A stretch of DNA of 64,000 bases, from the NCBI GenBank assembly GCA_004764695.1, contig SMSO01000035.1, forward strand, positions 3,608,040-3,672,039. Direction: 5' to 3'. The notes under the pieces were generated by a model. That model did not search any database and was not told where the DNA came from. It saw nothing but the letters and a program-made list of their open reading frames with translations. Positions 1 through 64,000 of this stretch are shown piece by piece (the first letter of the stretch is position 1; each line of letters starts with the position of its first letter). This DNA is from Schizochytrium sp. TIO01. Taxonomy: Eukaryota; Protista; Bigyra: Labyrinthulomycetes. The translations under genes were made by a program, and so were the position numbers.

Positions 1-2
1 TT

Positions 3-1400
3 TCGGCTACACCGCAGGAGACGCTTGTGGGTCAGCTCGACTTCATTCGTAGTATGTTGAAGAGTGTAGCTTCGGATGCTAAGTATCGTCTCAAGGACCG
101 TGCAGCAGTGGATTCATATGTCCTTCCAGGTCTTTGCTTGACAAAGGGCCTTGACCCATTTCTGCCGCTCTACCAGCATGCTCTCATGAACGGGTCTGCA
201 GAGCAACGCGAAAGTGCTGCTTCTGGTCTGGGCGAGCTAGTTGACCTCACATCTGCAGCTGCGTTGCGTCCTTTTGTCATCAAGATCACTGGTCCGCTCA
301 TCCGTATCGTCGGCGATCGCTTCCCGTGGCAAGTCAAGGTGGCTATCCTTCAGACCTTGAGTAAGCTCTTGGATAAGGGTGGCCCGATGCTCCGCCCCTT
401 CCTGCCCCAGCTTCAAACTACCTTTGTTAAGGCACTTAACAGTGAACAATCTAAGGTGCGCGATAGTGGAACGTCTGCACTCAAGAAGCTCATCAAGATC
501 GGCACTCGTGTGGACCCTCTCGTAAATGATTTGGGCAACACCGCCGTCGCCCCGGATACTGATGCCGGGGTCCGTCTTTCCGTTCTTGAGGCTCTTGCTG
601 GCGTACTGTTAATTTCTGGCTCGAAGGCCACTCAACCGGCCTTGGGCAAGTGCGCAGGCAAATTGGAGTCTGAAGACCTTTTGTTCCACCGCAACGCTGG
701 CATCCGCCAGCAAACTGCTATTTGTTTGGCTCGTGTGCTGAAGCATGTTGAGCAGGGCGACCAAGCCTTCGAGGTCGCCATGCGCAAGCGCATCGACAAC
801 CTCCGCGCTACAACGCCAAACGCAGGTTCATGGATCGAGGCCCACACTGCAATTCTTTTGGCCAGTGCAGCAGCATCGTCGTGCCCAGACCTTCTCTTTG
901 GCACTGCGGATGTAGCCAGTTGGTACAAGAAGATTGTTGATGATTCTTCGTCGTACGGTGCGTCGCTTGATAACGTTTCCCTTCGCGAGGAGTCTTTGAA
1001 TGCTGCTGGTGCTTGGTTGAGTAATGTCAAGCCTGACCAATTCCCCAAGGTCACTGATGCCTTTGTCGAATTCTTGATGACAGGGTGCAAGGATAAGTCT
1101 ACTGAAATGCGTGTGTGCTCGCTTGAGAACCTGAAGCACGCCGCGCGCCGTAACTACGAGGTGATTTCGAAGTATGCGCCCCGTATCTCGTCAGATATTA
1201 TCGCGTATGTCAAAGACTCCAAGCCTCAAGTCCGTGCTGCCGCAGACCAAGTTCTTCTTGCTGTAACGCAAATTCGTACTGACCAGGAGATTCTGAAGGA
1301 TATTATTAAGAACATTTCTTCCTCAGCAACTGGCCGTAATCTCGGTGAGTACTGCCGCAAGACCCTTATTAACGTCGATGAGGATGCTGATGAAGAGTAA
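3..1400 (+). CDS. GCN1: GCN1 translational activator, HEAT-repeat C-terminal part (5' truncated by window edge)
   Basis: Frame is open from base 3 to TAA at 1398-1400. It contains the GCN1 C-terminal signature ALRPFVIKITGPLIRIVGDRFPWQVKVAILQTL..LRPFLPQLQTTFVKAL and RVDPLV, with HEAT-like helical repeats. Confidence 0.92.
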   Translation, partial: SATPQETLVGQLDFIRSMLKSVASDAKYRLKDRAAVDSYVLPGLCLTKGLDPFLPLYQHALMNGSAEQRESAASGLGELVDLTSAAALRPFVIKITGPLIRIVGDRFPWQVKVAILQTLSKLLDKGGPMLRPFLPQLQTTFVKALNSEQSKVRDSGTSALKKLIKIGTRVDPLVNDLGNTAVAPDTDAGVRLSVLEALAGVLLISGSKATQPALGKCAGKLESEDLLFHRNAGIRQQTAICLARVLKHVEQGDQAFEVAMRKRIDNLRATTPNAGSWIEAHTAILLASAAASSCPDLLFGTADVASWYKKIVDDSSSYGASLDNVSLREESLNAAGAWLSNVKPDQFPKVTDAFVEFLMTGCKDKSTEMRVCSLENLKHAARRNYEVISKYAPRISSDIIAYVKDSKPQVRAAADQVLLAVTQIRTDQEILKDIIKNISSSATGRNLGEYCRKTLINVDEDADEE

Positions 1401-1774
1401 AATGGGATTGTTATGTGTATTTGTTCGTTCGAAACCATCTCTCAATCAAAACTCTATTAGTTTCGTAATAGAAATAGAATAAAAAGTGAATTATCAAGAA
1501 ATCAATTCCGTATGATTACTTTAATAGCGTGTATATGCAAGCTTCTTATGTAAACTGCTTACGAGACTTTGAGGCTGGCTGATTTGGTACAGACTTACTT
1601 ACCTTACTTGACCATGCGAGCGCTGAAAGAAAGAGCCAGGAAATAATTTTTATGCATTTATAAGGCGAGAGTTTCATCATGTTTTTTTTAGTTCTGTATT
1701 GTTTTGTACGTACATAAGTGAGACGTGTGTGAGGCCAGTGCAAGAAGTGCGCGCGTGCGGGGGGAGGGGGGCGG

Positions 1775-3706
1775 TTATTTGGTCTTGACAGTTTTGGTCC
1801 AGTTGGATGGGGCAAGGAGAATGAGCTTGCTAGCCTCTTCAAAGGTCATGCGCGACTTCAAAACATCACGGGCAACATCGAGGCATTCACTTGCATTACA
1901 GCAAAGAATTCCAACGACGATATTGTTGCGCAAATAAAAGACTATACCACGTTCGTAAGAGGTTTCACGCGTGGGCTTGCCCATTTCATCTCGCTTTGCA
2001 AGCCAAGTACCCATCGTGGGAAGATTAGAGTTTATTTCGCCCACAGCCTCGAAGGAAAGCTCTACGTTGGGCAGAGCAAATCGGAAAGAAGGTTGGTGTT
2101 TGTACTTACGAAGATTACCATTGGCAGCCACCATATTCTGGCCCGCGAGCAAGCCAGTGTTGAGAGCGTTGTCATAAAGGTCATTGCGACGACGGCGGCT
2201 CAGTGAAACATCATAGTATGATGCCGCACTTCCGGCTACGAAGAGGCCATCAAAAGCTTCTAAAGATGGGTTTACTACAATGCCACCGGTCCGAGGATCA
2301 ACCTCGAGATCACTGATGCGAGCGATGTCAACATCAGGATCTACATTCGTACTAGCAAGGACCACAAGGTCTGCATCGAGGACTTCGCGCTGTGTATTTT
2401 GCAAAAACGTTACACTCACCTTTTCCTGTAGGTCAGGACTCATGAAATCTTCATCTTCATCATCGTTGTTCATGTTGGACGACGCCATGACTGGAATTTC
2501 TGATTCTTCAGATGATACCACTCCGTTGCTAGCCAATGCAGGAGGATGCTCGCTCACCTCTGCACGTGAGACACCCGTCACAAGCACATCAGGCTTGCGT
2601 TCAAGCCCTTGATCTTCAAGGCACTTAGTAAGATGGGCACAAAGATATGCAGGGAAATACTGTTGAAGAGCTGTAGACTCCACGAAGGTCTGAATGATTC
2701 GGTTTGGACGCTCTAGTGATTGGTTGACTTTGAGAAGCGCTGCGGATAAACTTGTACCAAGGTAGCCTCCGCCGACCACCAGAACAGTTTTGCCGCCCTG
2801 AGAGACCATGTTGTATAGGTCATCAAAGTCCTGCAAGTCACGTAGGGTGTTGATGCGATCACGAAGGAGGAACGAAATGCTTGATTTAAGAACATAAAGC
2901 TCACGCGGTTTGCCTGGGGGAGCAACTAGACACTTGTCGTAACCTAGTACACTACCATCTGCAAGCTGGATGGTTTTATCCTCTGCATTGATAAAAATGC
3001 CACCTGGTGCTTCGACAAGCAGAGAAATCGCATGGTGCTTGTCATCCTGTTGCTTTCCTTGCGGGCCACCACCAATAATACTGCCAGAACTTCCACGCGT
3101 CGACCACTTTCTCACATTAGCTCCAATAAGCTCAGTTCGCTCATCGGTGTCAAGCTTGCAGGCGATGTGACGACGCCAGTCGTTGTATACATCGTAGAGT
3201 TCATCAGGAAGCGGATCTTGAAAGGTATCTACATCGATGCGTGGCATTTGGTGTTCTTCCGAAATCAACAAAATTGAGGATTTAGGACGAGACTGGCGAA
3301 TTGCTTCGAGTGCCGTGTAGGCAGCTGTGCCAGATCCAATGATAACATACTCATAGTGCACCTGGCCCACGAGCTTTTTGGGCCGGCTGTTGATCCTGCG
3401 GCGTCTCAAGGTCTCCATAGACGCCTGGGGCTTTGCACTGTCCATTTGGGTGGGCTCATCTGCTGACTTCATCAGCAGAAACGAAGACCCTAAAATTGCT
3501 GTTGCTGCTGTTGCTGCAGCAGCTAGAAAGCGGCTGTTCAAGAGATTCGTCGTGTTTGACGATGAAGAAGACGACTTCGACGAAAATCTGCGCGCAGAGT
3601 GGATGCCATTTCTGTAATCATTTTTTGACGAGTGAATTTCACATGGCACTGAGAATCTGGCAGTTCCGAGCTTTCCCAAGACCCGCTTGCTCATGAGTGC
3701 ACTCAT
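1775..3706 (-). CDS. Mitochondrial apoptosis-inducing factor (AIF/AIFM1)-like flavoprotein, divergent
   Basis: First ATG is at 3706 (MSALMSKRVLG.., an R/S-rich presequence followed by a hydrophobic anchor). FAD motif VIIGSGTAA, NAD motif VLVVGGGYLG, GGIVVN, and AIF C-terminal domain (YKHQP..FEAVGEI..YERGIVFYLRNNIVVGI). The ORF track starts upstream at a non-ATG codon (3808). Confidence 0.82.
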   Translation of the reverse strand: MSALMSKRVLGKLGTARFSVPCEIHSSKNDYRNGIHSARRFSSKSSSSSSNTTNLLNSRFLAAAATAATAILGSSFLLMKSADEPTQMDSAKPQASMETLRRRRINSRPKKLVGQVHYEYVIIGSGTAAYTALEAIRQSRPKSSILLISEEHQMPRIDVDTFQDPLPDELYDVYNDWRRHIACKLDTDERTELIGANVRKWSTRGSSGSIIGGGPQGKQQDDKHHAISLLVEAPGGIFINAEDKTIQLADGSVLGYDKCLVAPPGKPRELYVLKSSISFLLRDRINTLRDLQDFDDLYNMVSQGGKTVLVVGGGYLGTSLSAALLKVNQSLERPNRIIQTFVESTALQQYFPAYLCAHLTKCLEDQGLERKPDVLVTGVSRAEVSEHPPALASNGVVSSEESEIPVMASSNMNNDDEDEDFMSPDLQEKVSVTFLQNTQREVLDADLVVLASTNVDPDVDIARISDLEVDPRTGGIVVNPSLEAFDGLFVAGSAASYYDVSLSRRRRNDLYDNALNTGLLAGQNMVAANGNLRKYKHQPSFRFALPNVELSFEAVGEINSNLPTMGTWLAKRDEMGKPTRETSYERGIVFYLRNNIVVGILCCNASECLDVARDVLKSRMTFEEASKLILLAPSNWTKTVKTK

Positions 3707-4310
3707 TTTGTCAAAGGCAGTCAAGCAGAGCTGACTCCAACCCGTGAATAGAAAATCGCGAGACAGCAAATAAACAAGCACGCAAGTGATATAGACACTG
3801 GATATCAAATATATGTAAGATCCTGAGCCAGTTCACCTTTATCTCAATCTCCTCCCTAGTCTTGTTACGCGTCTCCTCTTGCAGGTCTGGGTCCTCCCTT
3901 TCCGCTCCTTCTCCCCTCCTACGGCGCTGCAGCAGAAGCGGGGGGCTAAGCCAAGCTGATGGCCTCCAGAAAGCTAGCTACCTAGCTACCTAGCTAGCTA
4001 TCAGATCACCCCAACAATCAGTTCACGAGCTCGAGCGTGCTTTCTTTCCCAGGCCGAGGTCGCCTTCTCTCGCTCCTTGCTGAGAGCTTCCTTTCTCGCT
4101 CTTTGCTCTTCCCTCCCCCACGCCGCTGCTCTTGGTACAGGTTTCGATTTTGCTTTACGCCTCGAGATCAATCTTGATCTTCGACATTGATTTATGTATG
4201 TATGTTTCAAGAGAGAGAGTCTGGATCTGGACTGTGCTTTCTTTCTATCATGATCCTTTTCCTTTCGTTGCCTTTTATAAGATTTTATAAGAAAACAAAA
4301 ACCAAAAACC

Positions 4311-4415
4311 AAAACATTGAAATACATTGAAATACATTGAAACACATTGAAACACATTGAAACACAATGAAACACATTGAAACGCATTGAAACGCATTGA
4401 AACACATTGAAATAC
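4311..4415. repeat. 10-bp tandem minisatellite, consensus AACACATTGA, about 10 copies
   Basis: Directly visible: aatacattga/aacacattga/aacgcattga units in perfect 10-bp register. Confidence 0.95.
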
Positions 4416-6583
4416 TTTGGACTTGAACTTTGGGAATACTTAGTAAACCTGAAAATAGATGGGAAATACGAGAAAAGAAAATCCATTGAAGTTTTTGTTC
4501 TTTTCCTCTCTTCCCATTCCTGTTCTTTGAGCCTCTCGCTGTTCTTTCTGTTCTTTTGGCGCAATGCTCCGCGTCTAAATGGCCCTATCCACTCCTACTG
4601 CAGAAGGTATGCACAGAAAACTAATGATGAAGCAAGAGGACACCATCCTCGACGCGAGCTCTTCGTGCCTTCGCCTCGAAGTCTATGCGGCACGTGGCGC
4701 CATAACCGAAGTGAAACTGCAGTGAAGATATGCCTTGCTTGCTGTGACTCTAATTCTGCTCAAAGTATGTTGTTCTGCTGAAGACGGAGCAGGAATGGAG
4801 ACATCTTCTTTTCTTTTGACACTTCCTTTACTTCTTCTACTAATTGTTGCTTCGAATAAGAGGTACCCACGTATACCTAACTAGGCATCCAAAAAGTAAA
4901 TCCAAGGAGTCCAACTTTTCTGACAGTGGACACATTGAACACATTGAATAGTTTCAAAGTATGCAGGTTCGTAAACGCCAACAACCGATCGTGGTGCATA
5001 TGCCAAGCTTTGAGATGGTGGAAACATTCGACGCAGTGCTGGCTTATGCACATTTTGCAAGCGTAAAACACAGAGATGCACATGCTTTGGAACCATGGCA
5101 ACCGTGAGGATTTTCTTTCGAGGGGTCCGCATGCGGACATGCAATATTACATCAGCAGAGATGGCCAAACCCTCCGTTGGCTGAACGACATCATCAAAGT
5201 TGTTATGCTCGATACAGAAAGCAACACTCCTTTTCTTGTTTGCTCTCTTAGTTCCTTTAAATGTTTAATCAAGTCTACAGGTGTCTCCTCAAGCTCAAAC
5301 TTTCTGCGCAAATGGGGATTAGAGATACTGTCCAAGATGAACTTATCATTCAGGAGTGACCATCGAGCCCATGGTGAAAGTTACGCGCCTAGCGAACTAG
5401 ATTAGCGTTGAGAATTTCTTTTTAGAAGCGAAACTTGGGTTCTCCTATGTGGTCGGCCATTCGGCTAATGGACAATAGTCGATAAACTCTTGTCATGCAT
5501 CATCGCCAACTAACTAGCTCTTGGATAAAAAAATACTCTACGAGGGGATTGTCAAAATTCCCGTTTTGAAAGAGCAGTTCACTCGAAGACTTGAAACCAT
5601 GAGAGCAGTGGCTAGTTTACATCATTAGACATTTTTAAAGGTAGAAAGAATGAGAAAGAGCCTAACTTGTGAATGCCAGGGTAATTTCGAAACTAGAGCA
5701 GTAAACGACGCACAATCATAGCTAAGTAAGCTACGTCAGGTCAGTTTTTTTTGTAGATACACTGTAAATTTTAGACTATCAATTTGGTACTCATTCAATT
5801 TTATATCTTCAGCAAGCCATGTGGCTTCCTTGTTATCTTTTCGACACAGTTCTTGTTGGAGTGTTTTTCTCGACTTAGAATATTCTTGGTCTATTTTCTA
5901 AATGCGATAAACCAGCCCACTATCATCTATTAATTCTCTGGCCCGGGCTCATCTTTCAAAATTGGACTTCATAAAATAAATTTCCAATGCCTGCGTTACA
6001 AGAACTTAGCTCCTAAAACAAAACCAAGTAAACTCATCTCTGCTACCTATTTTGCCTCCAATAAAGCATCTGTAGAAACTCTATGTTTTTAAATCGACAC
6101 ACATCGATATCTTCCTTCAATCTTGATATAATAGATTCAATAAATGATCTGGATCTTCTAGTACTTATGCACCACAGGTGCCAATCAATTCTTTCTCTTC
6201 GCTTTTGTAAAACTAAGATTCATGTCTCGTCATAGGTGATTCGTTTGAACATAAACAAAGAGGAAGTTTCTTGTACAAGTCTCCCGAATATGCAGATAGA
6301 GCAATCTCAATCGTCTACCCTCTTCTTCCCACACTCCAAAGCAGTCCAATATCTCGAGTAAATTTGAAGTTCACGGATACGCAGTGCACACCCTCTACCG
6401 TTGGTCACTCGAGACCGTGACAACACAACCACCACTACTGGGGTGATGCCAATCTCTAACTATCAAAGCAACTCCTTTCCATTAGTAATCAAGCAAGGAA
6501 GGAGCGCGGAGAAGTGATTCCGCAGCTTCGTCGTGGCCTGAAGTAAGCCCTGCGAGTAGGAGCTCTCGAGTCTCGAGAGCGTC

Positions 6584-9500
6584 ATGGCTTCGCAGCAGGA
6601 GCCATTGGCGAAGCTTGAAGAACGCCTGGAAAAGCTTGGAACTCGCCTCAAGCAATGGGAGTCGCGCTTTGAGACAGAAAACGGACGTCAGCCAACTAAA
6701 GCTGATGTAGAGACACGAGTCCGCATCAAAGAGGGTTATGAGCGGTATGGAGTTCTGCGGAAACAGGTGAAAGAGATTCGGCGTCGCCAGCAGTTCAGTC
6801 GTGAAAAAGCTGAGGCTGAAGGGACTCTATACTCTCCAAACAAGCGAGGAGCACATATTGTAGAAAACGCTGTTGCTGCCTCGCCAGAGCTCAAACGAAA
6901 ACGAAATGGAAAACCCCGCACACGGGAAATTCCAGGCACACCAGAACAGCCATTTATCTTGAAGAGAAGGCGTTTTGCAATTGCCGCGAGCCCTCTTGTT
7001 GGACAATCTTTTCGTCGAACATCAACGTCGGGAAGTGGTCCATGCAGCACACCCGAGCGTCGCAATGTTCTTGATGATGATGCTGCAATTGAAACGCCAG
7101 AGAGACGCTACGAATCTTCTACACGAGATGAAATTGGGGCATCACCCATAGTTAGTGAAAGTGCCAAACTAGGTGTTGGTTTGCGAAGTACAGACTGTAA
7201 CGCTCTAAGACCAGGTGTTTCTCGCGTTCCAGGAGTTGGTATTTTGCCTCGACACCCTGGAGATGCTATTAGAGGAATTAGCTCAAGACCTCTGCAGCGT
7301 ACATCACAAGGAGCTCGAGTTCTTGCTGGTGCAGCGCTTGGGGTCACTCGAATGAAACGGATGCAAAAATCCACAACTGAAGTTGGTATCGCACCGGATG
7401 CTACTTCGTCACGCCGTGCAGCACTTTTGGCTTCGCCTACGGTAGCTTCGCCACTCAAAGATTCATCAAATATCCATTCCCCGGGTCCGCGGTGTGGGTC
7501 GCCGTATGCATCTCCGATTTCACATAGCAGCAGCGATGCAAGCGGAATTGTGTCTGATGTAAAGATTAAACCTGTTGATGTAAAGAAGAACCTTTTCGGT
7601 GGTACACCTGATTCGCTGAACTCAAACACTACACAGCAAGTAGCACAGATCCTTCGTGGTGGACGTCGCTCCTCGCTCCGGGATAAAGAGAATGCAGCAA
7701 CAATGGACACACTTCATAGTCGAGTAACTTCAGGTGTAGTGATTCCTGCGAGTCCCGAAGCACCGCGCCGGACACCACCTGGTTTAGCTTCTGTAACAAC
7801 TTCCGAAACAGAGAATCCATCAGTTGGTGATCCAATTCAAAATGAGAAAGACCTGGATGCTACTGCTCCGGTCGCACCAGCAGTTCCACCTCGGCGTCGT
7901 GAGCTTAATAATAATTTCGTGAAACTTGATCTCCGCAAAAATAATTGGCGCGACAAGAAGAAAGGCGGAAGTGGTCGTATTAAGGCCCAAAAAGAAATGT
8001 TCGATATGGCACGCGGTTCTTTTGCTGCTCCTTCGGAAGCTACAGAGCATGGTGCACCATCTAGTATATCATCGCAGTATCGTAAAACTGCACAGCGCCG
8101 TGACGCTCTCGATGAGATTGTTGATCATCTTGTTCAGGATAAATCTACATCAGCAGACAATGATCAAGCATCTGTCTCTACTAAAAGCACGTCGGCATCT
8201 GGTCTCTTGACGTCTGCTTTGTTTGGGCCCTCCCCAGCAACCTTGAATGCCCCGCTTTGCACAGGCCACCAACTTCCAGCAGTATTAATGACAACAAAAA
8301 AGGCTGGTAAAAACCGTGGTCGACAATTCTATGCTTGTAGCGTTGGGCGAGATGGTGGTGCACAGTCTTGGCGTTCACGTGGTGGTCCAGGTGGGTTTGG
8401 TGGACATAATAATGGTGGATGTAAATTTTTCATGTGGGCTGACGATCAGCCGGATAAGGTGGCAGAAGAGTTAGCCAAGCCAACCTCAGAAGCTTTGTTT
8501 GAAGAGGAGTGTCTGTCTGCAGCTCGTGCGCGATACATGGAGATGTCAGTGGTTCAGCTCAAGGAAGCTCTCAAGCATCGTGGGGAGTCCGTGGCAGGTA
8601 AAAAAGAGCAACTAGTCGACCGTTTAATTGTACAGGCAGCCTCTGAATTTGATCGCAAGGATGCGCACGCTCATATTTTTCAAGAAATGGACCCTGTGAA
8701 AGGTCCGGCTCGAGAAGACCTTGTCAAAGTTCTACAAGAGGTTTTTGGTTTTGATAGTTTCCGTGGAGATCAGTTGTGGGCAATTAAACGAATTATGCAA
8801 GGTGAGTCTACCTTGTTGGTGCAGGGAACAGGCTCTGGTAAATCACTTTGCTATCAGCTTCCAGCATTACTCCTTCCAGGTTTAACACTTGTCATTAGTC
8901 CGCTGGTAGCATTGATGGAGGACCAGATGCGTAGTTTACCTCTTTCAATTCCTGGTGCAATGCTTTCACATCAACAAACCGGTCGCGAGATGGCGCGAAC
9001 AATCAAACTTGTCCAGGAACGACGAATCAAGGTGCTCTTTCTTTCACCTGAACGATTGTTTTCCTCAAGTTTCCAGCGCATGCTCCGTACTCCAAATCTT
9101 TTACCTGAGATTTCCCTCGTTTGTGTTGATGAAGCACACTGCATTTCCTCATGGTCACACAACTTCCGGCCTGCGTTTCTCAGATTACGTGAACTCTTAG
9201 CTAGTGGAACAAACAAGCAAAGCACACCAGTAGCTGCTCAGGAGCATAATGACCTTGCCTTACTTCAACCTCGCTGTGTCCTTGGTTTGACAGCAACTGC
9301 AACCGCAAAGGTCGCAAATGACATTTGCACTGTTTTAGGCGTGGATCCAAAGCAGGGTCTCAAGTGTGGCACATGGTTACGCAAAAACTTAAATTTGAGC
9401 GCAGAATTAATTCAGGGAGAGGGAGAATCACGCTTCAAGCGTCTTTTGGCCTTACTGGAAGATGAAAATTCTGACTTGCCACATAAACTCGGCAAACCAG

Positions 9501-10858
9501 CAAGTGTGATTGTCTATGTGCGTACAAAGAATGAGACTGAGCTTGTAGCTGAGAAACTTCGTTCCTACAATATCACAGCTCGTGCTTATCATGGTAGCAT
9601 GTCAGGTAACGATCGTTCGAATGTGCAATCGGGATTTATGAAAGGTACTTTTCGTGTCGTTGTTGCTACGGTTGCTTTTGGTATGGGCATTGATAAATCA
9701 AACATCCGAGGTGTAGTTCACATGGGCATGCCGCGTTCTATTGAAGATTACGTGCAGGAAGTTGGCCGTGCAGGTCGTGATGGTCAAGATGCAAGCTGTA
9801 TCTGTATGTACGATGAGGCTGATGCAATGCGACTGCATTCGCTTGCCCATGCAGAAGGTGTAGACGGCGAAGGTCCGTTGTACTCACTTTTACAGCTTCT
9901 AGCCTCCCAGCGGGTGCGAAAGCAAGTTCCCCTGCGTCTCGACGAACTTGCTCTCCAATTTGATATGAAGGAAGCGGTGCTCGAAACCTTAATTGTTTAT
10001 CTCTCACTGCCACCATTTCAGTTGCTTCAGTTGCTACCATCGGGATACGCCAGTTGCAAAGTAACTGTTTTACGTTCGCGTGACCCGAGTGGCAATGACT
10101 CTCTATTGCAGGCAGCACTTTCTCAAGCTGACGCTGAAGGCAAGTGTTCTCTAGCAGATGTGGCAGAGTCTCAAGGTATGAGTATTGCAGGTGTTATTCG
10201 AGGCCTAAGTTTACTGCAGGATCGCCGTGTTATCTCACTAACGTTTTCTGATCCAGCTTTATTTGTCCGCGCTAGAAACCCTGACGACGAGCGTTGGGAC
10301 AAGAACATTTCAACACTTGTATCAAATCTGTCTAGCAAAGCTGTTGACCTCGAATGTTTGCAGGTGGGCAAAATCGACCAGGCGTATGGTCTCTTCTCTC
10401 TTCTTGGTGCGAATAAAAAGGAGGAATTCCAAACCCATCTGCATACTTACTTTGGAGAAATAGGAGGTATGGAGTCTGGTTCTACATTTAACGAAGGGGA
10501 GGATGAGAAAGGAGTGTCTGTTAGCGAAAGCAGCAATAAAGATGGTCATGGATCTGATGATGATCGCAGTACTCAACTAGACATCATTCCATTTCAGTCA
10601 GTGTCTGAGGGCAAGCTACGTACGCTAATATTTTCTGATCTTAAAACTCTTATGCGTGACAACGCTTTTCAGGAACGTGTGGTCAGTGGTAGAGTTCTTG
10701 CCCGAATTTTGCATGGTATCTCAAGTCCATGCTACCCTTACGTGCGCTGGAAGTCTAATCCGTTTTGGGGTAAATGGAAATCGCACAGGTTTGATGAATT
10801 ACAGAACCTTGGTGATAAAATAATGCGTGAGATTCGTTTAGCTCAAGTCAAGCGGTGA
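6584..10858 (+). CDS. RECQL4: RecQ4-type ATP-dependent DNA helicase with Sld2-like N-terminus, zf-GRF and SAP domains
   Basis: 1424-aa ORF. N-terminal LKQWESRFETENGRQPTKADV resembles the RECQL4/Sld2 N-domain, followed by NNFVKLDLRK. Helicase motifs GTGSGKSLCYQLP, DEAHCISSWSHNFRP, TATAT, VATVAFGMGIDK, YVQEVGRAGRDG. RecQ4 C-terminal ARILHGISSPCYP..FW. Confidence 0.92.
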   Translation: MASQQEPLAKLEERLEKLGTRLKQWESRFETENGRQPTKADVETRVRIKEGYERYGVLRKQVKEIRRRQQFSREKAEAEGTLYSPNKRGAHIVENAVAASPELKRKRNGKPRTREIPGTPEQPFILKRRRFAIAASPLVGQSFRRTSTSGSGPCSTPERRNVLDDDAAIETPERRYESSTRDEIGASPIVSESAKLGVGLRSTDCNALRPGVSRVPGVGILPRHPGDAIRGISSRPLQRTSQGARVLAGAALGVTRMKRMQKSTTEVGIAPDATSSRRAALLASPTVASPLKDSSNIHSPGPRCGSPYASPISHSSSDASGIVSDVKIKPVDVKKNLFGGTPDSLNSNTTQQVAQILRGGRRSSLRDKENAATMDTLHSRVTSGVVIPASPEAPRRTPPGLASVTTSETENPSVGDPIQNEKDLDATAPVAPAVPPRRRELNNNFVKLDLRKNNWRDKKKGGSGRIKAQKEMFDMARGSFAAPSEATEHGAPSSISSQYRKTAQRRDALDEIVDHLVQDKSTSADNDQASVSTKSTSASGLLTSALFGPSPATLNAPLCTGHQLPAVLMTTKKAGKNRGRQFYACSVGRDGGAQSWRSRGGPGGFGGHNNGGCKFFMWADDQPDKVAEELAKPTSEALFEEECLSAARARYMEMSVVQLKEALKHRGESVAGKKEQLVDRLIVQAASEFDRKDAHAHIFQEMDPVKGPAREDLVKVLQEVFGFDSFRGDQLWAIKRIMQGESTLLVQGTGSGKSLCYQLPALLLPGLTLVISPLVALMEDQMRSLPLSIPGAMLSHQQTGREMARTIKLVQERRIKVLFLSPERLFSSSFQRMLRTPNLLPEISLVCVDEAHCISSWSHNFRPAFLRLRELLASGTNKQSTPVAAQEHNDLALLQPRCVLGLTATATAKVANDICTVLGVDPKQGLKCGTWLRKNLNLSAELIQGEGESRFKRLLALLEDENSDLPHKLGKPASVIVYVRTKNETELVAEKLRSYNITARAYHGSMSGNDRSNVQSGFMKGTFRVVVATVAFGMGIDKSNIRGVVHMGMPRSIEDYVQEVGRAGRDGQDASCICMYDEADAMRLHSLAHAEGVDGEGPLYSLLQLLASQRVRKQVPLRLDELALQFDMKEAVLETLIVYLSLPPFQLLQLLPSGYASCKVTVLRSRDPSGNDSLLQAALSQADAEGKCSLADVAESQGMSIAGVIRGLSLLQDRRVISLTFSDPALFVRARNPDDERWDKNISTLVSNLSSKAVDLECLQVGKIDQAYGLFSLLGANKKEEFQTHLHTYFGEIGGMESGSTFNEGEDEKGVSVSESSNKDGHGSDDDRSTQLDIIPFQSVSEGKLRTLIFSDLKTLMRDNAFQERVVSGRVLARILHGISSPCYPYVRWKSNPFWGKWKSHRFDELQNLGDKIMREIRLAQVKR

Positions 10859-12154
10859 GGCGTTGGAGATAGGCAATAGATGTATACCTGATATTTTCAA
10901 GGAATGTCGTCACCCAAAGTATATAACGTAGCGGCAGACTGACGTTATAACAGCTCCTTTTAGTGGAAAATATTTAACGCGTCATTCTGCACTTCGACTC
11001 CTATATTTCTATTATTGCTATGGGTTGTGCCAAGACCACTCTTCCTGAGAGAAGTGTACCCAGGCATTAGGGTCTCACAGCGTAAGGCAGAGCATCTTTT
11101 ATTGTGAATGCTGAAGAGTAAAGTATGCCTATGCTGTCAATTAACCTATAGCTGCAATAGCTACGATCAGTGCCGATCATTATTCTCAGTTACAGAATAG
11201 TCATGCTAAGACCTAATTACCTTCTAGGGGCTAACTACAAGAACTCTGAGCATGGGCAGTTTAGACCTCAACACCTCAATTATGTAAACAGAAATAAAGA
11301 AATAGCACCTAGGTAGAAGTATGTTAAACAAATGGGTTTTACAGCCTTAGTCATTAAACACACAAGCATCGTTATCCCCTTTTTCGTCTTCTTCTTCTGA
11401 GCACTAAAGGCTCTGCAGCAATAGATTGTTTGAAAAAATATCAAATATATTAGAGAGGAGCGATTTGGAGCAAGCAAATCTCAACACCACCTTGATTCGA
11501 ATAAAAAGCCTTCGTTCTAAATCCAATGATAGCAAGTAGTCTGTGCAAAGAGTGAAAGCATCAAAGAGCCTTCAGAATTAACGCCTTGCTAGTAAGTATC
11601 AGGCCCGTAGTACGAAAAGGAACAATAACATAAGTACTAGCATCAGCTTGGGCAATGGAGTTGTTTTTCGCTGATATCTCTAATTATGATGTGAGTGAAT
11701 AGTTTTATGAGCACAAGAAGCCCTAACAGACTGCTTTACCAAAAAATCATGAATACTTTGTAAATTTGTTTAGAACACTGTGCAAGGGAAAAGAACAGAT
11801 TAATTGCCGAGTTTGCTTAGAGGAAGCTTCCCTTTTTCATGCAGATCAAATAATGAAGATGGTCAGTTTCTTGATCCCTTTGTGAAACATCCCATAGTTT
11901 TTAAGACGCAGAGAAAGAGCTGCGCAAGTCTGTCTGCTAGATTAAGAGGAAGAAATAGTGCTTGGCAGATGTAAGTGTTGCATTGCACGAGCATAGGTAG
12001 GTTACGCCCCTTTGGGGTAAGCACTTAAATTGCAGATGTAGATGCAGAATATGCGTGGCTTATACGTCGAATTTGATGTGCAAAATTGCGTGAACAAGAG
12101 CGTGCGATAGCGTTGTTGTGATGTTTATCGTTTGTGTTTGTTCCTACTGTCATT

Positions 12155-13339
12155 TCAGTCCGTCTTAATGCCCAAATTGGCGGCCTGAGCACGAAGTCTT
12201 CTATTTTCTTCCTGGAGAACTTTGTAAGTTTGATCAAGTTCTCGAATGCGCTGCAGAGATGCATTGAGCACGGTTGACTTTTCCATTTTAACCGCTTCAG
12301 GCATTTTCAAGAGCTTAAATAAATCTGTAAAGCCTTGAGAGACTTGCAAGCGGCGGCGGCGTTCCCGCTCATTCTTCTTCTCCTTTGCAGACGAGGGGTC
12401 ACCTGAGCCATCGTCAAGCAAAGAATCTGAGCTGTGCATGGGGGCGCTTGTCCGACTGCCTAAGTACTTAGCTCTATCCATGCCAGAGTTGAGAGGTGCG
12501 ATCGGCTGATACATGTGAGGGTGCTGCGCTTGTTGTCGAGCTTGCTGTTGAAGCCACGTTTGGCGATGGTTTTGTAGGTGTACCTGAGCGGCGCCCATTT
12601 GCATTGAGCGTGGCTGTGCGTGCTGAGACGGACCGGGTTGCATGTGTGACTGTTGTGGATGAGATTGGGATTGGGGCTGGGGCTGAGGTTGAGGGGCAGT
12701 GTGCATGTGCCCTTGTTGCAACTGCTGCTGTTGTGGGGCAGGTGACGGCTGGCGTTGAGGCAGAGCTGGTGAGGGCGGCTTATTTGGTTGCATTTGCTGA
12801 AATGAGGACTTACGACGGAAACTATCAGTACTTGCTTTTCGGGTGAGCGCATTGGGTTCGTGAGAGCTAGGCGGAGCTCCGTTATCATTCATCCCAGGAG
12901 GAGGAAACGCTACCTCTGAGTTCCCCCCTACAAAGTCATCAAAAACGCTCGGATCAATCATGTCATTGAACCCGTCTTCAAAATCGTCTCCAAGGAGATC
13001 CATTCCGCTCATACTGAGCGAGTTCATATTCACCTGCAAACTATTTTTGCGCAGCGTAGACTTCAAATTCATATAGCTAGATTTTCGCTCGCTGGCGCTG
13101 GCACTTTTGCTTTGCAAGTTAGCAAAGTCAGGGTCCAGGGAGGTATCGCGTTGCAGAACCATCTGCTTTAGCGTAGCTTTTTCGTCATTGCTTAAGAGAC
13201 CGTTTTGATGCATCTCGGACGCTGTCCTTAGCTTTCGGCTAATATCATGTCCGGAGCCATTATGCGCATCCCCCACACCACTAAATAAGTTGTCCCCATC
13301 GAGCTCTTCGCTCCATGGCAAGTCATCTAGGTCGCCCAT
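12155..13339 (-). CDS. bHLH-leucine zipper transcription factor
   Basis: 394-aa ORF with C-terminal KKNERERRRRLQVSQGFTDLFKLL..MEKSTVLNASLQRIREL..LQEENRRL (basic-HLH-ZIP) and a Q/P-rich middle region. Confidence 0.88.
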   Translation of the reverse strand: MGDLDDLPWSEELDGDNLFSGVGDAHNGSGHDISRKLRTASEMHQNGLLSNDEKATLKQMVLQRDTSLDPDFANLQSKSASASERKSSYMNLKSTLRKNSLQVNMNSLSMSGMDLLGDDFEDGFNDMIDPSVFDDFVGGNSEVAFPPPGMNDNGAPPSSHEPNALTRKASTDSFRRKSSFQQMQPNKPPSPALPQRQPSPAPQQQQLQQGHMHTAPQPQPQPQSQSHPQQSHMQPGPSQHAQPRSMQMGAAQVHLQNHRQTWLQQQARQQAQHPHMYQPIAPLNSGMDRAKYLGSRTSAPMHSSDSLLDDGSGDPSSAKEKKNERERRRRLQVSQGFTDLFKLLKMPEAVKMEKSTVLNASLQRIRELDQTYKVLQEENRRLRAQAANLGIKTD

Positions 13340-14417
13340 GTTGCGCTAGCTAGCTTCGATATTAAGAAAAGATTCAGCCTTGATCTCTCGAGTTGAAGTT
13401 CACGACTTCGAATGTCTCCGGACTCTAAACGTATATTTATCGTTTCTGACTTAGCTAGTCCTTTTCGCTGGCCTTAAAAGAGGCAGTTGAATACTATTCT
13501 CTACAACTCGTGTAGGAGCCCAAACAAAGCAACGGCGACGGCTATGTGTACGAACCAATGTTTATGAATGAATGTTTGCAAGTATTTGTACGTGTTAGGC
13601 CCACACCGATGGCTGAAGGACTCAAGCAGATTTTCCTCAAGAAGGACCGGCCTCCGATTTCTTGTGAAAATGGTTTACGCAGACCTCTGCTGCTGCTGCT
13701 ATTTCAGTTGTTACAGAAAATCCACGACCACTTTTAGACACAAACAAAGTCCCAAGACCAGAACTTTCTAGGGAAAGTGCACCAGCAGGTTCTGGTAATG
13801 TCTACCGAGTATAGAAGGGTGATTCAGAAAGAGGCGCCCTGCTTGATCTTCTGTTCTGTTGTTCACGCTGCGGTCGTCAATATTACACAACTAGTTCTTA
13901 CTTCCTCTGTTTTTCTCTTTCCCAGCCAATGTCAAATCTGCCGGTGCTAGTCCTCCTCACGCCGCTTGGTGACGAGAGGTGAGACTAGATTCCTGGGCCT
14001 CTGCCTCACCTTCGCGTCCTGGACGATCTAGTTGAGCAGGCGTGGCCTCGCTGTGCTGTCAGGGCGCCTGGCGATGAGCGAGGCTTCGGATAATGATGTA
14101 GAAGTCCTGACTCCAGCTTGGGCAGAGCTCCTTGTATTTTATTACCACTCCGTACTAAATTCTGCTTCTCTTGCAACTCCTAATGTCCTAAAGTGTTTAC
14201 GGTATTCACCCCTACCTAATACTGAGCGAGTGAATATATATGCTACCCTTACCTTTTTAACTAATTAACTTTCTACCAAAGTGTACAAAAGAAGGTTAAT
14301 AAAATACAACACACTCTGCTACAAAGGTCCTACAGATAAACATAGCTAACCCTTCGAAGAATGGGATATCGATAGTAGTTACTACTGGTATCCGTAGCAC
14401 TGGCTAGTAGTTAGTTT

Positions 14418-14469
14418 CTCTTCTTTCTTTCTTTCTCTCTTTCTTTCTCTCTTTCTTTCTCTCTTTCTT
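14418..14469. repeat. Pyrimidine (CTTT/CTCT)n microsatellite
   Basis: Directly visible. Confidence 0.85.
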
Positions 14470-14832
14470 ATTAATCAAAAAACACGATCAATATCTTCAC
14501 TCGAGTTGAGCTTTTTATTTTCATCTAAGAAAATCATGAAAATGAGCAAGATACAAAATCCGGGTCAAGACGAAGCTTGCACAAGCTTCTTGGTCCTGGC
14601 TATCAGAGCTAGCTGCCATAGGCACCTGCTCCCTACCCTAGTTAGAAGCTTTGCAAACAGCGAACGTCGGTTGATCGATGGATTGCCTCGGTGGTCGCAT
14701 TCGCCGCGTCGCTTCTATTACAATTTGATGCCATCTTGACAAGGTAACCTTTCTTGTGGATTATATACCTAAATACCTGCCTGAGTTAGCTAACTAACTA
14801 CCTACTAACTACATACTGGATAATTATTTATT

Positions 14833-15038
<206 letters not shown>

Positions 15039-16719
15039 TTATTTATGTGCGTGGCTCTGATCCTGAGAGCCTCTTGGAGATGTAGATTTGTGCAGCTGAT
15101 ATGGACGAGGGCCTCCTTAGGTCCATGGGCCAAGTGCTGCAATATCGCCATCATGGAAGGTAGCCTGATTAATCGTAGTTTGATCTAGGAATGAGCACTC
15201 TACTTGAAGTCTTCTCTTGCTTCGTCGTTTCCCCTTATCCTTTCCTGGAAGCTACAATCATCTTTCAAGTGCCCATCAAACTTACTTAGTAGGTACCACA
15301 GAGATTAGCAGGTGTTGGTAATCTCTTCAAAGCTGAGGTCTAACTCTCATTGAGGGAAACAAGAGGATCAAATAAAGCACTACAAAAGGAAGAGTCTCGA
15401 GATGATAACCCGTTGAAGAGGTTCAGCTACCCGTGTGGCGCCTCTAGACAGAGGTAACCAGTTCAACCTTTCAGTTTGGGGAAAACTCAAGCCAAACTAA
15501 ATACTTAAGCACTGATTGGTTCTTACTAAATTTGGCATAACCTGCCTACTTTTTATTTGGTCTACTACGTAAGTAGCCACCAAGATGCTTTGGCCTTTGC
15601 CAAGTGAAGGGAATGGTAGGACTCGTGAGAATGCTTGAGATTATAATCTGTGTATTGTTAGGGCTAGTGGCGGAGATGTAAAACCATCTTCAGTAAACTG
15701 AAAAGATGTAACTCCTCGAGCAAAGCTGATCTCCATAACTACAGTGAGGATACCTAGACTAACTTGATACAAGGAATGGCTTAAGTTAACTAATCCGACG
15801 ATGCTTGGTATCATTATGGTTATTTGTCTATCTAGTATTAAGCTTTCCCGGATATATAACAGTAGCATTGATCAGGTGCATGCTAGATTTTCAACTTGGG
15901 TATTTACATGACCGCATGGTCTGTACCTGAGATTACCAAGTTTCTGGAAGAAGGGGTTTTGGCCTAAACTCAAGAGATAGGATTATTCAGATTGCAAGCG
16001 CCCGGTGCTTTAAAACGGCAGTTTGCAGTAAATTCTCTAGCACGCAGCACATCTGCCACCAGAAGGAAGACAATCGCAATGCTGTAGCTTTGTGCCATCG
16101 AGAGAGGAGAAAACGTTACAGGAGCGATTCAGGGAAAGCCATACACCAATGTATGAAATTTCGGCAATATACAAAAGTTTAAGGTTTTTTTCAATTATGA
16201 GGAGAGAAGTTAAAGGAGTGGGAGGAAATAATAATGCCGCTGATTGGCGCAGGTGAATTCTGTAAAGCAATTTGACCAATGCACTGGATATGTGACGAAC
16301 TTCACAATTGGGGAAGGGGGACTTTATAGAAATGCAGAAATTTTAGACGAGCAGTAAGGCATTTCCTCCCTGATGTGAAGTTAATATTGCAAGTAGTTCC
16401 ATTGCATTTGCTCGAAGAATTAAGAGGTGTAGGCGACGGCACGGTACTGTGGTCTGCCCAATATAGACTAAGTATGCCTTTGTGTGGGGGGTAGGGATGG
16501 AGATGGAGAGGGAAACATAATACTACACTTGTTCGGTGATTATGTTTGCAGCGGGTCTTCTACCCTGTTGCACGAAAAGGTATATGTTGTTGTTTTCTTT
16601 TTGTTTTCTGGGACTATTTCTAGTCTATGCGTTTATATATTTGTGTGCGAAAATTATGCATGTGGAACTAAAATATGCAATACTGGAACTTTTCGAAAAA
16701 CATTGTTCTCCGAAATCAT

Positions 16720-17703
16720 TTACTTACCAGTCTTGATGTGGACGGCCTGTGCGGCGGATGCTGATGTGGAGGACGTGGATGTTTGCGCCGGTTTCTTCGC
16801 AGAACACGCCCTCATGTGAATGCGGCGGTCCTTTGCATTGCTGAACCTCTTGCTACAGAACTTGCAAGCAAATGGGTGCATATCCTCAAAGGTAGCAGTC
16901 TTCTTAGCCTTCGAGGACTCGGCGCCATCTCCAAGCTTGCGCTTCATGCCAGGTCCAATCGCACTCGCTGCCCCAGACCTGGTTGCCTCTCCCGCCTTGT
17001 GCACCTCCCTGAGTGCCAAAATAAGGCACGCCGCCGTGATTGCATCTCTTTGCTGAACCTGTTCTAGTGCATCTCTGTATGCTGCGAAATACCCTTGTGC
17101 GGTCTGCACAACCTTATCATGCAAATGAAGCGACGCACCAACATCCTCAATCAGCATGAAGACTTTCTTCTTCTGCTGGTCCTTGTAACCAATTCTGGTC
17201 CTCTGCAAATCCGAGCTAGTAGCCGTGATGTTACTTAGGTCCATCTCAATCCTATCCTGAAACGTCTTCAAGTCCGTGAGGTCCTTCTTAGACATCTTGG
17301 AGCCCGCTCCCTTGCCACTGCCTCCTGTGATGTGAGTTCTCAAATTGTGGCCGCTCGAAAAGCGTGGGTCTGGAGCTGGTCCATGCTGGCTCGGATTGTC
17401 ATCTCCAGAGAACTGTCGTTTCCATTCACCATCATGAACTCTGCGATCTTCAACGACCACTCCACAGCGGCGGCATGTGACCTGGCCGTGTTTATAATCC
17501 TCGAGAAAGAGGCCCTGGTCAGTGTTGCGGCAGTTTGGGCAGCGATAGTTCGTTGTGAGCAGGTTGGCAGCATCAGCGACCTTGCTACGCTTCCGCACAG
17601 CCTCATCATGCTTGTCACGGACGGACGACATCAGGGCCTCCACGCCGGCCAGCGTCTTCTCTGGACATAGCTGCTGTACTACCTGCTCCTCGAGTGTGTC
17701 CAT
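16720..17703 (-). CDS. TFIIB-like protein: Zn ribbon, B-reader-like segment, single cyclin repeat, C-terminal C2HC zinc finger
   Basis: ATG at 17703 in context gccATGg (ORF track starts at a TTG). YRCPNC..EDYKHGQVTCRRCGVVVEDRRVHDGEWKRQF is a TFIIB Zn ribbon plus B-reader. IEDVGASLHL..AACLILALRE is a cyclin fold. FACKFCSKRFSNAKDRRIHMRAC is a C2HC finger. Confidence 0.8.
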   Translation of the reverse strand: MDTLEEQVVQQLCPEKTLAGVEALMSSVRDKHDEAVRKRSKVADAANLLTTNYRCPNCRNTDQGLFLEDYKHGQVTCRRCGVVVEDRRVHDGEWKRQFSGDDNPSQHGPAPDPRFSSGHNLRTHITGGSGKGAGSKMSKKDLTDLKTFQDRIEMDLSNITATSSDLQRTRIGYKDQQKKKVFMLIEDVGASLHLHDKVVQTAQGYFAAYRDALEQVQQRDAITAACLILALREVHKAGEATRSGAASAIGPGMKRKLGDGAESSKAKKTATFEDMHPFACKFCSKRFSNAKDRRIHMRACSAKKPAQTSTSSTSASAAQAVHIKTGK

Positions 17704-18719
17704 GGCGTGAGACGAGGCTTCTTTGACGACTTTCTCGAGAAAATTGAAGCTGACCAAGGAAGAACACGAAGCGCGCAGGAGGAAGTAGAAGAAAGCAACG
17801 CTACAGGAGGCCGTGGAGGCTCTGCCGTTCGATCTCCTGCGGAGACGAAGGAGCGGAAGATCGACTTGAGGGACTCCGGTCGATGATCAATTGAGTGACT
17901 CTGGAGAAAAATTATATCATTACTAGGTACAATATCAATACTTTTCTAATCACTTGGAAAGAAAATATACTATAGAGTATTTCACTGCTTCAAGTGAACT
18001 ATAGCTAATTCTCCACTTGGCCAATTCATCCTTCTCGTCCCCCCTACGCTGCAATAGAGCATACATAGGTACATACATACCTACAGATATATAAAGCGGA
18101 GCAAAGTGGAATAACCTATTAGTACGGAAAATTGTAAATAGAGAAAACCCGAATAATCCACTTTTGCAGAGTGGCCCAAACAAAAAAAAGCAAAATAAGG
18201 CTCTCTTCACGTCACTCTACTTCATGAAGTGCTTTCATCAGCAGCTTTGTCTTATGCTATTTAATCCTCACCATGAACAAACAACCTTCCCATAGAATCT
18301 CCCCAACCATGGCTGAGAACATGAAGATTCAGTATGCCTAATGAACGTTCGAGAGCCTGCATTTATCTTGAATCTTGGGCACCACGGGAGCAAGAAAAGG
18401 GCGAAATTCACTTCGAGAACATGAGGAACTTTAGGAATTTTAAGAACTTTAGGTACTACAGGAACCTATGGATCAGTTTTTTTGAGAACTTTGAAGACTG
18501 ATCTTAATCTTGTCGCTCCTGTGGGATTGCGGGATTGGGATCGAGTTCGCAGCTGCCAGAACATAGCAAATTACGAACTTGTTTCGCGCCACTGGGAAGT
18601 ACTTGAGTCGCGTGAGGCCGAAGCTCTGTTGATACCTTGGGCAAGTAAGCTCCAATACGAAAAGGAGTATAGCTTTGGAGGCTAGGCGTGGTTTTGTCCT
18701 TCGTCACGCCCAATTCAGG

Positions 18720-19515
18720 ATGCGACGTGGCGCTGCTATTGCGCTGGCTGTAGCGGTGCTTCTCGTTGTTGTGGCCTACGTTGATGCGAAGCTTCACGGT
18801 TATCGACGAAAACACAAACGATCGGACTCATATGATCATCGAAGTGGAGGCAATGAAGAAGACCAGAATCGACACGGTAATGAGGAAGATGAGCAAGACT
18901 CCAGGTCGTCGTCGGGAGGCATGCCAATGTACTCCCCAAACTGTCTACGCCCATCGAGGTAAGTATCCGCTGCTCGTATCCTTTGCTAAAGTTATGTAAA
19001 GACTCCCTCCTTGCTTGCAGGAAAGCGGGCCTATGATAAAGAGACTCCTCCTGATTAAACAGCCTCATAACCAGATGATGACTGACGAATTCTGATGTTA
19101 AAACTGTGATTAACAATGACATCAACACCACAGTGGCGGGAAGTTTCCCAAGTGCGACCCAAGGGGACGAGGAAGGCCTTGCTGCATAGGCCTCACGTGC
19201 GAAGCAAATCCTAATGATCCTTCAGAGTATCGGTGCGGAAACAGTATGGAGAACGATGTCGGATCAGGGAATACTAAGGAAAAGGGTGGAGGATATGACT
19301 ACCAGCACCTCTGGGGGCCCCATATGAGATTTATGGTAATGCCTAACGATGTCAACGAAGGCGATAGCTCCCCATCTCGAGTGATCTTGCCCGACCGTGG
19401 GGGGGTCTTTGCTCAGGCCTTGCATTCTTTTATTTACTCCTCAGTTCTTTTGATTGCAGGTGGCACCGTGATTGCTGTTGTGCGCCATAGATGGTCTTTG
19501 GGATTTTTCTACTAA
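18720..19515 (+). CDS. Predicted two-exon secreted/type-I membrane protein with 6-Cys knottin-like module (exons 18720-18958, 19134-19515; 206 aa)
   Basis: Signal peptide MRRGAAIALAVAVLLVVVAYVDA. Donor AG|GTAAGT at 18959 and acceptor CACAG| at 19133 join in phase, giving C-x11-C-x8-CC-x4-C-x11-C and a C-terminal hydrophobic helix (FIYSSVLLIAGGTVIAVV). The splice model is inferred. Confidence 0.68.
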
Positions 19516-20151
19516 CTTTCGTTACTCTGGGTTTTCTTAAACTTTACCACGTCTCGCCACTCCTCCGCGCTGTCAATCGCTATGAAAGATGTAATAGTAT
19601 ATTCCGGAACGCCGCTGCTGCCGCGTTACAACATACCACTTTAGAGCTATGTAGCACTCTATATGCAGCCTGATTTATGATTTAAAGATTTAATGTTCAT
19701 GTTCCCTGTACCTTATTAATGCAAATCTCACCTTTAAATGGAATTAGAAATGGGACGAGACATGAGATTATGGCTCTTCTTTTTTTAATTATCATATAAT
19801 AGTTCAGAGTGGGTACCTGGAAGGAAAGTTTAATGTTTTATTTCTGTGCAAACGCAGCTGGAAGCTTGTATAATTCGCAAAACCTGTGTAAGATGATTTA
19901 CCTTTTACGAAACGAAATAGAATTTACATAATAATTATAGTAGTAAATTAATTCGAGTATGCAGCATAAAGTTTTCAGAAAGATATAGAATTGAATTTAC
20001 ACTTACTAGTTTGAATGCTGAAAAGATTGCTACAAATACTCTCTCCGGCACTCCGATTCTTCTTTTCGAGTTATTTCTGCGCATTTAATATGCATTCGCT
20101 TTCCCCCTCCTTTCTCTTTTGAGTAGTTTTTGTTTTATCAAAAGTAAAACA

Positions 20152-20211
<60 letters not shown>
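20152..20211. repeat. (AAT)~20 microsatellite
   Basis: Directly visible. Confidence 0.97.
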
Positions 20212-20212
<1 letters not shown>

Positions 20213-20738
20213 TAAAGCAAATTTAACGAACAAATCAATAAATGACACATCCCAACTCTGCGGGGTCGAAAGAATGAAACGACCATAATCAATGGTAAAC
20301 ATACAGGTTTGCCCATATGTCCCTTCGCTTCACTTTTGCACAACACCACATCAACATCAGACACAGGAACGGTATCGTCATATAATACCACGAATCTATG
20401 GCGATTTAGCAAATAGGGAGGTTTTGCGGTGTTACTTTCTTTTTGTTTAGAAGGGAGCTAGACAATGTTGGGACAATTATGTGTGCACCCTCCCAACTTA
20501 ACTAGGCTGATCACAAAGCTTATACATTTGTATATTTGCTCCAGTCTTCATATAGCTTTCGAAAAGTTTTGAGCCATTGTTTGTCCTGCCCAGCCTTTGT
20601 TCAAATCGTTTTGCAGAGACAAAGACAGAATTCGGTGGGCCCATACCAGTTCTTTCACCAGAAGGTGGCATACTACTTGAAGGAGCGACCTCGGACTCGC
20701 TGCACTCTCTGAAGACAGATCGGTTACGCTGAAGCGTT

Positions 20739-23126
20739 ATGCGGAAAATACATCTAGTTTGGAGACAGTTGAAATGGGCTTCGGTCGTGGCTTTCATTGT
20801 GTCGCTACAAGTAGTGACAATAGCCGAGGCAACCCAAGAAGTTGTGACATGGGGGTAAGTTTACGCTGCGTATCAACTCAATGCACGAACTTAGGAACTG
20901 ACTATCTCAATTGTGCTGTCTCAATTATACTTTAGCAATCCACAATTCGGAGGTAACAACTCTGCAATTCAGAGAAATGCTTCGGCAGCTGCGATATCAC
21001 AGGTAGAATGCGGAAGTACGGCTTGTGCATTTCTGAGTGAAGATGGGCGTGTTGATACAGTAGGAATGGCCTCGTTTGGAGGAGATGCTTTCACTCTCTC
21101 CAATCAACTCTACGATATTGTCGATGTGGTTGCAGGAGATTTCACTTTTGGAGCACTGCGTGCAGATGGCACAGCTCTGCATTGGGGCTATGAACCATAT
21201 GGCGGATCCGGTCTAATGCGCAATGTCACAAGATTGTTTGGAGGGCGCCAAGCTCGTGCGGTACTTTTTGAAAATGGAACACTCTATTGCTGGGGAAACA
21301 ATTACGCAGGGGGTAGCTGCCTTCAGGCAAACCAATTTCTTTCGGCTAATGGGACTGATTTAAAGTCCATCCAAAGCAATGCAAACGCGTTTCTAGCTCA
21401 TACTTATAGCGGGCGAGGTCACGCGTGGGGAAACCCAAGGAGTGGAGGAGACCCACCTGCCGAGGTGGCAGCCTTTCTACTGGAAGACATTGTCGCCGTA
21501 GCACATATAGAAACTGCTTTTGCAGCACTAAAGTCAAACGGAACAGCGATGATGTGGGGAACAATACAGTCAAAGTTGCAAGTTATTTACGTACACTTCG
21601 ATGAACCAATTCAACAAATTTACTCAACAGCCGACTCTTTCCTTTTCCAGACTACCCAAAATTCAATTTATTCTCGTGGTGAATTACAGACATATACCAG
21701 CAATGTATCAGAGGTCGCTCTTAGTTCTGGGTCTAGCTTTGCAGTAATACATTCCAATGGGTCCGTCACAACCTACGGAGGTAGTTCAACAGAGGATAAC
21801 ATCCTAGAGCAACTTCAGCAGGACATTATTCAAGTAGCTGCAGGAGGTGCGGGGGCCTTTGCAGCCGTCAAATCAGATGGTTCTCTTATAACATGGGGAG
21901 ACGTGCAACGAGGTGGAAATCATACATCTGTCAAGAATTTCGTTTCTCAAGGTGGCGGGGTCGAGCGAATATGGGCCAATCACTATTCATTTGTTGCTAA
22001 ACTTAAAAACCCGCAGGCGGCTTTAATTGCTTGGGGCGATCCTAATCGTGGAGGAAACATCTCTACTGTTGCATCTCAGTTGAGTGGAGAGCACGTCACT
22101 AATGTAGTTCCTGGCATTGATACGTGGACAGTTATAGTTGAAATTCCAATAATTGCTGCTTCGACAAATACCCCGACTTCCGTTCGTCTTCCTGAGATCT
22201 TGACTACGCCAAGCCCCACTCTGATGCCTCTTACGAACCAATCGATTTATCCAAGTAATCGTCCGAGTACTCTTCCTCAAGTATCCCCAATTCCTTCAGT
22301 AGCACCATCCTTGACACCAGAAGAGAGTCAAACCAGTGGTCAAATGGCTTCCGTTAGTCCTACATCATTGCAGGAGACGAGTTTGCCGTCAGGGATGCCC
22401 ACTTCTACGACTATCTCGATTAACGAAGTCAATGCGACCACTTTGTCACCAACTTTAACACCGACTACCAAGGCACCCACACCAAAATTAGTCATTATGA
22501 CTGGTGCACCAACGCTGATTGGAGATACTGCCACCTATGCCCCAGTCTCTCACGATTTTTCACAAGCACCTTCTTCTTCTCCGACAAATCTAATCGAATC
22601 ATCACATCCCAATAGCACTGTGCCAACAAAATCTCCGTCTCTATTTGTAATGCCCGAGGCTAATATCAATACAACTACGCCGACTGAGTCGCCATCTCGA
22701 CCACCAAAGACATTCACTCCCACCACCAACTGGACCACTTCTACAAGCGGACCTGGTTTAACCACACCAACACCAGCAGCAAACCCTACAAATCTCTCAA
22801 AATTTGTATCACATAGTCCCACCAAATCTCAAACTTTCCAACCAACAATCTCCCCTACGAGTAAGGTATCAAACGAGGTTGACGATTCTTCCGTGAAACC
22901 TATTTTAACATCACAACGCCCAACAGCAAGCCCTGATTCTGGCGAACCAACATCTGTACCAGAAGGTGGAGAAAATCAAGGTTTACATATCGCAATAGCT
23001 CTGATTGCTTGCGTGTCTGCAATCTCAGTTGTGGCAGCATTTCTTGTAACTCGCCGTCTTCTTGTCCGTCGGCATCATCAGGTTACACCCGAAGAAACCC
23101 TGACACGCCAAGCTTTTATGCGTTAG
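20739..23126 (+). CDS. Type-I membrane glycoprotein: signal peptide, RCC1/BLIP-II-like beta-propeller repeats, S/T/P mucin-like stalk, TM helix (exons 20739-20854, 20936-23126; 768 aa)
   Basis: Exon 1 encodes MRKIHLVWRQLKWASVVAFIVSLQVVTIAEATQEVVTWG. Removing the GTAAGT..ACTGAC..TTTAG intron restores WGNPQFGG, matching the internal repeat AFAAxxxDGxxxTWGxxxxGG (about 9-10 copies). The TPT/SPT-rich stalk is followed by TM IAIALIACVSAISVVAAFLV and a basic stop-transfer. Confidence 0.82.
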
Positions 23127-24016
23127 AACTCAAAAGTGCATTTGTATATATTCAGTATTCACCAATTGAAAATCAGATCAAGATATGTCAATCTTACAGT
23201 TTCTTTGTCATAGCTTATAGGTTACCATTCTCTGGCGCTGTGTCATTTGGTTGTATATAATAATTTATTTACCATTTTCCACCCAAAATTCATGAAATAT
23301 GGCGTGCAAAACGAGCTTTTAACATTATTCATAGCAGAGAGAATTTACCTTTGTTACGCTTAACGCATCACTCAAGCCAGTTAATGAATATTTGACCATT
23401 TTGTCTTCTTCGGCGATGGCAACAATTGCTTTTGAATTGAAAATATCGATGTATATGAAATTTTGTCAAGGCGCTCCCTGTCAAGGCAACCCACTTGCAA
23501 TTTGCGATGCTTCTTCAGGAGAAAAGTGTGAATGCAGATCACTATTTTCAGCTACAGGGCGCGGGATCCGGAACGTTATCCAGGCGAAAGACATATCGAA
23601 GATCGTTCGGCGGTACATAGATCCTTCATATACTCTCCAGGATGTGTTCGAAGGACTGTAAACCTACATGAATGGCAGTGGCTGCACTAACCGCTTTCAA
23701 GTCAAGTATGATATATCACTTATTCTTCGTGCTGATCAAAGCCTTTTCTCAAGTGGTATTCCCCATCACCAGGTCAAATCTCTTTCAAAGGTTCTGTATT
23801 TCGCGAGTTGCCCAAACGCTTGTATATAACCCCCTGAACTACGTTTGTACAGGTTTCTCTTTTTAACATGGTTGAGCTGAAATTCGTGAATTCACAGATA
23901 CTAAGAAGTCTTGGCACTTAGTAAGTAATATAAGTCAATCTCAAATGGCGAAACAATTCTGTAGTGATGTACAATTTTAATTTTTTAATACATTCTTCCT
24001 AGGAATTCAGACAAAT

Positions 24017-27000
24017 TTAAGCAGCAAAAAGTCCCCATTCAGTGGCACATGCCTCCTCGAACTCGGTCATGTCATCGTCATCCTTGATCTTCTTCTTGAG
24101 CTCCTTCATCATCTTCTTCTTATCCTTGGCGGACACATCCTTGGGGAGCTTCTTCTTCTCGATCTTGTTTCCGAGAGCATCGACCTGCTCCTCCTCGGCG
24201 GCAAGCTCGAGGGCCTCAGCAGCGTAGGCAGCCCAATCAGCATCACCCTTGATATCGCAACGGTGGTTGGCGACGACCCAGGTTTCACGGGTGGTTGTAT
24301 CAGCGAACTCCTGGTTGTGGGTAATGAGAAGAACACCACCCTCGAAGTTGTTGATGGCGGTGGCGAGGGCACCAAGGGCCTCACGATCGAGGTAGTTGGT
24401 GGGCTCATCGAGAATGATCAAGTGCGGCTGGGCCCACATGGCAGCGGCAAGCACGACCTTGACCTTCTGGCCACCAGAGAGGGAGCGGATACGGTTGTGG
24501 GTTCCGAGCTCACGGTCGAGACCGACATCCTCAAGATGCTTCTCGACGTTGGCCTGGGAGAGGACACGCTGGAAGGCACCCTCAGCGGCGGCCTTGCGAC
24601 GATCGACCTCATCGAGGAGCTTCTTGAAGCCGAGGTCCTCGAGCTTGTCACGGGGGAACCAGGTGTTCTGGTCTTGGGACTTGCCAACCCACTTGACCTC
24701 GTACTCGAGGGTCTTACCGTTCTTACGGCGGGAGAGAATGCGGTCGACGACGCGCTTCTCCTTGAGGGTCTTGCCATCCTCGGTCTCGACGTTGACCTGG
24801 ATGGGCTCCTTCATCTTGGCGGCCTCCTCGTCAGAGATCTTGACGGTCTCCTTGCGGAGAGCCTCCTTGTCCTCACCACCCTGGTAACGCCACTGGATGT
24901 ACTCGTTGGCGGTCTTGTCAAGGTGCTGCTCGATGTGGTGGAAGGCGTGCTGAGCGACGTAGGCGAACTTACAGTTGGGGTGCTTGAAGACAGTACCCTT
25001 GCTCGGCTTAAATTCACCAGTAAGGAGCTTGATCATGGTGGACTTACCGGCACCGTTAGCACCAACACAGGCAATGCGAGAGGCCATGGAGACACGAACA
25101 TTGATGTGCTCAAGCTGGGGCTTCTCGCAGCCGGGGTAGGTGAAGGAGACGTCAGTCATGGACATGATGGGACGACCCTTGGACTTGACACCATCCAGAG
25201 GACCAGGCTTGGGGAACTTGAAGGCAAGCTTGGAAGCGGTCAAGTCGTAGTAAGCCTTGGCCTCAGGGAAGCGCTCGACGAACTTGGAAAGGTTACCCTT
25301 GTAGTTGTTGAGCTTGAGGGTGTCGAAGTGGATAATGTGGGTGGCGACGTTGTCGAGGAACTTGGTGTCGTGGGAGACAATGAGGGAAGTGACGTTCTTG
25401 CAGGGGTCACCCATGAGGTAGTCGACGACCCACTGAACATTGAGGACATCCAAGTGGTTAGTGGGCTCATCCATAAGGAGAATATCGGCCTTACGGAGCA
25501 TAGCGACGGTAAGGGCGAGCTTCATGCGCTGACCACCAGAGAAGGAGGTAATGGGGTCGTTGAGACGGCCCTCAAAGCCAGACTCGACAAGAGCAGAGGC
25601 GATCTCCTCTTCGGAAAGCTTCATCTCCTCCATGACGGCGTCCTTGGCGAACTCGATGATGGACCAGCGGGCCTTCTTGGCAGGGATATCGGTCTGCACA
25701 AAGATGGTCTTGAGCTTGTCGACGGGGAAGCCCTCAACCTGGCCGTTGGCGATGGAGGTAAGGAGGGTGGTCTTACCGGCAGACTTGGCGGCCACGATAC
25801 CGTAGCGCATACCACGCTTGAGGTAGAGACGGGCGTTGTTGAGAAGAATACGGGAACCGTAGGCAAGGGAGAAACGGCAATCGCAGAGCTGCTCGAGCTT
25901 CTTGTCCTCTTCGTCCTCTTCGAACTCCTCCTTGGCACCACCAGTGGCGGCAGCCTCACCGGAGATCATCTCCTGGCGAATAGCGGCGGCGACGGGCTCA
26001 CAGTCAGCCTTCTTGTTCTTGCCCTCGGGCATGAGAACCTTGAGAACCGGGATGAGGGTCTCCTTGTAGTCATCGGCATCGGCGTCGGTGGTGGAAAGGA
26101 GCTGGGCGCAGCGAGCGGCGAACTTGAAGGAAACCTCCTGGGCCTCATCGGCGACCTTACCCTCGAACTTGGTCACGGCCTTCTTGACGGCAGCCTCGAC
26201 CTTGTCGAGGGGGGCGGCAGCGAGGGCGGCGACGCGGTTGCCACGCTTGGCAATGTCGAGGAGAGCCTGGTGGGCAGCAGCACAACGGGAACGGCACTCG
26301 GGGTCAGCGACCTCCTCGGAGGCCTTGGCAAGAGCGGGCTCGAGCACGGGCATGAAGGTGGCGACGTGGTCAGGGTTGTCGACAAGCTTGGCCAAGTTCT
26401 CAGTGATGACGGCACACTTACGCTTGACGGCGGTCTTCTTCTCACGGAAGCCACGCTCGAGGAGAGGCACAGTGATGGAAAGAGCAGAGGCATCGACGGA
26501 CTGGACGAAGGTGGTGGCGGCAAGAGTGTGAACGCACTCCTCGACCTGGTCGGGGTGGGCGATGGCAGCGACGAGGGCAGGCACGAAGGGCTGAATATCA
26601 TTGTTGTCGATGGACTTGCAGCAAGCCTGAAGAGCGGTGGCGGCGGCCTCCTTGACTTGCTTCTTGGAGTCCCACATAAGGGCGGAGAGGGCAGGCACAA
26701 GCTCAACCATGCGGGTGGCAATAAAGTCAGGGCCGACCTCGGTGAAGGCGGCAAGGAGCTCCATGCAGAGAACCTTGACCTGCCACTTGGGGTGCTCCTG
26801 GGCCTCCTTGAGGAGGTGGTCGAAGAGCATGGCGACGGGGGCCGGTGTCATGGCCTTGACGACAGCCTTGGCAGACTTGCTGGAGGCCTTACGGAGGTCG
26901 GCGGACTTCTTGTCACCGGCCTGGTCAATTACAGTGTCGAGGCGGGGGAGGAGGAAGGGAAGAGCAGCGCCCTTGACCTTCTTAGAGAGGGCGCCGAAGA

Positions 27001-27199
27001 GGAGCACGCCGCCCTCACGGGCCACAGCGTTGTTCTCATCTCCGAGCGCAGCGTCGAGGGTCTTGAGAAGGCCATTGTCTCCGACAAGGGACTCTACGCC
27101 TGCCTCCTTGACCTCCGCCGCGAGCTGGTCGGCGACCTCCTTCAGGGACTCGTTGGTCTCGGCCTTGAGGATCTTCTCGCAGAGCTCTTGGGAAACCAT
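24017..27199 (-). CDS. eEF3: Translation elongation factor eEF3 (HEAT, 4HB, ABC1, ABC2 with chromodomain insertion, basic tail)
   Basis: 1060 aa. LAATTFVQSV..ALSITVPLLERG, LCDCRFSLAYGSRILLNN, DEPTNHLD, VGANGAGKST, YVAQHAFHHIEQHLDKT, chromo YEVKW..NTW, LSGGQKVKVVL, DEPTNYLD. Strong C/G-ending codon bias typical of a highly expressed gene. Confidence 0.96.
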   Translation of the reverse strand: MVSQELCEKILKAETNESLKEVADQLAAEVKEAGVESLVGDNGLLKTLDAALGDENNAVAREGGVLLFGALSKKVKGAALPFLLPRLDTVIDQAGDKKSADLRKASSKSAKAVVKAMTPAPVAMLFDHLLKEAQEHPKWQVKVLCMELLAAFTEVGPDFIATRMVELVPALSALMWDSKKQVKEAAATALQACCKSIDNNDIQPFVPALVAAIAHPDQVEECVHTLAATTFVQSVDASALSITVPLLERGFREKKTAVKRKCAVITENLAKLVDNPDHVATFMPVLEPALAKASEEVADPECRSRCAAAHQALLDIAKRGNRVAALAAAPLDKVEAAVKKAVTKFEGKVADEAQEVSFKFAARCAQLLSTTDADADDYKETLIPVLKVLMPEGKNKKADCEPVAAAIRQEMISGEAAATGGAKEEFEEDEEDKKLEQLCDCRFSLAYGSRILLNNARLYLKRGMRYGIVAAKSAGKTTLLTSIANGQVEGFPVDKLKTIFVQTDIPAKKARWSIIEFAKDAVMEEMKLSEEEIASALVESGFEGRLNDPITSFSGGQRMKLALTVAMLRKADILLMDEPTNHLDVLNVQWVVDYLMGDPCKNVTSLIVSHDTKFLDNVATHIIHFDTLKLNNYKGNLSKFVERFPEAKAYYDLTASKLAFKFPKPGPLDGVKSKGRPIMSMTDVSFTYPGCEKPQLEHINVRVSMASRIACVGANGAGKSTMIKLLTGEFKPSKGTVFKHPNCKFAYVAQHAFHHIEQHLDKTANEYIQWRYQGGEDKEALRKETVKISDEEAAKMKEPIQVNVETEDGKTLKEKRVVDRILSRRKNGKTLEYEVKWVGKSQDQNTWFPRDKLEDLGFKKLLDEVDRRKAAAEGAFQRVLSQANVEKHLEDVGLDRELGTHNRIRSLSGGQKVKVVLAAAMWAQPHLIILDEPTNYLDREALGALATAINNFEGGVLLITHNQEFADTTTRETWVVANHRCDIKGDADWAAYAAEALELAAEEEQVDALGNKIEKKKLPKDVSAKDKKKMMKELKKKIKDDDDMTEFEEACATEWGLFAA

Positions 27200-27512
27200 T
27201 GTGCTAACTACAGGTACGTACGTACACCTTTTAATCTACTACCGCTTTCGCTTTCCTTCGTAACAAATGCACTTGCTACCTGCTACCTGGGTTCTGTTGC
27301 TGCGCCGACTTGTGCTTGCTTGCTTGCTTGCTTGCTTACTTCTTCTTCAAGAGGGCGGGTGCGCTGGGCTCCGGCTTTGCTGCTTGCTAATCAGGCAACG
27401 GTTCTGCGCCAGGTCAACCGAGTCAGTCAGTCAGTTCTCCTTGGCCTGCTCGAGTTTCGGGTTTGCTTGGTCTGCGAATGCACCATCGAATGGGCCCATC
27501 AGTTCCTCCTCT

Positions 27513-27571
27513 TTCTTCTTCTCCTTCTTCTTCTTCTTCTTCTTCTTCTTCTTCTTCTTCTTCTTCTTCTT
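27513..27571. repeat. (CTT)n microsatellite upstream of eEF3
   Basis: Directly visible. Confidence 0.92.
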
Positions 27572-29039
27572 CATTCTCTCCTCCCAAGCCCCTCTGAACA
27601 CTTGTCCTCTCACACCCCCTCCTCCCTGTCTCCCAAACGCGCCAAGTTTCTGCCTCTTTTGCGAGGGGCCCTCTCACAAACGGGCTTCTTCCGCCTTCGT
27701 TTATGAGAGGAGGAAGAAGTCGCCCTCACTCTTCCTCCCCACAGCCCACCCCCTCACACCGACGGTGGTTAGTTAGCGCAGCTGCGTAGCTACTACTACT
27801 GCCTTACCTTTTCTCTCTATCTAGCTACTAGCTGCAAACCGTTTGAGATTCCACGCTTTTTCTTTTTAAAACCAGAGCTTTCTCTCAATTTATTTTTTAT
27901 TTTTTTAAAGTTTTAAATGAAACAAAACCTTGAACTGAAACTAAAATAGAAAAAAGGAAAGGACAGGAAAGGAAAGGTTGTACAAATTGCTGCCGCTTTT
28001 CTGTTGACCATTTATCTCTGTGCATCACCAATATTCAACAGAAGGCTACACCTATTGCTGCATGAATGCTCGGCACCCCTTGACACATCCAGCCGGTCGT
28101 CCGGAGCTTACTTTCCACGCATCCATCCATCAATCAATCCATCCATCCATCAATCAATCAATCGATTCTTTCATTCTTTCATTCATCCCTTCGAAACAGT
28201 TGGCACTACCTAAGTGTGAGCTAATGGAAAGCCGAAAGCGCGCCGTTTCAGTGTGCACTTCTCAGCTATCTTCAAGCCGAGGAAAAGCTCGGATGCCGTG
28301 ACCCCACATGGGCCCAAGACTCTATTCCTGTGGCTGCGGATCGTCAGCTCCAGCCCGCCCGGGACGATCGATCGAGATCGAAGAAGGCTTCTTCAGCCTC
28401 GCCAAATCCGCGAGCCCTGCCTGAAACCTTTGACCATCACGATGAGTTATTTCGAAAACAGGAGCTTTCGGCTCTTTCTTCCAACTCGCTTCGTCACCCA
28501 TCCGGCGTATCTAAGGAACTTCCGGCAGCACGAAAATGAATGGCGTTGAGACACCCCCACTAACTCTTCTGTAAAGAGTCCCCACTGAGCAATCCCAGTG
28601 TCGGAAAATTGATTTACCCGAGTTGACGCCACGCACGCCCGTTCTTACCGTTCTTTTTGTTCTCTGTAGTTCTGTTGAGGAAGGAGGAACTTTCCGGAAG
28701 CATGCGAAGTCACCAGCGACCTACTTTGCGCTCCGAATAAAACAAACGAAGAAGAAACGAGAAAGAATAAGGGCGCGAGCAGCCACAGCCAAACGTTCGT
28801 GGCCATAGACCTCGCCTTCTTGGCGTCCAGACGGCACGTTGAAGCACCTTTTCACTGCGCTAGGCCCTGCTTTGGCCACCGGCAGCGCTTCCTTATTCCC
28901 ATTCCTCGCTTAAACGTGCAAGTGACAAGCTCTTTCTTTTCCATGGCTGTGACGGCTGATGAATTTTCTACATTATTATTCATATCAATTATAATCACAA
29001 CTTTGCTCCTTTCAATTTTATAAACATATAGTAAATATA

Positions 29040-29090
<51 letters not shown>

Positions 29091-29140
29091 ATAGATAAAC
29101 AGATAAACAGATAAACAGATAAATAGATAAATAGATAAAC
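29040..29140. repeat. (AAAT)n followed by (AGATAAAC/T)n microsatellite
   Basis: Directly visible. Confidence 0.9.
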
Positions 29141-29929
29141 AAAAGTTTCAGGTTTGGCTATAATTTTCAAGTAAACAAATCTTTAGAGCAATAATTAAAA
29201 CCAATCACGGCCAGAAAGGAGCACGTCTTCTTCTTCTTCTTCTTCGCGACGCAGTGAACCAACGTTGGACCCGACGAGAAGCCGGACGCAGTTGCATACC
29301 CGCTTGATGCGTCGTCGTCGGTGGTGCAGGCCCTCGTGTCGCCCGACGTCTTCGCACCGCACCTCCGCCGCAGCCCCAAGCTTCGCTTCTCGTGTGCCTC
29401 GCACTCTCGCCAGCCAAGAAAGCAACGTTGCCATCATCATGATTATCAATCAGTCTGTCGCAAGGCCCCGTTCTTCTTCTGCCGCCCACTAGTACCTACG
29501 TAGCTAGCCACTACCTACCCACCGCTAAATAGAACGGAACAGACAGACAAACAGACAAACAGAGAAAGAAAGAAAGAAAGAAAGAAAGAAAAGAGAAAGA
29601 AAGAAAAGGCCAAAAAAGCCAAAGAGGGCCAAAGAAGGCCAAAGAAGGCCGGTAGAAAAGGCAACGGCAGGCGCTTTGGGCGACCTGCACACCCGCCGCT
29701 GCCGGCTCCCTCCCTCGCTCGATCGCACGCGCGAGCAGGCCCCGCAGGCCCAGCGGCTTCGGGTCTGTCTGCTCGCGCGAGGCGAAGGCGCAAGTCCAAG
29801 AAACGCCAAAGATGCGGTTGATTTGCGGTGTTCCGGAGCGAGGAAAAGTCCTCGCCCGAGATTCTTCCCCCCCCCCTACTACCAGTTTGCGGTAGCTGGC
29901 TATCCATGTATGTATGCCACGCTTGGAAG

Positions 29930-30651
29930 CATTCATTTCATTCTTTCATTCATTCGTATTTATTCATTCATTCATTCGTATTTATTCATTCATTCATTCG
30001 TATTTATTCATTCATTCATTCGTATTTATTCATTCATTCATTCGTATTTATTCATTCATTCATTTATTCGTATTTATTCATTCATTCATTTATTCGTATT
30101 TATTCATTCATTCATTCGTATATATTCATTCATTCATTTATTCGTATATATTCATTCATTCATTCGTATTTATTCATTCATTCATTTATTCGTATATATT
30201 CATTCATTCATTCGTATTTATTCATTCATTCATTTATTCGTATATATTCATTCATTCATTCGTATATATTCATTCATTCATTCGTATTTATTCATTCATT
30301 CATTCGTATTTATTCATTCATTCATTCGTATTTATTCATTCATTCATTCGTATTTATTCATTCATTCATTCATTCATTTATTCGTATATATTCATTCATT
30401 CATTCGTATTTATTCATTCATTCATTCGTATATATTCATTCATTCATTCGTATTTATTCATTCATTCATTTATTCGTATTTATTCATTCATTCATTCGTA
30501 TTTATTCATTCATTCATTTATTCGTATATATTCATTCATTCATTCGTATATATTCATTCATTCATTTATTCGTATATATTCATTCATTCATTCGTATTTA
30601 TTCATTCATTCATTCGTATATATTCATTCATTCATTCGTATTTATTCATTC
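29930..30651. repeat. ATTC-derived minisatellite with 22/26-bp higher-order units, GTAT(T/A)T(ATTC)3[ATTT]ATTC, about 30 units
   Basis: Directly visible. CGTA recurs every 22 or 26 bp (one 34-bp unit). Confidence 0.97.
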
Positions 30652-33124
30652 GATGTGTTCAAATGCATTCATTCATCGACGCATTAATTGGTTGGCTGGT
30701 TGACTGATTGATTGATTGATTAATTCATGCATTACATCGATCGACTCATTGGTTGATTGATCCATTGATTCACCCATTCGGCGTTGCGCTGGTTGGCCTG
30801 CCTTCTCTCTCGACATGCCTCGCTCGAGCTCTTCTATGAGCCGTCGAGGCCTTCTTCGCGAGACGCAGCAAAGCCTGCGCTCTCCAGGTGCAGAAGAACG
30901 CTCACTGAGGGCTTCGTCTGCAGCCTACTTTGCTGGTGCCTCGAGGCCCTCGAGACCGAGAAGGCCCTCCTCGCCTGACCGCCTGCGTCGAGAACGGGTG
31001 GGTCGCATGGCTAGCGCTGGCGGCGCGGGAGGAGACGAAGCGCCTTCGCCTTGGAGCGCAAGACTTGAGCTCCAGAGCTCGAGCTTTCGCCGCAAAGATC
31101 TCATCACCTCTGCGTCTCCAGAGCCACAATGAACGTATGCGGAAGATGGCCTTTTCAGGGTCTTCGTTCGACCAGGAAGATGAACGAACGAACTTGAGCT
31201 CAGTCCTTCTCGCAAAGCCTCAGGAAGACCCATTAAAACCCAGACGAGGTCCACAAAACCTCAGACAAGACCCGCAAGACCCCAGAAAGGCTCCGTCCGG
31301 GTCGAAGAGTCTGAGAGAAATACTTGAGGGCAAGCAAGGCAGTCAGAGCTTGCTTGCTTGCTTGCTGGCTGGCTGGCTGGCTTGGGTTAGATGGGCCGCT
31401 GGGAGGCAGAGGCAGCACTAGGCACGCGCGTAGGCCTTGGCTAGGCCCCTCAGAAGTGAGAGTGACAGTGCACGTGCGCTGACTAGTCGTAGCTTCGGCG
31501 AGACCACGGCACGTGCTGGATCTCCCCGAAAGCCAGAACCGCTGCTGAAAAGGCAGAGGAAACTCCTCCCTGGGCAGGGCTGCGCTGGAGGGACTGGGTA
31601 CAGCGGCAGCGAACGAGCTGGGGTTTGGCAACGGCTGCGTAGCTGGCCTGGTGCTTTGTTATTGGCACGGTGAAGATCGATGGAAGGAGAAGGAAACAAA
31701 TAGACAAAGGAGCGGGAGCTTATTGTAGGAATCATCATGAACTGGAGACTCGTGGGAAGATGGGGAAGGACTAGGGAGTCTTTGAAACGAGGAAAGAAGG
31801 TCTAGCTGGTTCCGGGATTTGACATTAACCGCACACAGGAAACGAACTAAAGCTACGCGTGTTTGAAGTTTTGGAGAACAAGACACAGACTGAATGCAAC
31901 ATCTGAAAACGTTCAAGTTGGTGAAGTGTTCTCAGCTGCAAAATTGTGAACCTTATTGTTGAGACTATCATCTACGAAAACTCGAATGAAACTTTTCTAT
32001 CTGAGTAGTACGAAAAGGTGCTTTCCTGAATACAGCGTTAGTACAAGCATCGTGTCAAAACTCCGGACAAGAAGAGAGATCCAATTGAACTCGCGAGATT
32101 CAAGTTTGGCAAGTCAGCCATTTATGGTGATATTGAAGTACTCAGAGTCCAGAAACGGGATCTCGCAGGGCCGCTGGTGAGGCTAGAAGTCACTGTATGC
32201 AAAACTCGTGCTACTTCTACCACCACCATTTTCTCAGGAAGAAGTTAGCACCAAAGAGATCTTTCAAGGCCTTGAGAACAGGATCACTTTCCTTGAGGAG
32301 TTTTGAAAAAACTAAACTAAAAATAAATTAAATTAAAATAAATGATGGACTTCCACGCACTTCTTGTACAATCACCTACCCATGAGGATTCGCCCGGCCT
32401 TCACGAAACTTGTAACGCGTGCACCTCATTCCTTCATCTCACTTACTTAAAACAAAACCGGGGCAGGATTGGATAATAGTATTTCTTAACCGTCAGAGCC
32501 CACGAATTATGATGCGGAGAAATACGATATACAAGACAACTAACAAGAAGCTAAGCAAAATTCTGAGGATATTTACGTTCCAAACTCTTCGCGTACTATT
32601 TGGACTTGATGATTGTTCAGCTGCCCTCCCCCCCTTCTTGGTGAACCCTACTTAGGTAATGATAACATAGATCAGACAAATGAACTTCTCTATAAAGCAA
32701 ACAACTAATAAGACCACCCATCGCAAATAATAAGTAATACGCGTAGTGTCGAGACAGCTACAAAGTTGCGGCAAGGCGATGACTCTGATGAGCATTTTGA
32801 TTCTCTCCCAAAGTAAAGGCAAAGCTCAGAAAATCTAATGCATTATTAAGTCTGAAAGTCGCATATAAAATAATATGAGCAACAGCCTTTGGTATCAATC
32901 GATTAGATTATTAGACATGATACAAAATATAAAAATAGGATAAACAGCTTGAATTAGCTCTAGTCTAAGCAATTGAAGTATAAGTAATTACTCTATTTGC
33001 ATCTGCTGGAAATCGAAGGTCCAACGGCACCTAGATGAAACAAACATAATTATACCACTCACTAGTTAAAGTTTGCCAGGTGTTTCAAATACCTTTGCGA
33101 ATCCAAATTCTCTGTGATTCCTAA

Positions 33125-36100
33125 CTACTCGCTGGAAGATGCGGCATCATCAGCAGAGGGAGGCATTTGCTCTGTTTCTTCAGCAACGTTTTTAGGGTTA
33201 CGCTGCACTTCACCGGAGGCCAAGAAAGAGTTGATGTTTTTGAGCTGACGACTATCATCGCCATTGGCATCCTCGTACAAACATTGATATTTTTCACAGC
33301 AATGTTGGAATTTTGGCCCTTCCCAATATACTCGATAACACGCAGGCTGTTTACATCGATAAAAATGAGTTACAGTCTGCAAAATTTCACTTGGGACGGC
33401 TTCCACCGATTTGTGCCCTTCACTTTTGAGACGAATGATTTCGTCAGGCTCAATAGTTTCGAAACCAAGTCCATTGCACTTGATACAACGTGACAAGAAG
33501 CCACCCATGTCTAGCTTTATTGCATACAACCTGCATATCTCCTCAAACTGTTTAAAGCGGTCCGAGTGATTACTGAGCATTACAATATTGTCCTTACGAA
33601 ACCTCTCCACCACCTTACGATCCGTGGTGAGGAATACGCGATTTTCGGAACGTGCACTTGCCAGAACTAAATTAAGTTCCTGAGTGCGCAAGGCGTTACG
33701 CTGGCGCTTAAGCACAAGCCGCTCCCCGACTGGTACAGACTGCGGGTGTGGTTCACCTGCAGCAGCTGCAGCATGGATTTCCTCTACACCAGGTACATCT
33801 GTGGTCTTAGTACAATCCATGCCCACAATGCGAAGCATTTTGCCTACTTTACCAAGCATGTTGTCCACAATGAACTTGGTTTCTACCTGTGAGCTTAATT
33901 GGGGCTTAGAAGCTGGTTTAGTTGCATTGCTTATTCCACTTAAGATTACATCAGCGCACATTCTAGACATCGTGTCTACAGAATCAAAACGAACACAGTG
34001 TACAAATGACCCAATACCTGTGAAGACAGGACCGGTCAATTCCAAAATAGCGCTGTCACAAATAACTCGGAACTTGCCTTTCACCTTGCTACCCTTGCCT
34101 TGGCGTTGCGATACCCCAGCAATAGGGCCCAACGCACCGCCAGGCATATTAAACTTAATTAAACATTCATCAGCAGTGGCTCGCCGCACCATGCCATTTG
34201 CCCACGTACACAATTGATCCTCCTTCACAGTCGAGTCACCCCGAACGAGTACAAGAACTGGTTTCCAGCCACTTCCCCCTTCGTTGACCATATAAGCCAT
34301 TGATTTAAGAACTTGGCTTGGTGCAACACCAAGATCGCTTGCCACTTTCTTGACAGCAACCATATCGTGAGAAAGTTTGACAAGGCGGACTTCACCTTCT
34401 GTTGATGCTGTAGCCCCACCTGTACTGCTGGTATAAGCATTCATTTCAGTTTCGTTTACAAATTGACAAGCTAAGCCCTGGCATCGTCGTTTAAGCTCAT
34501 TTTTGGCAAGTTCGAAGTAGTCTTCGTTCTGCTGCCGTGTCGCATTCAGTGCAACTTGAGATTTATGCTCCATTGCGACGCGTTGCTGTTGAGGGGCTTT
34601 GCTGTTATCGCTGATACGTTTGTGGCGATGGTGATTTGGTTCTGAGATTCGGTCACAGTCCATCAAAAGTTCAGGGGGGCAGCTATGATGGGGGAAAACC
34701 TCATCAGTCACTTGTGCGAGGGCATACGCGTCAAGTGCTGCATAGTGTATTTGATTACTACGAAGCGGACGCGCTTCCCAATTACTGAGCTGCTCAAGCT
34801 TACAAAGTCTTTTACCAAGCACTTGCAAAACCAGGTCCTTGAGACCACGCGTCACCTTTCGCGTGTGTAAAGCCTTCCATTTGTTTTCTTCCTCAACGTC
34901 CGATGATACAAGACTTATATGTGAGAAGTCTAAGAGAGAGCAAAGCTCTCGCCAACAGGCGTGATTAGGATATGAACGCGTCAGAACATCGAGGTCTGAA
35001 GAAAAGCCATAAGCCACTTTGATAAGATCCTTTCGAGTAAACATGTGCTTAATCTCTTCACAAAGCTTTGCCACGATATCTGACTGCTGACGCATAAGCC
35101 ATATAAGGTCAAGAATAAAGACTTGCGAACGACTTGATAATTGTAAAATACTAGCTACATTGTGACGAGAGTCCAAGCTTGCCTTCCACTCTCCATCCAT
35201 TGCCACAATATTTTGGGGTCCCATTCCATGCAGCCATTCAATGGCCTGCGTGGCGGTTGCTTCATCATCTACAAATACGACAGCAGACTCGACTTCGGTA
35301 GGAAGGTGCAGATACTCTCCCTCGCGTTCTTTCGCATGCTTGTCCACTGCGGCTTGATCAATTGATTTGTAGGCAACGCTTTCAGTAGAGAGACCAAGCC
35401 TATCAGCTGTATAGCGGGCCAGCCAGTGACGTCCTTGCTCCACTAGTTGCCCTACTACATAAATGGTAAGGTTTGGGTCGTGGTAACGCTCCAGGCGAAA
35501 GAGTACCTCTGAAAATTTCTTTTTTTCCATTGTAGTCACTAACGAACCGCGACGGTACGCTTGGACGAGGTCCGGAAACTCATTTTCTAGACGCATATCT
35601 TTCATACAAGAATGAGCCTTCCACATATTAGGTGGGTTCATGTGAAGTGCTGTTTCAATGTACACTCGAGCTAAATTTTTACTTCCGTCTGCATTCACTA
35701 GCTTTTGCATGAAGCTAAACCAGTGCAGCTGCACACCCGTGCGGACAAAGGCATTGAGGTCGATACTACAGTTCGGTTCCCGTACCAAGTCAAATTCCAT
35801 GATCAGTTCTGTGGCCTCCTTTACGCAAAAACTCACTTCTCTTTCCCATGCAGCCTTGTGCTTAAGGCCCTGCATGTTCACATGCTTATAAAACCGATCC
35901 ACGGCAGCCTCCGCCATTGCGGCTCCGGTCGCCTGTGCTACACGAACTCTGAACACCTGCATCACGCGTAAAATGGACATCCCGCTAGGTAATACGTGTG
36001 CCAGGTTCTCGTCTTGCCGCATGTACGCATCATACCTTTGTGCAAACAATGTATTGCACAGGGTCAACGCTCTCGAGGTTGCCGCCACATTTGATAAGGC

Positions 36101-36547
36101 GTCCCGCGATTTACTATTGCTGCCATCTCCCGTAGAAGTCTTTTGCAGAGCTAGCGATAGCGCATCAAGGCACACAAAGAGAAGATCTGAGAATTCCTTG
36201 TGCGACAAGAGAACCTCGTACAGCACCACTACTTTCTCCAAGTCCTGCTCCACGAGCTGCCGCATACCCGCGTACAAGCCATCCTTGCGCAACTTCCACT
36301 GCGCTGCTGCAGCGCGCTTTCGGTCCGCAGGTCGGATTGTATTTCCAGTTCCAGTGTTACCGACAGAGTGTGTGTTCTTCAGCGCGTGCAAAACATGTTC
36401 TGCTGCAATGTGCACAGAAGCTTCGCCGTCGAATGCGTGGAGGTCGGCGTTCAAGAGGTCGCTGAGCGCATGCTGGAGCGCAGAGAGAACCTGAGGCGCA
36501 TGGCCTGCGCGACGAGCCGGTGGGGGTCGAAACGGGAGGGGATTCAT
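33125..36547 (-). CDS. EXD3: MUT-7/EXD3-family 3'-5' exonuclease with inserted YbaK/aminoacyl-tRNA editing-like domain and C-terminal Mut7-C domain
   Basis: 1140 aa. DEDDy exonuclease motifs VAMDGEW, GFSSDL, EQLSNWEARPL..QIHYAALDA. YbaK-like VASDLGV..SQVLKSM..PVLVLVRGD..VRRAT..GALGP. Mut7-C KFIVDNMLGKVGKMLRIVGMD..ARSENRVFLTTDR..SRCIKCNG..FYRC..CYRVYWEG. Confidence 0.88.
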   Translation of the reverse strand: MNPLPFRPPPARRAGHAPQVLSALQHALSDLLNADLHAFDGEASVHIAAEHVLHALKNTHSVGNTGTGNTIRPADRKRAAAAQWKLRKDGLYAGMRQLVEQDLEKVVVLYEVLLSHKEFSDLLFVCLDALSLALQKTSTGDGSNSKSRDALSNVAATSRALTLCNTLFAQRYDAYMRQDENLAHVLPSGMSILRVMQVFRVRVAQATGAAMAEAAVDRFYKHVNMQGLKHKAAWEREVSFCVKEATELIMEFDLVREPNCSIDLNAFVRTGVQLHWFSFMQKLVNADGSKNLARVYIETALHMNPPNMWKAHSCMKDMRLENEFPDLVQAYRRGSLVTTMEKKKFSEVLFRLERYHDPNLTIYVVGQLVEQGRHWLARYTADRLGLSTESVAYKSIDQAAVDKHAKEREGEYLHLPTEVESAVVFVDDEATATQAIEWLHGMGPQNIVAMDGEWKASLDSRHNVASILQLSSRSQVFILDLIWLMRQQSDIVAKLCEEIKHMFTRKDLIKVAYGFSSDLDVLTRSYPNHACWRELCSLLDFSHISLVSSDVEEENKWKALHTRKVTRGLKDLVLQVLGKRLCKLEQLSNWEARPLRSNQIHYAALDAYALAQVTDEVFPHHSCPPELLMDCDRISEPNHHRHKRISDNSKAPQQQRVAMEHKSQVALNATRQQNEDYFELAKNELKRRCQGLACQFVNETEMNAYTSSTGGATASTEGEVRLVKLSHDMVAVKKVASDLGVAPSQVLKSMAYMVNEGGSGWKPVLVLVRGDSTVKEDQLCTWANGMVRRATADECLIKFNMPGGALGPIAGVSQRQGKGSKVKGKFRVICDSAILELTGPVFTGIGSFVHCVRFDSVDTMSRMCADVILSGISNATKPASKPQLSSQVETKFIVDNMLGKVGKMLRIVGMDCTKTTDVPGVEEIHAAAAAGEPHPQSVPVGERLVLKRQRNALRTQELNLVLASARSENRVFLTTDRKVVERFRKDNIVMLSNHSDRFKQFEEICRLYAIKLDMGGFLSRCIKCNGLGFETIEPDEIIRLKSEGHKSVEAVPSEILQTVTHFYRCKQPACYRVYWEGPKFQHCCEKYQCLYEDANGDDSRQLKNINSFLASGEVQRNPKNVAEETEQMPPSADDAASSSE

Positions 36548-36727
36548 GGCCGAGCTACTCGCTGGCTGGCGGGCTTGCTCGTGCGCGCACAGCGAAACGA
36601 GGGGGGCGAGTGATTAAGTATTGAAGAAGGATCCCCTGTGACATTTGAGTTTCTTCTTTTTTCTTAATTAGTTTTCCTTTTTTCTCTTTTTCAATTTAGC
36701 GTTTCATTTGGGGCATTTGTGCGCGGT

Positions 36728-36747
36728 GATTGTGAGCGCTCACAATC
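36728..36747. promoter_or_regulatory. Perfect 20-bp palindrome GATTGTGAGCGCTCACAATC in the divergent promoter region (putative dimeric factor site)
   Basis: The sequence equals its own reverse complement and lies about 180 bp upstream of the EXD3/MUT-7 ATG. The regulatory role is inference. Confidence 0.45.
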
Positions 36748-37661
36748 CCGAAAACGGCGAAAAAGAGACTCACACTGCAAAGCTTTGATATAGGCTTGCT
36801 CCTTTCTTGCGACTGCGATGGAATGTGTGCGGTACAGATAAAAACTAGATTGCCTTCCTCATCATTAGTTTTGTGTTTTCTTGGTTAAATTTTGGGGTGG
36901 CCGTCATGGCGGGGATTATAGAAGGAAACAAGGTTCGAGGGAGACTTTCAGATTTTGATCCACAGCTCATGGCTGTTTCTTATTGTATTCCCTGATTTTG
37001 AGATGCCCTGGTGAGATTCCTACCAATGCTCAAGCTGAAGAAAGGAGAGAGTTTGATTGAGAGCTCTGATCGAAGATTGGGTTCCATAGTTCACTGTGTA
37101 AGATTTGCAATATACATTTTTTTGTTTAACTCACTACTATGATAATCAACTGCTGTAAGAGCGTGTTGACCAATGTGCAACATCATAATTATGATAGTAG
37201 CTTTTGTCTTATTGACATCCATTTATAGCATCTGATATGAGACGAAAGCTCAGTTTAAGCAGCTCCTGATGTTGAAGAATTTGGTCTCCTAAAGGTATCT
37301 CATACAACTAGCTGAACATGATGAACTTCTCAACTAACGCAGCACGCAAATCGACAATGCGATGTGGCACTCTTCGAGTATTATTCAAGCACCCAAAGGA
37401 AGGCAGAAATTATAATTCGAAGAAGGTTTGGAAAATGAAGGGATTGATCAAAAAAGTCTCTTCTAAATATTATATTAAAATATATTTTTTTTTCTTATTT
37501 TTTTTAATGCCTAAATTAAATCCAAAATAGTTAGTCCGTTGAGTCCCAGCTCTTCGCAACATTCGTTCCACAGGTTCATGATAATGTCTTTTCAATCAGA
37601 ATATCAACTCAGAGCAGGCAAGTAGAAGCAACGACGCATAGAGCGTGCATGGTTGACTCTC

Positions 37662-39125
37662 ATGAGAGGCGCGGGCCCAAGCAAGGGCAGGTGGTTTGAG
37701 TACGACGGAGAGCGAGAAAGGTTTGAGGAGCGCGAACTAGCTCAACTCCGAGCTCGAAAGCGCAACCTAACCAAATATGCGACCGCAGAGCTTGAAGAAA
37801 TTGCGAGGGCTCGAGACGAAGAACTTTGTGATCGCCTTCAGAGGCTTGCAGGCAAGCGATGGGGACTTCTGCTGGATTGCGAGGGTCTCGCTTCTGAAAT
37901 TAGAACTCTAGAGAGCGCGATTACGACAAGTTATCATATTGCCAATTCTGGGCCCGCCGCATTAGACAGAGTCACAGGAATAGAACAGCAAGGCCATATC
38001 GCACGAAGTGCATTTATAGAGACAATCTGTCAAAGCGGTATTGTTCACAGAAATGTTGCAAGAGAGGTCTTTGAAGGGTTTGCAGCTATTCAGTACTTAC
38101 GCAAAGGCCTCATCATCTTTGAGCTCGACGATGTTGATGCACGCGAGATTGTAGCAGCTGCACAGTTCTGCCATCCAAAGCCTGTGTCTGCTGCCAAACG
38201 TCTCATAACAGACCTTTTTGATGTCTATGGATCAACACATATTCGCAAGGAGGAGTTCGAAACCTTGCTAACAATTGGGGTGGAATCAATTGACCAGCTT
38301 TGCAAATGCCGTCCCATGGTTGATAGCGCATGGCGCGAATCACCATCACTTGCAGACAGAGTCAAGGGGCGGATCGCACGTGAAGACTTTCGCAAGATTA
38401 TGCATACTACTCTCAAAACATGGTTTGCGCCTTTAGCCCTCAGGTCTGGCTTACAGAGTGAGTGGGAAGGCATGTATCTTCCCAAAAGTCTTGCGGATCT
38501 CCATTACCAATCTCGCCGCGCTAAGAAAGTTGACGATCAATTCAAACGTTTGAGGTGCCATTGGCGACTTGCACGTGCCCATCGATGCTGGAATTTGTGG
38601 CGGGGGTTTGTCTTACGAAGGCGAAAACTACGAAACATCTTCGGGGCTTGTATACATGTCTGGGGCCATCGAACGCAATATCAGGCCTTCGGGGCTTGGG
38701 TAAGGATACTTGTGGCAGACATCATGGCTCAACGCATACAGAATTTCATACGACAAGCCTTATTTCGCATTCGTGCTTATCAGAGGGGCCTTCGGAAGCG
38801 CGCGGCAAGTACTATTCAGAATACTTGGCGAGGTGCCCTTGCACGGCGATGGCTGAGCCAAATGAAGGTACTCCGTGATCATGCAGCACGCACTATACAA
38901 CGCTTTTGGAGAGTACAGAGAGATGCTTATCAAGTCAAGCTGGCTCTCTTCAGGTCTATTAGTGATGGATGGCAAGTTGAGCGAGTTGAAGCCTGCATAA
39001 AGATCCAGTCCACGTTCCGCATGTACCTAGCAAAGTTGCGTGCAATTTCAAGGCGCCAAGCTATAATTGGCCGACGGAAACGTGCCCAGAAAGAAGGTGC
39101 CTTGTATCCGAGACGAGTTAGGTGA
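37662..39125 (+). CDS. IQ calmodulin-binding motif protein (four IQ motifs, possible degenerate EF-hand region)
   Basis: IQNFIRQALFR, IQNTWRGALARR, IQRFWRVQRD, IQSTFRMYLAK. LFDVYGSTHIRKEEFETLL resembles an EF-hand. The start is uncertain (first ATG in the ORF is at 37662). Confidence 0.75.
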   Translation: MRGAGPSKGRWFEYDGERERFEERELAQLRARKRNLTKYATAELEEIARARDEELCDRLQRLAGKRWGLLLDCEGLASEIRTLESAITTSYHIANSGPAALDRVTGIEQQGHIARSAFIETICQSGIVHRNVAREVFEGFAAIQYLRKGLIIFELDDVDAREIVAAAQFCHPKPVSAAKRLITDLFDVYGSTHIRKEEFETLLTIGVESIDQLCKCRPMVDSAWRESPSLADRVKGRIAREDFRKIMHTTLKTWFAPLALRSGLQSEWEGMYLPKSLADLHYQSRRAKKVDDQFKRLRCHWRLARAHRCWNLWRGFVLRRRKLRNIFGACIHVWGHRTQYQAFGAWVRILVADIMAQRIQNFIRQALFRIRAYQRGLRKRAASTIQNTWRGALARRWLSQMKVLRDHAARTIQRFWRVQRDAYQVKLALFRSISDGWQVERVEACIKIQSTFRMYLAKLRAISRRQAIIGRRKRAQKEGALYPRRVR

Positions 39126-40193
39126 CATATTTTCTGCTAGGTAAAATTGGAAGTAGGGTTACTAAAACTTTCGTAATACTAGTGTTCCAACATATTATAG
39201 GGTAAAATATATTTTTATAGGCTTGTATAGGGAATATGTGTAGCAGAAATTTTAGAAGATGTTGCACTAGACAGAAGATTAAGATGCCATAATGAGTTAG
39301 AGGATTGCCACTTTGATGAAAGTGTCACGGTATCATACATGGCCCAACCTACTTGATGGTCATACCCTGTTGCTGAATTATGAGTGGGCTGCACTAATTT
39401 AGACATAGAGAGACAAATGTGTCAAGAGAGAGCCTTGCAGCTTCATCACATTGCAGCTTCATCGCCCATTGATATAAAATAGTCCACTCATCAATGTACG
39501 ATATGTTACCAGAAGAGGTATCGTCGTCACATTATCTCCTTCCGATAGTGAATCGAGCAATCTAGCTGTTTGGTGCGAAGCGCTGGAGACACCACCTACA
39601 ATACAATTATAACGCATCTAAAAAGCTCTCGCCAAAAGTAAAACTATAGTTTCTATCCTCATACTCCCCCTAGCTACTACACCAATGCAATCCGTTGAAC
39701 AAGCACACGGCAAGACTGCAGCAGGCTAAACCTTTTGCTAATACCATCAGTGTTGTTGATGTCATTAGAATAGATCTTTTCGAAGAGATAAGAACCTACG
39801 TCATAGCGAGATGGACATCTGCTTCATAACTTTTGTAGTAGAAACTAAGTAAACACACGTGCATACGCAGGAGACCTCTAGACCAGTAATAATTGCACGA
39901 AGAGGTCTATTGGTCAACATGAGTCGTCTTTCCAAAAAGAAAACAGCAGATAGTGCAGAGACTTTGGGGAATTGCAACCTGCAGAGGGAGTTAAACAAAA
40001 ACGAGAAACAAAAGCATCTAATTGAGGCTGCTGTGTATGCGTTGCAGATTGCAGACGTTTAAATTGACATTGAGGAGCAGAAGCGATTGGTGCAGAAGCG
40101 TAGGGGGGGGACTAAGAATTGATTTTGTCAACTCGTAAACTCATACGGTAGCTGTGGAAATGCGCATTTACACAACAATAGAGAGCTCTAGAC

Positions 40194-40997
40194 CTAGATA
40201 AGGCCTCCAGCGTTGTTGAGCGATGGACTGGAGCCAGACAAAGGTTCAAACTCGGTGTACTTCTTGCTGTTGCCCATTGCTTTATCTTTCGGGTACTTGG
40301 CATCGTTCTTTTGAATTTTCTCCAGGGTGGCGTTGGCCAAGTCAATCCCACAACGGTCAGCTAACCGCGTGACATAGATGAGGATGTCTGCCAGCTCGTC
40401 AGCAACACGAACACGATCCTTATGAGAGAACCCCCCAAGACCAGGTGTTACTCCTTCACGCCACTGGAAGATGGCAGCAAGCTCACCAACCTCGCCAGTA
40501 AGAGCAAGAATTAAATTCCGGGGTGTGTGAAACTGCTCCCAGTTCCGCTCGTCGCTAAACGCCTGAATGCGCTCACGAATGCCTTCAAGTGTGACGCCAC
40601 CAGCAAATGGCGTCGGGGTAAAAGGCTGTGAGGACACAGCTTGCACCATGACCTGCTCCGAAACGGAGTCCTTGTGAGCGCGCATGCGCTTAGCAGCATT
40701 TGTGTTGCGCTTCTTACCCTTGGGTGGACCACGTTTCTTCGAAAAAGAGTAAACACACTCCAAGCCCTTCTTTGCACAACGTTTGCAAGGAGTCTCGCCG
40801 GAGCACTTGACCTTAATCTGTGTGCACATGTCACAAGAGGTTTTACGCACCGAGGTTACCGAATTTCCCACATGTTGCGGCGGCGGCTGGTGGTGATCTG
40901 GTGGCTGTTCATGTGCATAAGGCTGGTTAGGTCCACCCTGACCCTGTACCATGTCTTGCTGCTGGTGGATGCTCATCATCAAATCATTGGTATCCAT
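40194..40997 (-). CDS. Zn(II)2Cys6 binuclear cluster domain fused to dCTP pyrophosphatase 1 (MazG-like) domain
   Basis: Single ORF, ATG at 40997 (267 aa). SCDMCTQIKVKCSGETPCKRCAKKGLECVY is C-x2-C-x6-C-x5-C-x2-C-x6-C. FSDERNWEQFHTPRNLILALTGEVGELAAIFQW..DELADILIY..GIDL..KIQKNDAKYP..KKYT is the DCTPP1 signature. Confidence 0.92.
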   Translation of the reverse strand: MDTNDLMMSIHQQQDMVQGQGGPNQPYAHEQPPDHHQPPPQHVGNSVTSVRKTSCDMCTQIKVKCSGETPCKRCAKKGLECVYSFSKKRGPPKGKKRNTNAAKRMRAHKDSVSEQVMVQAVSSQPFTPTPFAGGVTLEGIRERIQAFSDERNWEQFHTPRNLILALTGEVGELAAIFQWREGVTPGLGGFSHKDRVRVADELADILIYVTRLADRCGIDLANATLEKIQKNDAKYPKDKAMGNSKKYTEFEPLSGSSPSLNNAGGLI

Positions 40998-42571
40998 AGT
41001 TCCCACGTAATTTGCAATCGATTCCGTTGGGAATCGACGTTGTTAATTCGTCTTCACAGCTCTTGCAAATTTATCTAGGTTTCACGAGCTCTTCACGAGT
41101 CCCGGAACTGTAAACTTTTGTTCTCAATCAAATACTGTCTGGACTCCCACAGAGGCCTCGATGCTAAAGCGATACCCACCGAAGCTGGCGAGGAGCAGAG
41201 ATGCGCACAGTGATATCAACTAAGAATCGACAATAAAGGTAGGGGAAAAACAAAGCGACACAGTAGAAAGAAAGAAAGAACAAAAAAGAAAGAAAGAACA
41301 AATCAATGAACGAGTGATTGATGCTTTCCTTTCTTTGCCTATCTGTCTGACTGTCAGTCTCGCTGTCTGAGGTCTGCCAGGCTCTCCCGCTCAGGACTCG
41401 GCAGAAGCTACAGATGGGCGGCTCTCAGCACGCTTCTGGAGGCGGTTGAGGAGTCGGGGTCTTGGGATGGCTTCGCACGGGGTCCAGGCCGCGGCGGAGC
41501 AGAGGACGAGGAGGAGGCGAAAAGGCCTCGTTTCTCCGAATTTGAGGTTTGCCCGAGCGAGAGGAGATCAAAGAGCGTCAGAGAGCGTTAGAGGGGAAGG
41601 GTGGCAAAATATTCTGAGTACGTGCGACTCCCCCTCTCATCCCCACTACCACCTAACCTCCTCACCTTTTGCTCTCTCTTTCCTATAACCCCCCTCATTG
41701 AGCCTTTCTGCCTCCACTGAGAAGACTCTCCCCCCTCAAGCCCTTGATAAAATGTATTATTCAATAGTTTAATGTGCCTTCTCTCTCTGAAGACCACTGC
41801 CTCTCAATTAGTCAGTGGAGGGTCCTCCTATCACTCAACCCATTTCCGCTCTCCCTTTTTCCTGAGCCAGCAGTTTCGCCGGGGGGTAGACACAGTGTTT
41901 GCTTTGAAGATCCCTGGGAAAAAAGGGCAGGTACCATAGGTACCTCCAATACTTATAACCATGGGTCCCTGAAGTTACCCCAAAACAAAAGTGCGGAAAT
42001 CTGACAGTACCCCCAATTAGGGCCTCTTAGAGGTGAGCTGTAAGAGGCGGTCTTCAGGGATCAGTTCCAGAGGTTCTGATGGACCTACCGGTGGTTATGT
42101 TAGGGTCTCTGATGTTTTCGTATTGTTGTTTTACTTATGGAGCAAAGAACTCGAGACTGAGTTTGTCTATTGAGATGGTGAGGAGGACTGGCGTCCTGAG
42201 GACTTAGATGCTAGCCAGAAGAAGCATAAACCAGGCAAATAGAGACCTGAGAACAGGGATTATTCTAGCAGCTGCATGGAAAATCAGCTACTATGTAGGA
42301 AATGCTGAAAGCACGGTTCTTAGTTAGTTCTAGATTGGTTCCGCGGTTAATTTGTGAGAGCAAGATGATTGTGAAGAAGTTTGGGCTTGATCAATGATCG
42401 ACACCGACAGCGTTATCAGAACGTTTCGTGGCTTTGCACCTCACGGCGCACGCTAATAAAGGGTTTATTGTGCTTTGGTCTGGTGTTTTTGCTGGTTACT
42501 TCGTAAACGCTGTGGGTTTGAAACGTAGAGGCGGCAGGGCTTGTACAAAGGGTTAGGCGTCATCTTTGAAG

Positions 42572-43891
42572 ATGGTGGCTGTTGTGCAGTGCCCAGGTTG
42601 CCTCAAAATCTTAGGTCATACCACACAGGAGAGAACTCAAGAGTATATTGGGAAAGGGCTGTTGTCTGTGGATGTGTGCCAAGGTCTTGTACTATCGGCT
42701 CAGACATTTCGCGATGCACACAGGCCAGAGGAAGGCCCAAGTCGAAAAGCGCAATGTGCATCCTGTAAAGCCCCTGTTGGAAAGATGCTCATTGCAGATG
42801 AAACTCTCGTGGTTCACAAAGGCAGCGTTTCAATCTATGAGATCCCTCAAATGCTGAATGTCTCAAGCTCAGCTGATGTTGCCGGTGCCGTGTCAACTCC
42901 TGCACAACCTTCTGTACAACCTTCTGAGTATATCCAAAATCGTCACCCTGGTACCCAAATGGACGTTTCACGGACCGAACTGCGAAGCATTGTTCGTCGC
43001 GAAGTTGCTAACGCCAGAGCCAAATGGGCTGCCGATTTAGCTACAGAAAAGTCTATGCAACTACTTGTTCAGGAACTCATCAACGATGAGATGGCCAAAG
43101 TCAAATTTACGCTGCTCGCTTTAAACAATCGTATGAACACGCTTGTTGAAGAATTAACCTTTGATGAAAAGCAACAATCGAGATCGGAAGGCATGCACAG
43201 CGACGAGGAAGATGAGGGGATGGATGAGGACGAGGGAAAGCCACTACGTAAGCCTGAAGAGGAGTTGCAGAGCACTGGAGCTGCCAGTGATCAAGAGGAT
43301 GATGAATCTCCGAAAGGCAGGTTGCAGAGGAGCTCAGACAGCAACCAAGATCGAAAACTTGATCGCACTAAATCTGGCACTGTAAAAGGAGGCGGCACTT
43401 CCCGCAAGGTGAAGGAAGAGACAATCCAGGAAATTGATAATCAAAACACTTCTCGTCTCCGTGCGTCTCGCAGCAGCACAAGCAACGGCGCGCATGTTAG
43501 TATGGGAGGTGAAGAACTTAAAGAAGACAAAGAGGAAAGGCAAGGAAATTATTTGACCAGGAATTCTAGCTCGGCTAGCCGCAAGGCATTTGTTCGTGGT
43601 GATAAGTTTGGCGAGGGAGAAGTTCGAAGTAAAAAGAGGTCTCTTCCTACTGCACGTGGGTCAAGAAGAGACAGTAATCTACGTGAAGATCATAAGAACC
43701 AAGACAGCGTAACTTTTGAGTCAGAGGATGATGGTGACGATAGTGACCGGTTTGACTTTGGTGCTTCATCATTTAAGAGGCCCACCTCAACGCGATCCAA
43801 AGCAAACAAATCGAGGCGAGTCATTTATTTGGATGAAGATGATGATGATGATGCTGAGATTCGTGAGATGGATGATAGTGACTACAATTGA
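42572..43891 (+). CDS. Mis18-like protein (Yippee/Mis18 Zn-binding domain, coiled coil, long acidic disordered tail)
   Basis: VVQCPGCLKILG...AQCASCKAPVGK...SVSIYEI fits the Yippee/Mis18 two-CxxC pattern. It is followed by helix EMAKVKFTLLALNNRMNTLVEEL, similar to the Mis18 C-terminal helix. ATG at 42572. Confidence 0.6.
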   Translation: MVAVVQCPGCLKILGHTTQERTQEYIGKGLLSVDVCQGLVLSAQTFRDAHRPEEGPSRKAQCASCKAPVGKMLIADETLVVHKGSVSIYEIPQMLNVSSSADVAGAVSTPAQPSVQPSEYIQNRHPGTQMDVSRTELRSIVRREVANARAKWAADLATEKSMQLLVQELINDEMAKVKFTLLALNNRMNTLVEELTFDEKQQSRSEGMHSDEEDEGMDEDEGKPLRKPEEELQSTGAASDQEDDESPKGRLQRSSDSNQDRKLDRTKSGTVKGGGTSRKVKEETIQEIDNQNTSRLRASRSSTSNGAHVSMGGEELKEDKEERQGNYLTRNSSSASRKAFVRGDKFGEGEVRSKKRSLPTARGSRRDSNLREDHKNQDSVTFESEDDGDDSDRFDFGASSFKRPTSTRSKANKSRRVIYLDEDDDDDAEIREMDDSDYN

Positions 43892-44516
43892 GCAAATCTG
43901 AATTTTAGAAAGTAGCCTGTGTTCTGGAACATGCTTTTGGGACTATTACGTCCATGATAGAATATTGATAACATGGTGGTACTAAGGTATATAGTTCAGG
44001 AATAGTTTGGACTATTAGCTAGAACACATCGAACGGCACAATTTTTTCTAAGATTTACATATCTCTGAATAGGAAATCAAGATGCAAACAAGACTTATAT
44101 TTGTACCGACAATTGATGAACATTTATAAGCATGCCTTTATGTGAATCCTCTTCTTCTTCATTCTTTGATTGTCAAGAAACTATTAAGACTTTCTTTCTT
44201 TTTTTAAATTTTAAACAAATAAAATCAGATTTTGCTCTTCTTTTTATAGTTAGAGAGGGGAACAGGGGATTGTCTAAATTCTGCACCTGTTATGAGTGTA
44301 GGCAGAGTACAACAGTAAGGGGTAAGGCGACATCCACGGATCAATCCCCTTTGCCCTGCCTTAGCACAAATGATCAATTATCTTTAAAAACAAAAAGCGA
44401 GATTCATGCTTCTTTTTTCCTTTCTAGATTTACTACCCTTGTATCATAACACGTTAGACACCTTGAATTCGTGCGGGGGATTTGCGGAAACTGTTTTTGT
44501 AGAGAAGCTAGGTGGC

Positions 44517-45704
44517 TTAAGCTTCGTCATCTTCTTTATTCTCTGCCTCTGCAGAACCTTCGCCATCCTCGGCATTCTCGGCATTTTCGGCAGCTGCAGC
44601 AGCTGCAGCAGCCTCAGCCTCAGCCTCAGCTTGCCGGCGGGCCTCCTCCTCGGCAGCCTCCCTAATAGCTCTCTCTCGTGCAGCAATTTCATCCTTTCGT
44701 TTTTGTGTGAGCTCTTGGCGACGTTGCAATGCATGTGCAACAAGGTCATCTGCTAATTTGCGTGCTACCAGCCTTGAATCAACGCGAGTCTGAACAGCAG
44801 TAACAAGCCAAGGAAGGAATTCGTCTTCGACTTCCTTAATGATAGGATCATAAAACTGGCCACTCTCCATCAGCTTATCAAAAACATTATTGTGCAGGTC
44901 TGACAAATAGTCTGATGCGAAGGCTCGTGCCGCAACCTTATCCATGACCTCTGATTCACGTGCCTTGCGGGCTGTTTCCTGAGCAATCCGTCTCGACTTC
45001 TCTTCACTGCGGCGGATGGCCTCTGCTTCCATACGCTGCACTTGAGCTCGCTCCACATTGCGCACCTGCTCAAAATCATCCTGATGAGCTCGAATGGCAG
45101 CTAGTTCCTCTTCTTCGAGCACTTCCATCATTGCATGTTCTAGAGTTTTACCCACAAGTACCTCCAGAATTGGTTCAACCTCGGCATCAAAGTCAAATAG
45201 CTCATCCACCTCAACTTGTGTTTCGGCATCAACTCCTGTCTTAAAGGGCATGAACAGCGGGAGGGATGGACGATCCATGAACGGGTCAGTCTGCGTCTCA
45301 ACCTCAGTCTCTGGCACTTTATCTGTAAGTTCTTCAAGGTATGTCTCGGTTTGTACATCCATGTCTTTGCGCTCCACATCTGAAGGAGATGGGGGCACCA
45401 TGCCCATGTCTCCATACTCGACAGGAGCTCCCTGGTTGTCATTCGACCCTTGTTCCAAGCTCCCGGCTACGGCACTGGGTGACGACGCCTTGTTGCCAGA
45501 ACGATTTTTCTTTCCACGGCGCATAAGATCTGCTTTTCCTTTGGTATGGCTTGAGTAGGTGCTTCCACGATAAACACGCCGATCGTACATGATATTTACG
45601 CTCTCCGTAAGCTGGTCATCATCCTGACGATAGCCACCCCGGGCTTTTCGATTTGCCTGCACTGGGTTTGGCTTTGCTGCAAAGGTATACGTCTGCTGTG
45701 ACAT
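44517..45704 (-). CDS. RSPH3: Flagellar radial spoke protein 3
   Basis: NIMYDRRVYRGSTYS, VQTETYLEEL, TQTDPFMDRP..PLFMPFKTGVDAETQV..LFDFDAEVEPILEVLVGKTLEHAMMEVLEEEELAAIR are RSP3 signatures. Confidence 0.96.
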   Translation of the reverse strand: MSQQTYTFAAKPNPVQANRKARGGYRQDDDQLTESVNIMYDRRVYRGSTYSSHTKGKADLMRRGKKNRSGNKASSPSAVAGSLEQGSNDNQGAPVEYGDMGMVPPSPSDVERKDMDVQTETYLEELTDKVPETEVETQTDPFMDRPSLPLFMPFKTGVDAETQVEVDELFDFDAEVEPILEVLVGKTLEHAMMEVLEEEELAAIRAHQDDFEQVRNVERAQVQRMEAEAIRRSEEKSRRIAQETARKARESEVMDKVAARAFASDYLSDLHNNVFDKLMESGQFYDPIIKEVEDEFLPWLVTAVQTRVDSRLVARKLADDLVAHALQRRQELTQKRKDEIAARERAIREAAEEEARRQAEAEAEAAAAAAAAENAENAEDGEGSAEAENKEDDEA

Positions 45705-46989
45705 GGTGGCTTGCGCGTAGCTGTTCGTAAATAGAAAACTAGCTTTTGGGTTTCAGCCTTCTCCAGCTGCAATTGTCTCCTGAGCAGCGGCTGTAATGTC
45801 AGCACGTGGAATTCTGCGCACCCTTTACAGTTTAGCACAACAATACGTCTTTCCTTCAGAGTAAGGTTGTAATCCACTCCTCCACCGGGCTAGAGTCTGC
45901 ACGACTGTTCCTGACCGCCGCGACGCTGTGCAGGAATACCCTTGCCAGCAAGGCAGCTACCCACGTAAGCAGTCAGGGTATCAATTAATTCCTCAAGGCT
46001 AGCAACAGCACCAGCAACACAAACTTGCACACCAAAAGTTGTTCCTAATTAATTACATACCCTTTCCTATTTACATATATGCATGCATTCACTCCATGCA
46101 GAAAAACAATGCATATACCCTACAGATGTCATCCAATAAAGAAAAACAAATACATGCACATGTCCTCACATATACTCTTGATACTTTCATTCTCACAAAC
46201 AACACCTTTCTAGGTTCTCCGCGCCAGTAACACCTTATTTGATGCCTTGTCACGCAGCATGTCGCTCCCGTTCTCGCCATGTGCACCCCATGATCCTCAT
46301 TGCTTTTGTAGTAAACTCCCAACAACAAAAAATCCGTTATCCTTCTCAATAATTATGATTTTAAAAAGTAATAATATCATATGACTATGTAGTCCTACTA
46401 TTCATAGACCCTCGTGTTGATACCTCTAGATGTGTGTTATTTAAGAGTAATACTCCATAGTGCTGATAGGAGATAGACTAGATGAGGGATTAAGCCTATC
46501 TGTCCCGTTCTATTCTTGTTCAACGTTCTTAATAATTTGGGTCCCGATAACCGGGACATGGATCATGAGTGGGCAGCGCGGATATGGACAGAACTGGGGA
46601 GACCATCTTGCGGTAGTGGCAGGCGCGGAGGGCGAGCTTCGATGAAAGTGTCGTGCTTGCAACCAAGCTATCTTGAGAAATATCAGAAGCTGAAGACGTT
46701 GTAGCCAAGGTTGAATTTATTCTTGTGGCCTTGACTGTCTCAAGAGGAAAGGAAAACCCGGACTCTGTCATCCCTCATTGACCTCAACCCAGACTCGGGC
46801 TTTCTCCAAAGGGTCCACCGTTGCAGCTAACTTGAGGTAGTCAGCAGAACCACCATTAAAATCGAAAAAATTTGACACGTCAAGTAATCTACAGACAAAA
46901 CATTGAACCTTTGCTCGTGACGGAAGAGTGTGTCATAAAGTGGAGGAAAGAGTGGCGGTCGAGGACTGCCACAAGACTCGTGAGGAACC

Positions 46990-49900
46990 ATGGACGTCAT
47001 GATGAGGCTGCCGTCGTCTTCGCTGGACGTATTACGAAGTAAGTTCGTATCCAGCGGAAATGGCAATGGTCTTGTCCTGGAAGAGTTTGTAGATGCCATG
47101 TTGCATTATCTACCAAAGCAAGCCACTGAAGATGAGTGCGTGAAACTTGTCATGGAACTTGTAGACTTGTATAGACAAGTAGATGTCAATGGCGATTGTT
47201 TTATGTCCTGGGATGAATTTACATCGCATTGCATTGAGGCAGGAATGCTTGCAACCCGAAATGTAGAGAAGCCCCTCGCGGTAAACTTTCGACTTTCAGA
47301 TGACTTTAAGGATCCCCTTGCCCACCATGTTGTGATTGAATTTCAACTAGTGGAGGCTCTTAACGCAATATTGGTGGTAGAAGCAAATTCGAATTGTGTG
47401 AAAATAATAAATGCAACAACTTTCAAGCTTGAACGCACTCTCAACGTGCGAAAAGAGCCTTGTACAATGGATAATGGGGTTGTCCTTGACGATACTGGCT
47501 CGCCTATTTTAGGTATCACGTATGCTCATGATCTGCAACTGCTTGTTATTTGTTGTGCTGATATGTCTATATCGTTCTGGCACTGGGATGACTTTCGAAA
47601 CCTTGGTCGCATGCAAGCCCGGTCAATACGTCGACTTACCTATGGTTCTAATTCTATTCTTTACACAACAGATGACTCTGGTCTCGTTTTTATGTGGCAG
47701 TTACGGATTAAACATTTTCATGGAGGGCCAGCGCAATGTATTTGCATCCCTCGTGGTGTCCTTCAGGGTCACAAAGGAATGGTCACAGCATTTGCAAGCA
47801 TCCAGGTCTACAACATTCTTGCAACTGGAAGCATGGATGCTCAAATTCTGCTTTGGGATTTAGAATCCAATCGACAAAAGGGAGAACTATTAAAACACAA
47901 GCGCGCAGTGTGCCATCTCATATATAGCAAGTCCATGGATCTACTTCTTAGCGCTGGATATGAAAACGATATCTACTGCTGGGATGTTTATAACAAACAA
48001 ATTGTGCTAGAGCTGTCTGGCCATCATGCACCATGCGTTGGCCTTCAGCTCACATATTTGCATGCTGAAGATATGGAAGAGCATGCTGTATCATGCGATA
48101 CAAATGGTATCTTCAAACTATGGAAGCTTGCGCGCACAACCAGTGGGGAGATCACTGCTCAACAAACATTTGCTGCAGACCCATCAAACTCTTTGTACAA
48201 ACCACAATTCATTCTTGCTTGTGGTCCTCGTAAAGTGCTTGCGGTAAGTCGAGAAGTCCGCCTATATGAGGCTGTATCTACATACGTTCAGGACTTCTTG
48301 CCTTTTGTCGCACTATTCAATAAAGTTTTGGACCGTTTCTATGTCGCCCTTGGCAAATACGTTCAGGTATGGTGCGCAATCAATGGTGAAATGATTGACG
48401 AATGGTATCATGTCTCTGATAGCGAAATATCTTGCATGTGCTTCGACGATCGTGAGCGCAAAGTTCTCTTGGGCAACGTGAATGGTCATGTTGTAGTTTT
48501 GAACGCTTTGAACGGTGCGATTATGAAATCTGTAACTCTGAGTGATATTGCACACTCAACAGTTTGTGCTGAAAAGGGTCTAGGTGGAGGACAGATTGAT
48601 GATTCATCTGAAGAGAATCCTTTGCAAAAAGCTGATTATGCTGTTGTGAGCATTCATTATAACAAAGAAGACAAGTGCTTGATAGCTGTTTCTACAAGAG
48701 CTATTTATGTATTTGATGAGGACGAGACTGAAGAGAAGGCTGATGGGGTACTCATGCCCCTTTTTCGTGCTGCTATCGATATTCACGAATATAATGTTAC
48801 AGCTAGTGCATTTAGCTACCAGCTTTCCTTGATTGCAACAGGCTCAGGGGACAGAACTATTAGAATTTGGGACTTTCAGCAGCTTCGTCTTGAAGGTGAA
48901 TGCGTGGGTCATAAAGGTCCAATCACTGCCATGACTTTTGCAGAACCATACTCTGTGCTTTGTACTGCAGATGAAGATGGGAATTTGTCATTATGGACAG
49001 TACGCCCGTCGCCGCGACCATTCATGCGTGTTGCTTCAATCATGTGCAGATCACCTCGCCCACGTAGCGACGAGGGTAAGCTCGCATTCTGGCTTGGTGT
49101 ACAAGCAGTCCAATCTAGAAAGTCTCTAGAAGACGGAAAAGATGATACTTCAGATGTACTTGAACCTGAAATTTCTCGCAGTCGAACGAACCATGCCACG
49201 GACGAAGCAGATTATGCGACGAGTTCTAGAAAAGGCTTTTTCACGCGTCGTGCCACTGTAGCAACAAGTAGCGGTAAAGGACAAGCGCTAACAGCGAGCT
49301 TTCGACAAGCTATGGAAACTGTTGCAATCAAATGCATGGAGGTCATTCCATCATCTACAGGGGGCGGTCTTATGCTAATTACAGGCGACCGCCGCGGAGA
49401 TATCAAGGAGTGGAGCCTTGGGATGTGTATCTCCGATCTGGAATTAGAGCCAGTTGAGGAATCGAAGATGCCACCCAATCTTGATGGCTATAACGCATCG
49501 AGGCATGTGGATCTAAGCTACAAATATCTCTACGAGGACCTTGACGCCGGTTTGGGTGATGATGACATAGGAGCAGATATGATTGCGAGTGCCGAACTTG
49601 ACGAACACCGTAAGAAGAAGATTCAGGAAAGAAAAGATCGAAAACGTAAACAAGAGAGAATGAGAGAAAAACTATTACGGATTAGACAGAATCATAACGC
49701 CTCATCTATGAAAGCTGACGCCCGACTTCATGTTTTAAAACTGTTCTTCGCCCATACCGAAGAAGTAAATTCTGTGCAATCGATTGCAAACCCGCAGGCA
49801 TTCCTGACCTGCTCTACTGATGGTAACGTTAGAATATGGAATCGTGAAGGCAAACGGATTGGAAATCTTACCATGAGTGATTATGAAGTGACTAGCATTC

Positions 49901-52002
49901 AACAGGGTATTGAGCGGCCCACCATATACAATTTCAATCTTGATGTGCATGCGAAATTCCAACTGCGATATGACGAAGCAGAAGAGCTCTTAAATAAGGT
50001 CAGGAAAAAGTTCACGTTGCCGCGGTTGTTGTCACGCAAGTCATTTAGCACGATTCCGCGAAACCTTGATCTCCATATTGAAAACCAATCCGACACTTAC
50101 TCTGCTGAAGTCCTTCGTCTAGGAAACACTCGCGTCGCGCATGCGTTAGCGAGCCTTCTATATGAAGAGAAAAGGAGGGCCAACCAAACTGCAACACCTA
50201 GAAGTGAGTCTTCTAATGATACGTATGACCTCTCCACAGCAACTGATAGCTCTTCAGATGACTCTGGACCTTCCCCCGATGCAATGGAGATCCCTGAGAC
50301 TGGAGTAATTAGCAGTCGGAATCCTGAACTGCATAATCTGGCAAAAGATCTTCAAAAGAAGTTACCAAAGCTAGGTAAGAAAATGGACAACAAGCCTCCT
50401 AAGTTACAACGGCTGCCTTCTGACAAAGGTCTGACGGCTACAAGCTCCGAGGGAAGATTTTCGCCGCTTCGAAACTCATACAAAAGTTACGCCTTAGAAC
50501 ATGAAAGGCAGGTTGCTGCTAACAGCTCTCAGGCTCGGCTACGAAACATGAAAATCGATACAACACCATCTGACTTAATGCGAAAGGTTCTTATTGAAGC
50601 AGAGGATAAGGCAAGGGCCCGTCGAAAGACGGCAGCTCGCCTAAAAAACGGAGCGGATCCTAAGGAGTCTCATGCAATACAAGAAGATTCTAAGGATGAT
50701 CCTCCTCCTGACCAGTCGACTCAATCTTTTCGGTCAAATCGCTGTTTTTCATTGCCAGAGCTCGGGTCGTCTCGAGCCTTGATTACAAATTTAGATGATC
50801 TTCCTGCTATCAAACCTCGCCGAGTATCTGTTATGGACCGACCACCGCGACGCATGACAGACCTTTCCTTAAGAAGTAACCTTTCCGAGCAAAGTTCAGC
50901 ATTGTTGCATGACATTCAAGCAAAACTATCACATGTGGCTCCGCCCAGTTCCAACAAGCCGGGCTTTGATGAGAGTTTTCTGTTTGAGCAAGGCATAGGT
51001 GTACGGCAATTGTCGGCTGAGGCGTGTATTACATCGGAGGATTTACTTAACCGATCCTCAAGTGACTTGCTTGTCGATGATTCAAAGATGCCAGAGTATC
51101 GACGACGCTCTGTAGCCCGTATCAGTTTCGTTTTCAAACAGCATAACCTGGATCTGACGACTACATCAGAGCTTGAAGAGCTGGAAGAAGGAAAACATGA
51201 GGGCGAGGCTAACCGTGTTGATGATAGTCTTGGAGATCTTGTTGCTGCAAACACTAGTGCAACTCAAAATCGAGTACACAGCAAGACCGTCTTTGCGGGA
51301 GGAGATCGCCCCTCAGAATCTCGTGGAACAACTCTGTCTGCTGCTACTCTCAAAAGCATGCAACGTCGTCGTGAAAGTGAGTCCGCAATGGTCCGAACTC
51401 CAGCCATCTTGTTGAATGGTCCCAACATTGGAATATACTCGAAACGAGAAGTTCTCAACTTAAAGATTATTTTTGACCAGCTTGATGCAAACGAATCAGG
51501 GGAGGTTGAGCTTGAGGAGTTAATGGATAACGTCGAGCGGCTTCAAATAGATCGTGAGCATTTGGCAGAAATGTTTGACACCCTGGACAAGAATCATTCT
51601 GGTACTATTGGGTTTGCAGAGGTGCTTCGACTTGTTTTTAGTGGAGCTACGTTTGAGCATGTTCGAGCTATGCAGGAATTTATTGAGGCTACATCTAAGT
51701 CTGCTGCAGAACCTGCAAAGGCAGTCATGACCGAGGATGATCGCAAAGAACTCAGTGAGCTGTTCCGCCTGTATGACAAGGATAGTGGCGGGACTCTTTC
51801 ATTAGTTGAACTATTTGAAGTCTTGAATAAGCGCGAATACAAGCCCCGTGATCTATTCGGCAATGATGAGGACCTGATCTTTACCTTTGCCGATCTCGAG
51901 CGCCTTACAAAGAAGTTCGATTTCACTCTAGACCATGAGCTGAGTGAGGAGGACTTTATCAACCTTATGTTCGAATTTCAACAAACTGAGGTCCACATTT
52001 AG
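46990..52002 (+). CDS. EF-hand / WD40-repeat / EF-hand protein (WDR49/WDR64/EFCAB8-like architecture)
   Basis: 1670 aa. N-terminal EF loop DVNGDCFMSWDEF. WD repeats (GHKGMV..LATGSMDAQILLWD, IATGSGDRTIRIWD, AHTEEV..TCSTDGNVRIWN). C-terminal EF loops DANESGEVELEE, DKNHSGTIGFAE, DKDSGGTLSLVE. Confidence 0.88.
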   Translation: MDVMMRLPSSSLDVLRSKFVSSGNGNGLVLEEFVDAMLHYLPKQATEDECVKLVMELVDLYRQVDVNGDCFMSWDEFTSHCIEAGMLATRNVEKPLAVNFRLSDDFKDPLAHHVVIEFQLVEALNAILVVEANSNCVKIINATTFKLERTLNVRKEPCTMDNGVVLDDTGSPILGITYAHDLQLLVICCADMSISFWHWDDFRNLGRMQARSIRRLTYGSNSILYTTDDSGLVFMWQLRIKHFHGGPAQCICIPRGVLQGHKGMVTAFASIQVYNILATGSMDAQILLWDLESNRQKGELLKHKRAVCHLIYSKSMDLLLSAGYENDIYCWDVYNKQIVLELSGHHAPCVGLQLTYLHAEDMEEHAVSCDTNGIFKLWKLARTTSGEITAQQTFAADPSNSLYKPQFILACGPRKVLAVSREVRLYEAVSTYVQDFLPFVALFNKVLDRFYVALGKYVQVWCAINGEMIDEWYHVSDSEISCMCFDDRERKVLLGNVNGHVVVLNALNGAIMKSVTLSDIAHSTVCAEKGLGGGQIDDSSEENPLQKADYAVVSIHYNKEDKCLIAVSTRAIYVFDEDETEEKADGVLMPLFRAAIDIHEYNVTASAFSYQLSLIATGSGDRTIRIWDFQQLRLEGECVGHKGPITAMTFAEPYSVLCTADEDGNLSLWTVRPSPRPFMRVASIMCRSPRPRSDEGKLAFWLGVQAVQSRKSLEDGKDDTSDVLEPEISRSRTNHATDEADYATSSRKGFFTRRATVATSSGKGQALTASFRQAMETVAIKCMEVIPSSTGGGLMLITGDRRGDIKEWSLGMCISDLELEPVEESKMPPNLDGYNASRHVDLSYKYLYEDLDAGLGDDDIGADMIASAELDEHRKKKIQERKDRKRKQERMREKLLRIRQNHNASSMKADARLHVLKLFFAHTEEVNSVQSIANPQAFLTCSTDGNVRIWNREGKRIGNLTMSDYEVTSIQQGIERPTIYNFNLDVHAKFQLRYDEAEELLNKVRKKFTLPRLLSRKSFSTIPRNLDLHIENQSDTYSAEVLRLGNTRVAHALASLLYEEKRRANQTATPRSESSNDTYDLSTATDSSSDDSGPSPDAMEIPETGVISSRNPELHNLAKDLQKKLPKLGKKMDNKPPKLQRLPSDKGLTATSSEGRFSPLRNSYKSYALEHERQVAANSSQARLRNMKIDTTPSDLMRKVLIEAEDKARARRKTAARLKNGADPKESHAIQEDSKDDPPPDQSTQSFRSNRCFSLPELGSSRALITNLDDLPAIKPRRVSVMDRPPRRMTDLSLRSNLSEQSSALLHDIQAKLSHVAPPSSNKPGFDESFLFEQGIGVRQLSAEACITSEDLLNRSSSDLLVDDSKMPEYRRRSVARISFVFKQHNLDLTTTSELEELEEGKHEGEANRVDDSLGDLVAANTSATQNRVHSKTVFAGGDRPSESRGTTLSAATLKSMQRRRESESAMVRTPAILLNGPNIGIYSKREVLNLKIIFDQLDANESGEVELEELMDNVERLQIDREHLAEMFDTLDKNHSGTIGFAEVLRLVFSGATFEHVRAMQEFIEATSKSAAEPAKAVMTEDDRKELSELFRLYDKDSGGTLSLVELFEVLNKREYKPRDLFGNDEDLIFTFADLERLTKKFDFTLDHELSEEDFINLMFEFQQTEVHI

Positions 52003-53410
52003 TCCCCTTCTTGACATTTATTTGATTAATCTAGTTTTACATTGTAATATATAACAAAGCAAACTTTTAGAATTATTTTCTTATTCCTCAAGTCATGACA
52101 TGCACGGTTTAGCACCTCTATTTACTTCGCATTCTAAGGGAGGGATTGTTGATCGCTGCTATCTTCGTTCGAATTTCCCCTACTCCTCTGAGGTAGGCGC
52201 CCATTTACTACTTCTCCGTTCAAAGGCAACTGAATGCCTACTAGTCCCTAGCTGCCTAGGTGCTAGCTAGCAAGCAACCTGCTACTCCTTTTACTTCAAG
52301 TTCGTCGAAACTCAATTTTATAAAACATCTCTCTTCATGTCATAGGTCCTTTTAATGGCCAATGGATGAAGATGAGCGGCTGTAAAGAAGAGCAAAGCAT
52401 CTATCCGCCGTTCCCCAATTATACTATGCGTTATTCTCCCCCCACAATAGGTTATAAACCTTTATAATAGGTTATAAACCTATACTTCACTTTCTTTTCT
52501 TCTCCTCCGGCCAATCATACCCTACTGCTTCCTACGTATCTACCATTGGCTAAGCACATCTTACAGAGGTACTACTGCTATTAAAACATCACGATAGCCC
52601 TACTATGGGTAGCAGTGCCAATAGTAGTTTTTAGTAGTTTTTTCCCTAAGTGAAAGGAGTATGGGTTTGCACTTCGCTGTCACCATAGCTCGCATCCGTA
52701 GAGGAGACTACTCCCGTGGTACTCCTAACCTTTTGCGTAGTGTACCTCTAGTGGTCTTTTGCTCCCTTGGAACACCTGTTCTGTTCTCTGCTTGGTTTCT
52801 CTCTGTCCTTTTATGCCCTGCTTTGTGCATCGTCAGTTCTCTGCGAACTCGGTCGTAGTTTGATCCCATTCTCCTCGAATGAACTAGCTTTGCTGTTTCT
52901 GCATTTGGAGTCGAAGTCGAAGTTCGAAGTGGTTGAAGATGTAATTTCAGGTGAAGTTCGATTTGTTCTATTTACCTGTGCCCTGCGTTCCGTTCGTTCT
53001 GCTTTGTATTTGTTTTTTCTTTCTTGTTCTTGTTCTTGTTCTTGTTCTTGTTCTAAAAGCTGCCTGTGTTCTATTTGCTCTTTCGTTCTTTGCCTGTACT
53101 TAGATAGGCAGTAGTGGCTGTCTGTTTGTCTGTCAGCCTTTACTTTATTTGTTTGATTGACCATCAATTGAGTTTTGGTATTTGTCTACTTGTGCGGGTT
53201 TAATTTTCTATTTGCAGCCTTCTGATTGTTCACTTGTTGCAGTTTGATTGTTCATTTGCTGTTTCTCTGCTCTGATGGTGCCTATCGCCTTGCCTACTAT
53301 GGCTGTCACTGCTGCTGCATTCATTCTACGTACTGCGAAGGCCGCCGCCGTCGCCGCTACCCCACCGTCTTTGGAGATTTAGAGGAGCGAGTACTCTACC
53401 TGCGTCAAAA

Positions 53411-53845
53411 ATGGCTCTCCGTCTTCTCCGCGTGTCCCCTGGCCCTCGCAAGTTTGTGGGCAAGGTCGTGTCCACCAAGATGAACAAGAGCATCGTGGTC
53501 GATGTGGAGCGCTTCGTGCCGCACCCTCGCTACGAGAAGTACGTGCGCCGCAACAAGAAGTTCATGGCACACGATGAGCTTGAGCTTGCCAAGGAGGGAG
53601 ATATCGTTAAGATTGTCACTTGCAGGCCCATCTCTAAGAACAAAGCTTTCAACCTAGTTGAGTTCATTCGCACCTACGACGGCCGCCCCGTGGACGCCCC
53701 ACCTGCGCTCAAGCCCATCGAGCGTGACCCTGCCAAGAAGGAGGCCCGTCTCGAACGCCAGGCAAAGCGCAAGGAGCGTAAGCAGTCTCGTCGTGACTAC
53801 CAGGAGCGCATGATTGAGGAGGACAAGCTCTACGACTTGAACTAA
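53411..53845 (+). CDS. MRPS17: Mitochondrial (bacterial-type) ribosomal protein uS17
   Basis: GKVVSTKMNKSIVVDVERFVPHPRYEKYVRRNKKFMAHDE..GDIVKIVTCRPISKNKAF is the S17 signature, with a basic C-terminal extension and strong codon bias. Confidence 0.92.
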   Translation: MALRLLRVSPGPRKFVGKVVSTKMNKSIVVDVERFVPHPRYEKYVRRNKKFMAHDELELAKEGDIVKIVTCRPISKNKAFNLVEFIRTYDGRPVDAPPALKPIERDPAKKEARLERQAKRKERKQSRRDYQERMIEEDKLYDLN

Positions 53846-54945
53846 ATCAAATTGTAGACTTCTAATCAACAACCAACAATCAACAACTAACAAATCACAG
53901 CGCAGCCCACTGCTGCTGGTGGTGGTATCAATGGTGATGACACTCGTAGTCTGATTCCATTGTAGCTGCTGGAAGCGGCAATCACCACACCTCCACAAAA
54001 AAAATACACCTCCACAATGAGCTCGATTTGCCTCGAAGACTATGTCATTTACACCCAAATCGAAGATCGCAGTTGATACGAAATGACTGCAATGACGGCA
54101 CGCAAACCAATACTATATCCATTGCTTCATCGCTGCCAACAACATGTCGGTGGGGACGATGATGAAGTCAAAGATGACGACAGAGACGGACCCACTAATC
54201 ACTATCTAGACCACACTTGATGAGATGAGAAACTATATAGCACACCAAATTTCACTTCGAATTGCATTCCTGACTTATTTCACTCATTCCTGAATCATCA
54301 GCGTATGAAATACATCTTGGACAACGGAAGTAATATCGCGTAGGGGAGCAGAGTGCAGTAGCTGCGATAGCTCATCAAACAACTTGCCTCGTATGTTGCT
54401 GGTGTATATTTGGGAAAAATTCTACGCTATTGCAATGTGCCAGAGTTGTTGACTTGACAGCAGCTACAAATCGTTAATGGGTAACATCGAGATCTGGAGA
54501 CGAGCACATCGTTTCAATGGACGTATCTAGTGTTACCTCTTGCACCCAATGATTATGCCCAAGTTTTAAAGACTGAAGATATAAGCGAGATTGCAACTAT
54601 TAACTTTTCCCGTTTTCATTACTATTACAATCTGTTGGAAATTAGCGACATATTCTTGATACGGTTTGGAATAGCTTGTTTATATCTGAAAACAAGAAAA
54701 AAAATATTCAGCTTGATGTACTGACTTTAGTTATCGCCTTTTTTAGGGGGGGGGGGGGGGTTAACAAGCCTGGGAAGTGGGATCTATAGATGAGAAGAGA
54801 ATAGTCATGAGTTCTTTTCCAATTCTTCAGATACCTAATGAGGAGGAATTATTAAAACAGCAAGCCACACTCTCAGATCAAAAGCCCAGATCTAGATTTT
54901 TACTTAAATTTGAATGCGTAAGAAATTGGTTATACTTGACGAAGC

Positions 54946-56232
54946 TCACTTGGGAGATAGCTTGCGCCAACGCATCGCAGCTATAACAGTTGTGGCAGCG
55001 ACATGGAGATCAAAGCGCTGGATTGCCTCCTGCAGCCCATTAAGGCGTTCCAGACACCGGGTTGTAGCTTCATCAATCTTCTGAAAACCACGCTCCGATA
55101 AATTAAGTTGATTTATATCCAAGCCTTGTCGCTTGACGTTGCGCAAATGTTGACGTAGACTTTCAAACGCGCAATGAATTCTCCCATTAGGAGTATACCA
55201 ACGTTGCAAAGTCTTCAATGTAATTCGATAGTCACTGGTCTCATCAACAATGGTATCATAGTTATAATTATCGAACTCGTGCACATCAAGTTTGCTGCCA
55301 CGATGCGACGAGGCTTTTGTTTCTGCCCGAGGTTTTTCTAAGTCTTCATCTTTCTCAAATAGGATCAATGAAGCTATCAGCAAAGTATATAACTTATGTG
55401 TATCACGCATCAACCGAGCCCAAAGCTCTCGACACGTAGAGCTGTTTGCTCTTCGGGGTCTATCAGCCGCAACCTGTTCAAGCTCTCTCAAACGTTCACC
55501 TAGCACCAATAGAACTCGGTCATATGTATTAAGGATACTCTGCAAACTATTCTCGAGTCCTTGGCTCGCTTCAAGCTTAGATTCGACGGATCCTGCGTGG
55601 AAGCTTCCGCAGCTCGAGCGGCGCGTTTCGGTTCTGTTCACAGTCGACAAGCGCAGCCGATGCACAGCTTCCGGGTGAAACCATGTGGCATTGTGATGGT
55701 TGATTCCAGGCTGCAGAGTAGCTAAGGTGAAGTCATTAGTTCGATTGCATCGGTCACTTTCTCGGCCAGAAATCCTTAGCTCGTAAAGCTGGTTGAGCTT
55801 AGCTGTAGGTGAACGTGGAGATGAGCACTCCAATATGCGCCAGCTATCTTGCTTAGCTAAAGAACTAGGACGGAGCCGGCTTAAGTCACTGTGTTTGCAC
55901 GTATCAACGTCACATGGGTTTACGTTAGACTTCCTTTGGTTTAAACGAACAGTCTCTATTCTTGCTGTTGAAACTTACTTGGCCTCAGCACCATTTTCTT
56001 GAAGATGTGAGTACCTCTCACGATCTTCTCGTGCGTCGGATGGCGGTCGTAAAGTTTCAATATCAAGTTGCTTGTTTAGCTTAGGTTGAGCATTTCGCCT
56101 AGACCTTCTGCCTGCGAAAGGATGAAAGGGGTCGTTATATTTAGTTCCAAGGCTTTTCATTTCCTCGCGCCCCATGGAATCACGAATATCTCTACTCCAG
56201 CTATGGACCTCATCAGCACTGAAGATGTCCAT
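54946..56232 (-). CDS. Hypothetical two-exon helical protein (exons 56232-55979, 55888-54946; 398 aa)
   Basis: ORFs 55975-56232 and 54946-55833 share a frame and are separated only by the TAA inside a GTAAGT donor (55978). There is a CTAAC branch-like site and a phase-compatible CACAG acceptor (55889). No recognisable domain. Confidence 0.6.
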
Positions 56233-58719
56233 CTTCGTGACTTTCTCTCAGCGCTACAATTCGGCTCTGCGAAATGCTTTCGGTGTCATAATTTACAGGC
56301 AAGAACTTAATCTAATGTTTATTATACGTATTACATGTTCTCCTCACTTTTGAGAACTTTAACGTTCTTACCTCTATAAGACTAAGGAGGAAAGGGGATA
56401 CCAAGACCATCCCAACTTTTGTTCATATTTCTTCAAAAAAGAGGAAACCTTCCGTCCCTATGGCCGTCAACAATGACATTTTCGTCAAATGCGCGACAGT
56501 CTGTGCAAGATGGGCCGCTCCTATACAGAATCAGCATTCACACCAAGCTCCTGCTATCCTTGCATTTCTCGCACTTGATCGTCTTTTACAATTTAAAAGG
56601 ATTCGTAACGAGCAATTTTTTTCGGTTCCAGAGGTTCGTAAATTTATCTACTGTACCTGTAATTTTAATTAAAAATATAGTCTTATCATTAATTGCATGT
56701 GCCTCCTGACTATGTTTTCATAAACTTGCACAATTGCAAACATAGAGACAGCTTGTTCCTGTAAAGACCGAGCATCCCTTTCACGAATGGTAGCTACCTA
56801 CACGTAATCTATGAGGTAGCCTGGCAATGGATAATTAATTGGAATTAAAACTGTTGTCTTTAAAAAATAAATAAAAATATTTTAAAATAATTATTATTGC
56901 TGTCATCATTATTGTTATTGTCATTATTAGGATTTCTTTTTTCTAAAACCTAGAAACTATTATTTTAACTAAAAGAAAAGAAAAGAACTTGAAATGAATT
57001 AATTTTCTAATTAAATAATAAAAAATCTTCTGCTGAAAAAGGTTGTTCACATGCCTTTTCTCCATTCTCCGCGAGACGCACACGTGTTCTTCTTTGCAGC
57101 CGACATAATTTCAATTAATCGGTCAATCATTCATTCAATCAGTCACGTTGCACATCGTTTCATGCCCCTACTGGGGCCGCGCGACATGGGTCTTTTATAG
57201 CCTCCATTCTCGGAACTACAACGAGATCATCTAGTCTTACGCAACGTGCAAGATTTACTGTGCTATCGACGTAGGTGTTGATTCAGAAACCTTGCGTTTG
57301 TGTTATTTCCGGAATGACCTGCCTCCTAGCTACAAAGATTTTTGTATCGCAGCTCCGGCACTTTGTCGCCTTGCTGTGATCATCATAAAAAGGATGCCCA
57401 AATCTCTGCTGGTGAAAATGAAAATTCTAAGGTCTACAACGCTGTAATTACGATTCTGGCTCTTAACCTTGAGAAGCGCAAAGTAGACTCTGCTTACTCC
57501 ATAGTTTTAGTGGTCGCTTGGTCGACCATTATAGAATCAGTGACCGCTTTTCCCTTTCTTAAGTCAACGAAGTTTCCTGTGCTGACCGGGAAGTTTGCCC
57601 GCCGATCGATTTTGCGTTGCAGGGAAATCATCATGTCTGAAGTTGCTTTGTGCTTGCCAGGTCGTCCTGAACGCAAACTATCTTCCTAAGTTTGGAATGG
57701 CAAGGGCCAAACTTTATTTTTCTAGGTAGGGGAACAACTCCCCCAGATGGAGCCAATTCGTGGACGGGTGCTCCTCACCAGGTCGATCCTTACAGTCGAT
57801 TCTTACAGTACCAAACACCCTGGCCTCATTGCATAAGCTTCCAACCTGTGTTTGTCAGATGGTGTCTTATGTACCTACCTAGGCACCTATTGAGAGGTGA
57901 AACTGGTCAGTTGGAGGCTGATTTTGAAAATGAAGGCAAGGTGCTCGAGGGTCACCGGAGGGCTTTGGAGGGCTTGATAAAGTTTGGCTTTAAGATTTAT
58001 CAGGCTGCCGCCCCTAGAAATGAATTCCCTTTTAGGACAGCCTGATTCATACCATAATCCGGAGACAGAGACAAACTTAGTCCGTACTAAACACAATTGA
58101 AGAGGTCAGGTTAGCTTGTCTCTTCAAGTATCAACTCAGATTTCACATTCTGATAAATGCCTGTCAGTTCTTGGCTATCTTGAGTTCGCAACCACACATC
58201 TCTAGTTCTGATCTGGTGTAATTTAAAATAATGGAAGTAATACACGATTTGACGCTGTCTGTAGATATATTCAAGAAACAATTACAAATATATCAAAGGT
58301 GAAGGAAACATTTTAAAGCAAAACATCGCACATCAAATCAAATTAATTGAAAACATTTAAGTCAAAATGGTGGATTACCTGTAAGCATCTAGCCAACCAG
58401 GTTCGTGGTCCTCTTTTTCAAGAATATAGATAGACCCAACAAATTCTTATGACGAGGTACAGCAGGTTAACCGTCCTTTAGGCAATCCTTAAACTGAAAT
58501 TGTGCAGAGTGGCCTTGAAAGAACACAAGGATGTCCCATCATGACTTGATGAGCATAGAGCAACCAGTGCTCAGTCTGTGCATTCGTCGTAACTTCGAGT
58601 TTATCTCCGTTTCGGTATATAATCTTATAAATTGTTATAGAATTATCTCTTTAATTTAAAAACAAAACAGTAAAAGTTTCTAAACATAATACATAAGCCT
58701 TAGTGAATGAAATAAATTG

Positions 58720-58720
58720 A

Positions 58721-58767
<47 letters not shown>

Positions 58768-58791
58768 ATGAATAAATAAATAAATAAATAA
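58720..58791. repeat. (AAAT)n microsatellite
   Basis: Directly visible. Confidence 0.93.
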
Positions 58792-59088
58792 GCATATGAA
58801 GGCCGATATACAGACAGGCCTTTCTTTATACACATAGAAAATATAAAAAACATCCGGAAGCAATTGACAGTAGCACACTACTAGCATGTAGTTAGTACAT
58901 GCTTCTTTTCATAGTTCCTAAACTTTTCATGACATGCTATAAAGTTCATCGAATAAATAAATGAAGCTCTTACTAGATAGAAGATAGGTAATAACCAACT
59001 TCATCCAAATTAGCAGACCTTGAGGTCGGAGGCAGGCCTCATTTGCTGCCTGCGTGGTGTCCGGGGGCTGCTGTGCTATCCTCAGACA

Positions 59089-62000
59089 ATGGTCTCCATT
59101 CCTGATTCCTCGTCATTGTCCAACTCGGCCGCCGAGCCCACCACGGCGCCGGCCATGGCCACCCTAAGCGACGGCATTTCTGCTACTCAGAGCGAGCCTG
59201 ATCTCGCTCAGCGTGACGATGAGAACGTCGGCGCCGAGAATGCTGGGGAGAATAGTGACACCACTGCAGTTCTGGAAAGTCCGACAGGAGAACTCTCGAT
59301 AGATCCAGCAACGCAGCATGGAAAGAGGACCAAATGCACCAAGGCACTGCCGGCGTTGCTTGTGGCACGCTCGCCATCATTGATATCGGTTTCAAGAGCG
59401 ATGACACCGCCGCCAATGGATTCATCGGGATCATCAAGGTTCTTTGCTTCTTCATCACAGGCTGTGGAAAACCGAAGCGTGGCGGTTGTGGTGAGCGTGG
59501 TGGAATTCCACGTTCGGGAGGGACCCTCGATTCGCGAGACATTTCCGGATACGCTTGACATCTTTGACTCTGAACCGCAGACAACGGGGGCCATTGCAAC
59601 AGGAGTTTCACGGAGTAATTCTGGGAACCGTGTCAGAAGCAAGTCGGATGCGGACGGAGTGGCGTTCTCGTCCCAGGCGACCCGTGCCAAGTCGCCTTCA
59701 GTAGTGCAGCAGTCAGTGAGCTTTGAGACTTCGCTACAGAGCCAACTAGAGAATCCTTCGGGGTCTATCTCTCCATCTTCTAGGAGAAGAGCAGTGACGC
59801 TTAAACTTGAGCAAAACTACCGTACAAAACTCCCCTTCTTAGCCTTGCCAGATCGCGCTGACGCCCAGGACCATGGATTTAGCTACTTTTTACTTCGTCA
59901 AGCACCTTCGCTTGTGATGGGAGTTTCATGCTTCAGACAAGTCGAGTCTGACGAGGCCGTGCGCGGTAAACACCAGCGTGCATTGGTGGTAATGTGTAAC
60001 CTTCCGCTCTTTGATTTTATCAGATCTCTTATGGAGGTGCATGTAAATGATATTCTATGGGCAACAGATGCTAACGAGCGGTTAGCACGTATGCGAGCCC
60101 TCCACGTTAAATTGTCAAGCCTTATCCAACCTTCCCTATGCCGGGAGCTAAAAAATATTCAGGGTTCTACGTCCCTAGTCCAGTCCTTGCGCGTTCTCGG
60201 AGGGGCTAAAACTGCTCTGATACTGCTCAAATGTCTTCTTCTGGGTAATACCGGTGTCATGGTCACCGGTCCAGCTGGGGCCCTTGTCAGTCAAATCGTG
60301 CTCAGTATTTCTGGTCTTCTGCCACGGCGAGGTGGCATGCTTGGCGCGCTTATTGGGGAGAACATGGGTCATTCAACGACTTGCCGTGAACTTGCAGAGC
60401 TTGCTATGGCCGTGCTTCCACCTCGGCTTCAAGGTTACGCAGCACGGAAGCAAAATCGGTACAAGAGTAAGCTCCTCCTCATGCCTTACTGTAGTTTAAT
60501 GGAAATGGATGATATCCGTGAAGTCTATACACCGCGTGTCACATCCAAAAGTGGCAAGGGTTCTGAGCTGCAGGGTCGGTGTGGCTACTTTGCAGGAACA
60601 ACCAACCCAGTCATGGCTTCTGGCGTACGTAATGGCCTTGGCGACCTCATCCTCGAGCTCGATGATTCTGTATTAGCTGCTTTCTTGGTAGGACAAGGTG
60701 GCGCTGCTGCTGCAGGCTCCACGTCAGCAACGAGTGCTTCGCGCAAATCTGCCTCACCCTCACCTGTTTCAGGAAACAGCCCGACTTCTGCTAGTAGCAC
60801 ACATGCAGCTTTTCAGCAACTGGAACGTTTTTCATCGCGGGCAGCAAAATTTATGCGTGAGAAGACCGACGAAGTGGTAACTAAACTTCAGCAGCTCGGT
60901 AACAATTCGGTGCGTACTGCAACCCTGACGCCAGCAGGCCGTGTTGCTGCAGACCTTGGTGGCAAGGATCGAGCCTATGTTCGAAAGATTGATCGCTTGC
61001 TTTTAGGAAGTGGACGCGAGAAGTTTGCTTCAATGAATAAACGTCGCTCGCGAAGCAAAAGCCCGCACAAGAAAAAACCCTCTGCTTCAGGTTCCGCTTC
61101 GTTGAAGAGCAGTGGTGCACCGCGTCACACATCTTCAATGTCATCGACGACCTCGACTTCAGACTCATCTCCTCCTTCCTGCAAGCCCTCACCCGCTCCC
61201 TCAGTGTCCGCTGCGCCTTCGCTAACGAGTAGTTGGAAAAAGTCTGGCGCAGCCGCTTCATTCTCTAGTTTTATGAGCTCAATCGCCCAGCTTGTTGACC
61301 CAGACAGTCATAATACCAACAACAATAATAACTCAAGCGAGAATGCAGCAAGGGGTGAGACGAATGAGACGGACCATCTTGCTTATGAAGCTCTTGACGG
61401 TGGTTCCTCTGAAGGCCACTCTAGTGTTGTTGATGAGGAAGACGCTGCTGTTGAATCACTTGTTGGTGATGTTGAGACTGACTTTGGCGAAGGGCCACGA
61501 ACAGAAGAGGAACTGGAGGCTAAAATCCAAGAGCTATTTGTCTCTTGGATGAATAGTCTCTTCTCTGAAATTTCTCATTTTATTGACCATGGTTCTTTGC
61601 CTCAAGCCCCACCCGGGACCATCCAGGGCTTAGTCCCATCTCATAATCAAGACTACTTGCGCGAATGGGCACGCCGCACTCAGACAACCAGGGAGAAAAA
61701 CACTTGTAGTGAGGTGGTGCAATTTGCCAATGGAGATGAATACCGCGGTGAGATTCTCGTGAGTGATGCGGATGGTTTCGTTGACCTTGACCATGACGCA
61801 TCCCGTAATTTGTCGCATGGAGTTCGCGTGGATAGACAGGGCCGTGGTGTGTACACAGCTGCTCAATCTGGATGGCGCTATGAAGGAGCCTGGGAGAATG
61901 ATGTTCGACAGGGTAATGGCGTAGCTACCTGTGGGGACTCCTTCCTATTCGATGGTGCCTGGGATGGCAATCGCCGCAATGGACGCGGTACCTGCATAGT

Positions 62001-62673
62001 AAAGGGCAAGGGTCAGGTTTCTGGTGTTTGGGACGCTGATGTCTTGCGACAAGGCGTCTTCTTTGATCAAAATGGAAATAAGTTGGACGCGGTTTTTGAT
62101 GATGAAGGAAGAGTTGAAGAAGGAGTCTTTATGAATGCAGAAGGCAATGCTTCATACAAAGGGCGATTCAACAAGGCAGGCCTCCCACATGGTGTTGGTA
62201 ATGCCGCATACCCGGATGAGTCAAAATACTCGGGAACTTTTGTCAATGGCCAGCGTCATGGTCAAGGCGCATGGTCAGTGTCTCCCCTTGAGTGGTATGC
62301 TGGAGGGTGGAAAGAAAATGTTTTTAACGGCGACGGAATCCTTGCCTTCAAATTGAAGTCAAAGGCCGGTGATGGTGAAGACGGAGTATCAAAACCTGTG
62401 GAACTCGAGGCTACCTGGAATGCTGGCAAATTAGACCCTGTGCGTTTATGCTGTGTTCGTGACGCAGTTACGCGCGAACCAATCTTTGAGGGTAAACTTC
62501 AGGACTGGGATAGTGCTACGCAAGTGCCTTCATTTAGCCCCCCGACAATGTCTTTTAAACCGGAGTACATGCCACACGATTTTGCATGTTTTCTTGAGCC
62601 GCTGCCTAGTTGTGAAGGAAAGGTTTTGCCAAGCCTGCCGAGTGACAGCGAATATGATACCGAGTCTGAATAA
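59089..62673 (+). CDS. AVL9/DENN-family protein with C-terminal MORN repeats
   Basis: ATG at 59089. AVL9-like blocks occur in order: VVEFHVREGP, LPFLALPD, GVSCFRQV, RGKHQRALVV..LPLF, LILLKCLLL, GYFAGTTNP. MORN repeats include YEGAWENDVRQGNG, FDGAWDGNRRNGRG, YKGRFNKAGLPHGVG, YSGTFVNGQRHGQG, YAGGWKENVFNGDG. Confidence 0.82.
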   Translation: MVSIPDSSSLSNSAAEPTTAPAMATLSDGISATQSEPDLAQRDDENVGAENAGENSDTTAVLESPTGELSIDPATQHGKRTKCTKALPALLVARSPSLISVSRAMTPPPMDSSGSSRFFASSSQAVENRSVAVVVSVVEFHVREGPSIRETFPDTLDIFDSEPQTTGAIATGVSRSNSGNRVRSKSDADGVAFSSQATRAKSPSVVQQSVSFETSLQSQLENPSGSISPSSRRRAVTLKLEQNYRTKLPFLALPDRADAQDHGFSYFLLRQAPSLVMGVSCFRQVESDEAVRGKHQRALVVMCNLPLFDFIRSLMEVHVNDILWATDANERLARMRALHVKLSSLIQPSLCRELKNIQGSTSLVQSLRVLGGAKTALILLKCLLLGNTGVMVTGPAGALVSQIVLSISGLLPRRGGMLGALIGENMGHSTTCRELAELAMAVLPPRLQGYAARKQNRYKSKLLLMPYCSLMEMDDIREVYTPRVTSKSGKGSELQGRCGYFAGTTNPVMASGVRNGLGDLILELDDSVLAAFLVGQGGAAAAGSTSATSASRKSASPSPVSGNSPTSASSTHAAFQQLERFSSRAAKFMREKTDEVVTKLQQLGNNSVRTATLTPAGRVAADLGGKDRAYVRKIDRLLLGSGREKFASMNKRRSRSKSPHKKKPSASGSASLKSSGAPRHTSSMSSTTSTSDSSPPSCKPSPAPSVSAAPSLTSSWKKSGAAASFSSFMSSIAQLVDPDSHNTNNNNNSSENAARGETNETDHLAYEALDGGSSEGHSSVVDEEDAAVESLVGDVETDFGEGPRTEEELEAKIQELFVSWMNSLFSEISHFIDHGSLPQAPPGTIQGLVPSHNQDYLREWARRTQTTREKNTCSEVVQFANGDEYRGEILVSDADGFVDLDHDASRNLSHGVRVDRQGRGVYTAAQSGWRYEGAWENDVRQGNGVATCGDSFLFDGAWDGNRRNGRGTCIVKGKGQVSGVWDADVLRQGVFFDQNGNKLDAVFDDEGRVEEGVFMNAEGNASYKGRFNKAGLPHGVGNAAYPDESKYSGTFVNGQRHGQGAWSVSPLEWYAGGWKENVFNGDGILAFKLKSKAGDGEDGVSKPVELEATWNAGKLDPVRLCCVRDAVTREPIFEGKLQDWDSATQVPSFSPPTMSFKPEYMPHDFACFLEPLPSCEGKVLPSLPSDSEYDTESE

Positions 62674-63370
62674 CGTACTTCATTAAGAGAAAGCTTTGGA
62701 TCCCGATAAAATTAACTCCTGCCATTTATGACAAAGACGTAAAATTGAAATTGAAATTAACACACAACTGCTTTGCTAATATGGTTCTCTTACTCTAACC
62801 CTGGCAAGCAACAATCTGTGCGCCCACTTGGATTGAAGTACGGACGTATGGCATCGTTATCTCACTGTCAGTGTCACTAGATATCATAGACTTCTTCTGT
62901 AGAATTAATAGACATGAGCAAAGTGAGATGTATAATGTTATTAACCCTAAGAAAGGCCTTGCGAAAAGCTCGTAAATATTTCTTAATATTAAACCTTATA
63001 TAGATGGTTTCTTGAAGTTCCATTTTTCTTTTCCTTTTTTTAAAAACATAAAGTAAATACAAGGCAGATTAGGTAGAATGCTGGCAGAGAATATTTCAAT
63101 AGCTCGTAAACATATTCATCAATGTAACGTTCCAAAGATGGCTACGACTTAAGGAATTCATGCATTTTCTTTGAAGATGAAATTACAATACTCAAGAGTA
63201 GTGTATGGTATTTAATAATAAAAAACACCTCGAAAAGTGTCAGGGTTTGGCACTTGTTGTTGAATTTTCTTTGTCGCGCCTTGTTTAAGCTTGGTCCATG
63301 CGCATTGTAAAGCCCACGGTGAAATTCTATTACCACGATATTGATCATAATCATAGAATAAAATATTCAC

Positions 63371-64000
63371 TCATTGCTGTGATTTTCGAGCCATTCTTTG
63401 TGACGTGTAAGTCGAATTGTAAGCCTCGTGGTCTTCAGTGCTCACATTTTTACGACGTGAAAGCAGCTGAGGAGGGACGAAGACATTCTGCGAGGAAGGT
63501 GCGCTTGGACGTTGAGCTGATGTGGTGGCTGACTGCTGATATTTAGTGGGTTGGGTTGGTTTTTGCTGGCCAAACCTGGGGAGGTCCTGGTGATGCGTTG
63601 GATTAAATTTTGGCAAACTTTGCAGCGGTTGTTTCAACGCAATAGTTTGCTCGCCAAATTTCGGTAAATTTTGTTTCGGAGCGCTATTCTGTTCACCGAA
63701 TTTTGGCAGATCTAGTCGAGGCTTCTTTATTGATTCTTTGGATATCTGTGGTGTATGAGGGTTCTCAGAAGAAAGTAATTCCGCAGGTCTTTTGTGTGGT
63801 GAAGGAGTTTCCTCAGTTTCCATGCGCTCGCAGTCGTGCGTTGCAGCCATTGGATTTGTTACGTTGTTATTTTCTGTTTCACTTGATGGTTCAACGTTCG
63901 GCACTTGTTTTGGGACTTCACGATCTCCCAAATTTTGTTGGGTTTGTACCTCCTCGTCGTCGCTTTCCTCGTCCGAAGACGACGCGTAGTTTTGAAGCAT
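63371..64000 (-). CDS. Hypothetical, largely disordered protein (possibly 5' truncated)
   Basis: 209-aa ORF beginning at the window edge. Contains LQNYASSSDEE, internal LP(K/R)F repeats and C-terminal FVPPQLLSRRKNVSTED. Confidence 0.6.
   Translation of the reverse strand: MLQNYASSSDEESDDEEVQTQQNLGDREVPKQVPNVEPSSETENNNVTNPMAATHDCERMETEETPSPHKRPAELLSSENPHTPQISKESIKKPRLDLPKFGEQNSAPKQNLPKFGEQTIALKQPLQSLPKFNPTHHQDLPRFGQQKPTQPTKYQQSATTSAQRPSAPSSQNVFVPPQLLSRRKNVSTEDHEAYNSTYTSQRMARKSQQ

What the first reader, a model, noticed from the sequence alone, without database searches (positions are those of the whole stretch)
40194..40997. GAL4-type Zn2Cys6 DNA-binding domain fused to an apparently active dCTP pyrophosphatase (DCTPP1/MazG)
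Seen: a 267-aa ORF with no intron needed joins a Q/P/H-rich N-terminus, a complete six-Cys zinc cluster (~40840-40750), a basic NLS-like linker (KKRGPPKGKKR) and a full DCTPP1 domain (~40595-40250). The metal-binding E-x2-E (GEVGE) and E-x2-D (ELAD) residues are retained. Established: Zn2Cys6 domains typically bind CGG triplets as dimers, and DCTPP1 is an oligomeric enzyme that hydrolyses dCTP and 5-substituted dCTPs such as 5-methyl-dCTP. Inference: this is either a one-component transcription factor using MazG as oligomerisation and dNTP-sensing module, or a chromatin-targeted nucleotide-sanitising enzyme, possibly relevant to DNA-virus defence or modified-cytosine control.
Basis: partly seen in the sequence, partly recalled or inferred. 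Interest (0 to 1): 0.85.

Follow-up and report, generated by a model that had tools for sequence, protein, structure and literature searches.

The report
Zinc-cluster DNA binder fused to dCTPase
A marine protist (Aurantiochytrium) and its relatives make one small protein that joins a yeast-Gal4-type DNA-binding zinc cluster to an apparently active enzyme that destroys dCTP and modified dCTP, which suggests either a DNA-tethered nucleotide cleaner or a gene regulator built on an enzyme.

Summary
Window 40194-40997 (-) is an intronless 267-aa gene. It has a Q/P/H-rich tail, a perfect CX2CX6CX5CX2CX6C zinc cluster (Pfam Zn_clus, E 1.7e-10), a basic disordered linker, and a full DCTPP1-type MazG domain (E 2.8e-32 to mouse DCTPP1).

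The fusion is real. An MMETSP transcript of Aurantiochytrium limacinum encodes the whole ORF. Contigs from four studies are colinear with the genome. The 543-nt leader contains no AUG.

The same architecture occurs in Hondaea, Mucochytrium and two unnamed relatives, and nowhere else among the proteins within reach of the searches. It is the only DCTPP1 in this 64-Mb genome.

Metal and base-pocket residues are intact in four of the five lineages. The fifth has lost the metal ligands but keeps the zinc cluster. Across lineages the zinc cluster is the best-conserved part of the protein. No coiled coil follows it. A modelled tetramer forms through the MazG domain alone.

My best reading is a bifunctional protein: an active, DNA-bound tetrameric dCTPase that probably also acts as a sequence-specific regulator, with the enzyme replacing the usual dimerisation element. 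Neither DNA binding, nucleotide sensing nor any antiviral role has been tested.

I class it as a new variant of known kinds. I found no description of it in the literature searched.

The parts
40194..40997 (-). Complete coding sequence, 267 aa plus stop; single exon
   Evidence: the identical protein P0079 and the MMETSP transcript protein P0001 (1 aa different)
40848..40997 (-). Residues 1-50: Q/P/H-rich, low-complexity, predicted disordered N-terminus (possibly an activation-type region)
   Evidence: Composition; pLDDT 37-52; the N-termini are 11-24% Q in all six fusion sequences scored, low-complexity in most, and not conserved in sequence
40731..40841 (-). Residues 53-89: Zn2Cys6 binuclear cluster (Cys 55, 58, 65, 71, 74, 81). 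K62 sits at the position of Gal4 Lys18.
   Evidence: Pfam; GAL4 and LAC9 solved structures; spacing; pLDDT 79-91; 67-98% identical among the fusions
40611..40739 (-). Residues 87-129: basic KKRGPPKGKKR...KRMR stretch followed by a flexible linker, with no coiled coil. The KRGP.K tail is shared with other zinc-cluster genes of this genome.
   Evidence: (pLDDT about 50-60, no helix between 77 and 136)
40245..40625 (-). Residues 125-251: DCTPP1-type all-alpha MazG NTP pyrophosphohydrolase domain. Metal ligands are E169, E172, E201 and D204. The base pocket is F147, W153, F156, H157, W179, I207, Y208 and Y235.
   Evidence: pLDDT 96-98; tetramer interface at residues 126-237
40197..40244 (-). Residues 252-267: poorly conserved, disordered C-terminal tail
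40998..41540 (-). 5' leader as defined by contigs (ends at 41398-41538 in four studies). It contains no ATG, so M1 is the first AUG.
39200..40193 (-). About 1 kb downstream that lies on the same contigs. Three studies end within 5 nt of 39200. It is a likely long 3' UTR and holds no ORF of 66 aa or more.

Best explanation
This is a genuine, transcribed gene fusion specific to thraustochytrids. It encodes a bifunctional protein. SHOWN: one intronless mRNA encodes a Q-rich disordered tail, a canonical Zn2Cys6 cluster with its basic tail, a flexible linker of about 40 residues, and a DCTPP1 domain that keeps every metal ligand and all but one (His38) of the base-pocket residues listed for human DCTPP1. 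It is the only DCTPP1 gene in the genome. The architecture is conserved in at least five lineages. INFERRED: the MazG domain forms the usual DCTPP1 tetramer and hydrolyses dCTP and 5-modified dCTP. The tetramer takes the place of the coiled coil that normally dimerises Gal4-type factors, so two to four zinc clusters are presented on flexible tethers to CGG-type half-sites. The protein is therefore nuclear and bound to DNA, and most likely also works as a sequence-specific regulator, a 'trigger enzyme'. Whether nucleotide occupancy changes DNA binding or activation is not known.
For: The fusion is real. A complete MMETSP transcript ORF exists, as does an identical Logan protein. Contigs from 4 studies are colinear across both domains and show no joints. 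The 543-nt leader has no ATG. The architecture is conserved: Hondaea GBG28001.1, Mucochytrium quahogii, P0089/P0227 and P0115 all carry Zn_clus plus a MazG domain. Their MazG domains fall on one side of a branch in the tree (support 76). The enzyme half looks active. The match to mouse DCTPP1 has E 2.8e-32. F41, W47, F50, H51, E63, E66, W73, E95, D98, I101, Y102 and Y129 (human numbering, roles from PMC13291643) are kept in 4 of 5 lineages, with I101 reading Leu in Mucochytrium. It is the only PF12643 hit in the 64-Mb genome, and the only other MazG-superfamily hit is HisIE. The DNA-binding half is constrained. The Zn cluster plus basic region is 98/85/67/69% identical to the window protein, against 84/52/50/37% for MazG. 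P0115 has lost H51, E63, E66, D98, Y102 and Y129 and sits on a 6-fold long branch, yet keeps the cluster intact. K62 occupies the place of Gal4 Lys18, the only side chain of Gal4 that contacts bases (PMC6265462). The cluster belongs to the genome's own zinc-cluster family, which sits in 450-1200-aa open frames. The layout resembles a transcription factor. All N-termini are Q-rich. No helix lies between the cluster and MazG. The four-copy model scores ipSAE 0.92 against a best control of 0.21, its interface is confined to residues 126-237, runs agree in at least 48% of contacts, and partner pLDDT is at least 66. That mark was reached by 21 of 30 proteins solved as pairs and 0 of 23 solved as single chains, but this pass may come from memory of solved DCTPP1 tetramers.
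Against: Nothing here tests DNA binding, target genes or enzyme activity. His38, one of the two proposed cytosine-selectivity histidines of mammalian DCTPP1, is Ile here. It is also not kept in any of the seven non-vertebrate DCTPP1 homologues aligned here or in the other fusions, so substrate preference may differ. There is no fungal middle-homology domain or other recognised regulatory domain. The 1.57-kb upstream region shows no excess of CGG..CCG pairs, 1 against 5.9 expected, so there is no hint of autoregulation through a classical site. The organism of P0115 is unknown, so it may be a paralogue living beside an active copy. A Q-rich tail is weak evidence for activation. The tetramer model was made without an alignment, and the calibration of the test was for two copies.
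Confidence: 0.5

Rival explanations
1. A DNA-tethered sanitising enzyme only. The zinc cluster and basic tail serve as a nuclear import and chromatin or DNA anchor that concentrates an active dCTPase where DNA is made or repaired. This would keep 5-methyl-dCTP and other modified dCTPs out of DNA. The protein would have no role in transcription.
For: It is the sole DCTPP1 of the genome and its catalytic residues are intact. Mammalian DCTPP1 is found in the nucleus as well as the cytoplasm, which has been taken to fit its house-cleaning role (PMC4491611). The genome has two C5-DNA-methylase homologues, so 5-methyl-dCMP could arise from DNA turnover. There is no recognised activation or regulatory domain beyond low-complexity sequence.
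Against: A simple basic NLS would be enough for nuclear import, and substrates are small and diffuse freely, so tethering gains little. The cluster is more conserved than the enzyme domain, which points to a specific conserved target. P0115 keeps the cluster after losing the metal ligands, which makes no sense for a pure enzyme anchor unless P0115 is decaying.
Confidence: 0.28
2. Primarily a nucleotide-responsive transcription factor. The DCTPP1 domain would act as the ligand-sensing and oligomerisation module, with slow hydrolysis or none that matters physiologically. Binding of dCTP, modified dCTP or dCMP would switch DNA binding or activation of genes for pyrimidine or dNTP metabolism. That would be a eukaryotic counterpart of NrdR or of Ppr1 logic.
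For: P0115 keeps the two stacking tryptophans, F50 and E95 but has lost the metal ligands E63, E66 and D98. That pattern is expected of a binder that no longer hydrolyses. The zinc cluster is the best-conserved module. The tails are Q-rich. There is a precedent for a Zn2Cys6 activator built on an NTPase-like fold, Bhr1 (PMC13532241, abstract).
Against: Four of five lineages keep the complete catalytic set, and no other DCTPP1 is present to do the enzymatic job in this genome. There is no evidence that ligand state reaches the DNA-binding domain across a disordered 40-residue linker. No target genes are known.
Confidence: 0.15
3. Artefact: an assembly chimera, a mis-joined gene model, or two genes translated separately.
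For: An in-frame Met117 lies just before the MazG domain and could in principle start a DCTPP1 of ordinary size. Contigs cannot show internal transcript starts.
Against: The ORF is continuous, with a stop 15 codons upstream of M1. Independent transcriptome assemblies of three species give the same fused ORF. Contigs of four studies span both domains. The leader has no upstream AUG. An annotated genome of another genus, Hondaea, has the same fusion.
Confidence: 0.02

Closest known systems
Mammalian DCTPP1 (RS21-C6 / XTP3TPA), PDB 2a3q, 2oig, 6sqw, 7mu5
   Same: Residues 125-251 align end to end with mouse DCTPP1 19-145 (E 2.8e-32). The E-x2-E and E-x2-D metal ligands are kept, as are the Trp47/Trp73 sandwich, Phe50, His51, Tyr102 and Tyr129. 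A tetramer is modelled through this domain.
   Different: It carries about 125 extra N-terminal residues holding a DNA-binding zinc cluster. His38 is Ile. It has a short, unrelated C-tail. Stand-alone DCTPP1 proteins are about 150-170 aa and have no DNA-binding domain.
Gal4-type Zn2Cys6 transcription factors (Gal4, Ppr1, Put3, Leu3, Hap1)
   Same: It has the canonical six-Cys spacing, a Lys at the Gal4 Lys18 position and a basic tail after the sixth Cys. It matches the solved GAL4 and LAC9 DNA-binding domains.
   Different: There is no coiled-coil dimerisation helix after the linker and no fungal middle-homology region. The whole protein is only 267 aa, and an enzyme tetramer sits where the dimerisation and regulatory parts would be. 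Ppr1 senses pyrimidine-pathway intermediates but is not itself an enzyme (my own knowledge).
Pho7 and AlcR (monomeric Zn2Cys6 DNA binders)
   Same: They also lack a coiled coil after the cluster (PMC6265462).
   Different: They bind as monomers through extended contacts. Here the attached domain is expected to make the protein multivalent.
[quoted passage not shown]
   Same: It is a Zn2Cys6 DNA-binding domain combined with a nucleotide-binding, enzyme-type fold in one transcriptional activator (PMC13532241, abstract).
   Different: It is a fungal protein with a different nucleotide-binding fold, and its function as an activator has been shown. No sequence relationship to the MazG half was tested here.
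Bacterial enzyme-regulator fusions and nucleotide-sensing repressors (PutA, BirA, NadR, NrdR)
   Same: The logic is the same: a DNA-binding module joined to an enzyme or nucleotide-binding module of the pathway being controlled (my own knowledge, not tested here).
   Different: The folds are unrelated and the proteins are prokaryotic. They are analogies only.

Membership tests
Zn2Cys6 binuclear cluster DNA-binding domain (Pfam PF00172, Gal4 type) | Six cysteines spaced CX2CX6CX5-12CX2CX6-8C | tested here: met
   C55, C58, C65, C71, C74 and C81 are spaced CX2CX6CX5CX2CX6C. All six are invariant in all five fusion lineages.
Zn2Cys6 binuclear cluster DNA-binding domain (Pfam PF00172, Gal4 type) | Profile score above the curated threshold, and similarity to solved DNA-binding domains | tested here: met
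   41.2 bits against a cut-off of 21. GAL4 1d66 matches with E 6.2e-5 and LAC9 1cld with E 9e-4.
Zn2Cys6 binuclear cluster DNA-binding domain (Pfam PF00172, Gal4 type) | Base-contacting lysine (Gal4 Lys18), the fourth residue after the second Cys | tested here: met
   K62 is the fourth residue after C58 and is invariant in the five fusions. The role of Lys18 is taken from PMC6265462.
Canonical Gal4-type transcription factor (whole-protein architecture) | Coiled-coil dimerisation helix shortly after the cluster | tested here: not met
   The AlphaFold2 model has no helix between residues 77 and 136, and the linker has pLDDT of about 50-60.
Canonical Gal4-type transcription factor (whole-protein architecture) | Fungal-specific middle-homology / regulatory domain (Fungal_trans) | tested here: not met
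   The Pfam scan finds only Zn_clus and MazG families.
Canonical Gal4-type transcription factor (whole-protein architecture) | Sequence-specific DNA binding and transcriptional effect | not testable with these tools
   This needs EMSA, DAP-seq, ChIP or mutants.
DCTPP1 / MazG-like all-alpha NTP pyrophosphohydrolase (PF12643) | Profile score above threshold, and full-length homology to solved DCTPP1 | tested here: met
   49.2 bits against a cut-off of 27. Mouse DCTPP1 residues 19-145 align with query 125-251, E 2.8e-32.
DCTPP1 / MazG-like all-alpha NTP pyrophosphohydrolase (PF12643) | Mg-binding E-x2-E and E-x2-D (human E63, E66, E95, D98) | tested here: met
   E169, E172, E201 and D204 are present here and in Hondaea, Mucochytrium and P0089. 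They are lost in P0115 (K, A, E, N).
DCTPP1 / MazG-like all-alpha NTP pyrophosphohydrolase (PF12643) | Cytosine pocket: Trp47/Trp73 sandwich, Phe41, Phe50, Ile101, Tyr102, Tyr129, His51 | tested here: met
   F147, W153, F156, H157, W179, I207, Y208 and Y235 are present. Residue roles are from PMC13291643.
DCTPP1 / MazG-like all-alpha NTP pyrophosphohydrolase (PF12643) | His38 selectivity filter of mammalian DCTPP1 | tested here: not met
   It is I144 here and V, T, L or F in the other fusions. It is also absent from the invertebrate and algal homologues aligned, so it seems to be a narrower, mammalian feature.
DCTPP1 / MazG-like all-alpha NTP pyrophosphohydrolase (PF12643) | Homotetramer with active sites shared between subunits | tested here: inconclusive
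   The four-copy model scores ipSAE 0.92 against a best control of 0.21, with its interface at residues 126-237. The pass may reflect memory of solved DCTPP1 tetramers and is not a measurement.
DCTPP1 / MazG-like all-alpha NTP pyrophosphohydrolase (PF12643) | Hydrolysis of dCTP and 5-substituted dCTP to dCMP and PPi | not testable with these tools
   This needs an enzyme assay.

The most novel reading that the evidence does not exclude
A eukaryotic one-component nucleotide sensor. The DCTPP1 tetramer would read the level of dCTP or of modified dCTP (for example 5-methyl-dCTP released by DNA turnover). Through the attached Zn2Cys6 clusters it would switch transcription of pyrimidine, dNTP or DNA-modification genes. 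The enzyme's own hydrolysis would reset the signal. The catalytically dead relative P0115 would be a pure sensor form. This would be a eukaryotic functional counterpart of bacterial NrdR, built from unrelated parts.
Probability: 0.15. Interest if true: 0.85.

Novelty: new variant of a known kind. Interest (0 to 1): 0.6.

Why it matters
DCTPP1 is known only as a free, soluble house-cleaning enzyme, and Zn2Cys6 factors are known mainly as fungal regulators that dimerise through a coiled coil. Here a whole protist lineage has replaced its only DCTPP1 with a version permanently joined to a sequence-specific DNA-binding domain, and that domain is the most conserved part of the protein.

If the protein regulates genes, it would be a rare eukaryotic case of a metabolic enzyme acting directly as a transcription factor. 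It would also offer a compact 267-aa, intronless model for asking how nucleotide-pool quality is reported to the nucleus. If it is only tethered, that would imply that removal of modified dCTP is spatially organised on DNA.

Both readings can be tested in Aurantiochytrium, which is cultivable and of industrial interest. The public annotation of the Hondaea orthologue, 'dCTP pyrophosphatase 1', misses the DNA-binding half.

Tried and rejected
Stand-alone DCTPP1 in the same genome: none. PF12643 hits only the fusion. The one other MazG-superfamily hit (C30, L003) is a HisIE-type histidine-biosynthesis protein.

The same architecture outside labyrinthulomycete-like sequences: not found.
- The whole-protein word-index search, the zinc-cluster-region search and the profile of the five fusions gave only five clusters.
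- The full HMMER scan of 1.84 billion representatives added no others among its best 150. Weaker or much longer fusions could still be hidden below rank 150.
- The metagenome scan returned only ordinary zinc-cluster genes. L010, the longest match, is a 477-aa zinc-cluster protein with no MazG-like motif visible in its translation; it was not scanned against Pfam.
- The ESM Atlas gave no usable hit.

Autoregulatory CGG..CCG sites upstream: not enriched, 1 against 5.9 expected.

Functional hints from neighbouring genes: none. The neighbours are an IQ-motif protein, a weak Yippee/Mis18-like protein, radial spoke protein 3 and a Mut7-type exonuclease.

Literature: no paper in the library holds 'dCTP pyrophosphatase' together with Zn2Cys6, Aurantiochytrium or Schizochytrium. 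None of the ten best-ranked papers of the MazG / zinc-cluster search contained MazG.

Transcription evidence from reads: the runs found are kept as contigs and are labelled RNA only by guess. They show colinearity and consistent ends, but not expression level, strand or internal starts. The firm transcript evidence is the MMETSP entry.

Full report
**What is there**

On the minus strand an open frame runs from 41006/40997 to 40194. From the ATG at 40997 it encodes 267 residues.

Pfam finds two domains above their curated cut-offs:
- Zn_clus (PF00172) at residues 53-89, E 1.7e-10.
- MazG-like (PF12643) at residues 170-249, E 6.5e-13, with a weaker overlapping MazG (PF03819) match.

Against solved structures, residues 125-251 align end to end with mouse DCTPP1/RS21-C6 residues 19-145 (E 2.8e-32). 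Residues 52-92 align with the GAL4 and LAC9 DNA-binding domains (E 6e-5 to 9e-4).

The six cysteines (55, 58, 65, 71, 74, 81) have the textbook spacing CX2CX6CX5CX2CX6C.

**Whose genome, and is the fusion real?**

The protein is identical to a Logan-derived protein (P0079). It differs by one residue (A107T) from a complete ORF in MMETSP0958, which to my knowledge is the transcriptome sample of Aurantiochytrium limacinum. The next best hit is from Hondaea fermentalgiana, so the window is from a thraustochytrid. The assembly is 64 Mb in 37 contigs.

Contigs from four independent studies were laid on 39400-41900. The runs are small and transcriptome-sized, but they are labelled RNA only by guess. 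Each contig is one colinear piece across the whole gene with no joints. Their upstream ends scatter over 41398-41538, and three of them end downstream within 5 nt of about 39200.

The 543 nt between 41540 and the start codon hold no ATG at all, so M1 is the first AUG of that transcript. The frame is closed 15 codons upstream of M1 (open frame 282 aa).

An assembly chimera or a mis-joined model is therefore very unlikely. What contigs cannot exclude is a second, internal start. An in-frame Met117 lies just before the enzyme domain.

**Distribution**

The same architecture appears in five protein clusters:
- A. limacinum.
- Hondaea fermentalgiana (GBG28001.1, annotated only as 'dCTP pyrophosphatase 1', 71-74% identical).
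- Mucochytrium quahogii (MMETSP0099 and EukProt, about 50% identical).
- An unnamed MMETSP/JGI protein (P0089/P0227).
- An unnamed JGI protein on a 187-kb contig (P0115).

Three further searches found no other fusion:
- A profile of these five, searched against 5.8 billion proteins of 147-467 aa.
- A search with the zinc-cluster region alone.
- The best 150 hits of a full HMMER scan of 1.84 billion representatives.

In a tree of 77 MazG domains the five fusions lie on one side of a branch. Support is weak (SH-aLRT 76), and one unfused 143-aa protein, P0108, is unresolved beside them. This is compatible with a single fusion event.

The zinc cluster itself resembles the genome's other zinc clusters. 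There are about nine others, in open frames of 450-1200 aa. Several share the run CDxCTxxKVKCSG..PC.RC..KGI.C.Y, followed by a basic stretch containing KRGP. The DNA-binding module was therefore probably borrowed from a resident transcription-factor family, and the 'NLS-like' basic tail is a feature of that family's DNA-binding domain.

**Is the enzyme half alive?**

Residue roles are taken from the human DCTPP1 inhibitor structures (PMC13291643). In human numbering the window protein keeps:
- the metal ligands E63, E66, E95 and D98;
- the Trp47/Trp73 sandwich;
- F41, F50, H51, I101, Y102 and Y129.

In window numbering these are E169, E172, E201, D204, W153, W179, F147, F156, H157, I207, Y208 and Y235. 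Hondaea and P0089 keep all of them, and Mucochytrium keeps all but I101, which is Leu there.

The one exception is His38, which is Ile here. It is not conserved in the invertebrate and algal homologues aligned either, so I read it as a narrower mammalian feature. Substrate preference may still differ.

The genome has no other DCTPP1. PF12643 hits only this gene, and the only other MazG-superfamily hit is a HisIE-type histidine-biosynthesis protein. Hondaea's annotated proteome likewise contributed only the fused form to the hit lists, though that search is word-indexed and could miss a copy. So in these organisms the house-cleaning job, if it is done at all, is done by the fused protein.

**Is the DNA-binding half under selection?**

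Yes, and more strongly than the enzyme half. Identity to the window protein, in the order Hondaea / Mucochytrium / P0089 / P0115:
- Residues 50-95 (cluster plus basic tail): 98 / 85 / 67 / 69%.
- MazG domain: 84 / 52 / 50 / 37%.
- N-terminal tail and linker: far lower.

K62 sits four residues after the second Cys. That is the position of Gal4 Lys18, the only Gal4 side chain that contacts bases (PMC6265462). K62 is invariant in the five fusions.

P0115 is the most telling case. It has H51Q, E63K, E66A, D98N, Y102H and Y129R, and an end branch of 2.52 against a median of 0.39. It still keeps an intact cluster, the KKRGPPK tail, both stacking tryptophans and a Q/S-rich N-terminus. Whatever the cluster does, it persists where catalysis has been given up.

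**Shape**

The AlphaFold2 model (80-sequence alignment, mean pLDDT 76) shows two folded modules joined by floppy segments:
- The cluster, residues 51-88, pLDDT 79-91.
- The four-helix MazG domain, residues 130-240, pLDDT 96-98.
- The N-terminus, the linker at 89-125 and the C-tail, at pLDDT about 40-60.

No helix follows the cluster, so the coiled coil that dimerises Gal4, Ppr1, Put3 and others (PMC6265462) is missing.

Four copies of residues 45-267 were modelled together:
- The score was ipSAE 0.92 in three runs, against 0.21 for the best of three controls.
- The confident interface lies entirely within residues 126-237.
- Runs agree in at least 48% of contacts, and partner pLDDT is at least 66.
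- The mark was reached by 21 of 30 proteins solved as pairs and by 0 of 23 solved as single chains.
- The tool warns that this job differs from its calibration, which used two copies, and that a pass for a family with solved tetramers may come from memory.

Human DCTPP1 is a tetramer (PMC13291643, Fig. 1 legend). I take this as showing likeness to the DCTPP1 tetramer, not as proof.

**How it most likely works**

The steps that are shown:
- One mRNA encodes one polypeptide with two intact domains.
- It is the sole DCTPP1 of the genome.
- The architecture is conserved, and the DNA-binding module is the most constrained part.

The steps that are inferred:
- The MazG domain tetramerises and hydrolyses dCTP and 5-modified dCTP.
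- The tetramer replaces the missing coiled coil, so that two to four clusters on tethers of about 40 residues can engage repeated CGG-type half-sites.
- The protein is nuclear and bound to DNA.
- Given the Q-rich tail and the survival of the cluster in a catalytically dead relative, it also acts as a sequence-specific regulator.

My estimates:
- Bifunctional 'trigger enzyme': about 0.5.
- Pure DNA or chromatin anchor for the enzyme: about 0.28.
- Primarily a nucleotide-sensing factor: about 0.15.
- Artefact: about 0.02.

The upstream intergenic region shows no excess of CGG..CCG pairs, and the neighbouring genes are unrelated in function, so I have no candidate targets. The genome does carry two C5-DNA-methylase homologues, so 5-methylated deoxycytidine nucleotides are at least plausible substrates there.

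**Comparison with what is known**

As an enzyme domain it passes the sequence tests for DCTPP1 except His38. As a DNA-binding domain it passes every sequence test for a Zn2Cys6 cluster. As a whole protein it is not a canonical Gal4-type factor, because it has no coiled coil and no middle-homology region.

The closest conceptual relatives are:
- Pho7 and AlcR, clusters without a coiled coil that bind as monomers (PMC6265462).
- Bhr1, a fungal activator that joins Zn2Cys6 to a septin-like NTPase fold (PMC13532241, abstract).
- By analogy only, bacterial PutA, BirA, NadR and NrdR (my own knowledge).

I found no paper in the searchable library that mentions this fusion. The one named public annotation calls it simply dCTP pyrophosphatase 1.

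**Verdict**

The gene is real, expressed and conserved in a protist lineage. The architecture is a new variant that combines two well-known kinds. Its mechanism is open but directly testable. Interest is 0.6.

**Limits**
- The reads tool offered only contigs from runs whose RNA label is a guess.
- The organisms of two of the five fusion clusters are unknown.

Noticed in passing
window 40998-41540 (-): The 543-nt leader upstream of the start codon contains no ATG at all. It includes a low-complexity TTTC-rich stretch (41262-41313) and a direct repeat CTCGTGAA..CTCGTGAA near 41075-41100.
   Followed up: partly
window 39200-40193 (-): Contigs from three independent studies run about 1 kb past the stop codon and end within 5 nt of each other near 39200. 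That is only about 75 nt from the stop of the convergent IQ-motif gene (37653-39125, +). It may be a long 3' UTR or an unrecognised short unit. It holds no ORF of 66 aa or more.
   Followed up: partly
window 40647-40649 (codon of Met117, -): An in-frame Met lies just before the MazG domain and could give an untethered DCTPP1 of about 150 aa. A Met also lies in the corresponding linker of Hondaea, but not in P0089.
   Followed up: no
P0115 (unnamed JGI protein, 324 aa): This relative has an intact zinc cluster, but its MazG domain has lost H51, E63, E66, D98, Y102 and Y129 while keeping both stacking tryptophans. It is a likely pseudoenzyme form of the fusion.
   Followed up: partly
G000:C13:2183328-2184464 (+) and G000:C6:55828-57102 (-): Two C5-cytosine DNA-methylase (PF00145) homologues sit in open frames of 442 and 499 aa. 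Whether they act on DNA or on tRNA (DNMT2 type) was not examined.
   Followed up: no
L003 = G000:C30:1435578-1438736, ORF 1357-2895 (-): This is a 512-aa HisIE-type protein (phosphoribosyl-AMP cyclohydrolase plus a phosphoribosyl-ATP pyrophosphatase end). It is the only other MazG-superfamily hit in the genome.
   Followed up: partly
L020, L023 (G000:C13:2391409-2391846; C30:7909394-7909831): These resident zinc-cluster genes, in open frames of about 640 aa, have clusters and KRGP basic tails that closely resemble those of the fusion. They are a likely source family for the DNA-binding module. The genome has only about ten Zn_clus hits in all.
   Followed up: partly
P0003, P0087, P0088, P0086 (Fibrocapsa), P0024: Other unusual DCTPP1 architectures occur in protist and metagenome proteins. 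There are tandem double MazG-like domains, and one methyltransferase plus MazG-like fusion (P0024, 438 aa).
   Followed up: no
window 39400-41540: The public runs differ from the window at about 0.5% of positions and share the same variants across studies, for example 40665 G>A and 40763 A>G. 40679 C>T gives A107T, as in the MMETSP protein. These are strain or allele differences.
   Followed up: partly
   Followed up: partly
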